A stretch of 63,061 bases of DNA, counting the filler, from Rhabdomonas costata (lineage: Eukaryota), in NCBI GenBank assembly GCA_019059605.1. It is 37 parts of 37 records of this genome, joined end to end, with 100 filler letters (N's around TTAATTAATTAA, not from the genome) between each part and the next. Parts side by side here need not be neighbours in the genome. Positions count along the whole stretch, not along the records: positions 39,281 to 40,888 come from JAHMHO010012098.1; 36 more parts are not named here. One strand, 5' to 3'. Below, piece by piece: positions 1 to 63,061 of the stretch; position 1 is the stretch's first letter, and every line of letters begins with the position of its first letter. Position numbers and translations under genes: made by a program. The notes beneath the pieces are model-generated. The model did not search any database. It was not told where the DNA came from and saw only the letters and a program-made list of their open reading frames with translations.

Positions 1-1609
1 AGAAGGCCGGAACATCCTGGGTCCAAAAGCACCCTCTCTCCCAATCGCATCCTCCTCTCAGACCACAGAGAAGCCCTTGGCATGAAGCTCACAGGCCGAA
101 ACTCCTGACTGTTCTCGGCCACATGAATTTTCAGATTGCCTTCCTCGGCTCAGCGTTTAAAAAAACGAGAGCGTTGTTTCCTTGAATCCAGTTCGTAGCT
201 TTTGAGTCTACGGTGCACCCCCTCTGTTGCGTTATCGTTGTTTGAATTTGTTGAGACTGTTACGGTGGTGGATTTTCCGGTATCGGTGAAGTAAAGCAGG
301 CTGAACGTACCTGGAAATGCATGTGGTTGGTGAAAGTCTGGGCTGCTGTTCATCGTTGATCGGTGTCGTTGCCAAAGTGGATCCAATAGTCGTGGCGGCC
401 ACCAACAAATGTTTCTATACACAAGATGTTACAGACCCCGGAACAAACAGAGCAACATTTTCGGGATGCAGCAGAATACAAGGAAAACAAATGCACATTA
501 TCTCAAGAAGTAACTGCGCAAGGCAAGGCCGAAGCAGAAGCCAGGCGTTGCACATACTGTTACTTCTCGCACCTGCGTTCTTTTTGTGTCGACACATCCG
601 CAGCCGCCCCTTTTGCGCTGACTTTTAACTTTGAACGTTGGCCTTGTGCGCAACCATTGCTGTGGAAAGTGTTCCCCTGTTCTCTGAAAAAACAGAAGTT
701 TCTGTGAGAATCAGTAGTTTCCTGAACGCGGGGCTGTGGAGTCCCGAAAGTGCACTATGCACAAAAGCACGCAAGTGTAGAAAGGAGCGCAAGACCATCA
801 ACCGAAAGTGAAAAGGAATTTTTTGAAAGTAAATGTCCTCTCGTGGCAATTCAACAAGTTAACAAGTGAACAAAGTAAGAGGAGAGTTGCTGAACTAGGC
901 TTAGATGGCAAATATGTCCCTGTTGTCCACATCTTTGTGCGAATAATCGAATTGCTTGCTGAGAGCGAATGAAAGCTGACGCGTCAGGGCTGATTGCAGG
1001 CACCTGGTGCTCAAAGGTCGGGCGTCAAGTTGGCAGTGGACACACAGTCATGCAACAAAAGCGCACATTAACGCGAAAAAACAGCAAAAATCGCCAACTG
1101 TAAAAACTAAACATGAAAAAGGCACGTAATTAACAGCGATCGTTCACAGAGGTAAATGTGGGAACAAGTGTGATTCCCAGGGGCACGATTGAAAATGTGA
1201 AGAAAGTGTTGCAAATCGAATCCGGGTTGAATAGCAGGAGAAGCTCTCACCTTCCAGCAGTACTTGTTCGCCTGTTTGCTTGTTCGAAACGAAGGTCTTT
1301 TTCACCCCGGGGGAATCGAACCGCATTACCGCCTTTAGAAGGCACGCACTGAGTTCAAAAATATTTGACTTACCATCAGTTACCGGTCGAAAAAGAGATG
1401 AGAGATAAGATGTTGGAAACTTGAATATGAGCCCCCCCCCAAAAGTCACACAGGAGTTATCAACTCCGCCAAAGTGTCTTCCAAACTTTGTCCGCTGGAT
1501 AAATTTCAGCTCAAACAGCGGGAAAGGCATGCACAGATCTGATATGAGACTGCAAAACATACATAGCACATGGCACAATCTATATCACATCACATGGATA
1601 CAACCCACA

Positions 1610-1709
1610 NNNNNNNNNNNNNNNNNNNNNNNNNNNNNNNNNNNNNNNNNNNNTTAATTAATTAANNNNNNNNNNNNNNNNNNNNNNNNNNNNNNNNNNN
1701 NNNNNNNNN
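1610..1709. other. Artificial contig spacer N44-TTAATTAATTAA-N44 (first of 36, recurring about every 1.7 kb)
   Basis: Identical 100-bp spacer with six-frame stops at 1610, 3319, 5028 and onward to 61356. Contigs are all about 1.6 kb, which suggests a length-sorted assembly tail. Confidence 0.98.
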
Positions 1710-1807
1710 TTGTGGACGTGAAATCGGTTGTTGTTTTTTCAGAAGGAAGTTTGTGGTTCTCTGTGGTGCCGGGTTTTCTCCAGAAGTATGGGGGGGGGGG
1801 CCTGCAG

Positions 1808-1957
1808 GAGCAACGGTCGGAGAAGTTTGAGCTGGAGAACGAGTTCGGGGCCCTGACTCGGGTGGAGTCGACCAGCGACGGCCAGATCCTCACCGTGAGC
1901 TCCAAGAACGGCTACCTCTACGCCTTCCTCACCAAAATGCCCGTGCTCGACGCGGCG
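1808..1957 (+). CDS. IFT144: Internal exon of intraflagellar transport protein IFT144/WDR19
   Basis: CAG|...|GT bounded 150-bp exon encoding EQRSEKFELENEFGALTRVESTSDGQILTVSSKNGYLYAFLTKMPVLDAA. It matches the WDR19 segment W-T-x-DGQLL-x-x-S-T-x-x-G-x-L-x-x-FLTKLP-x-L. Confidence 0.8.
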
Positions 1958-2500
1958 GTGTGCGCGCAAGCAGGCTGGGCAGATAAAAGAAAGATGGCGA
2001 AGAGTTGCGGAACCTTCACTTTCATTTCCCCCTCTAACTCGACCCCTTTTTAAAAAGACCAGGTCCAGCATCCAAAATCACTCCACTGGGATTCCTTGAG
2101 ATTTTGAATTAATGGTTCATGGCTAATTGCCCACCGGGGAACTTTTTGAGTTGAGTTTGTCATTGTTCAGTGACAAAGATGTAGGAGTTTTAGGTGTAAA
2201 GGAGGACATTGCTGACATTGTTGTTGGGTGGAGCAAGGGAGCTCTAGAGCTCTCTGAAGCGTTCTCGTGGTTTATGGTATTGCTGTACTAACTCCTTCAG
2301 GGGCCTCGCACCCCTCCCAAAAAAAACAAAACCTCACAAATGCCCGCTGCAGGGGCGTTTGCTCAGGGTCAAAATACTAAATCCTGTTGGTTCCTGTTCT
2401 TAAGTTGGCTTAGCAATGTTTTTCCCCCCAAAGAGCACTTCTGATTTCCCTGGTCGTTGTGGAGCCTGTGCATTCCTTTTCGACGTTGTCTCTTCCGCAG

Positions 2501-2695
2501 GCACCCCGTTCCATTCCTGCGGGGAAAGACCTGGTGGAGGCTTGCAAGGCGGGAAACCGCGAGAAGGCACTGAACATACTGAGGAGCGACAACCCAGAGC
2601 TCAACCAGAAGTCAGGGGACCACTCCAGTACCCCGCTGATGGATGCCTCCAAGAGCGGATGGGAAGACGTGGTCGACCAGCTGATCGATGCAAAG
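2501..2695 (+). CDS. Exon encoding ankyrin repeats
   Basis: Pyrimidine tract plus CAG acceptor at 2500. Encodes LVEACKAGNREKALNIL and STPLMDASKSGWEDVVDQLIDAK (ankyrin TPLxxAxxxGxxxVVxxL). Probable GC-type donor at 2696. Confidence 0.75.
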
Positions 2696-4650
2696 GCACA
2701 GCCACCCCGCACACGCGTTCGCCACGTTTTGCTTAGCAGGGCTCTCCCAGCGCAGCACGTAATATCGGGCGGTGTCCCGGTGCGTGTGCGCATCCCTTTG
2801 CGTGTCCCGGTGCGTGTATGCTCCCTCTTGGTTTGCGCTCTTGAGAGTCCGGATTTCGCCCATGGCGACACTAACCGCCCCCCCCCCCCTTCCTCCCTCT
2901 CCTGAGATTCCGGTTTTTGATGTAAGCTGCGATGGAAATTTCTTGAGATTCAGTAAGAATCGGTTTGGGCAAAGCGGGATCCTCTCCCCTGTGGTTTGTT
3001 GCTGCCTGATGACCTGAGCAGGCCCCCCAAAAAAAAAGATGGTGCGTTTCATTTTATAACTGAGAGTTTCCCGCGCAAACATCAAACAATCAAAACTTTA
3101 AGGAAATGTGCCCATCAAAATGAAATGTTTCTTCAATTGCATTGCCTCAAAAGCTATCAAAAATGTGGGGAATTCTCGGAAGCATAGGTGCTTTTAGTAT
3201 ACACAACGGCATCCAATTCACCCACGCTTAGTCATCAATAATCAGCCGCAGTTGCAATTTACTTCCTTCAGACAAGGGGTGAAAACAAAAATTTCCCGAG
3301 GGGTGAGAACAAAAAAAANNNNNNNNNNNNNNNNNNNNNNNNNNNNNNNNNNNNNNNNNNNNTTAATTAATTAANNNNNNNNNNNNNNNNNNNNNNNNNN
3401 NNNNNNNNNNNNNNNNNNGGTTGTTGGGTGCCTTTTGCTTTTTCCAGGGAAGCCTCATGCTGCCTACCGTGCGGCGGTGGTTCTGTTCTCAGCCGTCGTT
3501 GTACATCTGTGCCTGACTGCCCTCTGCGTCGCATGCTATCGTTCGAGTAATCCATGTACACCGTACTGCAGTGAAGTGATTTTTAGTCCTGCTTTCGCGA
3601 AACACTGGGTCCGATGTGTGTTCGCTGCATTCCCTGCAGCACGCCCCTTCTCCATTTTCGGGCACCAGCAGTTCCCCGTGTTGAGAAGTCCACAGAGTTC
3701 TTCATGACTCGAAGGTTTGCTAAGTGGCCTACGCGGGGCGACAAAGAGAGCCGTAATTTATTCTCATCCGTTGAGGCAGACAAAATTTGGGCAGATAGAC
3801 GTGCTAGTCATGCCCACCTCCCAGACGTTTCTCAAACTTTTTAGCAATCGTTCTTCCACGGGATTTCCAGTCTACAGCTCGGTGATGTGCCTTCTCTTAT
3901 GTTGTTGCATTGACCCCTCCCTCCCGAACACATTTCATCGCACAAACATACACAAACACGAACAAGCAGACACCACTGTCCCTTAGTCAAAGAAGAAAAC
4001 ACATTGGTTCGGATACCAAGGCGACTCGGAGCCAGAGAGTGAGAGTCTGCAATGGGTTTGGACAACACCCCGGCTGAAGACCCCTCTTCCTGCCTTTGCG
4101 AGTGGGTGGCATAGCGCAGAAATATGAGTGTGCATGAATACGGTTCTTTTTGGTTCGGGTTTGGTTTTTGGTGACATCATCTGTATTTGAGCCGGTCATC
4201 GTATGTCTCTGTCAGCAGTGCAGCTGCTTTTGTTTATTTCTTTTGGTTTGGAGGTTTTGACTTCTCGTCCCCCCCCCCCTTCCTGCGAGTTGAGGCTGCA
4301 CCCCTGGGAGGGAGAATTAGTGTGGTTTCCGTGCGTTCAAGTGTGTCCGGCGAGGCGTCGCCAAAATGGGTAACACCCTTGAGGTTGTCACCCGCTCTCA
4401 ACCCTTCTCTCTTCCGCGCTCTGCGTCATTTTTGCAAGGCATTTTTCTTTCCGCATGTCCATCACACTGTCGTTCAGCCACTGCTTTTTCCAATGATTAT
4501 GCCCTTACTTTTTACAAGGAATCTCCGCGCATCTGAACCAAACTACTTTTACGGTGATTTTTTGCAGCCGTACGATGGCGCCGGTTAGCGAATGAATGAC
4601 GTGCTTCCCGTGGTGCAAGGGGCTAGGGATGACTTCTTTTGCTTTCGCAG

Positions 4651-4710
4651 ATGCAGGCGTGTTACGCCCTTGAGATCGTCCAGCTCGACCTCAAGGCGAA
4701 GTACGACGAG
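4651..4710 (+). CDS. Short exon, unknown protein (MQACYALEIVQLDLKAKYDE)
   Basis: TTTTGCTTTCGCAG acceptor, GAG|GT donor, GC3-rich codons. Confidence 0.4.
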
Positions 4711-6838
4711 GTTGTCAAAAAATGCGCTTTTCTGATCACTGCCACAACGCATCCGTTTTGATCAACGCTCAACTAGAATTGGATCTCTTTGATATGCAGA
4801 TACTGACGGTATATTTAAGCTGCACAATGACAATCCAAAAAGATTAATTGAGTTGCCACACACGGATTTTTTTGTGTATGTGTTGCTGAGTCTGCCTTTT
4901 TTCCACAACCCTTTCTTTGCGACTCCAAAAATCTCATGCAAATCCATTCATCTCCAGGATCCAAAAAAGTTCCCGGTACTTACACAAAACACGACGACGG
5001 TTCGTCGCTGAAGCGCCACACACCACANNNNNNNNNNNNNNNNNNNNNNNNNNNNNNNNNNNNNNNNNNNNTTAATTAATTAANNNNNNNNNNNNNNNNN
5101 NNNNNNNNNNNNNNNNNNNNNNNNNNNTGTGTTGAGTGTGTTTAGGTGTTTTTGTCCTCAGAATGACAACTGCTGATGTGGTTGTGGCGTTGAGCCCTCT
5201 AATACTACGCTCCACTGATTTACGCTACGTGACAGCAACTTATGACCAAATTCTGACGCATGATGCTGCTAAAAATTCAACAGATGCCTTAATACCACAT
5301 TTTATCTCTCTGAGTTAAATTTCATGTGGCCACATAATTCTACAAGGTCTTCTATTTCGCTGCACTCCATATCCTCCTAAATGCTAAACTCACTACTACG
5401 GTGTTGACATCCGCGCTACGCTCAGATACAAATCACTCCGTTGAATGCTTAACACCATGCTTTATTCTCCACGCTCGATTCTGGGACCAGTATGGTTACC
5501 TGGATCTTATACTCTATGCCTTACCCGCTTGCGCGAAGATTTCCAGAATTAAAGAAAGAAAGAAAGAAAAAAAGAAAGACCTAAAACCACAATCCATTCC
5601 ATTGCGTCACGTGCCTGTGAAGCCTGTGACCCCTGATATTTTATGGTCGCATACTCCATTGCGTTACTTATGCTCCCTAAAAGTACACTGATGCCAAGAT
5701 ACCCCATATAATTAGCTCATAATAACGCCACATGGAATATTTTCTAGCCAATCTGACGTGGTAAGAGTGGGTACGGAGACAATGCCATGGATTTGTTTTG
5801 TAATAGATGTGGAAACGAATAAAAACAAGCAAGAACAGTCACAATATCCATAGTGTTGTAGAAAGCGTGGAAGACCCAGTAACGGTATAGTAGTGGGTCG
5901 CTCTCCATCCACACCAACAGGTACGTAGGTTTGAGTGCATAAGGGGTGCGACCACCACGGAGTAGGAGGTGAAGGTTACCCCACCTATTTAGTAGTACTG
6001 GCGAATGTGCGTAAGCGCCTTAGGGCGATGGAGCACATGAACCACCACATGTAGGGAGCGTATGCGAAGATGCGACCAGCAATTACCCTCTCGATGGCCC
6101 CAAGGTCCCTTGCTACATACCACATCCAAACTTCTTACATGCCCTTACATTACCTTCAGCACCGCAGGTATGTATGACATCCGACATATGGTACAACATA
6201 GTGGTCTTGGTCTTCTGGTGGTAGGAGTAGGCCTGACCACCACCACCCTACACCACCACATGTCATCACCCATTCCTACCACCATTAGCTCGGTCGTGCA
6301 TCCAGGGTGGGGGCAGGCATCAACCACTCACCATTACACCCCATACGTTGGTTCCCTTACCCACCCTCCATCTCTCTCAGGGTGTGTTTTCCTAGCGTGG
6401 GTCTTAGCATCTGTTGTCGGGTTTCGTGCATCGGGTCTTCCATAGGGTGGGTGCGTAGAGGTAGGTGTGGTGAGTGGTAGCGTAGTGGTAGCAGTGGTGG
6501 GTAGATATTGGCATTCGAGGGTGATGGGAGGGTCGGTAATTCGCGTTGGTCTTTGCATTTTATGTTGGGATGTTGGGTTGTGGATTTCAGTCTTTGTGCA
6601 GGATGGTTCCTGGGTTGGGTGTAGAGGTTCTGAGTCGGAAGGTGGGTGGGAGATTGTGGTTGGGTATTTGCGTAGGGGTTGCTTGTTTACCTGATGAGAA
6701 TGGAAGGCCAAACAACCCCAAACACACCCACCACNNNNNNNNNNNNNNNNNNNNNNNNNNNNNNNNNNNNNNNNNNNNTTAATTAATTAANNNNNNNNNN
6801 NNNNNNNNNNNNNNNNNNNNNNNNNNNNNNNNNNGTTT

Positions 6839-8281
6839 TTAGCTGAACTTCAGGGCTAGTGCAAAGCGGGCACTCCAGCTAGAAACCCAGAAGAAAATCG
6901 AAGGCAAGGCTCCTGAGCTGTACACCAGCCAAAAAATGGATCCATCCACGAGAAGCAGGGTCAGCACAGCCAGCAGTGGAAAGTTGGCTGAAAACGACAA
7001 ACAGTCACTTAAAAAGTAGAAGATCCATACGGAAAGTCTCCAGGTGCAGAGGAAGAACCTACTCTGCACATACAGGTAGAAAAGTTGGCGAAATGCCCTG
7101 AGCGGCAGAGACATCATCTTCGAAAGCAAAAGCAACGTTCTGAGATACACAGGATGGCAAATGAAATCGGACGCTGAAGAAGCTGTAGAGGAAGAAATGA
7201 GCAACGTCGGCAACGTCCTGGGCCGTACCCGAAGCCATGCATGGGCGAAAAGTAAGGCAGTGAAGACAATCAAAGCAAATGTGCAAAATGCAAGCCCGAA
7301 CTGCAACAGCAGAGTGCCAAAAAGCAATCTCGGGCCTAAAAGACACTGCCCGACGCTGTTCCACAGGGAGGAGAGGGTAAAGATGGAAATCGTTCCGGTG
7401 GCAGCTGGCAAAAGCATTGGTGAAAGGACGAACCACAGTGGCCTGATCAGGAACCGTGCCAACAACCGAATGAAAGGCAATTCCAGAGTCCCCTGACATA
7501 CGGCAACAACAACAGGCCAACCTAAATGGAAGGCAGAGCACGCGCCCGCAAAGACAGGTGCTGCCGCCCGTGCAAGAGGGTCCAAGACATACGGCAAGTA
7601 TTTCCAAAGAGCCTCGGGAGAGACCGATAATACCAGCAACAAGCACGCACCAACCGTCATCACAATTGAGGGTGTGTTTAGTGCGATGACGCTTCCGTCG
7701 GGGCCAACCGGATTGCTGACCGCGTGGAGCGCTGATATACTCAGGCAAGCCGATAAAGACGTCAGCACGTATTTTGGAGAGTGCAATGGCTTGATGCGCG
7801 GAGCGAAGAATTTGACACAAATTGGAACTTGGATAAATAGCGTGGCCACGCCCGTGCGACTGCAGGGCATGTAAGGTTCCGGTATGAGCTCCTCTGACAA
7901 TACACGGCGAAGAAGCCAAGCTAGGGAGGAGCTCAGACACAAGGCAGGAACCTGTAGCACACAATCCACCAGCCAGGGAAGCGCAATCCAGCGAAAAAGG
8001 GTGCGGCGAGAAACAAGGGCTACGGGAGCCCGCATCATCCAAAAAGAAGCTGCGCCCAAGACGCCCACAAGAAGCCCACCTTCGACAACAGGCTTCAGAG
8101 CGGAGAGCGGTACAGCGCCGCTCACCAGGACCAATGGTCGCAGGTACAGCCCCAGGACATCATCGAGCACACAGCACACAACTGAAAAATAGGTCCACAA
8201 AACCTCCGCAAACATTCTTTCTGAAAACTTGCAACAGTCTAGCAACAGCCACAGGCAGAAGCACAATCGCATTGTCACCAA
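6839..8281 (-). CDS. Large multi-pass membrane protein of unknown family (probably truncated at the contig edge)
   Basis: Uninterrupted 480-codon ORF with many hydrophobic helices. The stop lies in the contig-end tail. Confidence 0.6.
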   Translation of the reverse strand: MVTMRLCFCLWLLLDCCKFSERMFAEVLWTYFSVVCCVLDDVLGLYLRPLVLVSGAVPLSALKPVVEGGLLVGVLGAASFWMMRAPVALVSRRTLFRWIALPWLVDCVLQVPALCLSSSLAWLLRRVLSEELIPEPYMPCSRTGVATLFIQVPICVKFFAPRIKPLHSPKYVLTSLSACLSISALHAVSNPVGPDGSVIALNTPSIVMTVGACLLLVLSVSPEALWKYLPYVLDPLARAAAPVFAGACSAFHLGWPVVVAVCQGTLELPFIRLLARFLIRPLWFVLSPMLLPAATGTISIFTLSSLWNSVGQCLLGPRLLFGTLLLQFGLAFCTFALIVFTALLFAHAWLRVRPRTLPTLLISSSTASSASDFICHPVYLRTLLLLSKMMSLPLRAFRQLFYLYVQSRFFLCTWRLSVWIFYFLSDCLSFSANFPLLAVLTLLLVDGSIFWLVYSSGALPSIFFWVSSWSARFALALKFS

Positions 8282-8574
8282 CTCCAGTAATCACAGAAAT
8301 GCAAAACAAAACGTGTGTTTGTGTGTTTGCACAGCCCTACCCCGGCATTATTCTTTTTTCTTACTAACTTTCCTCGAACCACAACCCTATGCGTCCAAAC
8401 TGCACGGACACCATGGTTTTTGTTGACCTTACCCCCACAACCNNNNNNNNNNNNNNNNNNNNNNNNNNNNNNNNNNNNNNNNNNNNTTAATTAATTAANN
8501 NNNNNNNNNNNNNNNNNNNNNNNNNNNNNNNNNNNNNNNNNNTTGTTGTGGGGCTTTGCGTGGCAGGTGACGGG

Positions 8575-8768
8575 AGAATGGGGTGACCTCAATGTTTGTA
8601 TACTTCTTGTGTGTGAACCGGGGACAGAAACCATCTTGCGCATGGCGCTCCTTTGCCTCTGTCCTGAGTAGGCTTGTGTTTCGCTGAAGAAGTGTCATTT
8701 TGTTCGATTGTTCTCACCGCCCGCCCGCGCGCGTGCGCGCTTGTGAGAGCCAGTAGAACACCACCACA
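8575..8768 (-). repeat. Dispersed ~200-bp structured repeat, divergent copy
   Basis: Reverse strand reads TGTGGTGGTGTTCT...GGTTTCTGTCCCCGGTTCACACACAAGAA...AGGTCACCCC, alignable to the copies at 12007, 20011 and 59801. Confidence 0.7.
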
Positions 8769-8900
8769 TAAACACCAATATAAGGTTGTTGCCAACGATG
8801 CGTCTCCTTTTCCTCAGGCACAGGGCCTCCGCGGTTGCCCTCTCCGCTTTGCTCCCCTTCGATGGGAATGGGCACCCAGCCTCTGCCACAGCAGCCTCAG

Positions 8901-9624
8901 CGGCAGTGACGATAGGACCATCAAGGTGTGGAATTTTGACACTGGCAAGGTGGAGCGTACCCTTGAGGGACATACTGACTTTATTCAGGGGGTTGCGGTT
9001 ACCCCAAATGGAAAGCAGATTGTCAGCGGCAGTGACGACAAGACAATCAAGGTGTGGAATCTCGACAGTGGCAAAATGGAGCTCACCTTTGAGGGACACA
9101 CTAATTCCGTTTGTGGGATCGCAGTGACTCCAAGTGGGAAGCACGTTATCAGCGGTGGCGGTGACAATACCATCAAAGTGTGGAATCTGGATACTGGGAA
9201 CGAGGAGCGCACCCTGAAGGGGCACGCAAGTTATGTCAATGCAGTGTCGGTGACCCCAAATGGAAAATACATTATCAGCGGCAGTGATGATTGTACTGTG
9301 AAAGTGTGGAACCTTCATACTGGAAAGGAGGAGCTCACCCTTGAGGGTCACTCAAACTACGTAAGTGGGGTTGCGATCAGCCCAAATGGGAAGCACGTTA
9401 TCAGCTGTAGCGGTGACAAAACCGTCAAAGCATGGGATCTCGACACTGAGTTGGAAGATTTGGGCCAGGAGTCTCTCGCTGGCTTTCCCGCGGCTTTCAT
9501 TTCTCAGCATTTTGCTGTGGGCGATGGCTCTAGCAGCTCTGTATTTCCTTCAATGGGTTGCCTGCCGGTGAGCCTTGGATACAATGTTAATGATAATAGG
9601 TATGTAAGCAATCAGCGGGGCTGA
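8901..9624 (+). CDS. WD40-repeat protein exon (about 4.5 highly similar 42-aa repeats)
   Basis: Repeats of GH..V..VAVTP.GK..ISG..D.T.KVW.L.TG.E..TL with a 126-nt period. Repeat homology starts at a CAG acceptor (8900). The 3' boundary after about 9450 is uncertain. Confidence 0.9.
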
Positions 9625-11136
9625 AGTGTGATGCTGATTTTGTTTTTTTTTGAACTTGGGGTATGGGTTCGGCGATTCCTTCCTTTCGCTTTTTTTTTGG
9701 TACTTTAGCCGGTACGAGTACCGAAAAGTACCTGTGACTATTCTCTTCTGAGGCAGGTACCGCAGTTGCGGCGTTAAGCACCCGTAATTCTTGTGCGCAG
9801 TGCTTCCGCTGCTCCATCTGTGGAGAGGTGATCGTCGACACCCTTTTCATTGTCATCAATGGCAAGCAGGCCCACCAGAGCTGCCGCCCTAAAAGTAGCC
9901 CCCTATGCCGCACTCACTCATCTGCTTTGCGCTGGCAACTTTTCCGGAATTTGTTTGAAAATTGTTCCTGCTCCAAATACGGGGTGTTCCACTTAAAATG
10001 GAATAAAATGGTATGATTTTAGAACTAAACACATAGATAACATTGTTCAGTCTGATACTGGTTTCAGTTAACAAGTACTTGTTCCATTTTAAGTGCCTCC
10101 TAGGAAGGAGTCGAGCGGGGAGAGATCGGAAGACCTTGATGGCCAATCAANNNNNNNNNNNNNNNNNNNNNNNNNNNNNNNNNNNNNNNNNNNNTTAATT
10201 AATTAANNNNNNNNNNNNNNNNNNNNNNNNNNNNNNNNNNNNNNNNNNNNCCCCCAACCTTTGCAAGGGAATTCTGTGGTGGGTGTCTTTGGCACTCGAT
10301 GGAGTGCCCCGCCCGCGGGATGTTCTCGGATGATGGCGATAGCCGGAGGCTGGTTTTCCCGGTCTGGCGACTGCTCTGGAGAGCATTTTGGAGTCCCCAT
10401 TGCTCATTGCTTGGCATGGAAGACCCTTCTGATGACTTTTTGGACTTCGGCTGACAGCGCTCGTGGTCCTCAGTTTTTGCATGACAGGTTTTGATATCAG
10501 TATGGGAGCCTTATTTTGAAGATGGTAATTGGTGCGTTGCTGTTTCCTTGGCGGGTTGTTTTTTGACTGGGATATGCTAGTGGGTATTTGTACTGTCTGA
10601 AATCACATGTGATCGTTTTTGTACTGAAGGTTCGAGCGTCGAACAAGACTGCAAGGGGTGGGGATTTCAGAGAAAAAGGAACACAGCAACAGCAGCAGCG
10701 GATGAACGGAATAGTCTCTTCAGCGCAAAGATCGAAATTCAGTATTTGGAAAATGAATCTGCCCCCCCCCCCGATACCAAGTTAATTATGTTTTGGATTC
10801 TTTCGTCTGTGGCATTGTCCGCGTCACCTCAAAAAGTCACAATCGAAAGAAGTGCACTCTAAATCTGGCATTTTCGAACTTAGCTAAACGCTAAAAAAAA
10901 AGGGTGATGAAAAACTGGTTTTGACCTGGAGGTGGTTTTGCCTCTTTTCGGCCTGTGGTTACCCTTCTTACTTTTGAGATGACGTGGGGCATATTTCATT
11001 CCATCTAATTCCATCTGGGTGTTGGCGTGTTGAGGCTCACCCAAGGCGGCTTGTGACGCCCCTTCTCCAACAAGGCCAACTATGCTGCCCATGTACTTTC
11101 TTCAGCAGCCAGAGGAAGCAGCGCAGAAAACTCACA

Positions 11137-11271
11137 ATGTCCGGGACTGACTCCTCCTACCTGATGCAAAACGGGGTGCCACAGCTGGTGGACAAGATGG
11201 TCAGCGAGATGCTCGCTGCCAAGCCCACCGACCCCAAGGTGTTCATCAAGCAGTATATCCAGAAGGAGCTG

Positions 11272-11273
<2 letters not shown>
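11137..11273 (+). CDS. First coding exon with a RIIa/Dpy-30-like dimerization-docking (D/D) domain
   Basis: MSGTDSSYLMQNGVPQLVDKMVSEMLAAKPTDPKVFIKQYIQKEL fits YL...+P.L+..++..+L..KP.DP..F+..Y+. Upstream TTTCTTCAG acceptor at 11105; donor runs into a (GT)n microsatellite. Confidence 0.7.
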
Positions 11274-11302
<29 letters not shown>

Positions 11303-12006
11303 CATGCATATTATGCCATCAGGTCCACCATGCACACAAACGTTTTCCAAAAACAATTGCCTTCTGCCATCTTACCCCAACATCGCTCAAAAAAGATATC
11401 CCGTGTTTTGTATGACTGTGCGTGTTTTTCTTCCGCTGCACATTTGGAAAACAGATGAAAGGGAGGGTTGGATGTCTTTGCTTGCGCCTTGGTTCAAGGC
11501 GAAACAAAGGATATCAGTTCGGAGGCACCATCCAGCACGCACCATTCCAAACTCAGAGCATCTCAAGTAAACGAGTTGTTTGCAAACACTGTCCAAAAAT
11601 GACCATGGAAAGTGGTGATGAGCAAAAACTGCTCCATCGCCACGTGCGACAGACGTCATCGTCGGTGTGTCAAAGTATCCAAAGGTCAACCAAAGTTCTT
11701 CCAATACTGTTGTTCGGAGGCAGGTGTGCTATGCGGCAGAAGATCAATGCAGACAAGAAATGGCACATCCGCATGAGCGAGAAAACCTCTGCTGCGGTGG
11801 GAAGATGTGCGTGGAAACTTGGAGAGAGAGAGATACAGAGCGGGTGTGTGGTTCCCAGGGAGACTNNNNNNNNNNNNNNNNNNNNNNNNNNNNNNNNNNN
11901 NNNNNNNNNTTAATTAATTAANNNNNNNNNNNNNNNNNNNNNNNNNNNNNNNNNNNNNNNNNNNNGTGGAGGGAGCTGCAGGACTTTATTTTAAACCCCT
12001 TTTAGA

Positions 12007-12193
12007 GTGGTGGTTACTCTCGAGCAAAAGGGGACGTCGTCAGTCACAAGAAACCTGCACATCTGGACATGACAACAGCAGCAAAGTGTGTCATCAACAG
12101 TTGGTTTCTGTCCCCTGTCCACACACAAGAACTGTACAGAATAAGGTCACCCTTTTCCCGCCCGTATCGTATACTGCTCACATCCACCGCCTC
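12007..12193 (+). repeat. Dispersed ~200-bp structured repeat copy (intronic)
   Basis: Near-identical to 20011-20209 over ATGACAACAGC..AAAGTGTGTCAT..AACAGTTGGTTTCTGTCCCCTGTCCACACACAAGAACTGTACA..GGTCACCC..CCCGTATCGTAT..CTCACATCCACCGCCTC. Confidence 0.9.
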
Positions 12194-12263
12194 AAGGCAG
12201 GGACTCTAGACACTCACTGTCCCGCCTTCGCCTTGCTTGCCTTGGCGCTGTGCCCGTTTTCAG

Positions 12264-12341
12264 GTTGAAGGTGTTTACGCCGCAATGGGTGTTGAAGCGG
12301 AGGCCCCTCTGGAGCGTGAGGAGGGTGAGGTGGAAGAAGAG
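12264..12341 (+). CDS. Short acidic exon, unknown protein (VEGVYAAMGVEAEAPLEREEGEVEEE)
   Basis: CCCGTTTTCAG acceptor, GAG|GTGCC donor, 78 bp, phase 0. Confidence 0.45.
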
Positions 12342-14001
12342 GTGCCGCCTGGTTGAAAGTGTAGGTTGCACGATTAGTAGAGGTGCCCCTTTCCCCCCGA
12401 GCTATTTTCTCGTTTTTGACAAGATGTCTGTCAAGCGAAGAACTGCGCTGTGTGTATGTGCATGGTCCCTTTGACGTTTCTATTTTCAATGAGTTTCCAA
12501 TAAGACTCTTGCCGCAAGACAAAATTATTCAGCCATTCCTCGGTGAGACCATCATTTTCTAGTGGGTTTGTTGTTTGCAACTTCTATCTTCCGTTACTCG
12601 CGCCGGTTTTCGCTGCGGCAAAACTTAGCTGTGCATTTTCTGCATCTCAGCTGCGATGGCTGCTGGTCGCGTCCAAAATGGGCCGCCGAAAGTGAGATAC
12701 TTTGTCTTGAGGAGAAAAAGGGCGGATAAATTGAATCGCGCACGTTTTCTCGTTTAATCTCAATTGAAATAAACCCAGCCAACGGCACGCACATGTTTCC
12801 CGTCCGATTCTTTTCCGATTAAATCGCCGATCAAACGAAATAGGTGACCCACACGGCCGCCCTTTGTTCTTGGAAGTCTGCTGTCTGATCTCGGCCAAAC
12901 TCGAAGGGACTAGGGGTTAAAAGGCAAAAAAAAACCAGTAGAATAGCCGGTCACCCCGCTATTTTACCGTCCGGCCAGAATACCAGAGAAATACCCTGAT
13001 ACCCCAAGGTAGAAACCATGTCCTTACTTTACTGCCGCCGGTAAAAATTTAGTTTAAAATCCCATCATTCCCAGTCCCCGCGCAAAAGCGTTAGAGGAAA
13101 CATGAACACACACACACAGCGTAAAGTGGTTCCACAACAAAAGAATGGGAAATATTCAACACGATTCATTGGCCCCAGTTTTTTGGGTCAAATTCGGTAG
13201 TTTTGCGGGGGTGGGGGCTTCGGTCTATCAAAAGGGGATTTCCAATTAGATTCCTTTACTTTTGGTATTTCAAAACTTCAAATTTCAAACCACGTTGACA
13301 CGGTCAAGTGACCAAGATCCGTGGGGAAAAAGCGGCACCAAAGGAACCAAGCAGGAAGAAAAGCAAGGAAACAACAACGGGTATTGTGCATGGAAAAGGC
13401 CGTAGCAATGGTCAAGGGGGAGGGCCCGAAAGGACATTTGGGAGGAACGTATCTGATGAAATCAGGGCAAGAGGTGAACCTTGGCCGGGAGAATAATAAT
13501 GTTTCTGACTTGCCCTATGTCGGACCCGTCGCCAAGCCCGCCGCGGTCCGAGCAAGGCGTAACCCACAAAACANNNNNNNNNNNNNNNNNNNNNNNNNNN
13601 NNNNNNNNNNNNNNNNNTTAATTAATTAANNNNNNNNNNNNNNNNNNNNNNNNNNNNNNNNNNNNNNNNNNNNAGTGTTGGGTGTATTTAGTGTTTTGGG
13701 GATACCAGGGAGTGGGTTGTGGAGGGACAACCGAGAAAACGATTGCTGAGCACATCGGCTGCAAGGAGATGAGATGAGATGGGATAGAACGGGATGGAGC
13801 GTGCTGAAACAAGATCAGGTGAGGTCACATGGGTGTACTAGATAATGCACTTTGACCACTATTATACCACCCGCTTGCGCCTATGATTTCACGATCGTTG
13901 TTTGCATGGATGGTCTTCTGGCCTGGATTTGCCGATGTGATGCCGATGTGAACGAATTTGGCGAGCGTGTGAGGGTGAAGGGAGGGGGGACAGTGACTTG
14001 C

Positions 14002-14169
14002 CTTGAAGATGCAGTCAGGGGAGTGCAGCGCGCATCGCCGGGGGTTGACGTACTGCGAGGACTTGCGGTCCACCACGAGGATCCTCTCCGTGGCCACAGC
14101 CACCACAAGACTCTCCACCATGAGGTGGAAGCTGGACAGCAGCCCTTTGAAGCACCCCATGTGCACAAC
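14002..14169 (-). CDS. Exon of an alpha-1,6-fucosyltransferase-like (GT23/FUT8-like) protein
   Basis: VVHMGCFKGLLSSFHLMVESLVVAVATERILVVDRKSSQYVNPRRC...CIFK resembles FUT8 CGxGCQLHHVVYCFxIAYGTQRTLILES..WRY...VF. GC donor AAG|GCAAGT at 14001. Confidence 0.45.
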
Positions 14170-15617
14170 TCAGCCAGATCGCCTGTGCTGTTCTGATTCT
14201 GATCTGTGTGTGGCTAAATTGGTGTGGAGACGCATTCGAACGGGAAATGAAGTTAAATTCAAATGGACTTTTCTGCTGCCTGACACGTGAGCGCAAGTTG
14301 TATGGCAATGAAAGCTGGGAGGGGGGCGGGGGTAACGGTAACCAGTATAAAAAAACTGGCATAAAATGCTGCACGGTCAGGCGAAGCATTCCAGCACTCT
14401 TGAAATGACTGCCAAGCACGAGGGTTAGGTAACCCTTCCCAGCGCTCCTTAGATGAGTGCTTTTGCTAGGCAGCTCAAAACTGCTGCTGTGACAGGAGTC
14501 ACCAATAGCTGGAATATTGGCAGACGAGTAGGACAGCATTTGTTCAGGGAAGAAAGCCAGTCCGCACGGGTGCGTGCCCGGGGGAGGGGGGGCTTTAACG
14601 ACTGCTTCAAAATATTCTCCCACAGAAAAAAGCCCCCCTCCCGACTTCCAGGGCACCCCAGCTGTAGATGGGAGGAAGAATCCCCCGCAACAGACCAGAG
14701 TCCCTCCGGGCGTTCCACCAGTACAGCCTTCGGCCCACACACGACTTGCGCGGCGGCCTCTGCCAGCGGCTCAGGAAGTCCGCCAGTGTGGCGAATAAGG
14801 AATCCCCTGCACCACTGGAGTTCCACAGCTCCCCTCTGCATCAGAAATGCCCCCACGCGTTCTTATGGGTTGCGTATCCGTAGCGCAAGTTCGCGAAGGT
14901 GCCTTAAGTGAAGACCCGTCGAAGTTCCGGTTGCGTGAGGCATTGTTGAGTCTTCGTTTGAAAGGCCTTTTGCATCAATTCAACATGCTTTTTTTTTCGG
15001 AACTAATACTACAAGGGGTGCCTGCCTGCAAACAACATGTTCCACAATCGACTGCAATCAAAAGGCCGCAACGTGGTACTTTCTTCTGGTCGTCTCCATC
15101 ACTTGTAGCTTCTGCACTTCCGTGCGTATTACCCGTCAAAAACGGATAGAGCCTCAAAATGCGGTTCTAATAGAGTAGCTGTGTTTCGCCCCCCCCCCCA
15201 AACGGCCCTCTTCCAATTCAGCGGGCTGGCACAAGAAAAAGCAATGCTCAGCTCTCTCTTTCTCTCTCTCGCCCAAACAAANNNNNNNNNNNNNNNNNNN
15301 NNNNNNNNNNNNNNNNNNNNNNNNNTTAATTAATTAANNNNNNNNNNNNNNNNNNNNNNNNNNNNNNNNNNNNNNNNNNNNGGTTGGGGGGGGGGCGCCG
15401 AGGTCGATTGAACTTCGGGTACAGGCGTGCAATTTGTCTCTGCAATTTCTCTCCTCTGTGACTGTATTCGGAGAAGATCTGGGTTGTGCGAGCCGGTAGT
15501 GAAGCTTCCTCATTTTGGGAAATACAGCGCAGTGTTGCGTTACTCTTCTATTTAACTCACTTTGTTGTTTTCGGATGTGGAGGGAGCTACTTTCTTGCAG
15601 TATGTTCTCCAATACAG

Positions 15618-15698
15618 AGCTTCGAACGCGAATTGAACGCCCTGAGGGAGCTTGACGATCCCCATGTTGTGCGATTACTGGGGACAGACGTCGACCAG
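15618..15698 (+). CDS. Protein kinase exon (subdomains III-IV)
   Basis: CAG|SFERELNALRELDDPHVVRLLGTDVDQ|GT matches F.RE+..L..L.HP.+V.L.G. Confidence 0.7.
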
Positions 15699-16114
15699 GT
15701 GCATGCAAGGTAGCCCGGTCCATGTGTTGCCTCCCCTTCCAGACAGGGCGGTACGGAAAGGAGGCCAACACCAAGCCGGATCAGGTCCAACTTTATGCAC
15801 CCACGGCGAAGACTCTGCAGACCCTTTAAGTCGAATAAGGCACCCCGTGGCGCGCCCCCACCCCGTCAGAATTCTGTGGAGGTGGAGGTGGGCACCTGAT
15901 ATTAAATTTTTGTCGTGCCACACTGCATGTGAGCTTCTTGTGCCAATATAACATGCACAACGTGTTTTTTGTTTGAATTTCTTAGTTTTGTTCGAAGTGA
16001 TTTCTAAAAAGAAGAATGAAAAAGATACGTAAAACGCAGAAGAAGAAGTCGTATCTAATACTCGAATTCAGAATTGTACATCACAGTCATAACCAGAATT
16101 AGGAAGAGCAGACT

Positions 16115-16800
16115 TTAGGTCGAGGGAAGGGTGGTTGTTTCTCCAGGATACTGCTCGAATTCGTCCCGGGCTCGGTCAATGACATGATAAAGAAAATCGG
16201 GCCCTTTTCTGAGAGCTTGATGATCAAGTACATCATACAAGTGGTCAAAGGTATTATCCCCACCACCACCAATTCTCCTGGTGCCGACTGAATTATATGA
16301 GAAAGTTTGCAGAACCGTCACCTTTTCATTTGTCTGCACGTATCGAAAAGAATATTTTAGGTTTCTTCTTTTTGAAAGCTTTTTTCTCTGAGCTCGTGTA
16401 TATGTCTTGTAGGATGCTCCAACTTCATTCTCTGTGACCTCTTCATGTGCGTTCTGATCTCAGATTATGGTAGATGGGGTTTCTGTAGTACTTGTGCCAA
16501 GCCTTCATCTGACATCAGATTCACGTTGCTCTTGGGTCTTGCGTCTTGGGTCAATGGTTTCTGATGTCTGAAGAACGGGTTTGGTTCGAGCCCCGTGATC
16601 TTCTTTGGTGTCTAGGGTTTTAGGGTCTGTTGCTTTGGTGCATGGTGATGGTTGGGTTTTCGGGTGCTACTTATGGGTGAGGTTGTGGACCTTGCTGTTT
16701 GATGCCGTTTGATGTGTTCTGGGTGCTGTTTCATTCTTGAGTCTGTTCCTCTCGGCTTCCTCGTTCCTCAATTATTGCCTAAATTTGTCGGCTTTGCGTT
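16115..16800 (-). pseudogene. Decayed long reading frame, possibly a retroelement relic
   Basis: One frame reads for about 225 codons with four isolated stops. It ends in VLQTFSYNSVG...GPDFLYH, weakly like the start of an APE endonuclease. Confidence 0.3.
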
Positions 16801-17346
16801 GGTGCCGTTTCGTCTTTTTACGTATTATACCAGGGCCCGCTGATTTTGAGAGGCCCTGTTGAGCCGCAACTTATGTATCCCCTATGTTTGCACATGCGTG
16901 TTAATCTTACAGTTGGAACACGCCGCCGCCTCCTGATATTGGCGCCTTTAACCATGAACCCGTGTTTGGTGCTTCTTTGCACAAACAAANNNNNNNNNNN
17001 NNNNNNNNNNNNNNNNNNNNNNNNNNNNNNNNNTTAATTAATTAANNNNNNNNNNNNNNNNNNNNNNNNNNNNNNNNNNNNNNNNNNNNGGTGGGGTGGT
17101 TAAGTCTCGAGTCTTCCCATTTGTCGATGTCCCAGCTTCAAGTAGACTTCAGGTCTTTGATGAATTTGCATTGGATTTAAGAGGGTATCCTTCCTGGAAG
17201 GTTCGAGTGTCGCACCCTCAAATTCAATGGGACCCGAATCAAACTTCACTTGCGAATCTCCAGCAAAAGTTGCAAGTGTCAAGGAAATCCAGGTTAAGTC
17301 AGTCATCTGCTGGTGAGCATCCGTTGGTCCTGGGATCGTGCCGTCG

Positions 17347-17805
17347 CTATGTGATTGCTATCGTTCTTGCTTCCGTTGGAAACACCAGGATGCCCTCGAG
17401 TTTTAAAGAAGGTGAAAAGCACTTAATCTGTGATTGGAGAGGATGCTGCATGCGTATTCTGTCAAATGATAAATAACGCCCACTGAAAGATAGATGTAGA
17501 ATACTGAATGTGAGACCCGGAAAGTTTTTATTCAGTTGAAACACTGCCCCGTTTGTGTCGAGAAGCATGTCTGATTGGTTGCTCGATGCACCTGAATCAT
17601 TTATTGCGTGAATTGAGCCGGAACTGACGACTGGCATTGCACAAGACTGTGCAAAGAAATATCTTTCGGTGATGAAGCCAGTGCAGTCCTCTCTGTTTCT
17701 CAAGGGAACGTGAGTGCAGCCCTGTGATTGGTTTCGAGGGTGGGGCAGTATAAAACTTGCCAGCAATCGTGAAGCATTTAATTCCTTGCTGGTGCTCACC
17801 TGCAC
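17347..17805 (-). mobile_element. Possible degenerate retrotransposon aspartyl-protease region
   Basis: IHAINDSGASSNQ resembles the A-L-x-DSGAS-x-N-F retropepsin motif. No other support. Confidence 0.3.
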
Positions 17806-18939
17806 CGTGGTTAGGCTTGTCTGCAGTGAGTTATGGGCGTGGGCTCTCCTCCTTCGCGGCCAGTCTGTTCTGTAGAGTCGCTTGTTCTGTCATTTAATTT
17901 TCATCTGATTTTGGATTTGATTTGCTTTGCTTTGTCTTGCGGGCGGGTTGTTCCGACTGTTCTCGTCTTTTCTGAGAGGAGGGAACCTATGGCTGCGCAA
18001 GGTTCTCCGGCGCAGCTGCAGGGCCCCACGTCAGCTGCCGCGGCGCCGTTTCACAGCCCCTTCGCGTCGGTGTATTCCGCTCCCCCGATTATCGCTCCCG
18101 CTGTTTCCGCCTTTCGTTAGTTTATTTTGGTGTGGTGATGCAGGCAGTGCTCGTTTTCTGTCCACTCCGCAGCAGCTACCCTATTTTTGGCAGATGATAT
18201 TGCGGAATGTTTCGTTATCATCGTTTCGTTTCCCAAGTTTCATAAGCTATCTCTTTCCGCGTCACAGGACTACTTTCTCCGCCATCTGCCCGCATACCGT
18301 CCTGAGGTTTGCGCTGTATCTTTCCAACTCTCTTCCTTGACCATTTCAGATGTCCGTTGTAATCATGCTCCACGTTTCCGCAATGTAATCACAACAGTGT
18401 CCGACTTGCTTCATCGCACTGGTCCGAAAATTAACACGAAAATGCACGGACCTCTCATCTCGTTCCAGGGTCAAACAGTGGGCTGGAGTTCGGCTCACCG
18501 TCGCTCTGCGCATATTCTGGGGTCACCGTTGCCCCTCAACCTCTCGGAGTCTTCCGAGAAGTCTGCTGCACTTCGCCAGCACGCAGTGACTCCGGTGAAT
18601 ATTTGCAGTGGGATGGGTGCGGTTGTGTAAGGATGTGTGCACTCGCAGCAGATATAGTTGCAAGTGGCTTGTGTCCTTGCACAACCGCACCCACCCCNNN
18701 NNNNNNNNNNNNNNNNNNNNNNNNNNNNNNNNNNNNNNNNNTTAATTAATTAANNNNNNNNNNNNNNNNNNNNNNNNNNNNNNNNNNNNNNNNNNNNTCT
18801 GCTTGTGCTCAGGACTCTAAACCCGCCTTACCTTCCTGACCAACCACAACCTTTGGGCTGGGTCTTATTCTTTGGCTTAGGGACAGTTGTGTCTGTTTGC
18901 GGGCAATCAAGCTGTGTTAGTCTCTCCGTGAAACGCTCG

Positions 18940-19300
18940 AACGTCGCTTTTCCAGATGGACATCAGATCCCACAAATGAGCCTAAAATCTTCACACCCGA
19001 GGACAGGGGTACAACAGAGAATGTGTGGAGCACGGAGTCGGGTGGAAGTTGGGGATCGGTCCGTACAACCGTTTTGTGGCAAGGAGTTCCAACCCAGACT
19101 CAGAAAGCAAGGGTAGAAGAGAGGGTATGGCTTTGAATAGCTGCTCTGGACTAACAGAAAGCGTGCCGTCATCCAAAAACCAAACTCCCCACTCAACAAG
19201 GTGATGTGCCAACTCTACGAAGGAGGGAGAGGGTCTCTCCTTGCTGGACCCCTTGCAGGTTCGATGACGCCCTGGGTGTGCAGAGGGGGCAAGGGGAACA
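18940..19300 (-). mobile_element. Degenerate non-LTR retrotransposon reverse transcriptase (CRE-clade-like)
   Basis: Ordered RT motifs across frameshifts: GVQQGETLS (~19250), WFLDDGTL (~19175), LLSESGLEL..K, VKILGSFVG (~18980). Confidence 0.8.
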
Positions 19301-19792
19301 TATTCTATTTTGGGGGGACGCGATGCGGCAGTTGACCTAAAACTCATTCACAGCTTGAATCCGTCCCACCCCCTGTATACGCGCCATGCTGTAGAAAAGG
19401 CAGAAAATGCTGTAGAAAAGAACAAAAGCTTCCATCTATCGAGGAGTACATCATTGGGACGGCGTCTCCCTCCAGGTCGCTCTAGTTTTTTTTGTTTTCG
19501 CCGGTGTTGATCTTGGGGCAAGAGCACCCCAGCCAAGCACACCCACTATTTAAAAAGGGAGAGGGGGTCGGGGAGAAGGGTACCAGCCCGCAAAGCACGG
19601 GCTCCTTCCAGCCTAGACCTAGAAAAACTAACAGGAATTAAACCAGCTGGGCTCAATTAGAGGATATTTTCAGGCGGCATGGGTCAGGTAATGACAACAG
19701 ATAACGGCGCCAACCGTAATGTCCTACTCCGCGGTTGTTGTTCTTTTTTGCGTCGTAACCTCATTCTGAAATTTTTCCTGCGAGTCGCACAG

Positions 19793-20281
19793 CACGCATT
19801 CCTGGGCCCCGACCCCAAGTCGGTACAGCTGCAACACCCGAGGTATTCCATCGCCATCGGGAATGCGGGAATTGCGGCACAGCAGCAGCAGCCATTTGTT
19901 TTTCGCACTCGCACTTACACAGCAGCACAGACACACACACAAAAGTGCACAAGAACTAAATCTAGTGTGTATCGGGAACCCGAACCTCTCTTCGGGCAAA
20001 CCCACTCTTTTTGTGGTAGTTGCTCTTTCGTCTCACCGGAAACAAAGAGCAAAGGGGGACGTCTTCAATAGACACAAACCCTGCACATGACAACAGCATC
20101 AAAGTGTGTCATTAACAGTTGGTTTCTGTCCCCTGTCCACACACAAGAACTGTACAAAATAGGGTCACCCCTTTCCCCACCCGTATCGTATCCTCACATC
20201 CACCGCCTCCCTGTCTTCTCCAGGCTCTTCTCTCACGTCGTGGCATGGGGGGTGGCTCAACACCGGGGGTCCCATGAATAA
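19793..20281 (+). CDS. Two terminal exons (19793-19842, 20224-20281) of an unknown protein
   Basis: GT-AG intron 19843-20223 joins in phase to give HAFLGPDPKSVQLQHPR-LFSHVVAWGVAQHRGSHE*. Confidence 0.45.
20011..20209 (+). repeat. Dispersed ~200-bp structured repeat copy, ending at an intron acceptor
   Basis: Aligns to 12007-12193 and 59801-59943. Stems TTGCTCTTT/AAAGAGCAA, GGGGAC/GTCCCC and ATGACA/TGTCAT. Confidence 0.9.
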
Positions 20282-21249
20282 ACACCTTCTTATGTCAGAG
20301 CCAGGAGTGATCTCCCACCACACACCATGATAATCTCTTTGCCTTCCAAGGCATCAACCTTCTTCGGCAAAAGCTGATCCTCATTATCACTATGACCCAC
20401 ACAACNNNNNNNNNNNNNNNNNNNNNNNNNNNNNNNNNNNNNNNNNNNNTTAATTAATTAANNNNNNNNNNNNNNNNNNNNNNNNNNNNNNNNNNNNNNN
20501 NNNNNGTTGTTTTCCTTCATTCCAGTGGAATCTGAATTCAGCCTCAAACTCGCTGAACTGCTTCAGCGGCATTAGTGGCGATGGGAGGGAGTTGAAAATC
20601 CAAGTAACAAGAGGTGAAGGGCACCTGCTCTGCAACCTCTGAGCCCGTCACATCGAAAGGTGCAGGCAGCTCACGGCAAAACCCCCCCCAAATGTCAGTC
20701 TTCCGCGATGCCCCAATAAAACCAGAGCGCTGTTCTCCGCAAGAAAAGTCCACGCCATCACTCATCACTGAAGCCGCAGTCCATGTTAAAAAAGTGCGAC
20801 CTCTGACCCCACACCCATAAAAGGATCATCTTCGCCTTCCTTTCCATCTCCACATATCTTCCCAACCCATAACAAACCTCAATGCTCCTCCACACACACA
20901 ACACCGGCCAGTCATATCGAGCAATGCACAGTCTCCGCCCCAGAAGCCGGAAAACGCTGGAGGGGGGGACCACCACCCTCTGCCTTTCAGGATGGACCCC
21001 CACTTCGTCATGTAACTCTCCCAAACCATCACGCGACAAAGATAAACAGCCACTGTCCTGACCCACACACTCCCAACTGTTTTTTTGTTCTGGACAAACA
21101 CATAGACTATCCTCCACCTCATGCATCCCCCTGCAACAGCGCACGCCCCCTCTTGGGAGAGCAGATATCACACCCAGCTTCACTGCGTTTCTTGGAGAGA
21201 AAACCAACGCCCATCGCGCAGACCCAGTCCTTTGGTCTGCTCCCTTCTC

Positions 21250-21463
21250 TCAGGCATCCTCCCGGGAGGCGGCGGCGGCGCGGCCGCCAGGCTCGGCAGC
21301 TTTTGTGGACTTCCTGCGGAACCGCACCTCGGCGGGGTCGAACCCCTTCTCCTCGGAGCCCAGAAGAGCCCACGGCGGGGTGGGCGCGGCGTAGTCCGCG
21401 GAAGTGAAGGGCTGCCCACTCTGCACCAACTCGAAAAATTTGTCGTAGTCAATCCAGGTGTGC
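21250..21463 (-). CDS. TYW1: Last exon of tRNA wybutosine-synthesizing radical SAM protein TYW1
   Basis: TAG acceptor, then HTWIDYDKFFELVQSGQPFTSADYAAPTPPWALLGSEEKGFDPAEVRFRRK...*, the characteristic eukaryotic TYW1 C-terminus. Confidence 0.9.
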
Positions 21464-22495
21464 CTACACGACGGAAACAGAAACGGGCAAAAGTGGATGG
21501 TGAATTTGCAAATCAATCTGTTCGAAGGGTTCCGTATCCTCTGGATGGAAAATCATTGTGCATGCCAAAGCATGAACAACAGTATTCTTTTAGAGGGGGA
21601 GGCGGTGATCGTTCAGCACTGTTCAAAAATCAATCTTGTAAGGATCGGTATACCCCCGAAAATCGGAAACTCAGAGGAACGTAGGTGATTTCATTTCAAC
21701 CTGGAGTCGCCCGACGCACCTTTGTCTTCGGTGTGGCAATCGTGAGGTCCAGTAATTCACCCCACTATTTTAGTGTGCAAGTGAAGTAAAACGTCCTTGA
21801 CGTTTTGGCGCCGAAGTCGCGAGAAGTTTTTATAAACAATCCGATAGGTTGTATGATGCTAGACAACAGATGCCAGATATTCAGCCTGCTCTGGCACCAG
21901 GGGGAAGGTTTGCGATAGTAACGCCGACGAACCCTGCAAAAAACACAGGATAACGTTGTTCTGAGTTCACGTTGTAACCTATCTCACAGACGGCTGTGTA
22001 TTCCTTGTCTCCGCCCCCCTCCAAGGACGGCCATATTTTATTTTGAATAAGTTTAAAATCATCTTGCGGTGCTAAGCCCCTCAATCAATGCCCCAAAACA
22101 NNNNNNNNNNNNNNNNNNNNNNNNNNNNNNNNNNNNNNNNNNNNTTAATTAATTAANNNNNNNNNNNNNNNNNNNNNNNNNNNNNNNNNNNNNNNNNNNN
22201 GTTTTGTTTTCCTTTGCCTCCTTTGCTGCCGCAGAGGTTTTCCGCTTTTGTTCCGGCTTTTGCGTTTCTTTGGTGCTGCGTGCATTGTACTGCCTGTCCA
22301 CACATACCCTCTTTCTTCATTGCTCTTTCCCTTTCCGTTCTTCTTCGTCTTCTTCTTCTCTCTTCTTTCCCTTCGTCCCTTCCCTTCCTCTGAGGTTGGG
22401 AAGCCGCAGCCATCTCTGCGGTGAGGCTGCAGCAGCCTCACTGTGAAGCGGGCCCCAGGGGCGCCCTCTTTCGCAGGGGGCCGCCTGGGCACACG

Positions 22496-23547
22496 ATGGC
22501 CCAGCTTCTACTCCTGCTGCTTCTCTCCCTTTGGGGGGTAAGAAGCGCAACCCCTCCCACGTACAAGATCACGGAAGTCTACATTCCCAGGTGCCCTCTC
22601 TTCCCCACTCTCTGTGTCCACACCCATCCACCCTTCATTTGCCTTGGCTCCACACCACCCCTCTTTATGCCGCTTCTCCCTCGCTCTCCGTCACCTGTGT
22701 GAGCGTGTTTTTTTCTTCGAATTTCATTGCACAAATATGCACAAACGCGAACTAGCACACCTGTCCTAGGTCAAAGAAGAAGACTGCGGGTCAGGTGAAT
22801 ATTTTTGGTCAAGGATCAACGTGCATTCATTAAGAGCATTCACGGCGCAATACAGAGCATCAGTGCAGGCACACATGATGGAGCACACATGAACACGGGG
22901 GGTTAGCAAAGGGGAAGAGAGAAAGGAGGAAACGAAACAAGGAACTGGGAAGCGGGCGAAAGGCACACAAACTTTGACACAACTATTCCGAATTATTTTG
23001 CTTTTGTAGACAGGCTTCAGTAATTCTCAGCTGCTCGCTTTGAACTCGCAGCACTGGGCCCAGAATCCGTGGTCTATCTGAGCAAGCCCCCACCCTGCAC
23101 CTGCACATACACAAGCAGCCCATGTATGTATTTGAACTCCATACAAGGACCCGTGATTTCCACAGTATCCTAGTATCCTGCGGTAGGTAGCGCCCTCCCT
23201 CTCTCTCCCTCTCCCTCTCTTTCGGGTTTTCCCACATGGCACATTTAAGCAGCAAACGACGCACACCGATGGGATGCCGTTTCGGCGGTATGCTGCAATC
23301 GTAAGAGGTGTGGGTGCCAGGATTTAAAGATGTGATAATCTTCCCCCAGCTGCTTTGGCTGACCTCAGCCGTTTTCCTTTTATGTGTCTTCTTTGCCTGC
23401 TTTTTTGCTTCGCTCAGTGCGTCGGCCACGCAGCAGGGCTTTGTCCTTATTGGGCCCCTAAACGTCGGTCGCCTGCCGAATACGTCGCCTTCGTTCGCCT
23501 CCTTTCAGCTGTACGCGGTGACTAACTCGGAGGGCAACCCGGGAGTG
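22496..23547 (+). CDS. N-terminal exons (22496-22590, 23418-23547) of a secreted or membrane protein
   Basis: Signal peptide MAQLLLLLLLSLWGVRSA. GT-AG intron 22591-23417 joins in phase 2 (IPS-ASATQQGFVLIGPLNVG...). Confidence 0.65.
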
Positions 23548-23915
23548 GTGCGCAGCTTCTCCCTCCCACCCACAGACACAGACAGCTGAGTTTTCACTTT
23601 TTTGAGTAACCAGGCTTGGCAAAAAAAAACGTCTGAAACTATCAAAGCTTAGCGCAACCGTTGTAAGAAAAGGTAAAGTAACATGTGGATGTCAGCTAAA
23701 AAAAGGAGCAGTTGATAACCACGGGAAGGCAATGCGCAGATCGCTACTGTACTGTAAGTTCTAAAGCCTGCTGCTCTGGACTTCAACTCCTCGCTTGGTT
23801 GTGGTTACNNNNNNNNNNNNNNNNNNNNNNNNNNNNNNNNNNNNNNNNNNNNTTAATTAATTAANNNNNNNNNNNNNNNNNNNNNNNNNNNNNNNNNNNN
23901 NNNNNNNNGTGTGGG

Positions 23916-24684
23916 GTGAAGACCATCGGGGACAGCTTCTTTGTGGTTTTTCCTGAGCTCCTCAACGCGGTGAGGTTTTCGACAAAGCTGCAACTGCAGC
24001 TGCTGCGTGCCTCTTGGCCCGCATCCCTTCTGGAACAGCCCGATGGCTCCAAAGAGGTTGACAACGACGGGACGGTCCTGTGGTGTGGGCTTCGGGTGCG
24101 GGTTGGGATCCACGTGGGGTCGGCCAGGGTGGAGGTGAGCCCCGACACTCTTAGGGTGTGCGCTTTTTCTCCATATCTTGCTCCCCTTTCTTCTTCGCTG
24201 ATGAAGGCAATGAAGACGAAGAGTCTCAGGCTTCAAGTAAAATGCGCCCGTGACATCGTTCTCTTTGGAGAAGACATGATTGCCTTGTCCCGATTTCACG
24301 AATACGGCAGGCAGTTCCCAGAATCTGCATCATCCTTCGGCTGAGAGTGCGCAAAATGTGTGTCTGCGTGTGTTTGGCTCTACTGCATCAAGATTGGCTT
24401 CTGTACGAGAAGGCAGGACAACTTGCACCTTGCAACCCCGAAGTCAGTAGTTCCCGTTCGGCCCTTCCTGTTTGTTTCTTTCCCAGGCGGACTACTTCGG
24501 GCCCGCGGTGAACTTCGCCGCACGAGTGGAGTCCAAGGCGCTGGGCGGGCAGGTGCTGCTCAGCGAGGCCGCGCTGAGCCTGCTGGACGAGCAGGCCCGT
24601 GCGGAGGTGGTTTTGGCGGAGGTCGGGCTGTATGCGTTCAAAGGCATCGAGGGCACGCAGACGCTGTACTCCGTGTACGACCCG
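23916..24684 (+). CDS. Class III adenylate cyclase catalytic domain (exons 23916-24155, 24487-24684)
   Basis: VKTIGDSF, W.GLRVRVGIH.G, DYFGPAVNFAARVES.A.GGQVL, FKGI. The K/D residues indicate ATP specificity. In-phase GT-AG intron 24156-24486. Trypanosomatid/fungal-type subfamily. Confidence 0.95.
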
Positions 24685-24977
24685 GTATGTGTGAGTACGT
24701 GTGCAAGGAACTGCAGGAAGGGTATGTATAACGCTGACTTGTGCTTGTCTTCGGGTGATAGGAGGAGTGGGTGCAGATGATCGTGAATGATAGAGGGGCT
24801 TGTTCTCTTTACATGTGCTTTTTCAGGTTTCCAGAACGGTCAACGGTCGTCATTAGCATAAGCGTGTGTGTGTTTAAAAAGCGGAAAGGACTAGAACAAA
24901 GTGTGTTTGGTGCTGTTGAATGATTGGCTGTTGGTGACCGCTGTGCATTGATGGTTGCAAGAGTTGTTGGCCACACG

Positions 24978-25516
24978 AGTGCTCGCGAGAGATACGTTTG
25001 GAGCGAACGGTGCCGTGGGATACCAGCTCATCGCCGAATGTTCCACTTATGGTAACGCCCCTTCTGCCCCAGGGGTCTCGGGTCTTTGTCGTGCAGCTAC
25101 ATTTTTGCACTGACTGCTCGCTGTGCTCCATTTCTGTACGACCCGTTGTGTGTGTGGCCCAGCGCACAAGAAGGAAGAACGACCACGCCCAAAAGCACCT
25201 GAAGGTGATGGGCATGCCCCAGCGACTCCCAGGAAGCCAGCGGAAGCAGCAAGCAGGTGACGGGCAGAACACTCAGTGACCCAAGACTACCCAAAAATGA
25301 GAAAATCGGCGGTGTCGATGACGTAGAGGTCTGATTAGTCCTGCACCAGCCATTTTAGCCGCAGTAAAGAATCCAACAAGGCCCCACACAGTGCTCGCGA
25401 GAGATACGTTTGGAGCGAACGGTGCCGTGGGATACCAGCTCATCGCCGAATGTTCCACTTATGGTAACGCCCCTTCTGCCCCAGGGGTCTCGGGTCTTTG
25501 TCGTGCAGCTACATTT
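24978..25516 (+). repeat. Exact 127-bp direct duplication (24978-25104 and 25390-25516) at the contig end
   Basis: Identical copies; the second ends the contig. Probably an amplification or assembly artefact. Confidence 0.85.
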
Positions 25517-27071
25517 NNNNNNNNNNNNNNNNNNNNNNNNNNNNNNNNNNNNNNNNNNNNTTAATTAATTAANNNNNNNNNNNNNNNNNNNNNNNNNNNN
25601 NNNNNNNNNNNNNNNNGTGGGGGGTGGTGTTCTACTCGCTGTGACTGTCTCACTCTGGCCCTACCCCCCTGACGGAACGCCGAGGGGGTAATCTCCGTTT
25701 TGTCACGAGTAACGATTACTCCGGTTCTGGTGGCTCCAGACGGGCGTGTTATACCCTGCACCCGCGCCAGGGTTTCCCCTCTTTTTGTTCCCAGGCACCG
25801 GTAAGATCACTGATTCTCTCCTTGAAAACCATCTTCACCTCCGTCAACATGGCTTTCACCTCTCTCACTTTTCAGTTTTTACAATTTTTTTTTTGCAAAT
25901 TTTTGGATACTTTTTCTACAATTATAACTGGCACGCAAAGATTTGATAGTAGTATACTCAGTCAGCTGAACTCAGTAAATTTAGAGCTGGACCTCCGAAA
26001 TGTTGGGTATGCAGCCCATGCGATTGAGTTTAGGGATTAGCACTGCTCCCATGAGAAGGGATCGGGTGTGACTAGTACAGCTGGGAATGGATAATGGCAC
26101 ACTACAACTCTAGAGTGCCGCCTTCATTTATAGCCTTCGAGGTCGGAGATGGGTTTTTCGTTCCCACTTCCGACAATGTACTGCCGAGTCCTTCTCTTCT
26201 CTGCCCCGCCTTCTCTTCCCTTCACACAAGCGCAAGTAATCACCCACCCAGTCCCCGAAAAGAGCTCCCGCCTAGACCGAGGCTACGTCGCCGCGAATGT
26301 CAAGCGGAGGAAGCTTCACAAGACCCCCTGCACGTCAACCAACTTGGATGACAATGGGAACCTTTCGCGCATACGTCCGTTTTGCCAACGCCAGCAACGT
26401 CTCTTTCGCGCGTGTTGTGGAGGCATTTTAGCGGACCTTCGCAGAAACGGGCGAAGGGCTTGTAGACCCACAGCAGGTTCAGAGGGGAGAACTTCAGCCA
26501 CGGCCTTAGCTGGGCCAGCGCCGCGAACCTCACCAGAAAGTCCAGCGGGCCGGAGGGCTGCGAAGACTGTTGAGCAGAGGGCAGGGCGCCCGACTCCTGT
26601 GCGTGAACAGAATGCACGCGGCCAGCTCGCGGGGAGTTGAAAATGAATATGTGTGGGTAGTCCCAGAGGCATGACAATGGGATAGTGTCCAACAGGAGTC
26701 ACTTGCCTCGGGGCGAAAAGTATCAAAGTCCACCGAAAGGAATATTATCGAATTCTATCGAATCCTATCTCCCACCACACTCATGCGCAACCAGACGTGA
26801 GCAGAGCGTGACGGGCTTACCAGAAGCTAAGCATACTACAAAAGTCAGTTCACCACTAACTCTCTCTCTGTGTGCACTTAATCCTTGACTGCGTTTGTAT
26901 GCGCCTGCATCGTCACTCCGGAACCAACGCATCCCAAAACGATCTCCTGGGCGCCAAATTTGCTTTACAACTCATCGATCCCTCACCGGCAAGCCACAGG
27001 CTCACCGGTACAATTGAGTCACTGTTACACTGGTAACCCAATGGACTTCTGCAGGTGATGTTGCTGTTCTC

Positions 27072-27216
27072 GTGATAGATGACACAACGAAGGAACCACG
27101 GATGCGGATGTGCGTGCATCCTCATACCTGCACTGCGGCGGCAGCTGTTGCGGAGTGCAGGTATGAGGATGCACGCACATCCGCATCCGTGGTTCCTTCG
27201 TTGTGTCATCTATCAC
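27072..27216. repeat. Perfect 63-bp inverted repeat with a 19-nt spacer at the contig end
   Basis: 27072-27134 is the exact reverse complement of 27154-27216. Confidence 0.9.
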
Positions 27217-27543
27217 CACAACANNNNNNNNNNNNNNNNNNNNNNNNNNNNNNNNNNNNNNNNNNNNTTAATTAATTAANNNNNNNNNNNNNNNNNNNNN
27301 NNNNNNNNNNNNNNNNNNNNNNNGTGGTGGTTTGTCAACTTTTTCACTTGCCTTGCCTCGACCTTCCATCACTTTTTGCTGGACGAAAACGTTTTTTAAA
27401 CAGATGGGCCTGCCTTAGCAAGGCGGAATTTCAGTCGTTATAGTTAAACCCAACACCCCCGTCCCGATTCCATTGATGTTTTCACTGCCCATCCTGTTTC
27501 CTTCTGCGTGGTGTAAGTTCGGTAGGGGGATGGGGGTTCTCAG

Positions 27544-27710
27544 GACAGTGTGGGGGGCGCAGCAGACTCGGAGCGCCCTCCGGAAAGACCTGTGAGAACG
27601 ACTTGCAATCACTGGTTTCACGCGCAGTGTTTGCGGCGGCAGCTGTGTGGCACCCAAGGGATGCGCCCGGAATGCCCGAAATGCCCCGTCTGCCGAAGGT
27701 TGGTCTTCAC
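27544..27710 (+). CDS. RING-H2 finger fragment (probable E3 ligase exon or pseudogene)
   Basis: TTCNHWFHAQCL...CPVCR. The first Cys pair is not intact in frame upstream. CAG acceptor at 27543. Confidence 0.65.
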
Positions 27711-29031
27711 TCCTATCTCCCCGCTCAAATGGAGAAAACTGCTACACTTCACCATCAGAGCGGGCAACACGACCGTCCTCTCTCGCCGACGTCACTTTCC
27801 ATCGTTGAGTGTTTGCTGCCGGGCTGTGCCTGCCCCTTCAAAATGCCTCCCACAGAGGCTGTCACATCGTCGGTCAGTAATTCTCTCTGGAACAATAGTA
27901 ATCGGGTGCCAAGGAGCATCTCTCCGGTCGCCTTTTTTTGGTTTGACTCTTCCATCAATCACTTCAAAGACTTCCATCAAACGCGCCTGAGCAAGACACA
28001 TCTGCCAGCTTTTTGACGTATTTAAACACGTCGTTCGTGTTTTAGTTTCACTTTCTCGTTTGGTGAGGCCTTTCAAGGGCTCTGGTGGTTAACTGGTGGA
28101 GTTTTATCGTGGGTGCGAAATGGCCTTTGATTTTGCAAAATAGTGGCCTGTTCCAGGGTCCCGTTTCCTCTGCCCTTCGCCCATCACCATAATGAAACAC
28201 CACACTTCCACACCTCATCTGCGCCACCATAGGACAGAAACTGCAGTAGTAACGGGGGGTCGGGACAGGGACAACCCCCTTGCGTCGAGCGAGGGATGTA
28301 CCTCTGAGACTCTTCAGTGCTCGGTCTCCAGGTGCAGTCAAGGAGAGCCCCTGATCAGCGGCCGCTCCTACTCGCTGTTCCTGCTGCTAGTTTACGACCC
28401 AATGTTTGCTCTAGATTCGTATTTTGTTCTCCGAGTTTTGCGAGATTGTCGTGCCTCCAGTGCCCATGACAGTGCAAGCTAGTAGCTCGGTATGGGTTGC
28501 ACAAATGAAACCTCGTTGAGGTTGCGGCGCAACATTCTAATCCCGCAGTCCTGTGGCTGTGTATTTGCTTCTGCAGGTGGCTTTCCATGGGGGAGGTGTT
28601 AGCTCACCTTGCACCTCATGTACAAATCTCTTATGTATTAATCTGGTGGATCTATTAATTTAGCGGCTGATCTCGTCTGAAACTGTGGTTGTCAAAACCC
28701 GTCCAGATTTTTGGTTCTGCCTCACTGTAGAACATCAGAACAGTCGAGGACGAGAGACCGGGACGAATTTGTGCTTTCCAAGACCATGACAGCTCTCCTG
28801 AAACATCCTCTGAGATCCAAAGTGCGATATTGTGCCCCCCGCCATGCAACCCAGCCTTTTGTCCCAATAAGATTAGCAACATATATTCGGTTTCTGAAGA
28901 AATCAACCCACACCCACGCACCCCCCCACACNNNNNNNNNNNNNNNNNNNNNNNNNNNNNNNNNNNNNNNNNNNNTTAATTAATTAANNNNNNNNNNNNN
29001 NNNNNNNNNNNNNNNNNNNNNNNNNNNNNNN

Positions 29032-30297
29032 GGGGTTGGGGCAAACCTGAGGAACAACGTATGGTTCACTTTGTTGTCTTCCGCAAGTAGTACACGAAGC
29101 GTTTCATCGCCTTCAACTGCTTCAAAAGCAGACGGTTTCACGGAGCCTGAGCTCGCCGAGTCTGCCACCGAGTGCGTCAGAATCTTCAGGCAAGCACGAA
29201 GCTCAGCCACATCTACCGGAGACTTGATCGACAACTCTGGGAACGCGCTGCTTGCTTTGTGGGGCACGATGTGAGGCACCACGGCACATATCAGGCTGCC
29301 TTGCTGCTTCCACTGCTCCGCACGCTCCGAGCCCAGCAATGAGGGACAAACGAACACAACATTCGGGGGCTCCTCTGGGGCCCCAACGGGATTGAACACA
29401 CATACTCCGATGTACCGCAACATGTTGCTCAGCGCCTCCTGGCGAGATGCGTCGTCGTCAAGAACTAGAGCAGAGCATGAAAGCCATCCCGGAAGGTTTT
29501 TCACAACCGGCGCAGCAATCTCAAACGAAAACTGCGACCCCTTGCCCTTGCCTGCGCTGCTCGCAGTGATGGTGCCACCCATGGTAGTAACGAGCTGCTG
29601 GCAGATCGATAGGCCGAGCCCTGTGCCCCCTCGGCCATGGTCGGCCTGGAAAAACTTCTGGAAGAGACATTGCTGCTCCTCTTCCGTCATCCCGATCCCC
29701 GTGTCCGCTACAACGATCGACAGTTTGCCCTCCACAGAGCTCCAGTCCGCATTCAGCGTCACCCGGCCACCGTCGCAGAACTTCAGCGCATTCGTAACAA
29801 GGTTTGTCAGCACCCGGTGCAGAAGCACTCGGTCACAAAGAACACACGAGGGGACGTTGGGGGTGACGTTCAGCAGGAGCTCCGTCTTCCGCTGCAGGGC
29901 CTGCACTTCAAGCATCCGCAGCACCTCCACCGCAAGCCGGCGAACGCTCACTCGCTTCGGAACAACTTTCATCCGCGCTCCACGCAGCTTGCTCATGTCC
30001 AGCAGATTGTTCACCAGCGCCACGGCATGTTGCAGTGCTCCCCACGCCTTCCGAAGCAAATCCTTCCGATCCTCCTCTTCCATCCCATCGCCCTCCATAA
30101 GGATCTGCAGAACTGACAGCGCCGTGGTTAGCGGGGTGCGGACGTCATGGCTGATACTGGCGAGGGAAGCGGCGTCGTCCAGAAACCCGCTGGTTCCCAT
30201 ATCGGAGGCCATTTCTACGTCCCTGGACCCGGAGAGGTCGGTCAGTTCGTGAGGAATTTCCGCTGTTTGCCCTGGACCCGGCTCAGGAAGCATCCAT
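29032..30297 (-). CDS. Hybrid sensor histidine kinase exon (HisKA-HATPase-degenerate REC-REC start), partial
   Basis: H-box SHDVRTPL, N-box NLVTNALKF, G1 DTGIGM, F-box FQKFFQ, G2 GGTGLGLSIC, receiver start LRVLLAEDNKVN. Preceded by a CCTTTTCTCCGCAG splice acceptor. Confidence 0.93.
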
Positions 30298-31237
30298 CTG
30301 CGGAGAAAAGGCGTACTATTGAAACGTTTCTTTTGGGAATTGAAGATCCGTGAAAGGTGAGCGACTTCGGGAAGAACCTGTAACTTGGAAATTGGGGTAA
30401 CGTGGACGTTAAGCGCGTGTGCAAATGTGCAATGTGAAATAAAATTGGGTTGATTTTACCGCCATGCTGCGATTGTGCCCACAATAACGTCCCCATAAAC
30501 AAACGTGCCGGTCGAGAAACGGGCATGCGGCGGATGGAAGTATACACAGAAACTCAGGCATCTATAAAATGCCTCCCCCGCATGCAGGGTCAAAAGAACA
30601 GAAGACCCTGAACGAAAAAGGTCCATCACCACAAAACCCNNNNNNNNNNNNNNNNNNNNNNNNNNNNNNNNNNNNNNNNNNNNTTAATTAATTAANNNNN
30701 NNNNNNNNNNNNNNNNNNNNNNNNNNNNNNNNNNNNNNNTGTGTTGGGTGTGGGTTGCAGCGCTGGATATGGATTGAATGGAAAAACCTCACACAGCATG
30801 GCGGGAGCGGAGTTCAGGAGGCATTGCATTTGCAGACAAAGGAACACAGAAATTAGCTGTGTATGAACTGGTGGAGCCGACAGAGGCTTGATGCAATGAT
30901 AGCTGGGGGACCATGGCTTTCTTCGTGCAAATCCTCATCCTTGCAGGACCACACAAAGAAGTTATCGTAATCATCCCCTCACTCCTTGCATAATGAGTTC
31001 TGTGCTTACCACTGTCGCCCCGCTGCGGTGGTTCGCCCATGGCTTCACCGCTGGGCATGCACTTATTTGGTAAAGAGGATGACGCATTTTGGAGCCACAG
31101 CCGATGATATCCCCTTAGGACCTTCTCGCTCTGACTCCAGCAACTCCGCTCGCATGCATCGGTGATGCCTGCACTCCAGAGCAAGCGCCGTCTCACCTCT
31201 TTTAGTGCGACCACTAACGCACCCTTCTCTCTGCCTC

Positions 31238-32124
31238 TTTGACCAGGGCCTCATTTTCAGCCGAGCGGGGCTTTTCTGGGTCCGAGGCTTCAATCGGAAC
31301 CAGGCGCTTCGCCACTATGTGGTCCACAAGCACCCACTGCTGCTGCAGGGTGAGCTCCATCTCCCGCTCAATGGTGAGCTGCTCGCCCTCCTCGGGGGTG
31401 CACATTGCGAGGTGGGCCTGCGTTTCAAGATCGCACAGCCGTTTCAAGATCGCACAATTCCCTTGGCAACCAGTCTTAAACAAGATCTTATCCGTATCAT
31501 TTTCAACTACTTGAAAGGAAAAGTATGCATACATAACAGAATGGGAGAAATATATGAGTCACGAGAGGTTGACTTTCATTCCCCTTCACAACTGATTTAA
31601 GCTGGACTCAGGTCATCGCTCACTATTTCTCTCTCAAGACAACACAAATGTAAATGGACCAACACATGGAATGCCCTGCCTTCCACTGTACCAAAGCGAT
31701 CCTCCCTTTTCCTTCAAACTTCCCTCGTTTTTCCCAACAATGTCCACTGACCACAGCATCACCCAACGTGTCTCTCATTCTCACGGATCAGCACTCAATC
31801 TCCATTTACGCTTCCATATTCATTAACCAGCTTGTACAATACGTCCAATAAGGCGGTCAGTCAACCTTGGTCCCTCCGCACATCACACGTGCCCCAGCAA
31901 GGCACAAATTTTTCCTTACCAACAGTAAAACCTTGCTTGGGCTGATCATTGAGGTGGGGGCAAATGCAGCAGAACCAAAATCACACCTCTCGCTGGGAGT
32001 GCCTCTTGATGTAGTTCTGCAGCTTCTTGTAACCCCGGGTGAGCTGCAGCTCCTGCTCCGTGTGCCAGGTGTTGTGGATGTGGGCGAAGCCCTTCCAGTT
32101 GATGTGGTACTCACGGACCTCGGC
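31238..32124 (-). CDS. CHD1: CHD1/2-type chromatin remodeller, tandem chromodomain exons (~32124-31987 and 31417-~31238)
   Basis: [32 protein letters not shown] (chromodomain 1) joins in phase via GT-AG intron 31986-31418 to [15 protein letters not shown]...VDHIVAKR...EALVK (linker and chromodomain 2 start). Confidence 0.85.
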
Positions 32125-32739
32125 CTCTTGGGTGCACCGTGAGGTGCGCACCAGGGTCCTTTCGGTGGTTGGAGTGCCCAACGAGCTCTGCAGTGGAGTG
32201 CCCAACGAGCCCTGCAGCCCCCCCTCCCCCAAGAAACACACACACACACACACACACACACGCAGAAACAGCAACCGCTCTTCGGGCAGACCAAAACGCC
32301 CACTCTTGTAATCAACAGGCAAACAATACTTGCTGTCAGTGTTTGGGGNNNNNNNNNNNNNNNNNNNNNNNNNNNNNNNNNNNNNNNNNNNNTTAATTAA
32401 TTAANNNNNNNNNNNNNNNNNNNNNNNNNNNNNNNNNNNNNNNNNNNNTTTTTTGTTGGGATGGCTCCACTTCTGCTAAGTGGCTGCTTCCTTTGGACTC
32501 AGTCGGCTTTTTCGCCCTAGTCGCGATTCTAAGGGTCCGGTACTGTTTGCACTTCAGAGACAAAGGTTTCGTCCGGAGGATGTGTGCGTGAGTGCCAGAA
32601 AGCATCTGCTTGTTATTGTCTTGGAACCTTGTGCTTGCAGCTGTCACTTTGAACCTTTTGGGGGGAGCCCAAAAAAACTTTCACATGGCACACGGTGTGC
32701 CAGTGCGTCACCTGATTTGCGTGTTCCCTTTTTTCTCAG

Positions 32740-33469
32740 AGTGGAGCGAGCTCTGTACGAGGCGGTGTGCCTGAGCTCCCCTGCGCCGCGTGCTTCTTCG
32801 GAGCAGCCCGAGCCGCCGTGCTGCTCCCCGGGAGGGCTTCCCCCCACTCTTCTTTTGCAGTGTCCCAGCACGGGCTGGGTCCAGCTTCTGGTGCAGCAGG
32901 CCGCCCACAGCCTAGGGCTGCAGCTGCTGGAGATCTCCTGTCACGCCCTTGCCCCAACCGAGCTGCCCTCTCTTCTTCGCACCGCCGCACGGCATGGGCC
33001 TGGGGTGGCCCACCTCAGGCACTTGGAGGCCCTTCTGGACGCCGTAGGGCCCCCCGAGGGCCCTGGGGGTCTGGCCGACGTAGGCGGGGTTGGGATGGAG
33101 GAGGACGAGGCAGAGCATGTGGGGAAGCCCGATGGGGCTACTCGAGGCAGTCTTCTGGCTGGGCTGCTGCGAGAGGCACTGCAGGGTATCGCGGTGGCGG
33201 GAGACAGTGGGCTGGTGGTGGTGTGCAGCTCAGGGCAGGCCATGCCCCTGGCGTTCCGGCACAGGGTGGGCGCCGAGGTAATGGTGGAGGTCCCGTCCGC
33301 GCGGGAGAGGGCGGGGGTGCTGCAGGAGCTGCTGCGGGGCACGTCCTGCCCCTCGGAGGTGGTGTCCTGGGGCTCGCTCTCTGCCGCAGCGTCGGGGCTA
33401 GGGGTCACGGACCTCGCGCAGTGCGTGGCTGCTGCTGCGGTGCGGTCTATAGCGGAAGCCTCTTCTGCG
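32740..33469 (+). CDS. PEX6: PEX6-like AAA ATPase, degenerate D1 domain exon
   Basis: TLLL...AAHSLGLQLLEISC..L...P.V.HLRHLEAL...VVVCSS....P...R.....V.VP...ER..VL...L....GL...DL matches the PEX6 D1 layout, with Walker A lost. TTTTTCTCAG acceptor and GTCAGT donor. Confidence 0.7.
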
Positions 33470-34190
33470 GTCAGTGCTGCTGCTGCTGCTGCTGCTGCGG
33501 TAGTTCGGCGTCCGGTGTGGGGTTTGGAGGGGCGGTGTCCGGCCTGTCGTGAATGCTCATTTTGCAATGATCTACTCGCCTTTTCAGCAGCAACGAATTA
33601 GACCTGTGCAGTCAACTTTACCCACTCCCAACAGCCCACTAGCTTGGTTTGGGGGGTAACGAGGGCAAGGCTTGGTTGCCTCTGCCACCCATTGCTAAAC
33701 ATTCCCTCATGCATCATTCGATATTCCCACAAAGCAGTAGGCCACGGGTGCGACGGTTTTCCCTTCACCACTAATCCACTGTTACGTTACCTCAGTTTGA
33801 GCGTCGTTGCTTTCATCAGGCTGTACGTCCCCGACTCACACACACATGCAAAAGGTAAGTGCGCGACAAAGGCCCGGGACCCGCGGGGCAGAAGGGAGCT
33901 TACCGTATGTGAAACGTTAGGCGGTGAGCCGGTACCCCGCACGGCACCGTTCGCTTCAAGGGCGACTCTCGCGATCTCGCGAGCACCCAATTTGCCAACA
34001 GCGCCAGTCAGTCCACAGCAGTCACCAACAGTCAGTTAGGCAACAGCCACCACAAANNNNNNNNNNNNNNNNNNNNNNNNNNNNNNNNNNNNNNNNNNNN
34101 TTAATTAATTAANNNNNNNNNNNNNNNNNNNNNNNNNNNNNNNNNNNNNNNNNNNNGGGGTTGTGTTCAATGTGGCCTGGAATCAGGGCC

Positions 34191-35225
34191 CCACCCACAA
34201 GCCACACAGCAAAGGGCCAAGACGATCTTCCGGTTGAACATGGAGAGAGGCACAAGGGGGTTGTCCACCCTGGTTTCCACGAAGAAGAAGCCCACCACAA
34301 GCAGGACACCAGCGATGAGGAGGATGTAGGTGTAGGGGGTGACCCAGCCCACGTTGGGGCCCTGATTCCAGGCCACATTGAACAGAACCAGCCCAGACAC
34401 GCCCAAAATGGTGCCCCAGTAGTCAAACGTCTCCTCCTCGGTGCGCTCGTCGGGCTCGTCCGCGGGAATGACCAGCACACACAGCACCCCAACTGCAGCA
34501 GAAACTGCCGCGCAGATGTAGAAGGTCCATTCCCAGGACGCCAGCTGGGCCAGAAGGCTGGTGAAGACGGCCCCAAGCACTGCACCCGAAGGGGCGCAGG
34601 CCCCGAAGAGGGAGAACACCATGTTCTGCTTCACCCCGGGGGGGTATGAGCGCCCGATAATCGCCAAGGCGTTGGTGAGTAGGAAGGCCGGGCCTATACC
34701 CTGTAGCCCACGGCATACACAGAAGAACAGAAAGTTGGTGTAGTGACTGAGTCCCGCCAGCAGAGAGCCCAGAACGAGCCATAAGAACCCAATCAGGTAC
34801 ATCCGCTTGTGCCCAAAAAGGTCGCCCAACCGCCCCGCGCAAAGGATGAACGTGCCCACGGTGAGGCTATAGGCCGCCACGCTCCAGCTCAGGGTGGTGA
34901 CCTCCGCCACCCCAAATGACACCCCAATGAAGTGCAGGGGCATCAGACCCTGCGTCACGCCGGCCTGGGTGATGATCTGGGCAAACATCAGCACGAACAC
35001 AAGAAGGGCTTCGCGCGTGGCGGAGAGCTGTGGGAAATGCGAAGGTGAGCCGGCTCCGCCCGCGTCCAACTTCGCAGGCCGAGAACCGGACTCAAGCTCA
35101 AAGACAGCCTCCGATCCGGGGGAGGTAGGAGACACCACTGGAGATCGCACCGCGGCCTTCGACAATGCCCTCTCCGTAGGGACTGGGAGTTCCTGAAAAT
35201 CGGTGCTGGTCCCACTCGTTGCCAT
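34191..35225 (-). CDS. MFS drug:H+ antiporter (DHA2), fungal ATR1/aminotriazole-resistance type, partial
   Basis: AQIITQAG..Q...PLH.IG.SFG, SW..AAYSLTVGTFIL.AGRLGDLFGHK, RGLQGIGPA, FSLFGACAP.G, GLVLFNVAWNQGP.VGW..PY. Intronless. Confidence 0.92.
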
Positions 35226-35872
35226 GGTAGTGCGGAGGAAGGCCCGAAGTGAAAAGCGAAACAAGCTAAACAACTGTAGTGAGTAGCAAAAAACACAGAA
35301 TGCAGAGGTGAAAGACTCGCAAAGCTTCCATTGCAATTGATCTGAAGATTGAAAATCATACCATATACCCCGTCATTGAAGAACTATAAATAATAATAAA
35401 TAGTTTGGTCCCAATGTTGTAGCCCCGCTCCACGGAACACCAACGGTGATGGAGATCGAAAAGACACGATACCGTTTCACCAATTTGTTTAAACCAGAAG
35501 TGTTCTGGCCTCGCAATCGCTGCTCAGAGAATCAAGGAAAGACCTTACAGAAACACCTGAAGAGAAGGTGCTATGCAACAATGAGAGGACACACCACTGA
35601 TTCCATCGATCCGGCAGTGTCCAGCTTCAGTTTTACACCAGGACAGCACCAGCAAGGCCAACCCAGAAACCAAAGCAAACGCAAATCAGCCAACTGTACA
35701 TGCACAAACTGGGCCTCAAAAAACTGCAACTCCCATCAACGCCAAAGGCACGAAAACCACCACANNNNNNNNNNNNNNNNNNNNNNNNNNNNNNNNNNNN
35801 NNNNNNNNTTAATTAATTAANNNNNNNNNNNNNNNNNNNNNNNNNNNNNNNNNNNNNNNNNNNNGTGTTTTT

Positions 35873-36640
35873 GTGTTTGGCGTTGAATATCTGGTTCACC
35901 TTCTCTCAGTTCAAGGCTTCTTCATAAGTCCAAAATCTGTGCTCATCACCTCCAGTACTATCTCTTGGCTCGGTAGATGCTTTCTGCCGCTGAAGGCACA
36001 CTGCTCAACGATCCCCGACGCACCGGGCACTGTATGTTTCATCTGTGGTGTCTCCGTTGTTGTAAGTATTCATTTAGTTCTTTTCAACTGCTTCTTGGAT
36101 CCATCAGTGGCTTGCGTTCCATGGTCTTCCAACGGCACACTTGCTGACCAGCGCGTACTCATTTTTGTTTTCTCACGCGGCTGTTCAGCTCCTGCCTCGC
36201 AACCCCTGGACCTCTCTGGATTTTGTCATTCTTCTTTCTACCGGTTGTTTGCAACCGCGTCTTTTGCCGCCACCTCTTTGCTTGTCTCTATTGTTTGTTG
36301 ACGCTGCCCCACCACAACAGGCTGGTTCACTGCTGCAGTAGTTCGTCCAGAGCAGTTCGTTTCAATTATTTCAACTCCCCTCTGGGTGCGTTCTCTCCAA
36401 TCAGCCGAACTTTATTCAGTCTTTTATGCTCTTAAACTCATGTACACACGCAAACTCCCCCACGCCTGCATCATCACGGATAATTCATCTGCTTACTTTA
36501 CGATTGTGCATAGCCGTATCAGTTCTCACCAACCAGACATCCTGCGCATCTTCCGCCGCATTGCACGTATGTGTCTACATTCCCACTTCCATCTCCAAAT
36601 GGCCATGCTTCCTTCTGAATAAAACATCGCTGACCGTTTT
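35873..36640 (+). mobile_element. Degenerate DIRS/Ngaro-type (tyrosine-recombinase class) retrotransposon RT C-terminus plus RNase H
   Basis: LLSVQGFFISPKS....STISWLG (RT thumb), then RNase H motifs LFVDAA, AELYSVFYAL, ITDNSSA, PSE*NIADRF, with frameshifts and a stop. Confidence 0.75.
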
Positions 36641-37580
36641 ACCCGATTCGGGTTCCACACGTCCCTCCGTCAGCCCTCCACCTTCTACCACTTCCTACAA
36701 GCCTCTACCGTTATTACCCGTCTTTGGTGGACCGCGTTTACCTGCACTATTTCCCATCCATGTGGACAACAGTGATGAGTGATGTTTGGCACACCACCAT
36801 TGTGATGGAAAGTAAACGGAAGTTTACGGAGGAAGCATCCCTTTCAATTACACACTTATGGTATGGTCATTGCCTTCACCTGAACAACTCATACCGCAGT
36901 TAGGCGTCACCAGTAGCACCCTTGACCCATCCATACGACTCTTTTCAACACCAGTGGCTTACAATTCAGAACTCCATACATATGCCAACGCATTCCACAT
37001 TGACGCTTCCTCTTCATCCTCTTCCAGGGTGAAATACCTGGGAATATAATGATACCTTATATACTCAAACAAGTCCACACACGGAACGACTAACAAATTG
37101 CTTCACATAGCCACGAGGATGGTTGGTTCCTTCTTCACCGGTCTAACATCCCAAAATCTTAAAAAGCAATCTATAATTCAACCTGCCGCCCTCTGGTCAG
37201 GTCTGCGCCTCTCACCTCACCTCTTACAATCGTCTTCTTTCCAAAAAAACAGCCCCATCAGCATGTTCACTCTTGACGCAAATCTTTAGAAATCGCCGCG
37301 CCTCCATGCCACCTGCTTCTTCCTCCAAGACTTTCCCATCGGAGACCGAACTCCTCAAAACATCGCTTGACTCTTCGACGCTTCGCCAAATCTCTCCTGT
37401 TTGCCGCTCCTTCTCGTGATGAACTTCTTGGCGCGACTTTGCCCTTAAGCAAGTAGATCACCATCACAAACCNNNNNNNNNNNNNNNNNNNNNNNNNNNN
37501 NNNNNNNNNNNNNNNNTTAATTAATTAANNNNNNNNNNNNNNNNNNNNNNNNNNNNNNNNNNNNNNNNNNNNGTTTGGCA

Positions 37581-38510
37581 GACTTTGCCACAACCACCTA
37601 GGACAGTTTATTGGGATTTAAGTGGGTTAGGTCGACTTTGCCACCACCCATAGGACAGTTACCACCACGTCTTTCATGCAGCTTTGTGCATTTTCCTTTT
37701 CTCATCTTTTCTTCTGTAATGCCCAAACGCTGTACTGTTGCTGAGATTGTTGATTTGTGAAGAGACTACTTAGATTTCTTAAGGCATTATGGACGTTCAC
37801 TCTTCCTGCACAAGTGTGGATGTGGTTTGGCTGTGGAAAAGCGTAGATGAAGAGAGCAGTTGAGGTGCAAGGAGTGCCATCGTTGGATTTCTGTCAGGTT
37901 GGAAGTCTGCTGACGACTTTCTCTATCCCACTCGCTACTTGGTTGCTCTCTTTGGAGCTAGTAATTCAACGGTATCAAAGGTGTTCTACCTGATCCGTAT
38001 GTGTAACAAGAAATGCTGCGATGGATATGGTAAATCCTTGGGGTCCAGGCTGTGTGGTGGAGGTCGATGAAACAGAGTGCGGCCGTAAACGAAAATAGCT
38101 TCACGTGCACCACAGTTCGGTAAAAATGTATGTTTGGGGCGCCATTGATTGCAAAAAGAAGCTAGTGGTCTTCAAGCCGTTTAAAAAATGGCACTCTGTG
38201 GAGGACATGAGGCGTAATGGTCCTGCTTATGCTGCAGAGGGTCTACCTTTGGTGTCTCAGTTCATAGCGATTGGTACCACGGTGTTCAGCGATGGCCTTA
38301 AGGCCTAAAGTCACAACATGGATGACATGGGTTACTTTCACAACTCCGTTAAGCACGGCGACTGGCAGTTTTGTAAATCTAGAGCTTCTCAACGGATAAC
38401 AAGGGCGTTGAAGACAATGTGGAAGGTCCACACAAACACAATTGATGGCTACTGGGGCTGTTTCAAGAACTGTATCATGGGTAGGAAATATGAAATCCCT
38501 TCGCACTGAG
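37581..38510 (+). mobile_element. Merlin / IS1595-family (ISXO2-like) DDE transposase pseudogene with upstream subterminal repeats
   Basis: Zn ribbon KCGC...RCKECHRWISVR, GPGCVVEVDET..GRKRK, VWGAID, GTTVFSDG, GYFHNSVKH, VHTNTIDGYW. Several stops. Tandem GACTTTGCCAC..TAGGACAGTT at 37581 and 37634; ATG at 37719. Confidence 0.9.
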
Positions 38511-38857
38511 ACTCAGCCTCTATTCATCGCTTAGTTCATGTGGATGCATAATAGCTCTGTCTTTGAGCGGATTCTGGTGCTCTTGGGCTCCTACGCTCAC
38601 GAAGAAAATTTAGCGCACCAACTCTCTGCGCTGACATTGGACGAACACTAGATGTTGTCTGTTTGTGGCCTTTCCCATCCGTGTTCCACTTTTGGAGTTG
38701 TGCCGAAGAAAGACACCACTCACTCAAGACATGAATACACCTGGTAGGAATACGCACTAACCACTCACATCTTCAACCCATAATCCACAAACGCACCATC
38801 AGAGTCAATAACACCAACAGAAACCATCAATCGAGCATCACCACCATCAAGCACTAC

Positions 38858-39180
38858 ATGAAAGCTACCAAACAACTCTATACCACTACAGAAGGAACGC
38901 AACCGCCAACACCCAACACTTCTAAACCAACACCAGCAGCATCAACACAACACGCAACAAGCACTACAGTAGGAGCGCTAGGAACAAAAACAGAGCCAGT
39001 AATACAAACGCAACCAACACGCATCAATGAATCAGCAACACCACTAACACTACCACCCTCAGAACCAGTAACGCAGGAGCCATCAACACCACCAGGAACC
39101 ACACGACAACCAGGAATGCAAACAACGTCAACACCAACACTCACCACTACAACAGCAGACACAGGAAGCACACAAACACC
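38858..39180 (+). CDS. Thr/Pro-rich mucin-like low-complexity ORF, partial
   Basis: A/C-rich open frame only; may be non-coding. Confidence 0.25.
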
Positions 39181-39282
39181 NNNNNNNNNNNNNNNNNNNN
39201 NNNNNNNNNNNNNNNNNNNNNNNNTTAATTAATTAANNNNNNNNNNNNNNNNNNNNNNNNNNNNNNNNNNNNNNNNNNNNAA

Positions 39283-39429
39283 AAATGTTATGATTATAAT
39301 TTATGTGTAAAACCACATGTTTATTGTTCAAGTGATTGTTATTCTTTGATCTACTTATCAAATCTGAATAGATTTCTTCATGAAAATGATGAAATAGCAT
39401 TTAATGAAGATGATAAAATGAATGAATAG
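39283..39429 (+). CDS. C-terminal part of an AT-rich Cys-containing hypothetical protein (putatively viral)
   Basis: KCYDYNLCVKPHVYCSSDCYSL...EDDKMNE*, convergent with the next ORF. Confidence 0.55.
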   Translation, partial: KCYDYNLCVKPHVYCSSDCYSLIYLSNLNRFLHENDEIAFNEDDKMNE

Positions 39430-39457
39430 TTGTTTGATAATACAATTATTCATTCAT
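39418..39457. terminator. 16-bp hairpin between convergent genes (giant-virus-style 3'-end signal)
   Basis: ATGAATGAATAGTTGT / ACAATTATTCATTCAT, one G-U pair, 8-nt loop. Confidence 0.6.
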
Positions 39458-39508
39458 CTGAAAATTAAGTTCAATCAATTTTCTATTATCTCTATCAAGA
39501 TATTCATA

Positions 39509-39805
39509 TTATTTTTCTATTTTCTCTTTTAAATTTTTTACTCCTAAATCAATTTCATTAATTTCTTGTTTAAGTGAACTTAATTTAATAGATCTTTTAT
39601 AGTAATCTATGATATAAGTATCTGCATTATATGTTTTAGTAAAGATTTCATTGAAGACCTCACGGTGTTTGTCATATCTTTCCTCTTTCATTACTTCAAG
39701 TTCAGCTATAGCAAATTTACATTTATTGATCAGTTCATTATGGTCTTTAATATATTCATCTAGGATTTGTTTTTTTAATTGATCTGGAGCATTCATATTT
39801 TCCAT
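39509..39805 (-). CDS. 98-aa coiled-coil hypothetical protein (putatively viral)
   Basis: Complete intronless AT-rich ORF with an A/T-only leader and no Shine-Dalgarno. Confidence 0.75.
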   Translation of the reverse strand: MENMNAPDQLKKQILDEYIKDHNELINKCKFAIAELEVMKEERYDKHREVFNEIFTKTYNADTYIIDYYKRSIKLSSLKQEINEIDLGVKNLKEKIEK

Positions 39806-39819
39806 ATTTATATTAATAC

Positions 39820-39878
39820 TATATAAATTATTTTTTAAGTATTAATAATTTATATAATTTTCAAAATATATAAATTAT
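39820..39878. terminator. AT-rich palindromes downstream of the protease gene
   Basis: ATAATTTATATA (39845-39856) pairs with TATATAAATTAT (39867-39878), or alternatively with 39820-39831. Confidence 0.5.
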
Positions 39879-39934
39879 AAATTATGCGAATTATATTTAT
39901 TTAAATTTATATGTTTTTATGTTTCATCATAAAA

Positions 39935-40696
39935 TTAATTTACTATTGCGTAAAATTCAAAACACATATTAGGATTTAAGGCATATTCATATTTCATTCT
40001 GAAATATCCATTATTGGCAAAATCAGAACCATGACTGTTTAATATTTCAAATGTTTGTGTTTCATCATCATATCCCGTAATTACCACTGCATGCCCTCCG
40101 AGCATCTCGTCGTCTGGAAGTGGTAAGCTTAATATATCATTCTCTTTTGTTAATCTAAAAAAGTTTGTGTATACCATCATACCAAAAAGCACAGGTTGAT
40201 GTAAATGACCTATTATGTACTTAATAGCATATTTCGATGGTATAATCTGCTTGTAACTGGTTATAGGACATTTATTTATGGTGATTGCTTCTTCAAATAT
40301 TTCTTTAGGTGGTACAGAATTAACTTTTTCAATTTCATATGGATACTTCACTTCATCAATATAATGATAGTCATTTAATGCTGTAAAAATAGATTTTAAT
40401 GTCGCGCCGTGGTCTTCAACTGGCAACATTCTATTGTTATCAACATATCTAGTACAGAAATACAAATATAATCTGGAGATATTACATTGAACTTTATCAG
40501 ATATTTTCAAGAATGATGCTGTTGCATTTGCACTGCACGAATTACACGATAACTGATCGTATATTTGTGCTACTTTATCCTTTAAGCTATAACTGATTGG
40601 TAAGTCTACCATTCCTTCGCAACATATTGAAACTCTCCTGTCTATTGGCTCAGGTTTAGAACGTTTTAAACCAAAATATAACTTCTTTTCGGTCAT
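39935..40696 (-). CDS. Papain-like cysteine peptidase (C1 family), NCLDV/bacterial type
   Basis: YDQLSCNSCSANA (oxyanion Gln, catalytic Cys), SRLYLY...R, GGHAVVITGYDD (His), ILNSHG..F...GYF (Asn). No signal peptide or introns. Confidence 0.92.
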   Translation of the reverse strand: MTEKKLYFGLKRSKPEPIDRRVSICCEGMVDLPISYSLKDKVAQIYDQLSCNSCSANATASFLKISDKVQCNISRLYLYFCTRYVDNNRMLPVEDHGATLKSIFTALNDYHYIDEVKYPYEIEKVNSVPPKEIFEEAITINKCPITSYKQIIPSKYAIKYIIGHLHQPVLFGMMVYTNFFRLTKENDILSLPLPDDEMLGGHAVVITGYDDETQTFEILNSHGSDFANNGYFRMKYEYALNPNMCFEFYAIVN

Positions 40697-40829
40697 TTCT
40701 TATAAATACATAAGAAAATTTTATTGCGACCAATAAGTAGTTATAAATAAAGATGCTATTTAGAAAATCACATACATAATAAGAGATATGATTTCTAAAA
40801 TCATTCTATAAACTAACTTTAGATTTTTA

Positions 40830-40888
40830 TTATTGTATTATACAACATGTTTTATGTTTATCATCAACACAACCATAATTTTCTTTAG
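40830..40888 (-). CDS. C-terminal end of a protein with a CaaX prenylation motif (...KHKTCCIIQ*)
   Basis: Frame KENYGCVDDKHKTCCIIQ TAA TAA, followed by an imperfect hairpin at 40759-40799. Confidence 0.5.
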
Positions 40889-41939
40889 NNNNNNNNNNNN
40901 NNNNNNNNNNNNNNNNNNNNNNNNNNNNNNNNTTAATTAATTAANNNNNNNNNNNNNNNNNNNNNNNNNNNNNNNNNNNNNNNNNNNNGTGGGTGTGTTT
41001 GGGGTTGGGGGTGACAGGGATTTGGCCGGGGACTGCTCTTTTCAGCCCCACTTGAGGTTTGATGCTTGCAATCTGATTCATGGTTTTTGTATAAGATGGG
41101 GTTTGATATGCTGTGCTTGGGCCACCTGATCGTACTTCTTCTCTACCATTGTTTCCAGTATTGTGTGAGGGTGACGTGAGGTCCGGGTCGGATGCATGAC
41201 GCCACGTTGGAATTGTCCTAATTTGATTGAGAGGACCAATTGACGAGAGGGTGTGCAAGTGATTTTTGAGACCTTTCTCATCCATAATCTCAAGTTTCGC
41301 GACTGCTCGACACTTCAGGCACCCGTGTTTCGAGGGAAAGTCGTGGTTTGTGTTGGGGCCGAGTTTCCTTCACCCGTTCGCCCAAACGAAACCAGTGTGA
41401 ATATGGTTTCGAGTCGAGTTCGGTGCCTGGTTGCATCCATAGTAATGTTTACTCTTCGTTCCCACCTCAGTGTGCAAATGATTTTTGCATGAGAATGATA
41501 TCCAGCATCATCAAGTTTCTCACGAAACCCCAGATACCCACATTGACATTCTGAGCTGCGACACTTCCGTCACGTGGGCAGCAGCGGTAACCACACAAAG
41601 AAGAGAAAGAATTGCTGTGCAAGGATAGACAACAGGGATTTGTGAAGTGGGCAACTGCTAACAATGGTTTCACCACTGCTCGAGATTTCAGGCAACTTTG
41701 GCGGGAAGGGAACCGGTACGCTTTGTCCTCGTTTTCGGCTTTTAACTGTAACGGCTGTACAGTCCCTGAAACTTTTTCGGGGGCCTTGATGGCTCTCAAC
41801 TAGCAGAGCCGTGCCGGTGTTGTCGATATGGCGTTTTTTTACTGTGGCTTTCAAACGCTGGCTGTATTCCCCCTTTGTACAAACCACACGTTTCTTTTGG
41901 CGAGGTAACCTGTCAGTGTATCCACGTTTCCCTCTGCAG

Positions 41940-42032
41940 GGGTGATCTTGGTGGGTTCCTTGCTGGGGTCTGTGCTGGGAGTAGCGATGCTTGCGCTGGG
42001 TGTGGTGCTTTTGCGCCACATGAAGCGGAAGA
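41940..42032 (+). CDS. Transmembrane-helix exon of a single-pass membrane protein
   Basis: TTTCCCTCTGCAG acceptor and GTAAGC donor. Encodes VILVGSLLGSVLGVAMLALGVVLL-RHMKRK (TM helix plus positive-inside stop). Confidence 0.7.
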
Positions 42033-44834
42033 GTAAGCAGCGCCTGGCGTTTCCATGCTCAGGCGTGTTTACTTTTCAATGATTCTTGCGCTTTGAGCAA
42101 AAGGCGGGGCCGATGCGAAGTGTCCATGTAGTTCGACGGCAGAGTCACCAAACCAAAACCCAGCCAAAATGCTGAAGTCACTACAGCCTTCAAAAGGCTC
42201 TGGTTATCACAGCGCTCGAACTGCCCAGGCGTTTCATGACGAGTGATTGGCTTTCTGGAGTCCTATCGCATCAAAGGTGCCGGAGCCATTCCCCATTGCC
42301 GAGGGGGGGGCATGGATGGCCATGCGAAGTTGTCTGCGAGCGGGGAACTTGGCAACTGTGCATGATGGGAACGCGGTTTACTCATTGCATCTGGAGCAAG
42401 CGAGCAAATTGCTCGAAGCCGTTGACACGTTTCGGCCTCGCTACAACTTCTCCCCTGACCCGTAGGCAAATACGCAGCCATTCTTGCCCCTTTTTAGCCC
42501 TTTGGGCTTAGGCTGAAGATTGAGATGCCTCCGAGGGCTACCGCAATCTTTTTACTGTGACTCACCCGACCCCAAAAACCAACCACACCCAACACNNNNN
42601 NNNNNNNNNNNNNNNNNNNNNNNNNNNNNNNNNNNNNNNTTAATTAATTAANNNNNNNNNNNNNNNNNNNNNNNNNNNNNNNNNNNNNNNNNNNNGGTGG
42701 GTGCCATTCTTTGAGAGAGAGAGAGAGAGAAAGCGAGAGAGGTTTGGGTTTGCGTCTGAGTATGGTCGGGGATTCAGAAAATGCAATGCCGTCGAAGGAG
42801 TGAAATCTGGAATACAGAGAAACAAAGGGAGAGGGAAAAGATGGGAAGGCAAACGGGCCGCACAGAATGGGACCAATAATCATTCGGCCCCCGTAAGCGC
42901 AACATCCCATTCGGAGACAATACTTTCGAGATAGGCTGTGAAAAATTTCAGCATTCAGAACAGGAAGTCCTTGGTTGCGGGGGTGCCCAGCGGGGCAAAC
43001 CAACACACCTCCATTTAGGGATGTTTCCTGTCCGCCAGGTCTTTTCGGGGCAAACCTCTCTAAAACTAAATTAATCTTTATGTCCTTGCGATGGTGAATC
43101 TGGAAGGCTGTTAAAAGGCACTGCATAATATATCAGAGAGGCCATGTCTCTGCGATACAGTCGCAAACTGCTTTCAGCCAAAATCGTTCTGCTGGCTCTT
43201 GACAATGAATTCTGACTCTCCAAAACCACACACAATTGGGAAGGAATTTCGATCCAGGAATGACACCCACAACGGAGAATCAAACTCACTTCCAGCAACC
43301 AGTGGCAGCAAAGAGGAAGTCTGGCGTGCAGGGCCGATGGCGTTGCCAGTGTGCTAGCTTGGTCAGAAATAACACACAGCTGTTGGTCACAAACCGGTGG
43401 ATGCAACCACGCTGTGAAAACGAAAAAGAAGTCACACACACACAGAGATGGAGGGGCTGTAGACGGTCGACGGAAGACGTTGTTGACGTCGGAAACGCAA
43501 CAAATTCCACCCAATGTGCCTCTGATGCTGAGACTCAGACGAGGGAGGCAGCAGAACTAAAGATGCAGAGAGAGAGATGGACACAGAAACACAAAAGGAG
43601 CTGCGACGGGCATTGCAACAAAAAGACATTCTCATAACTTGTGGCATGACGGCAAACCAAAAAACAAAGAAAAGGCAGGGCCGTGAGTCGGCTTCGGACA
43701 GAGAAGGGAGATGGAAGGACCTGCTTGGTGCTGTAAATGCAGAAACTGCGCAGCACAAGCCGACACAAAAACGTAAAAGGGAACTCTGGGAAGTCCTTTC
43801 GTCCACTTCTTTTGCAATGGAACGGCACCCACGCAGGGGGGAAGGTCTTGAGGATGGATACCCAGCAAGACCTCGCTCTCCTCTGAGCAGCGTGCAGACT
43901 TCCATGAAGTGAGAACAGCAGAGTTGTACACACACAGAGAGTTCCAGCCCTAAAGACCTGAAAGTGCCACCAGTGACACACAGAGAAGTAGCTGGGCAGA
44001 TGCACGCTCCTCTCTCAACGGAGCTCAACACCGCACACAAAAGAAAAGAGCGTGAGAGGAAGAACGCATGAAAGCTCAACTGGATCGGGAACCTCCACAG
44101 AGATGAGTGAGCCTCTCTCCCAGTTTTCACACCGCCGATTGGGACACACACAGACTGGGCTGAGCTGCAGCCTTTGGGAAGGGAACCCCAGGGAACGACG
44201 AAGCCTTGCCAGGCGGGGTGGTCGAGCATGCGCTGCCCGGGCGGTAGCGCCCTCCCTGCCCCTCTCGACCATGGCGGAGAGCAAGCCAGATCCCCCCCAC
44301 AANNNNNNNNNNNNNNNNNNNNNNNNNNNNNNNNNNNNNNNNNNNNTTAATTAATTAANNNNNNNNNNNNNNNNNNNNNNNNNNNNNNNNNNNNNNNNNN
44401 NNGGGTTTTGTTGAGACCTACTCGTCGGACAGATGGTTACCATTTTACATTCTGACACAGCGTGATATGTGTTCCCACCCGAAGTTGGCGCCATTCTAAA
44501 AATCGAGCAGCATAGGCCAGCACGAGGAACTCTCGGGCAACATGAATGAAAGTGGAGGGGCTGGCTGGGAGATGCGGTTCGCAGGTGCTTGCTTTCCGTA
44601 AAGGCTTTAACTAGGCTGTTTTGTTAAACAGCTTTCTGGGGAGAAGAGGACAAAGAGTGGTCGCACACACCACCAAGCCACCACACTGGCAGAGTGGTAG
44701 ATGCCACAAACGGGAAGGAGGGAGGGCGAGAACAGAAGTGGCAGCGTCCAGGGGAAGTCCTGGGGTAAGCAGCAACCTGCCAGATTCCAACTCCCGTGCC
44801 CGCACACCAACCACCACTACCTCACCGATTCAGT

Positions 44835-44938
44835 TCAGCCGCTTCCGGCAGGAGGGGCCTTGACCATCTCGTTCTCCTCAATCCCAGCCTGCTGCATCAG
44901 CTCCGAGACGGACTTCTCCAGGTCATCAATTCGGGCTC
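44835..44938 (-). CDS. HSBP1: Last coding exon of heat shock factor binding protein 1
   Basis: CCCCGCAG|GARIDDLEKSVSELMQQAGIEE...* matches HSBP1 [20 protein letters not shown]. Confidence 0.88.
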
Positions 44939-47900
44939 CTGCGGGGCATGGTATGGCGCGGGGTACATACGGTGAAGGCCACATGGTAAAAGGGCGACTT
45001 GTGAAGCTTCAATTTCTTTGCTCAGACATAAGTGCATCAATGGTACGTTCCAATGACATAGGTTTCAATACGAGAATGAAAGGATGAGGTCATTTCGAAT
45101 GGTTTTAGCGAATTGTGGTACATTTTTGCAGCTGAATCCAGGTCAACAATTCGGCCTCCTGCGGGTAGAGGCGTTGCTCGGACTGATGGGCATCGCATGC
45201 AAATAAAATCAATGGATGGATATATGGAAATCGCGCACATCCATGGCATGACATAACAGGAAAGCAGGGGTAGGGTGAGGAGAACCTTCTGCCCTGAAAC
45301 ACGAGACACACCCACCTTCCCACCACGCACACGCGCACAGGCATACATAAGCAGAGTGGTAGAACGACTGAGCTGGTATACAAGTCTTTGAAGGACCTCG
45401 CTTCTGCAAAGATTCAGCTCAACGCAGCAAAATCGATACACCCCGAAAACCGATCGTAAACCCTGAAAAGGGTTAGATCCAGGAATCTGCAGTGTTTCTT
45501 TTGTAGCTTTTTACTAACGTCCCCTTTTCTTCCACAGGGTGGGGGAGGGTGGGGGAAGAACAGGGGATATGCTGCCTGTCGGGATTCCAACGAGAGAGCG
45601 CGGTCTATGGTGCGAAAACCCATGACAAGGCCAAAAAGAGGTCACACCTATCCTCTATCAGTATGCACCTGTCGCAGATCCTTCAGTGACCTCTGACCAG
45701 CTGCCAAGCGTCCCCACAACTGGAGGCGCTCTCAATGAAAATCAGTGCATGGAAACCAGAGACGAACCAGCAACGCGTAATCTCAGCAAAAAAAATCCTA
45801 ACACACACACACACACACACACCAAACCATTTGCTCTTGCAGAAATGTGATGGTCTTCTCGTCTCTCTTATGAAGCTGCGTGCCACAAAAAGCCCAAAGG
45901 ATGCGCACAGGACGCACGAAAGCAGCACAATAACAGACATTAACCAAAAGGATTCACGAACAGTTATCAGCGATCGTTAGCCAAACAAAATTCATTCCAG
46001 TTGTGCCGANNNNNNNNNNNNNNNNNNNNNNNNNNNNNNNNNNNNNNNNNNNNTTAATTAATTAANNNNNNNNNNNNNNNNNNNNNNNNNNNNNNNNNNN
46101 NNNNNNNNNGTGGTGGGTGTGGTTGGTTTTTGTTGTCCCCCACCCCTGCATTTTTGGCAAGGTTGTTGTATCTCTTTCTTGTCATTTAGCTTCTTTTTAG
46201 CACGCACTTTTCTCGTCAGTGCTGTCTTTTGCGACTTTGCAGCTCCAATTTTATGGCGTAGCTTTGGACTTGTAATGTAACGCAAATGTCAGTCGCGTTC
46301 TTATCTAAACAAATGCCCGACAACTTCAGCTAAAGCGGTCAAATGCAATTGCAAGCCACAAACCCTGCTCTAAGAATCACGACAAAATCACTGGAAACAC
46401 GCTACACGCTGAATACCTTAACAAACCGGGGAAATGGGGGATGGGGACGGCTGCCAACAAACCCTCCAAATTGTGCGCCTCGCCTTCTGGCGCCATCGTC
46501 TCCTTATTACACCTAGTGGGGCACATAGTCAAACAGTATCACACCTGATGCAATGTGTTGTTGTAGGCCTTTGAAAGTTGTTACATCGTGCCATCTCTTT
46601 GTACACCTCACCCTTGCACTTCTTTTGGACCAAACCCTTCTGGAATGTTCCAGGTCGGTTTTGCTGTTAGTTGTTTTCGATGGTTATTTGCAGCCTGTGC
46701 CCATTGTTCACCACGCTGCCGCGACGCCTTCGCTTTCCTCCGAGGGACTCACTGTGGCCGGGGATCGCGGGTATGTGCTTTGTGCCTTGCTGTGCGGGGT
46801 TTGTATGTGAGGGAGCAACTCGTTGTTCTCGCAATGTATTTGTGTTCTTTGAGGATCACTTGCTCCTTTCTGGTCACGATATGGGTAACGTTTTTGTCTT
46901 GAGAATGATGAAATTGTCGTTGGTACGTTGGAGAGGAGCTTTTCTTAAAAGCCGAAGCATGTGGGGCAGGATCGGGAGGTTCCATGGGGTGGATGACACC
47001 GTTAGCACTCCGAAACGTCAACGTCATATTCAAAGGCTTATGTTTTCGATGGGCAGATCTTGCCTGTTTTGTGCAGCTCACGCTCCTTTTTATGTTCTGT
47101 TTCCGACGATTCCCCATTTGGTCACCCAAACACAAACCCAACCCCGGTCAATCACATAGTGCAAAGGTTGTTTCTGCATGGAAGATCTGCGGATTCGGAA
47201 ATGCCCATTATCACGGGCTGGACTCTTTGCTCGAATTCTCCTACTATTCGCACACTCCGCAACGTGTCTTCACTCTCCGCCTAGCCTCTCTGAAAATTTT
47301 TAGGATAGTTCCTCTCTTAGATTCGTGTCTTTCACGATCCCCTTTGACATTTGACGATTTTTGATTGGCGTTTCTCGCACAAAAACTTGTCAGCCTCTGG
47401 GATTGATGCTTATCGATACATGACGGTAAACAGCTGGGGTGATTGGAGGCACCACCTCCGAAGCCGAAAGTTTCGCATCTACACCTAAACCTCGGTACCA
47501 GCGGCCAACCGAAACGAAGATCGGATCATATGATTTAAATGGCAGACCGTTACTAAACGGGCCCAGGAAGAAGACTAAACAACCCACGAAAGTCAAAGCA
47601 AACAACTGTCACGGATGCTGCCAAGCAAAGAAAGGAAGAGATCGGCCGAGGCATAAACCCCGCGAGCTCAAACAGAGAAAACATAGAAATCTTACACTTC
47701 TTAACCCCACCCCCACNNNNNNNNNNNNNNNNNNNNNNNNNNNNNNNNNNNNNNNNNNNNTTAATTAATTAANNNNNNNNNNNNNNNNNNNNNNNNNNNN
47801 NNNNNNNNNNNNNNNNGGTGTTGTGGTAACGCAGAAGCTACCTGACAGGAAATTCAACAACGTGGCCATGCAAACGTACTATCAAACAAGGCTTGGGGAG

Positions 47901-47979
47901 GTTGGAAGTGTAGAAAATGTCGGAGGGGAATTTCCAATTCTACCATCCGCAGTCTGTTGAAGGGACGATGTTTGACAAA

Positions 47980-48200
47980 GAACTCTTTTGCAGTATCTGT
48001 TTGTCAGAGGTTTGGAAGGGGACATCCAGGACAAAGTGATGGCAAAGAATCCGAGGACCCATACAGAGGCAATGAGTAGGGCCTGGGAGCATTCAAAAAG
48101 CCGAGACCCACTCCACAAGTGATTTGGTGATTCCAGAGGGCGCGGTTTAGAGAAGAGTCGCGGAGGGGGGTGAGGCAATAGATTTAGATGCCATACGTTA
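47980..48200 (+). mobile_element. Degenerate Ty3/Gypsy gag fragment
   Basis: LFVRGLEGDIQDKVMAKNPRTHTEAMSRA (F+.GL...I+..V....P.T..EA+..A) and downstream EAIDLDAI (PMDLDA-like). Confidence 0.6.
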
Positions 48201-51200
48201 TGGGCACACCACTTTCTCGGTAAGTACTTCCTTTCTAACCTCTACATAGAGAAATGTCAGCGGTGCCCATTCCACAGTTTCCAGAGGTATTGTTAACTTA
48301 AGTGCAAATTTATTCAAAATGGTGACACTTCAAACCTTAGCATCCACAGTTTCGGCGAGTTTTGTAATGTTTTTTGCCACTACACATCCACAATTTAATG
48401 CAACGCGTACGTCTCCTCCAGAGAGGAGGGTGACTCCAGAGTAATGTTGGCGTTCAGATGTCGAGGATATGTGTGAAGAGGAGGCCGAGGTTAGAGATCA
48501 CCTTCACCACCTAGAAGCGGTAGACCCGGAATTTCATCATTTCCCAGGAGTGTAGACGTCTCAACGCCTCGAAACCCAATCCCACTTCCACAGGGAGAAG
48601 GCAGCAGTCACCTTTTCCGAGTTCAATTTTGGAGAACTCGAAGACGTATGTATTGCGGAATTACGAGCCACTTCATAGGGATTGTGAATTGGATAAGACT
48701 GAGTTGATCCAGAGAATTGTGTCAAATGGGTCAGTTGGAGAATTTCAGAAGAGTTTAGATCAGTCACACTAGTGGTGGCATGAGGCAGGGCCCACTTTGT
48801 CCACAGTCAGGACCACAGCCAGAGCAATTGTTGTGCAGAGATCTCCATGCAAAGTCCCGATAAGAATTTTGCATATAGCAGTTGATCAGGTAGAGCAAAT
48901 CCTAATCCCCATCCACTCAGAGTGACACTGGAGTCATACACAGAGATGAAACAGAGTTACAATCTAGAGGCAAGCGTGTAACAAGTTGTGAAGAAGTGTG
49001 TGTGGCAAAGGGGGCAGAGCCTCAGACCAGTTTCCGCAAAAACAGAAAGCGAGCGGGCTTAATGATACTGACGTCCGATGCAGAGAGGAGCGGTTCCTTA
49101 CTGATTCAGAAATCTCAGAGGAGTAACAAGAAAGATCAAGAATCGGTTCAGAGCAGACGAAAATTGCGTGAACTGTTGTGCGGATAACTATTAACTAATG
49201 CTCAGTTAGAGGTTATGAGCCATCATCCACTTTCAGAGGTTTCCATAGATATCAAAGACCACAATTTGACGGTGTTGGTGCAGAAGGAGATATTTCCTTA
49301 AGAGTAAGATATAAACGGCATAACTTTCTCAGTGACACCTTTTCTAGGAGACACGGGCAAGGCTTCCTAACCCCCTGCGAGAAGAAATATCTTGTCCTAT
49401 GGGACACAACACAANNNNNNNNNNNNNNNNNNNNNNNNNNNNNNNNNNNNNNNNNNNNTTAATTAATTAANNNNNNNNNNNNNNNNNNNNNNNNNNNNNN
49501 NNNNNNNNNNNNNNAGAACCCCTGCACAATGCGTATTTCGGAAAGGCAGAGCCATTAACTTTCTTCAAAGAGGCCAAAATAACGCAGCTCACGAAGGTAG
49601 GAGGGTGCATGTGTGGTTACGATGGTTGCAATAGTAACTGTTGGGCTTACTTCTTTGAGTTGTCTCATATGTTGCACCCACAACGGAGAGAGGAGAAAAC
49701 AAGCCGAAACTTGTGGAAATAGTCAACGGGGAATCAACAAAATCGGCTACAACAACACTGGTTAGAGCGGTTGTCGGGTTCTGGCCATCCTAAACACCGA
49801 GAAGATCCACAAAACCGACCTGAACTTAATGAAAGTTTAATTCGCCATCAAAGCTAACCGAATTTATCCAGTTGGTTCGACTGTTACGGCAGCCAAATGC
49901 ACAAAAGCAGCCCACAATCTCAACCTCTTTCGAAAGGGGCAGTTTTTCTTATTGCCTCGCGCGGTCCTCGCTTGCACCACACCTGAGGCCACCTCGGATA
50001 ATCCCTCCGCCTCGGCAAGTTCCCGCAGCGCAGAGAGGAGGGAAGTGCAGCAGCCCTCGGACAGCCGCAGCTCTCGGGAACCTGAAAAAGCCACGAAAAA
50101 GAAGAAGCCCCAGTCAAAGCATCAGAAGGAATAAAACCACGGACATGGGACCAATGTCCAAAGCAAAGTAATAATATAGGTGGGTCATTGAGAACCTGAA
50201 CCATGGCGACCTGAACCGTTTAACTGACAAGCCGTTTCTCCGTTGATATAGTGTCGAGCCAAAGAATTAGCTTCAACACCCCCCCACTCCAATGGATCCC
50301 GTGTGTCTGGAAAATACAAGGGGGACAAGGCATCCTCAACAATGCACCTGGCTGAGAAGCAAAGCACTTGCTCATAATCCTACAGATTTTCTCGTGCACT
50401 GGAGATGCATACGTATGTCTTCACAAACCTTCTGCTCGACGGCTGTCCTTTTCCAGCAAAACGCGGGCGCATCGCAGCAGGGTGGCCCCAAAGAGCTGGA
50501 GTTGCTGAGCTGCCTCCGTATTAGACACCCGGGACTGCACAGAGCTCACCAGCACCTCTGTTAAACGGAGGAGACACCACAAACATACCGTAAGTCCAAG
50601 GAGGATTTTTGTTACAGTTTTTCAGAGCCCCCGCCCTACTTGCACTGTACCTGTTCAAGTAGGGCGTTGCTTGAGGCTTTGTATGTCGGGGACCAAATCT
50701 AAAACCTGTCCGCACTTGTACCGTCATTTCGTATGTTCAAACCATCCAAAACCAGTGCCAGACCAAAAACCTCGCTATGGAACATGTGCATCCCCGACCT
50801 GTTTTGACTTCAACATGTCTTTGGAGATCCTCCGCCACCCTCCCAATACGAGAACAAAGGGAACGCAGGCATAACTCGTGAGACAACTTCACCTCTCCGA
50901 AATGATCGCGTCATGATGTCGCGAAACTATCCACATAGGGGTTGACCTCAAGGCAAGGGACAAACGTGCCGGCTTGGACACTGAGTAAGAGCGTTATCGG
51001 TAGGTGAAGACCCATGAAGTGAGTACCATTGCTTGCGACAAAACGTGGGATGCGAGTGATGTTTCGGCTACGAAAAAGTTCTGCGCGTTGGAAAAGAGAA
51101 ACGATTGGTGTCACAAACAAANNNNNNNNNNNNNNNNNNNNNNNNNNNNNNNNNNNNNNNNNNNNTTAATTAATTAANNNNNNNNNNNNNNNNNNNNNNN

Positions 51201-51640
51201 NNNNNNNNNNNNNNNNNNNNNTCGGGTTGGGTCACAAGGAATCCTCCTCTGCCCCTCCCCCTCCCCCGAAGACCTTGAGACCAGGACCGCCGTGATGACG
51301 TTCAGATCCCCTGGACTGAATAAGACTTCGGCATGGTCTCCATGCTTGTGCTAAATTCAATGCCGTTTCGTCGCGATGAACTTTCACGTTTTCGGGCTGA
51401 ACACCTTCCCAGGAGTCACGGGCGCTACGGGCGAAACTGTGTGAGACCTTCGGAAAAAAGAGAGGGTCCTCTCTTGGCAAAGTAGGCTGCTGTGCGCGTA
51501 TCCTTCACGCTTATGTGTGTTTTTTACTCTTGGCAATTTACCATCCTTTTCCAGCCGACGATGAAAAAAGGTTGACAGCGAGTCCGGCGACCCTTGAAGT
51601 GGACGGAGGTATTTAGTATGCTCAGCCCCGCGCACTCCAG

Positions 51641-51799
51641 GAGACGCCTGGGCACGGATCAATGTCTTCGAGGCACCACCACCGTCGCTCGATCCCCAAC
51701 GCTCTGGAGATGGGCTGACCAAACCCTGTCCGCGGCAGAGAACGGCAGAGACTTCAGCGCTCGGGAGAAGGGCCCTGACCTGGACGACGAGGAGATCAG
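51641..51799 (+). CDS. Probable exon, unknown protein
   Basis: CCAG acceptor, CAG|GTGGGT donor, GC-rich. The reading frame is ambiguous. Confidence 0.35.
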
Positions 51800-53918
51800 G
51801 TGGGTGAAGGTTTAATCCCCCCGCACTTTCCCTAATTTTCCTCATGCAATCATCAACACCATCATCGCAAATCACACAAGCAGGCGTCATTCACACCCGC
51901 CCACCAACTTGCACACACACACACACACGGAAGGCTCGGGGGTGTAGCTGCACGTCCTCCCTGACTCCATCCCACCCAACGGGTTCCATTGTTTACACCT
52001 CAGCACCACCTTCACCCGCCACCTTCTCCCATTCCCTCTCCTCTTGTCGGTTTCCAGGACACGCAGAAACAACAAAGAAATTATGGGTATTTAAGGCGCG
52101 TTCATCAACCTTGAATTAGAATCAAACAAAGTCTGGGTATGTCGAACGAAAGCAATACGTCAATGGATGACTGCGTAGAAGCTGTTTTCTCACGAAAAAG
52201 ATTCAAAAGACGTTACAGTTTGTTACCCCAATGGAAGGAACGCAAGAACCTGGGCTTTTGGCTGCTGCCCGGCTGCCTTGCCAGCCTGTGAGCAACGCAT
52301 GGCAGTTTGAAAGCGCTTGGGCAGATTAAGCGCGTGGGGAAGATTTGGCAGATGTGACAAACAGTTTCTCCCCACAGAAGCTGGCCACATCTCTCAGCAG
52401 ACATTCGGCCCTCCTCCCTCCCCCCGAAATCCCGAAAAGTGCGCCTGACAGGAATTGGAGGAGAACCTGTGCATCCTTCTTGGCCTGAATCGCGGCCCTC
52501 TGTGCTTCCTATGAGAGAAACACACGGTCCCTTTCCCCTTCAAAGAAGTACCACCATACAAGCTGAGGGGTCAGGATCCTTGCAGGCTTGAAGGCACTTG
52601 TGACTTCCAAAGTGATACGCAAGCAAGAGCCTAAAGGCGTCAGAAAACAAAGGAAACGGCAGCAGCCCATGTTTCTCAACGCTGCTCCAGATGAGAAATC
52701 GCTCTACTCTCTCGGGGCTCGGAAGGTGAGCCACGTGTTTGAAGGTCAAAAAACGTAGGCAACCTCACCTGTCATCCGCCAAAATAGAAGTGTGGCCCAC
52801 CCACAAAAGTGAAAAGCACCCCCCCCCGNNNNNNNNNNNNNNNNNNNNNNNNNNNNNNNNNNNNNNNNNNNNTTAATTAATTAANNNNNNNNNNNNNNNN
52901 NNNNNNNNNNNNNNNNNNNNNNNNNNNNAAAATTCCTGGCCAATTTAGGTTGCGATGGTCGAAGCATTGAAAGAGACAGTTTTCTTTTTTCTGTGATTGC
53001 TTTCACACCGCCCCAGAAAAAGCAGAACAACAGCAAAGCTTCGACAGGGTACAAACTGTCAGGAGCGGTGGAATGAACGAAAGATGGTCCGGTCTTCTGC
53101 TTTGCTCACTGTCCTCCCCGGAAGGGGGAGAAAAGGAAAGGTGCACAGTTGCGCTTGCAACGAGGCGGAGGCGGGCCGGCAGAAAGGCGCTATGGGCTAT
53201 GGGCGGCCAAGTTTCTGCAGCTCAGCCGCGCTGCTCGGAAAGCTCGAGCATCGGGCAAAAGGAGGAAAAGCACAGTTAAAAGAAACCAACAACCATGGGA
53301 ATCTGATTTGTGGGAGAGGATTGCGGTGGTGGGGTTGGGGGTGGTCCTGTGAGTACAGCACTGCAAAGCCACCAGAAGCTACGAGAAGCTACGAGAGTAG
53401 CACCCACCTGCGGCAGCAGGGCCAGCGTTTCAGCTGGGGAGCAGGACTCGAAATGAAACGGGGTAACCATTCCACCATTCAAAATGCAAGCAGCAGGCGA
53501 CAAAACAAAATGCGTGCGAGAATGCCTGAGGTGTGCTCAGCATCTCCTCGAGGAGCAGGTGCCCACATAGCGTGGCAGTTCCGAGCTGCTGGAGCCTCAT
53601 CACGTCCGAAAGACCCTATAAGCAAAGAAATCCATGCATCTGACACTTTCACGTCAAGGCCAAGAGGTTTCCTGTGGAATTCGCATGCTGAAATGAGGCG
53701 CAGGGATGAGGGGCCGCGTCTGTGGCAGGATTGCGGGTGCGGAAGCAGAGTACCAAGACCTTGTTAGAATCCAGAAGAGGGACCGACGGTTCGAGAAGGT
53801 TGCACAACACCGTGACCAGTGTGTGTGCCAATCGTCAGGACGGTCGGACTTTTACGGGACAGTTGGAGGAAAAAAGCGCCCTCCCAAGTGACGGATTTCC
53901 TCCCCTACAAACCCGCAC

Positions 53919-54065
53919 CTCCTGTGGGGAGACAGGGGCCCGCTGAGCCAACACGAGGGTCTGCAGCATTGTCATAAAGCCCAGCCGAGCAGATTCGGGA
54001 AGAGTCAGGCAAAGCTGTCGGAGCACTTTGGCGAAGTTCTCGCAGTTCTCCGGCTCCCGCACCGC
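53919..54065 (-). CDS. Exon of an unknown helical protein
   Basis: CAG|AVREPENCENFAKVLRQLCLTLPESARLGFMTMLQTLVLAQRAPVSPQE|GTGCG, 147 bp, phase 0. Confidence 0.55.
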
Positions 54066-56527
54066 CTGTGCATCGTTGCCACGGGTTGCGAGGGAGGGAG
54101 GCACTGGGTACCAGTGGTTAGAACTGGAGCGCAACAAACCTCCTCAAAGATAAACACAAAAACGGACAAGAAGGACAAAAAAAGGACAAAGGCGATTTCC
54201 GTTGCTGGCATTCCGTAAAACGTGAGGCCCTCCGATGCATGGCGAGGGTCCAGGGGCAACAACGAGAAAGAAAGACAACAGAGTCGTTTTTCCTTGACTT
54301 TCTTTGCAATTTCGTCAGAAGTGTGAGCAAATTGTAACCACCACACCGTTTAGGGCAGAGAATGGGGTGGGCAAAGCAAAGACGCACTTCCAACGGACCT
54401 GGGAAAACAAATGCATCAGCACTCGTGAAGGCAGGGTGTGCGGGTGCATTGTGATGCTGAGCAGCTCAGCCAGCTCCCAGCCAAGCCGCTGAAACCTGTG
54501 AGAGACCAGAGATCCGCATCTGATTATACCACAACNNNNNNNNNNNNNNNNNNNNNNNNNNNNNNNNNNNNNNNNNNNNTTAATTAATTAANNNNNNNNN
54601 NNNNNNNNNNNNNNNNNNNNNNNNNNNNNNNNNNNTTGTGGGGGGTAAGTATGTGTCACAAACCAATACGTTTCCTACAGTTCTTTCTCTTACCACTGTT
54701 CTGGGGGTTCTTCCAGGTGGGCCTATCTCCATGCCGAGAAATGGCCCTTTTAAGGGCATTTCGACTTTGAAAATTTTTCAAGGGCCTGGGGTGCACTTTT
54801 TGGCCCTTTGCAGGCCTGTATACTGAGCCTGAGCTTTCGGCCGGGCCTGCTTAGCATGCCTAAGAGCCCAGGTGTACTTTTTTCTTTAATCATTTTCTTT
54901 AATCATCGCACATGTTCATGCAAGTCAACCCACATTTCGACCTGAGAAAAATGAACTTTCTATCTCAAAGAAAGGGCGAACCCACCGAAGATCCGAGAGA
55001 AAGGGCCCCATCTGCCCAAAAACGTCCACACCAACTGTGAACCAGATTTTCAGTGCTTCCCCAAGCAGGCCCGTGTGAGGTCGCCTTCGCCGGAGCTCTG
55101 GAGCAGCGAAAAAAAAAGGAAAATGAAAGTGCGTTGCAGCAAATTCCTTCGACGACCAACGGCGGAACCAGCCGGCGGTTAAGGTTAAGAACACCGCTGG
55201 ACTGCAGTGCGCACGTGTGTTGTTTCAGTTATAAGGAAGACTGACACCAGCAGACCAAACGCAGAGGAGAAAAATGGCCACAGTTCGGGGAAAGGCGGAC
55301 GGAAAAAGCAGACCCGGGAATCGCGTGGGTCGGAGTGGAAGGCTTCGGTGCGGTACTTGACACATCCCCACCGCCCATGCTCTGCAACAGAGATTTGAAC
55401 AAACGTCAACGTTCAATGTGATCCCCAAAAAATTCAATGTCACCGTGTTCAAAGTTCAATGGTTTTCTCTTCAGACATATATATAAGAGTTGAGTATTCA
55501 ATTTAATATCAGCTGAAAGTTCCGAAACTCCACAAAACTTTAAAGTTCAGAGGACAACTCAAAGTTCATCCGAGAAAATGAGACCCTGTCTGCAAAAGGA
55601 AAAGGAGCAAAGGAAAAAGAAGGGACACTGAGTCATCGCGACCAGCACCACAGAAGCCACGGCGCATGAAAGGTGGTGTGAGGGGTGGGGGTTTGGGGTG
55701 TGGTGGAGTGTGGGGAGTGACGGGAGACCTGCTCAGTTGCCCCGCATGAGTCCAGGGTCGGCAGAATCAATTCGGGCTCCTTGCTAGGGACAGGGTGCGA
55801 GGAATGCTGCGGCACGTCCCACGCAAATACCCAATATCCAATTCCATTGACCCACCGTGCCCGGAGACGAAAACTTTGCACAATTTTGCACTGCTTCTGA
55901 GGTGCGCAATGTGAGTGTCACGACGGTAACGATATCTCTGACAGAGTCATTGCAATGAGAACACAAGAAAGAAGAGGACACACCAGCACACACCTCCAAG
56001 TTGGTTCCCTTGTCAGCTGAGACCGTTGGGAGGTGCTCAGTTACTGAAAAATGAACAAAAGAGTTCAAGAGGGGGAGAGGAAGTTGAAGTCATGCTTCAC
56101 TCCGAACACCGGAAAATCTTCAAGCCAACCATACCAACCAGACGCGCGGAAACGTGCTGAGTTCGCTTCGCCCGAAAACCGCATGCTCTTACACGGTGCA
56201 GTGTGAGTCAAACTGAAGCCTCAAAGAGATTAAAACAACACANNNNNNNNNNNNNNNNNNNNNNNNNNNNNNNNNNNNNNNNNNNNTTAATTAATTAANN
56301 NNNNNNNNNNNNNNNNNNNNNNNNNNNNNNNNNNNNNNNNNNTTGTTGTGCCCTCCGCATCCTTATCTTCCTTTCTGTGGTGGCTGCTTTTTCGACTCTC
56401 TCCAATGTGCGTGCGTTCTCGAGAATAAAAGGGCAAAGACGTCCTCAAACACAAAAACCGGAAAAAAAATACATCACACTCAGTACTTGTGGTATCTGTT
56501 CAGTCTGGCTGTGCATTGTGCCTACAG

Positions 56528-56821
56528 GAGAGCAGCAATTGTCCGACGACGTCAGCCTGCTGCTTCTTTTCCTTCTTCTGTGAAAGAGGTAACTCCTGGA
56601 AGCTCGGCTGCTTCACTGGCACCTCAGGAACAGGTAAGTTACAACCGTGCCTGGATTTCGTGCCGTCTTCATCACTTCCCCAGGCGGAGGCATGCACTAA
56701 GAAGGAAGGCTATCCATTTTTGTGCCCGGAATTTGGTGGAAAACTCGATGTATTGGGTGAACATAAATCTGACACCCCCATCCGTCGTCGTCGTAAAGAA
56801 ACATCTGACATCTGTAAATGT
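56528..56821 (+). CDS. Two probable exons split by a 50-nt GT-AG intron (56634-56683), unknown protein
   Basis: CAG|GTAAGT...CTTCCCCAG|G joins in phase (…LAPQEQ-AEACTKKEG…). Confidence 0.4.
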
Positions 56822-57466
56822 GTAAGGTGCTATTCTTTGAGTTTGTCACACCACCGGTGACACTCCCGGGTACACTCCCGTCTCGAAATCCGATGGTTCT
56901 GAAAGAGACTTTCGGTTTTGTTATTGTTGCAGCCTGAGTCCCACGATCCCCACACATCGGCTGGAGGTTCTTCACCGCCGAATACGATATCAGACCACAC
57001 GTGTGTGCCTGCGAGCTGTAGTTGGCTGTTTTGCTTTTTTTATTGGGTTGACGCGAGCTGCGGTTCGAACAAAGTCAAAGGGTTGGGTGTCGGGTGTGAT
57101 CAAGTGGTTAAACCACGCTTGATGACTGAGTGCAGCGCTCACGGGGAGCATTATCCTATCCTTTTCTGCTTTTCTGGTCGTAGGGTGTCTGAATATTACA
57201 ATGGTTGTGGTTATTTTTTTGGTTGTTTTGGTTATTTTGTCCATGCACACATGCCCAAGCTACTGGTGTGGGTTGCGTTTTCATTCACATTGACTCTGGT
57301 CTGCCGTCTCACAAAAAACTGAGCATCGGTCCCGGATGACGTCCAATTTGACCAGTTTCAGCTGCTTTGCTTCTTCGCCTCACTCAGCCCTCCAGCCTTT
57401 CCTCGAGACTTTTCTGTCAATGCGCTGCTCCGCGAGGCTCAGGGAAGTGCACCAGCGCAGGTCACA

Positions 57467-57907
57467 GTGGCCGTGCTCCGAAGCCGGCGATTCCTTCCTG
57501 GCGAATGGACCAAGCACGGGAATCTCCTTCAGGCCCTGGAGTCCCTAAGCGCTGAGACGATCGCGGCTTACCCGGTGGCCGCCATTCTGGGGGAGCTTTG
57601 GAGAGGCAGCGCAGACCCCGCGGCATGCTTGGCCAGGCTGCGAGCGCAGGCCCACATTGGCAGTTCGGGTGACGTCACGGCGCAGTGGGTGTTGGGGTAC
57701 TGCCTGGAATTCGGCACAGAGTTTGCTGCCGGTCTTTCTGAGGACAAGACAGAAGCTCTGATGTGGTACAGAAGTGCGGCAGACCAGGGCCACGCGGATG
57801 GGCACTGCACCCTGGAGTGGTGTTACGAGAGAGGTTTAGGGGTGGCCAAGGACCCTGCCCGTGCCGTGGAGCTTTACTGGAAATCCGCAGAACAAGGCCA
57901 CGCGGGT
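57467..57907 (+). CDS. Sel1-like repeat protein, partial
   Basis: AQWVLGYCLEFG...DKTEALMWYRSAADQGHA and CYERGLGVAKDPARAVELYWKSAEQGHA. The last 42 bp of the contig are a fold-back. Confidence 0.88.
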
Positions 57908-58139
57908 GGGCAGGGTCCTTGGCCACCCCTAAACCTCTCTCGTAACACCNNNNNNNNNNNNNNNNNNNNNNNNNNNNNNNNNNNNNNNNNNNNTTAATTA
58001 ATTAANNNNNNNNNNNNNNNNNNNNNNNNNNNNNNNNNNNNNNNNNNNNGTTTTTGGGTCTGGTAACGCTGTCCCCGTGACATGTTGTTGGTGAGGTGCC
58101 AACAGCGAACAAGGAGCTGAGGGAAGGGGTGGTGTACCA

Positions 58140-59043
58140 CTTTGCCCAAGTGCTGGGAGGCCAGAGCAGATCCTGCGGGCTCGCGACGGACCCTGGTCTT
58201 CAGCTCGTGCTCCGCGAGCTCCATGGGGTCCGTCGAGACCGACCGGAACCCTGGAGAGGAGCTGCCAACGGTGCTCGGCCGACGGGGGGCCTTCGCCGCA
58301 CTGCGCGGCGTGGTCTGCGGATGTGCCGCGGAGACGGCTCCGGAGATCTTCTCAGCGGCCTTGCTCTGAAGAACGAACCACACAAAGCGCAAGACATCAT
58401 CACGCTGATCCGAGGAAAATGAGAGCCGAGTGAAAGACAGGGTTGGTTTTGAAGGGGGACGTGCGCAAACTTTCAGCATGGTACCCAATATGCCTTCAAG
58501 CACATGTCGGGAAATTGGTTCGTTGTTGTTCACGGGACGACATACGATACCCTCAGCCGACACAAGTCAGGGCTGCATTCGAAGAGCATGGCGTCCGACA
58601 TTCCCATGCCAAAATCATACGGAAAGAGCGAAACCCCTCCCCAACGGAGGCTAGCACACCAGAAAGCCCATCATTTGAGCCTGCACCGAGGACGTCACCG
58701 AGGACGTCACCGAGGAGCTCCTGCCAAGCTGCTCGGGAGGTTTCGCCGTCTCTGCCCCCCGGGCGCTCTCTGCGGTGACCAACGACCCCGAGGCAAACGA
58801 AGAAGTGGAGGAGTTTGCTAGACTGGGAGCTCCAGGGACGGCCAGGGCGCGGGGATCGGCTTCCCGGGCAGAGTTGGGGGAGTTGCCCTTGGAAGCACCA
58901 GAGCGGTGGGAGGGTGGCACCGGGGCAGTGCCCTCGGAGGAGAGGCTTGGGGTGGGCTGCCGTAGCCTGTCCAGCTCTCCAGAAACCAGCCTTTGGAGGT
59001 TGCTGGCCTCCGCCTTCAGCTTCTTCCCCAGGCCAGAGAGCAT
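58140..59043 (-). CDS. Multi-exon hypothetical Ser-rich protein, N-terminal part
   Basis: ATG at 59043 after a pyrimidine tract (MLSGLGKKLKAEASNLQRLV...). Downstream GC3-rich frames with an in-frame GT...CAG intron near 58408-58473. Confidence 0.5.
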
Positions 59044-59800
59044 TTCAGGGCGATGGAGAAAAGCCGCAAGCGACGGAGAAAGCGAGAACGATGAAATGAG
59101 AAAGCGAACAGAAGAGAGATGACAACAGTTGAGAGTGGCTGAGGCAGAGAGAAAAGTTTCCGTCCGGTGGGCCCACTCCATACATACATCGCAGCTTTCT
59201 GACGGGATCTGCGCGGTGGTGCGATGGGTATGTAGGCGAAAGCCGTGATTAAATAGCAAGCGTTATGAACGTAAGACATTATCGCTGCGCTAGTTTCCAA
59301 AAACCGGAAAGCATGGTAAAATCCAGAGCTGCGACCATGTTGGACGATTTGCACAATAAAAAGCGAACGGCGAGGTTTTCAAGGCCTGCGGATTTGCCCC
59401 CTCTAGGGAGGTGGTCACGGAAGTGCAATTTCAAACGAGTAAATAAATTTCAATATATCACCTGAAGAGTCCTGGAGGATTGACCGGATGCCTGACTTGC
59501 GGACTTACTTTTGAGGTCTTTCTCAGAGGATCGCAGGAAGACGCATTCACAGAACATCAACACTCGCACGTTGCCGTCCACAGATATGCACAAGCCGCAT
59601 GCACCACACTACTTACGGGGGAATCATATGTCCCCACGTATACACAACCACNNNNNNNNNNNNNNNNNNNNNNNNNNNNNNNNNNNNNNNNNNNNTTAAT
59701 TAATTAANNNNNNNNNNNNNNNNNNNNNNNNNNNNNNNNNNNNNNNNNNNNCTCTCAATGATATGTACACAACCATTATGAAAGAGTTTGATTTTTTTTC

Positions 59801-59943
59801 TGTGGTGGTTGCTCTTTCGTCTCACTCAAGCGTGCACGCCAGGCGACAAAAAAGAGCAAGAGGGAACGTCATCAGTGAAACAAACGTGCATATGACAGCA
59901 ATGTGACAAAGCATCACTTATGGCCGCTTTCTGTCCCCGGTTC
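59801..59943 (+). repeat. Dispersed structured repeat, 3'-truncated copy upstream of a gene's 5' acceptor
   Basis: TGTGGTGGTTGCTCTTTCGTCTCAC...AAAGAGCAA.AGGGAACGTC...TTTCTGTCCCCGGTTC. Confidence 0.8.
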
Positions 59944-59971
59944 GTTTATGTTAGCTTTTACACCAGTCAAC

Positions 59972-60757
59972 ATGGCCCTGCCTCTGGTTGATGCTCAAGT
60001 CTCGACAGCGGATTCCGATTCGCAGTCTTTGGTCACAGCCTCTGCACTTAATCCGTATCCCGCCGCACACTCTGATCGAGATGGTCTTCCTGCGGTGTTT
60101 CCTGAGTCCCCGCGTGCACCCGCACCCCCGCCATCGCCACCGCTTCTGGTCGTATTTGACCTTGACGAGACCTTGGTCCATACGTGCGAGGATCAGCGTC
60201 ATGAGGACTCCCTGTACATTCCGGGAGTTGGGTATGTTCACGTGCGGCCTGGGTGTTGGGCGCTGTTGGGCATCATCTGTGACCATCCAAAGAGGTTCGA
60301 GGTGGGTGTATGGACCGCTGCGGGTGAGGATTACGCTGCAGAAGTCACCCGACATCTTTTCCACTCGGATGGTGCCTCGTCTGTGCAGCTGAGGTTTCTC
60401 TTCCACTCGGAACAGTGTACGCGGGTTCCTCGCTCACCTGATGACATCCAAAGCTTGCAGGGATACTTTAAGGTCATCAAGTCACTCAGAAAGGTGAAGG
60501 CCAAACTCAAGGTTCCCATGGAGCGCATTTTGATTGTCGACGACACCGCCGAAACCGCGGAGCGGAATTGGGGAAACCTGATCAAGGTAGCGCCTTACAT
60601 CGCTCGTTCGACAGACTCCAGCGGCCACGAGTCCGACTCTTGGCTTCACGACCTGGGCCGCTATTTGCTCTCATTGGCGTCGCCAGAAGTTACCGATGTC
60701 CGAGTAATTAACAAGAGACACTGGAGGGATTCTCTGGTTGGATTGTCGCCAGTGTAG
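59972..60757 (+). CDS. FCP1/SCP-like (NIF) HAD-family phosphatase, intronless
   Basis: VFDLDETLVHT (DxDxT), VRPG, FEVGVWTAA...YA, ILIVDD...N.GNLIKV. ATG follows a TTTTACACCAG acceptor at 59966. Confidence 0.9.
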   Translation: MALPLVDAQVSTADSDSQSLVTASALNPYPAAHSDRDGLPAVFPESPRAPAPPPSPPLLVVFDLDETLVHTCEDQRHEDSLYIPGVGYVHVRPGCWALLGIICDHPKRFEVGVWTAAGEDYAAEVTRHLFHSDGASSVQLRFLFHSEQCTRVPRSPDDIQSLQGYFKVIKSLRKVKAKLKVPMERILIVDDTAETAERNWGNLIKVAPYIARSTDSSGHESDSWLHDLGRYLLSLASPEVTDVRVINKRHWRDSLVGLSPV

Positions 60758-63061
60758 TTCTGCATTGCAGCTATTGGTGACAAAAGTGAATGATACTTTT
60801 GACCCTTTGGTTTTCCGCGAGCTTTTGTCTTTGATCACTGAGGAACTGACGGTGCCTTCTGTTGTGGTGCAGCTTCACTTGGTACTTGTCGTTCTGTCGC
60901 GCTACCCTTCTGTCTTGCGTGGAGATTTACAACTTTCTTGCTAAGATAGTATTGTTTTTCAAATGCCTTTCATTGCGAAAGTTCGAATTTCCCAGATGCA
61001 ACAGAAGGTTGTGTACAAATGCGTCATGAAATTCGACTGTTGCAACAAGCATTTCAAAGTATTTAAAAGTTCACAAGGAACAGTTTCGCAGGGGCGCGAA
61101 AACCGAAGGAGTTAGACACAACGCAAGGTACACTAGAGGTGGGATAAAGTGGGGAGACAAAAAACTAACTACTTATTGAGGGAATGGATGGACCCGAAGA
61201 GGACAACAGAGGTCACGGGGGTGATAGGTAAGCTGCGTCAATTACCTATAGACGCGGTAGGAATACTGTTATTCTTCCCCACAGACATAATTTATTTTAA
61301 GCGAAGGGGGAATTTATGACCGTTCAGCAGTGGTAAAAAAAACCAACCAAAAACCNNNNNNNNNNNNNNNNNNNNNNNNNNNNNNNNNNNNNNNNNNNNT
61401 TAATTAATTAANNNNNNNNNNNNNNNNNNNNNNNNNNNNNNNNNNNNNNNNNNNNAAATCTTTTTAACGACCACAAATGAACTTAGAACTCGAACTAGAG
61501 TGGCGAGTTGGAGCTCATGATAGGGACAGTTTTCATGCATCTTTCCTCCCTTTCTGCCTTTCTTTCAGCCCACAGATCCAATATATGGGTCTCGGAGCAA
61601 TTTTTGAATATTTTTTTAATTTTATTTATGTTTTTGAAATTTTTGTCTCTTTCCCCATCTCTGATGGAACCCTCTTGACCACTCTTCTGTCTTGCTGCTG
61701 CTCGCACCTTTCTGGCTTATATTAACGAATGTCAAATATTGTACAGCTCCTGCTCTTTCTGTAAATTATTCTACATTTTATATTCTGTCATTTTCTTTTA
61801 CAAAAACGGCCAAGTCTACTTAAAACAATTTTTGTGGTTTTTTATACTAGGTCTGCGAGTTCCAGCTCCGCTGCACAAGTGAGTGTTGCAGGGGACACCA
61901 AACAGATACCAATCACACAGATAACATCCACCACACCCACACCCACTCTCACAACCACCCATCCACTCTACACACTGAGCTGGGTGAGAAAGGGAAACGC
62001 TAGTAGTGGATACTACCAGGCACCGAAATCGGCTGAATCCATATTTCACCACTCTGCTCTCGACAAGGCGCAGGGATGAAGGCAACTCTATGGTTTCACC
62101 TCCAACCTGGTCTTCCCCTGCGAAACAGATGGGGGACAGCAGGTCTCTGGCTGGAGACATAAGTTGGACACACAAACACACACCTACAAAGGCGCTCGCC
62201 GGAGTAGTGACCAGAGTTTAAAGTCACTGTACCAAAGGTATATATGGTTGGGTTTCGAAAATAACACTTTCTGAAAGTGACGAGAATGCGCCTGAACGCT
62301 GGCATTCGCCTTGGCAGGACAGAAAGCGGTTCCACTTTCCCCCACTTTCCCCCAGCCTTCCTCCACGGCTACTGCAGAAAAAAGAATTCATTGGCACATT
62401 CATGGCAGCATCCTAGGTCACTGTGTGGAAATCCCTCAAATGACAGCCGAAGAGGCAGAGTGTCTGCCTCCAAAGTCCAGAACCCCCACCCCCTTCCACC
62501 CACACTGCCGCCTCTCAAGAGCGCTGCTTCTTGGCAGGTGTCTGCTCACAGGGCTCAGCCGTGGAGTCGTCCACCAGCCTGAAGAACCCGCGTGCCAGAA
62601 CCCCACTGCGAAACTCCACTCCTAATCTACTGATCCACCACTAACCTGAAAATCTGAAGCTGAAAGGAAAAAACCTGGGACGGCTTTTTCTCGACAAGAG
62701 CCTGCATAAGGATGCATATACTATGCAGCATGCAGCATGCCCATCCGGGCCCACCCCTTCCCCAACAGACATTTGCAACAACAGGGAGAGACAAATAGTC
62801 GCGCTTTTGTGACGCATTCGTATTGTTTAAAATCAATGCATTGGGGCGCAGAAAAACTTTTTCGTTTCTTTTCGACTTCTTTCTATTTTATTTGACGTTA
62901 GGCCATCATCGCCGAATTAATAAACAAATCATGAAGTCCGAATGTTGCGTCACGAACACAACATAACAACAAGCAAGCAAACAAAACAAACAAAACAAAA
63001 CAAAACAAAACGCCTATTGACCAGCAAGGTGCCAGGTGCAAGAGAAGGACAAAAACCCCAC

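What the first reader, a model, noticed from the sequence alone, without database searches (positions are those of the whole stretch)
39281..40888. AT-rich contig resembling a giant-virus (NCLDV) genome fragment in a protist assembly
Seen: sharply lower GC than all neighbouring contigs, and four compact intronless ORFs or ORF ends with A/T-only leaders and no Shine-Dalgarno. They include a signal-less papain C1 peptidase and a protein ending in a eukaryotic CaaX box (CIIQ). Known: Mimiviridae are AT-rich, encode papain-like peptidases, and some infect flagellates. Inference: this is an uncharacterised giant virus infecting, eaten by, or endogenised in the host.
Basis: partly seen in the sequence, partly recalled or inferred. 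Interest (0 to 1): 0.75.

Follow-up and report, generated by a model that had tools for sequence, protein, structure and literature searches.

The report
Polinton-like virus fragment, not giant virus
This AT-rich 1.6-kb contig in a eukaryote assembly is most likely a piece of a small (about 19 kb or more) polinton-like virus that carries an extra papain-type protease, rather than a fragment of a giant virus.

Summary
Contig 39281-40888 has GC 0.256, against 0.46-0.61 in the other 36 unrelated, length-sorted contigs. It holds two whole ORFs and two ORF ends, and no Shine-Dalgarno sequence.

The giant-virus (NCLDV) reading is not supported.
- The 253-aa C1 peptidase belongs to a tight metagenomic family: 60 of 65 hits are 55-72% identical.
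- All three long contexts of that family (10-19 kb) are small polinton-type elements. They carry a double-jelly-roll capsid protein whose fold is most like virophage capsid proteins, a clan-CE (adenain/Ulp1) protease, an rve integrase, and either a protein-primed PolB or an SF1 helicase. One also has a PLA2 domain.
- The contig's other assessable genes have homologs at the same relative positions in these elements. These are the 98-aa ORF and the Cys-rich ORF end.
- The protease gene shares their upstream ATTTTCT motif.
- The only NCLDV-like relative is 32% identical and sits on a long branch.
- A scan of genomes of 185,579 prokaryote species found none.
- The CaaX ending is not conserved in the likely homologs.

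The gene set fits the published Gossevirus (GKS1) group, but that membership was not tested. The tandem C1 peptidase is not mentioned in the papers I could read. Whether the DNA is integrated or free could not be tested.

The parts
39281..40888 (.). Whole 1608-bp AT-rich contig (GC 0.256). About 79% of it is coding, with intergenic gaps of 79, 129 and 133 nt.
39283..39429 (+). 3' end (48 codons plus stop) of a Cys-rich small ORF, convergent with the protease operon. It is a homolog of the 121-aa ORF that lies convergent just downstream of the C1 peptidase in L015, L019, L014, L012 and L010.
   Evidence: BLASTP against L015:10776-11138(-): 48% identity over 46 aa, E 1e-11. tblastn hits are.
39418..39457 (.). 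Inverted repeat (16-nt arms, 94% complementary, 8-nt loop) that overlaps the stop codon of the Cys-rich ORF, between the two convergent genes. It may be a transcript-end hairpin (inference).
   Evidence: I4
39509..39805 (-). 98-aa ORF with predicted helical or coiled-coil character. It is a weak positional homolog of the 132-aa ORF directly downstream of the C1 peptidase in L002/L003, and of a 130-aa ORF in L015.
   Evidence: BLASTP against L002:1352-1747: 31% over 77 aa, E 4e-6. tblastn of the L002 ORF against the window: E 2.8e-6. No Pfam family reaches its cut-off. The word-based search found no relatives.
39935..40696 (-). 253-aa papain-family (C1, clan CA) cysteine peptidase with the catalytic set Gln48, Cys54, His202 and Asn220. 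It has no signal peptide and no I29-type propeptide, but a conserved N-terminal extension of about 40 aa.
   Evidence: Pfam PF00112 E 7.3e-13. Family alignment: Q48, C54 and H202 are invariant and N220 is kept in 90% or more of rows. Alignment to solved chain 3ois_A, E 9e-20, with the YDQ..SC.ANA, GGHAV and NS.G blocks matched. 60 relatives at 55-72% identity.
40713..40719 (-). ATTTTCT promoter-like motif 17-23 nt upstream of the peptidase ATG. The same motif lies 6-28 nt upstream of the capsid gene, the peptidase and other genes in related loci.
   Evidence: 9 of 37 upstream regions carry it, against 0.71 expected; 0 of 2000 random draws reached 9.
40830..40886 (-). Last 18 codons plus stop (…YGCVDDKHKTCCIIQ*) of the gene upstream of the peptidase. 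By position it may be the tail of the clan-CE (adenain/Ulp1-like) maturation protease, but similarity to those tails (…KKYGERCINVI*) is too weak to show it.
   Evidence: tblastn with the 18 residues gave only chance-level hits.

Best explanation
The contig is a fragment of a small double-jelly-roll-capsid DNA virus of the polinton / polinton-like-virus (PLV) kind. Its relatives are at least 19 kb, and their gene set best fits the published Gossevirus (GKS1) group. It is present in a eukaryote's assembly either as an integrated copy or as free viral DNA.

The fragment covers the downstream edge of the capsid-morphogenesis block. In order it holds [tail of an upstream gene, possibly the clan-CE maturation protease], then [C1 papain-type peptidase], then [98-aa helical protein], facing [Cys-rich small protein] on the other strand.

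Shown here:
- The peptidase has an intact catalytic set and is under strong conservation.
- In related elements it lies directly after the clan-CE protease.
- It carries the same upstream motif as the capsid gene.

Inferred:
- It is a late-expressed accessory protease that works inside the infected cell, since it has no signal peptide.
- I rate a role in breaking down host or virus-factory proteins for release or counter-defence, as baculovirus V-CATH does (recalled), at about 40%.
- I rate a second virion-maturation protease at about 30%, and something else at about 30%.
- Relatives encode an rve integrase, so integration into the host genome is plausible but not shown for this copy.
For: 1. 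Family. 65 proteins matched at E<=0.001 among 334 candidates, and 60 of them are 55-72% identical to the window peptidase.
2. Tree. In a 49-row tree the window protein nests inside a 43-row clade (support 100/99) that also holds the peptidases of L002, L015 and L016.
3. Long contexts. All 3 contexts of 10 kb or more are polinton-type.
   - L015 has a 550-aa protein whose model (pLDDT 66) best matches virophage capsid proteins: Qinghai Lake virophage at 3.3e-13 in BFVD and Sputnik 3j26_A at 1.9e-12 in PDB. Mavirus and NCLDV capsids follow.
   - L015 also has a PLA2 domain (PF08398, 2.1e-8) and an HNH domain.
   - All three loci have an rve integrase, at 2e-12, 2.6e-13 and 1.1e-9.
   - L015 and L016 have a 1376/1445-aa ORF with pPolB-type features: Atlas score 0.97, with 20 of 30 hits in DNA_pol_B_2/Endonuclease_7 clusters. 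PolB-like motifs are also seen by eye.
   - L002 instead has an SF1-helicase ORF.
4. Clan-CE protease. A 149-aa ORF with invariant HW..YDS..Q-x6-CG lies directly upstream of the peptidase in 11 of the 16 loci that have at least 150 nt upstream. Its model (pLDDT 82) gives 29 top VIA rows that are all clan CE, with Z from 5.0 to 10.1, then a drop to Z 4.0. Adenain 4wx4 scores Z 10.1, rmsd 2.9 over 119 aa.
5. Collinearity of the window contig. The Cys-rich end matches the convergent ORF downstream of the peptidase in L015, L019, L010, L014 and L012 (E 5e-9 to 2e-7; E 1e-11 pairwise). The 98-aa ORF matches the ORF directly downstream in L002/L003.
6. Shared upstream motif ATTTTCT.
7. Composition. 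The related loci have GC 0.26-0.36.
8. Literature (passages read). [quoted passage not shown] About half carry a phospholipase, some carry pPolB plus RVE, and the modelled capsid is most like Sputnik's. They occur in lakes and inside oomycete and chrysophyte genomes (PMC7805220; PMC10120064; 10.64898/2026.06.19.733378).
Against: - The contig holds no hallmark gene (capsid, ATPase, polymerase or integrase), so the assignment rests on one strongly and two weakly conserved genes plus their order.
- The window peptidase's own 17-row subclade has no long context.
- A distant C1 relative sits in an NCLDV-like contig. Such genes are exchanged between small and giant viruses, so a giant virus carrying this cassette is not excluded.
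- No close relative turned up in IMG/VR viral contigs or in the phage collection.
- The packaging ATPase and penton of L015 are only inferred. There is a Walker A/B by eye and a weak PHROG terminase hit at 8.9e-4, but no Pfam or PDB hit.
- The L015 capsid protein has no Pfam hit, and its fold-match TM-scores are low (0.32-0.39).
- Membership in GKS1 was not tested, because no GKS1 profile was at hand.
- The 98-aa ORF found no relatives in the 5.8-billion-protein word search.
Confidence: 0.75

Rival explanations
1. One reading: a fragment of a giant virus (NCLDV, Mimiviridae-like) genome that infects, was eaten by, or is endogenised in the host.
For: - The contig is AT-rich and compact, with A/T-only leaders.
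- An NCLDV-like IMG/VR contig (L001) encodes a C1-domain protein 32% identical to the window peptidase. L001 also carries Asn synthase, PCNA, a C48 Ulp1 protease and a BspA-LRR+Hint protein.
- Fold hits of the related capsid protein include many NCLDV capsid proteins.
Against: - 3 of 3 long contexts of the tight family are elements of about 10-19 kb with an rve integrase and a pPolB or SF1 helicase.
- L001 lies outside the 43-row family clade on a branch of length 2.45.
- The contig's gene order matches the small elements.
- No NCLDV marker is on the contig or anywhere else in the window: 0 hits outside the contig for 140 locus ORFs.
Confidence: 0.07
2. A bona fide virophage (Maveriviricetes, mavirus-like or EMALE-like) rather than a gossevirus-type PLV. 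It would then depend on a co-infecting giant virus.
For: - The best fold matches of the related capsid protein are virophage capsids.
- The gene set pPolB + rve + clan-CE protease is that of mavirus (PMC11071308 passages; PMC8547959 passage).
- GC is low, and conserved short upstream motifs exist.
Against: - The capsid protein has no hit to Pfam's virophage capsid families at E<=0.1.
- Published work says gossevirus capsid models also resemble Sputnik most (PMC10120064), so the fold match does not discriminate.
- The pPolB is about 1400 aa. That is polinton-length, not the shorter mavirus length (PMC11071308 passage).
- The plain TCTA motif is not enriched upstream of genes (10 of 37 against 6.7 expected; 242 of 2000 draws reached it). 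I recall TCTA as the mavirus/CroV late-promoter core.
Confidence: 0.12
3. DNA of an AT-rich bacterium, phage or cellular contaminant (for example Legionellales, Rickettsiales or an AT-rich eukaryote) carrying a xylellain-like C1 peptidase.
For: - The closest solved structure by sequence is chain 3ois_A, deposited simply as 'Cysteine protease' (E 9e-20 for the single protein, 2.1e-28 for the family profile). I recall it as bacterial (xylellain of Xylella); no call confirmed that.
- A PHROG 'peptidase' family matches at 1.7e-13.
- More distant relatives have GC-rich, bacterial-looking composition (P0065-P0068).
Against: - A scan of one genome for each of 185,579 prokaryote species found 0 relatives of the family: 42 pattern matches, none confirmed.
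- There is no Shine-Dalgarno sequence.
- The family's contexts carry eukaryotic-virus genes.
- The bacterial-looking relatives are only 27-28% identical and fall in the outgroup.
Confidence: 0.03

Closest known systems
Gossevirus (GKS1) group of polinton-like viruses. References: Bellas & Sommaruga 2021, PMC7805220; Bellas et al. 2023, PMC10120064; preprint 10.64898/2026.06.19.733378. Passages read only.
   Same: - Genomes of about 15-30 kb found in lake metagenomes and inside protist genomes.
- A cysteine protease is a core gene.
- A phospholipase domain is present in about half of members.
- Some members carry pPolB plus RVE, others a helicase.
- The modelled capsid protein is most like Sputnik's.
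All of these features are seen in L015, L002 and L016.
   Different: - Membership was not tested, because no GKS1 capsid or ATPase profile was at hand.
- The main texts I read do not mention a papain/C1 peptidase (0 occurrences of 'papain' or 'peptidase').
- Their 'cysteine protease' protein clusters are listed in supplements that I could not open, so one of them might already be this gene.
Maverick/Polinton elements (Polintoviricetes)
   Same: - The defining gene set: pPolB, rve integrase, Ulp1/adenain-type protease and DJR capsid (PMC11071308 passage).
- The L015 polymerase's nearest feature clusters are eukaryote (arthropod) DNA_pol_B_2/Endonuclease_7 proteins.
   Different: - Classical Mavericks are in animal genomes, whereas these elements are AT-rich, come from aquatic metagenomes and turn up in a eukaryote assembly whose organism I could not name.
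- These elements carry an extra C1 peptidase.
- One relative (L002) has an SF1 helicase in place of pPolB.
Mavirus-type virophages and endogenous mavirus-like elements of Cafeteria (PMC8547959; passage read)
   Same: Low GC, about 20 kb, rve integrase plus pPolB plus maturation cysteine protease, and integration into flagellate genomes.
   Different: - There is no sequence-level match of the capsid protein to Pfam's virophage capsid families.
- The pPolB is long.
- Dependence on a giant virus is unknown.
Papain-family (C1A) peptidases. The nearest solved chain is 3ois_A ('Cysteine protease'). Cathepsin B-like enzymes are more distant. Baculovirus V-CATH (recalled) is a viral precedent.
   Same: The fold family and the catalytic Gln/Cys/His/Asn set.
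   Different: - No signal peptide and no I29 propeptide.
- About 250 aa, stand-alone, with a conserved N-terminal extension of about 40 aa.
- Only 27-32% identical to anything outside the family.
C1-domain protein of an NCLDV-like contig (L001)
   Same: Peptidase_C1 domain (5.3e-9) in an AT-rich viral context.
   Different: 32% identity, 351 aa with a different N-terminal part, and outside the family clade.

Membership tests
Peptidase family C1 (papain family, clan CA) | Profile match above the curated cut-off | tested here: met
   PF00112 at 49.5 bits against a cut-off of 20.7, E 7.3e-13, residues 40-239.
Peptidase family C1 (papain family, clan CA) | Catalytic Cys and His with the oxyanion-hole Gln and the orienting Asn | tested here: met
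   Q48, C54 and H202 are invariant and N220 is kept in 90% or more of 29 family members. The blocks align with YDQ..GSCTANA / GGHAV / NSWG of 3ois_A.
Peptidase family C1 (papain family, clan CA) | Secretory signal and I29-type propeptide, typical of cathepsins but not defining | tested here: not met
   The N-terminus MTEKKLYFGLKRSKPEP... is hydrophilic, there is no Inhibitor_I29 hit, and the domain starts at residue 40. This was judged by eye and by Pfam only.
NCLDV (Nucleocytoviricota) genome fragment | NCLDV hallmark genes (NCLDV MCP, PolB, A32, VLTF3) on the same molecule or bin | not testable with these tools
None is on the 1.6-kb contig, and no ORF of the related loci hits any other contig of the window.
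NCLDV (Nucleocytoviricota) genome fragment | Closest relatives of its genes lie in NCLDV genomes | tested here: not met
   3 of 3 long contexts are polinton-type. The NCLDV-like L001 protein is 32% identical and outside the clade.
Polinton / polinton-like virus (small DJR-capsid eukaryotic virus) | [quoted passage not shown] | tested here: met
   This was tested for relatives, not for the window contig itself. The L015 550-aa model matches Sputnik 3j26_A at 1.9e-12 and a virophage MCP at 3.3e-13. Atlas features score 0.93. A homologous C-terminal part lies upstream of the proteases in L003.
Polinton / polinton-like virus (small DJR-capsid eukaryotic virus) | Clan-CE (Ulp1/adenain) maturation protease | tested here: met
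   The relatives' 149-aa ORF has invariant HW, YDS and Q-x6-CG. VIA gives Z 10.1 to adenain, and the top 29 rows are all clan CE. Peptidase_C5 matches 2 of 8 members, best E 1.1e-4. In the window only an 18-codon tail of the upstream gene exists, and its identity is unproven.
Polinton / polinton-like virus (small DJR-capsid eukaryotic virus) | Integrase (rve) and a replication protein (pPolB or helicase) | tested here: met
   rve in L015, L002 and L016 (2e-12, 2.6e-13, 1.1e-9). pPolB-like features in L015 and L016; note there is no Pfam DNA_pol_B_2 hit itself. SF1 helicase in L002.
Polinton / polinton-like virus (small DJR-capsid eukaryotic virus) | FtsK/A32-type packaging ATPase and penton protein | tested here: inconclusive
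   The 223-aa ORF has AGTNQGKT and LFILED by eye and a weak PHROG terminase hit at 8.9e-4. There is no Pfam or PDB hit. The penton was not identified.
Polinton / polinton-like virus (small DJR-capsid eukaryotic virus) | The window contig is collinear with such elements | tested here: met
   The peptidase, the 98-aa ORF and the Cys-rich ORF end all have homologs in the same order and orientation.
Gossevirus (GKS1) group | Capsid protein detected by the GKS1 profile, or ATPase placed in the gossevirus clade | not testable with these tools
   No GKS1 profile or named reference sequences were at hand. Only gene content and the Sputnik-like capsid model agree with the published description.
Virophage (Maveriviricetes) | Virophage-type capsid protein by sequence profile | tested here: not met
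   The L015 capsid protein has no Pfam hit at E<=0.1, although Pfam holds the virophage capsid families. The similarity is at fold level only.
CaaX-prenylated protein | Conserved C-terminal Cys-aliphatic-aliphatic-X in the family | tested here: not met
   The window ORF ends CIIQ. The ORFs at the same position in 11 loci end INII or INVI with no Cys at -4. Homology of the 18-residue tail to them is itself unproven.

The most novel reading that the evidence does not exclude
A widespread lineage of gossevirus-like polinton-like viruses carries two cysteine proteases of different clans in tandem. One is the canonical clan-CE capsid-maturation protease. Directly after it lies a conserved, signal-less clan-CA (C1 papain) peptidase driven by the same late-type promoter motif as the capsid gene.

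The C1 enzyme would be an unreported accessory module of small eukaryotic DNA viruses. It might act on host or giant-virus proteins in release, entry or counter-defence. This contig would mark such a virus in a new eukaryotic host.
Probability: 0.35. Interest if true: 0.45.

Novelty: new member of a known kind. Interest (0 to 1): 0.3.

Why it matters
- It corrects a giant-virus call to a polinton-like virus, a group now known to invade protist genomes on a large scale.
- It adds one more eukaryote assembly that carries such an element.
- The modest new point is the C1 peptidase. It is strongly conserved, has dozens of diverged copies in metagenomes, and sits next to the canonical maturation protease.
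- Neither my two-term full-text searches nor the main texts I read mention it.
- Its substrate is unknown and easy to test.

Tried and rejected
- IMG/VR scans with the window peptidase, the capsid alignment and two out-family relatives found nothing. The family alignment found only the distant L001.
- The phage collection gave no hit by tblastn with the capsid protein.
- The prokaryote genome scan found no relative.
- PDB sequence searches with the capsid protein, the polymerase and the ATPase candidate found nothing meaningful.
- Rfam on the whole window gave 0 matches.
- L015 shows no terminal inverted repeats among those reported at 30 nt or more. The stored locus lacks 378 nt of the contig, and the 1170-aa ORF runs off one end, so the genome is incomplete.
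- The word-based homolog search with the 98-aa ORF found none.
- The mimivirus-type TCTA core is not enriched upstream of genes.
- The alignment of more distant peptidases (A4) was too diverged for a locus scan.
- Earlier scan notes held nothing by place, sequence or words.
- The host organism could not be named. Pfam shows only eukaryote-type domains on other contigs.
- Whole-genome binning and read mapping were unavailable.
Full report
WHAT IS THERE. The window is not one stretch of genome. It is 37 contigs of about 1600 bases (1595-1615) joined by N/TTAATTAATTAA spacers. The finding is one of them, at 39281-40888. Its GC is 0.256, while the other 36 contigs lie between 0.461 and 0.614. The flanks are unrelated contigs and carry no context.

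The contig holds four coding pieces:
- On the + strand at 39283-39429, the last 48 codons of a Cys-rich ORF.
- On the - strand at 39805-39509, a 98-aa ORF.
- On the - strand at 40696-39935, a 253-aa ORF.
- On the - strand at 40886-40830, the last 18 codons of an ORF ending TCCIIQ*.

The intergenic gaps are 79, 129 and 133 nt. They are almost pure A/T and lack a Shine-Dalgarno sequence. Other contigs of the window encode eukaryote-type proteins: a WD40 propeller, an MFS transporter and a NIF phosphatase.

THE PROTEASE. The 253-aa protein is a papain-family C1 peptidase (PF00112, E 7.3e-13, above the cut-off). Its Gln48, Cys54, His202 and Asn220 are conserved in 29 aligned relatives. They align with the catalytic blocks of the closest solved enzyme, 3ois_A (E 9e-20).

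It has no signal peptide or I29 propeptide, but a conserved N-terminal extension of about 40 aa. A search of 5.8 billion proteins gave 65 hits among 334 candidates. Sixty of them are 55-72% identical and come mostly from short metagenome contigs. The remaining five are 27-29% identical. A full-library profile search shows a graded superfamily beyond that: 272 representatives at E<=1e-30. The nearest of these are again about 250 aa long with AT-type composition.

CONTEXT OF THE FAMILY. A metagenome scan gave 19 loci, with GC 0.26-0.36. Three are long: L015 (18.7 kb of a 19-kb contig), L002 (10 kb) and L016 (10.4 kb).

L015 encodes the following:
- A 550-aa protein with no Pfam or PDB sequence hit.
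  - Its AlphaFold model (pLDDT 66) matches double-jelly-roll capsid proteins.
  - Virophage capsids come first: Qinghai Lake virophage at 3.3e-13, Sputnik 3j26_A at 1.9e-12, and mavirus at 1.8e-10.
  - Adintovirus, NCLDV and PRD1 capsids follow.
  - TM-scores are low (0.32-0.39), but the list is uniform, and language-model features agree.
- A PLA2 domain (2.1e-8), an HNH endonuclease and an rve integrase (2e-12).
- A 223-aa ORF with Walker A/B motifs by eye and a weak terminase hit. I take it to be the packaging ATPase, but this is not proven.
- A 1376-aa ORF.
  - Its C-terminal 800 residues show PolB-like motifs by eye.
  - It scores 0.97 in the Atlas against clusters that carry DNA_pol_B_2 and Endonuclease_7, in 20 of 30 hits.
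  - Pfam itself gave only a weak Endonuclease_7 hit.

L016 shares this polymerase (55% identity) and the integrase (69%). L002 shares the integrase (44%) but has an SF1-helicase ORF instead of the polymerase.

Directly upstream of the C1 peptidase, in 11 of the 16 loci that have at least 150 nt upstream, lies a 149-aa ORF. It has invariant HW, YDS and Q-x6-CG. Its model (pLDDT 82) matches clan-CE proteases:
- Adenain scores Z 10.1, ASFV pS273R 8.8, poxvirus I7L 8.1 and Ulp1 7.2.
- The top 29 rows are all clan CE, followed by a drop to Z 4.
- Foldseek's best hit is adenain at 1.5e-3.
- Pfam Peptidase_C5 matches 2 of 8 members.

These elements therefore carry the canonical polinton/virophage maturation protease and, in addition, the C1 peptidase.

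THE WINDOW CONTIG IS COLLINEAR WITH THEM.
- Its Cys-rich ORF end matches the 121-aa ORF that lies convergent just downstream of the peptidase in L015 (48% over 46 aa, E 1e-11). It also matches L019, L010, L014 and L012.
- Its 98-aa ORF matches the 132-aa ORF directly downstream of the peptidase in L002/L003 (31% over 77 aa, E 4e-6).
- The 18-codon tail upstream of the peptidase is too short to assign. The ORFs at that position in relatives end INII or INVI, so the CaaX box is not a conserved feature.
- Seventeen to twenty-three nt upstream of the peptidase start, the contig has ATTTTCT.
  - That motif occurs in 9 of 37 upstream regions of the window contig and the three long loci, against 0.71 expected; 0 of 2000 random draws reached 9.
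  - It precedes the capsid gene among others.
  - A second motif, TGTATAG, precedes 6 of 37 genes against 0.29 expected.
- No ORF of the related loci (140 tried) hits any other contig in the window.

TREE. The tree had 49 rows:
- the window protein;
- 40 of the 42 proteins P0004-P0045 (the two under 230 aa were dropped);
- the L015 and L016 peptidases (L002's was dropped as identical to P0020);
- L001 and P0064-P0068.

The window protein lies inside a 43-row clade with support 100/99. That clade holds all three long contexts. The window's own 17-row subclade (100/98) has no long context. L001 and the other relatives lie outside on long branches.

L001 is the only IMG/VR relative (32% identity). 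Its gene content looks like that of an NCLDV: Asn synthase, PCNA, a C48 protease and a BspA-LRR+Hint protein. Giant viruses therefore do carry distant cousins of this peptidase, but the window's gene is not one of them. A scan of genomes of 185,579 prokaryote species found no relative.

WHAT IT IS CLOSEST TO. I read passages only of the following papers.
- Polintons and virophages use a Ulp1-family protease, and polinton pPolBs are about twice as long as mavirus ones (PMC11071308).
- The Gossevirus (GKS1) group is described as follows (PMC7805220; PMC10120064; preprint 10.64898/2026.06.19.733378; preprint 10.64898/2026.10.13.758929).
  - About half of members have a phospholipase, and some have pPolB plus RVE.
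  - Its capsid model is most like Sputnik's.
  - It is abundant in lakes and integrated in oomycete and chrysophyte genomes.
  - It is related to Maverick-Polintons.

The three long loci fit this description point by point. I could not run the GKS1 profile, so membership is inferred.

None of these main texts mentions a papain or C1 peptidase: 'papain' and 'peptidase' occur 0 times. Full-text searches gave nothing relevant:
- 'polinton-like' + 'papain': 8 papers.
- 'virophage' + 'papain-like': 12 papers.
- 'cathepsin' + 'polinton': 3 papers.
- 'virophage' + 'C1 peptidase': 0 papers.

The only related remark concerns papain-like peptidases in unrelated heliorhodopsin elements of Cymbomonas (PMC10675990). 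Supplements are closed. One of the three 'cysteine protease' clusters of PMC7805220 could already be this gene.

HOW IT LIKELY WORKS.
- Shown: the peptidase has an intact active site and is strongly conserved. It is placed after the maturation protease and has a capsid-type upstream motif.
- Inferred: it is expressed late with the structural genes, acts inside the cell, and is an accessory protease. I favour degradation of host or virus-factory proteins for release or counter-defence. A second maturation protease is the main alternative.
- Untested: whether this copy is integrated or free, and whether the virus needs a giant virus.

VERDICT. The viral, non-bacterial nature is supported, but the giant-virus label and the CaaX reading are not. 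This is a new member of a known kind, a polinton-like virus fragment, with a modestly new detail in the tandem C1 peptidase.

Noticed in passing
L015:3560-18426, L002, L016 and window 40713-40719: Two distinct short motifs are enriched 6-38 nt upstream of start codons. ATTTTCT occurs in 9 of 37 regions and precedes the capsid gene, the peptidase and other genes. TGTATAG occurs in 6 of 37 and precedes the SF1 helicase of L002 and several small ORFs. This suggests two promoter classes in these elements.
   Followed up: partly
L002:3516-7853 versus L015:12887-17017 and L016:4769-9106: Elements with closely related C1 peptidase, clan-CE protease and rve integrase carry different replication genes at the same position. 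L002 has an SF1-helicase ORF, while L015 and L016 have a pPolB-like ORF. This is module swapping.
   Followed up: partly
L006, L017, L018, L016, L009: In 5 of the 16 loci with enough upstream sequence, the gene before the C1 peptidase is not the clan-CE protease. Three of them share another ORF ending ...IPKI or ...IPIF. The peptidase's neighbourhood is therefore mosaic.
   Followed up: no
window 39418-39457: A 16-nt-arm hairpin (94% complementary) overlaps the stop codon of the Cys-rich ORF, between the convergent genes. It may be a shared transcript-end signal.
   Followed up: no
L002:9500-10058 and L015:18500-18664: GC rises at one end of two loci, to 0.38-0.52 in the last 560 nt of L002 and to 0.46 in the last 164 nt of L015. 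This could be a terminal repeat or a host junction.
   Followed up: no
L001:2229-3200 and L001:9815-10870: The NCLDV-like contig L001 also encodes both a clan-CE (C48 Ulp1) protease and a C1-domain protein, though they are not adjacent.
   Followed up: no
P0103, P0111, P0117, P0121: Some strong matches to the peptidase profile are long (761-1181 aa), GC-type proteins with 2-3 matched stretches. These are multi-domain or repeated C1 peptidases of unknown source.
   Followed up: no
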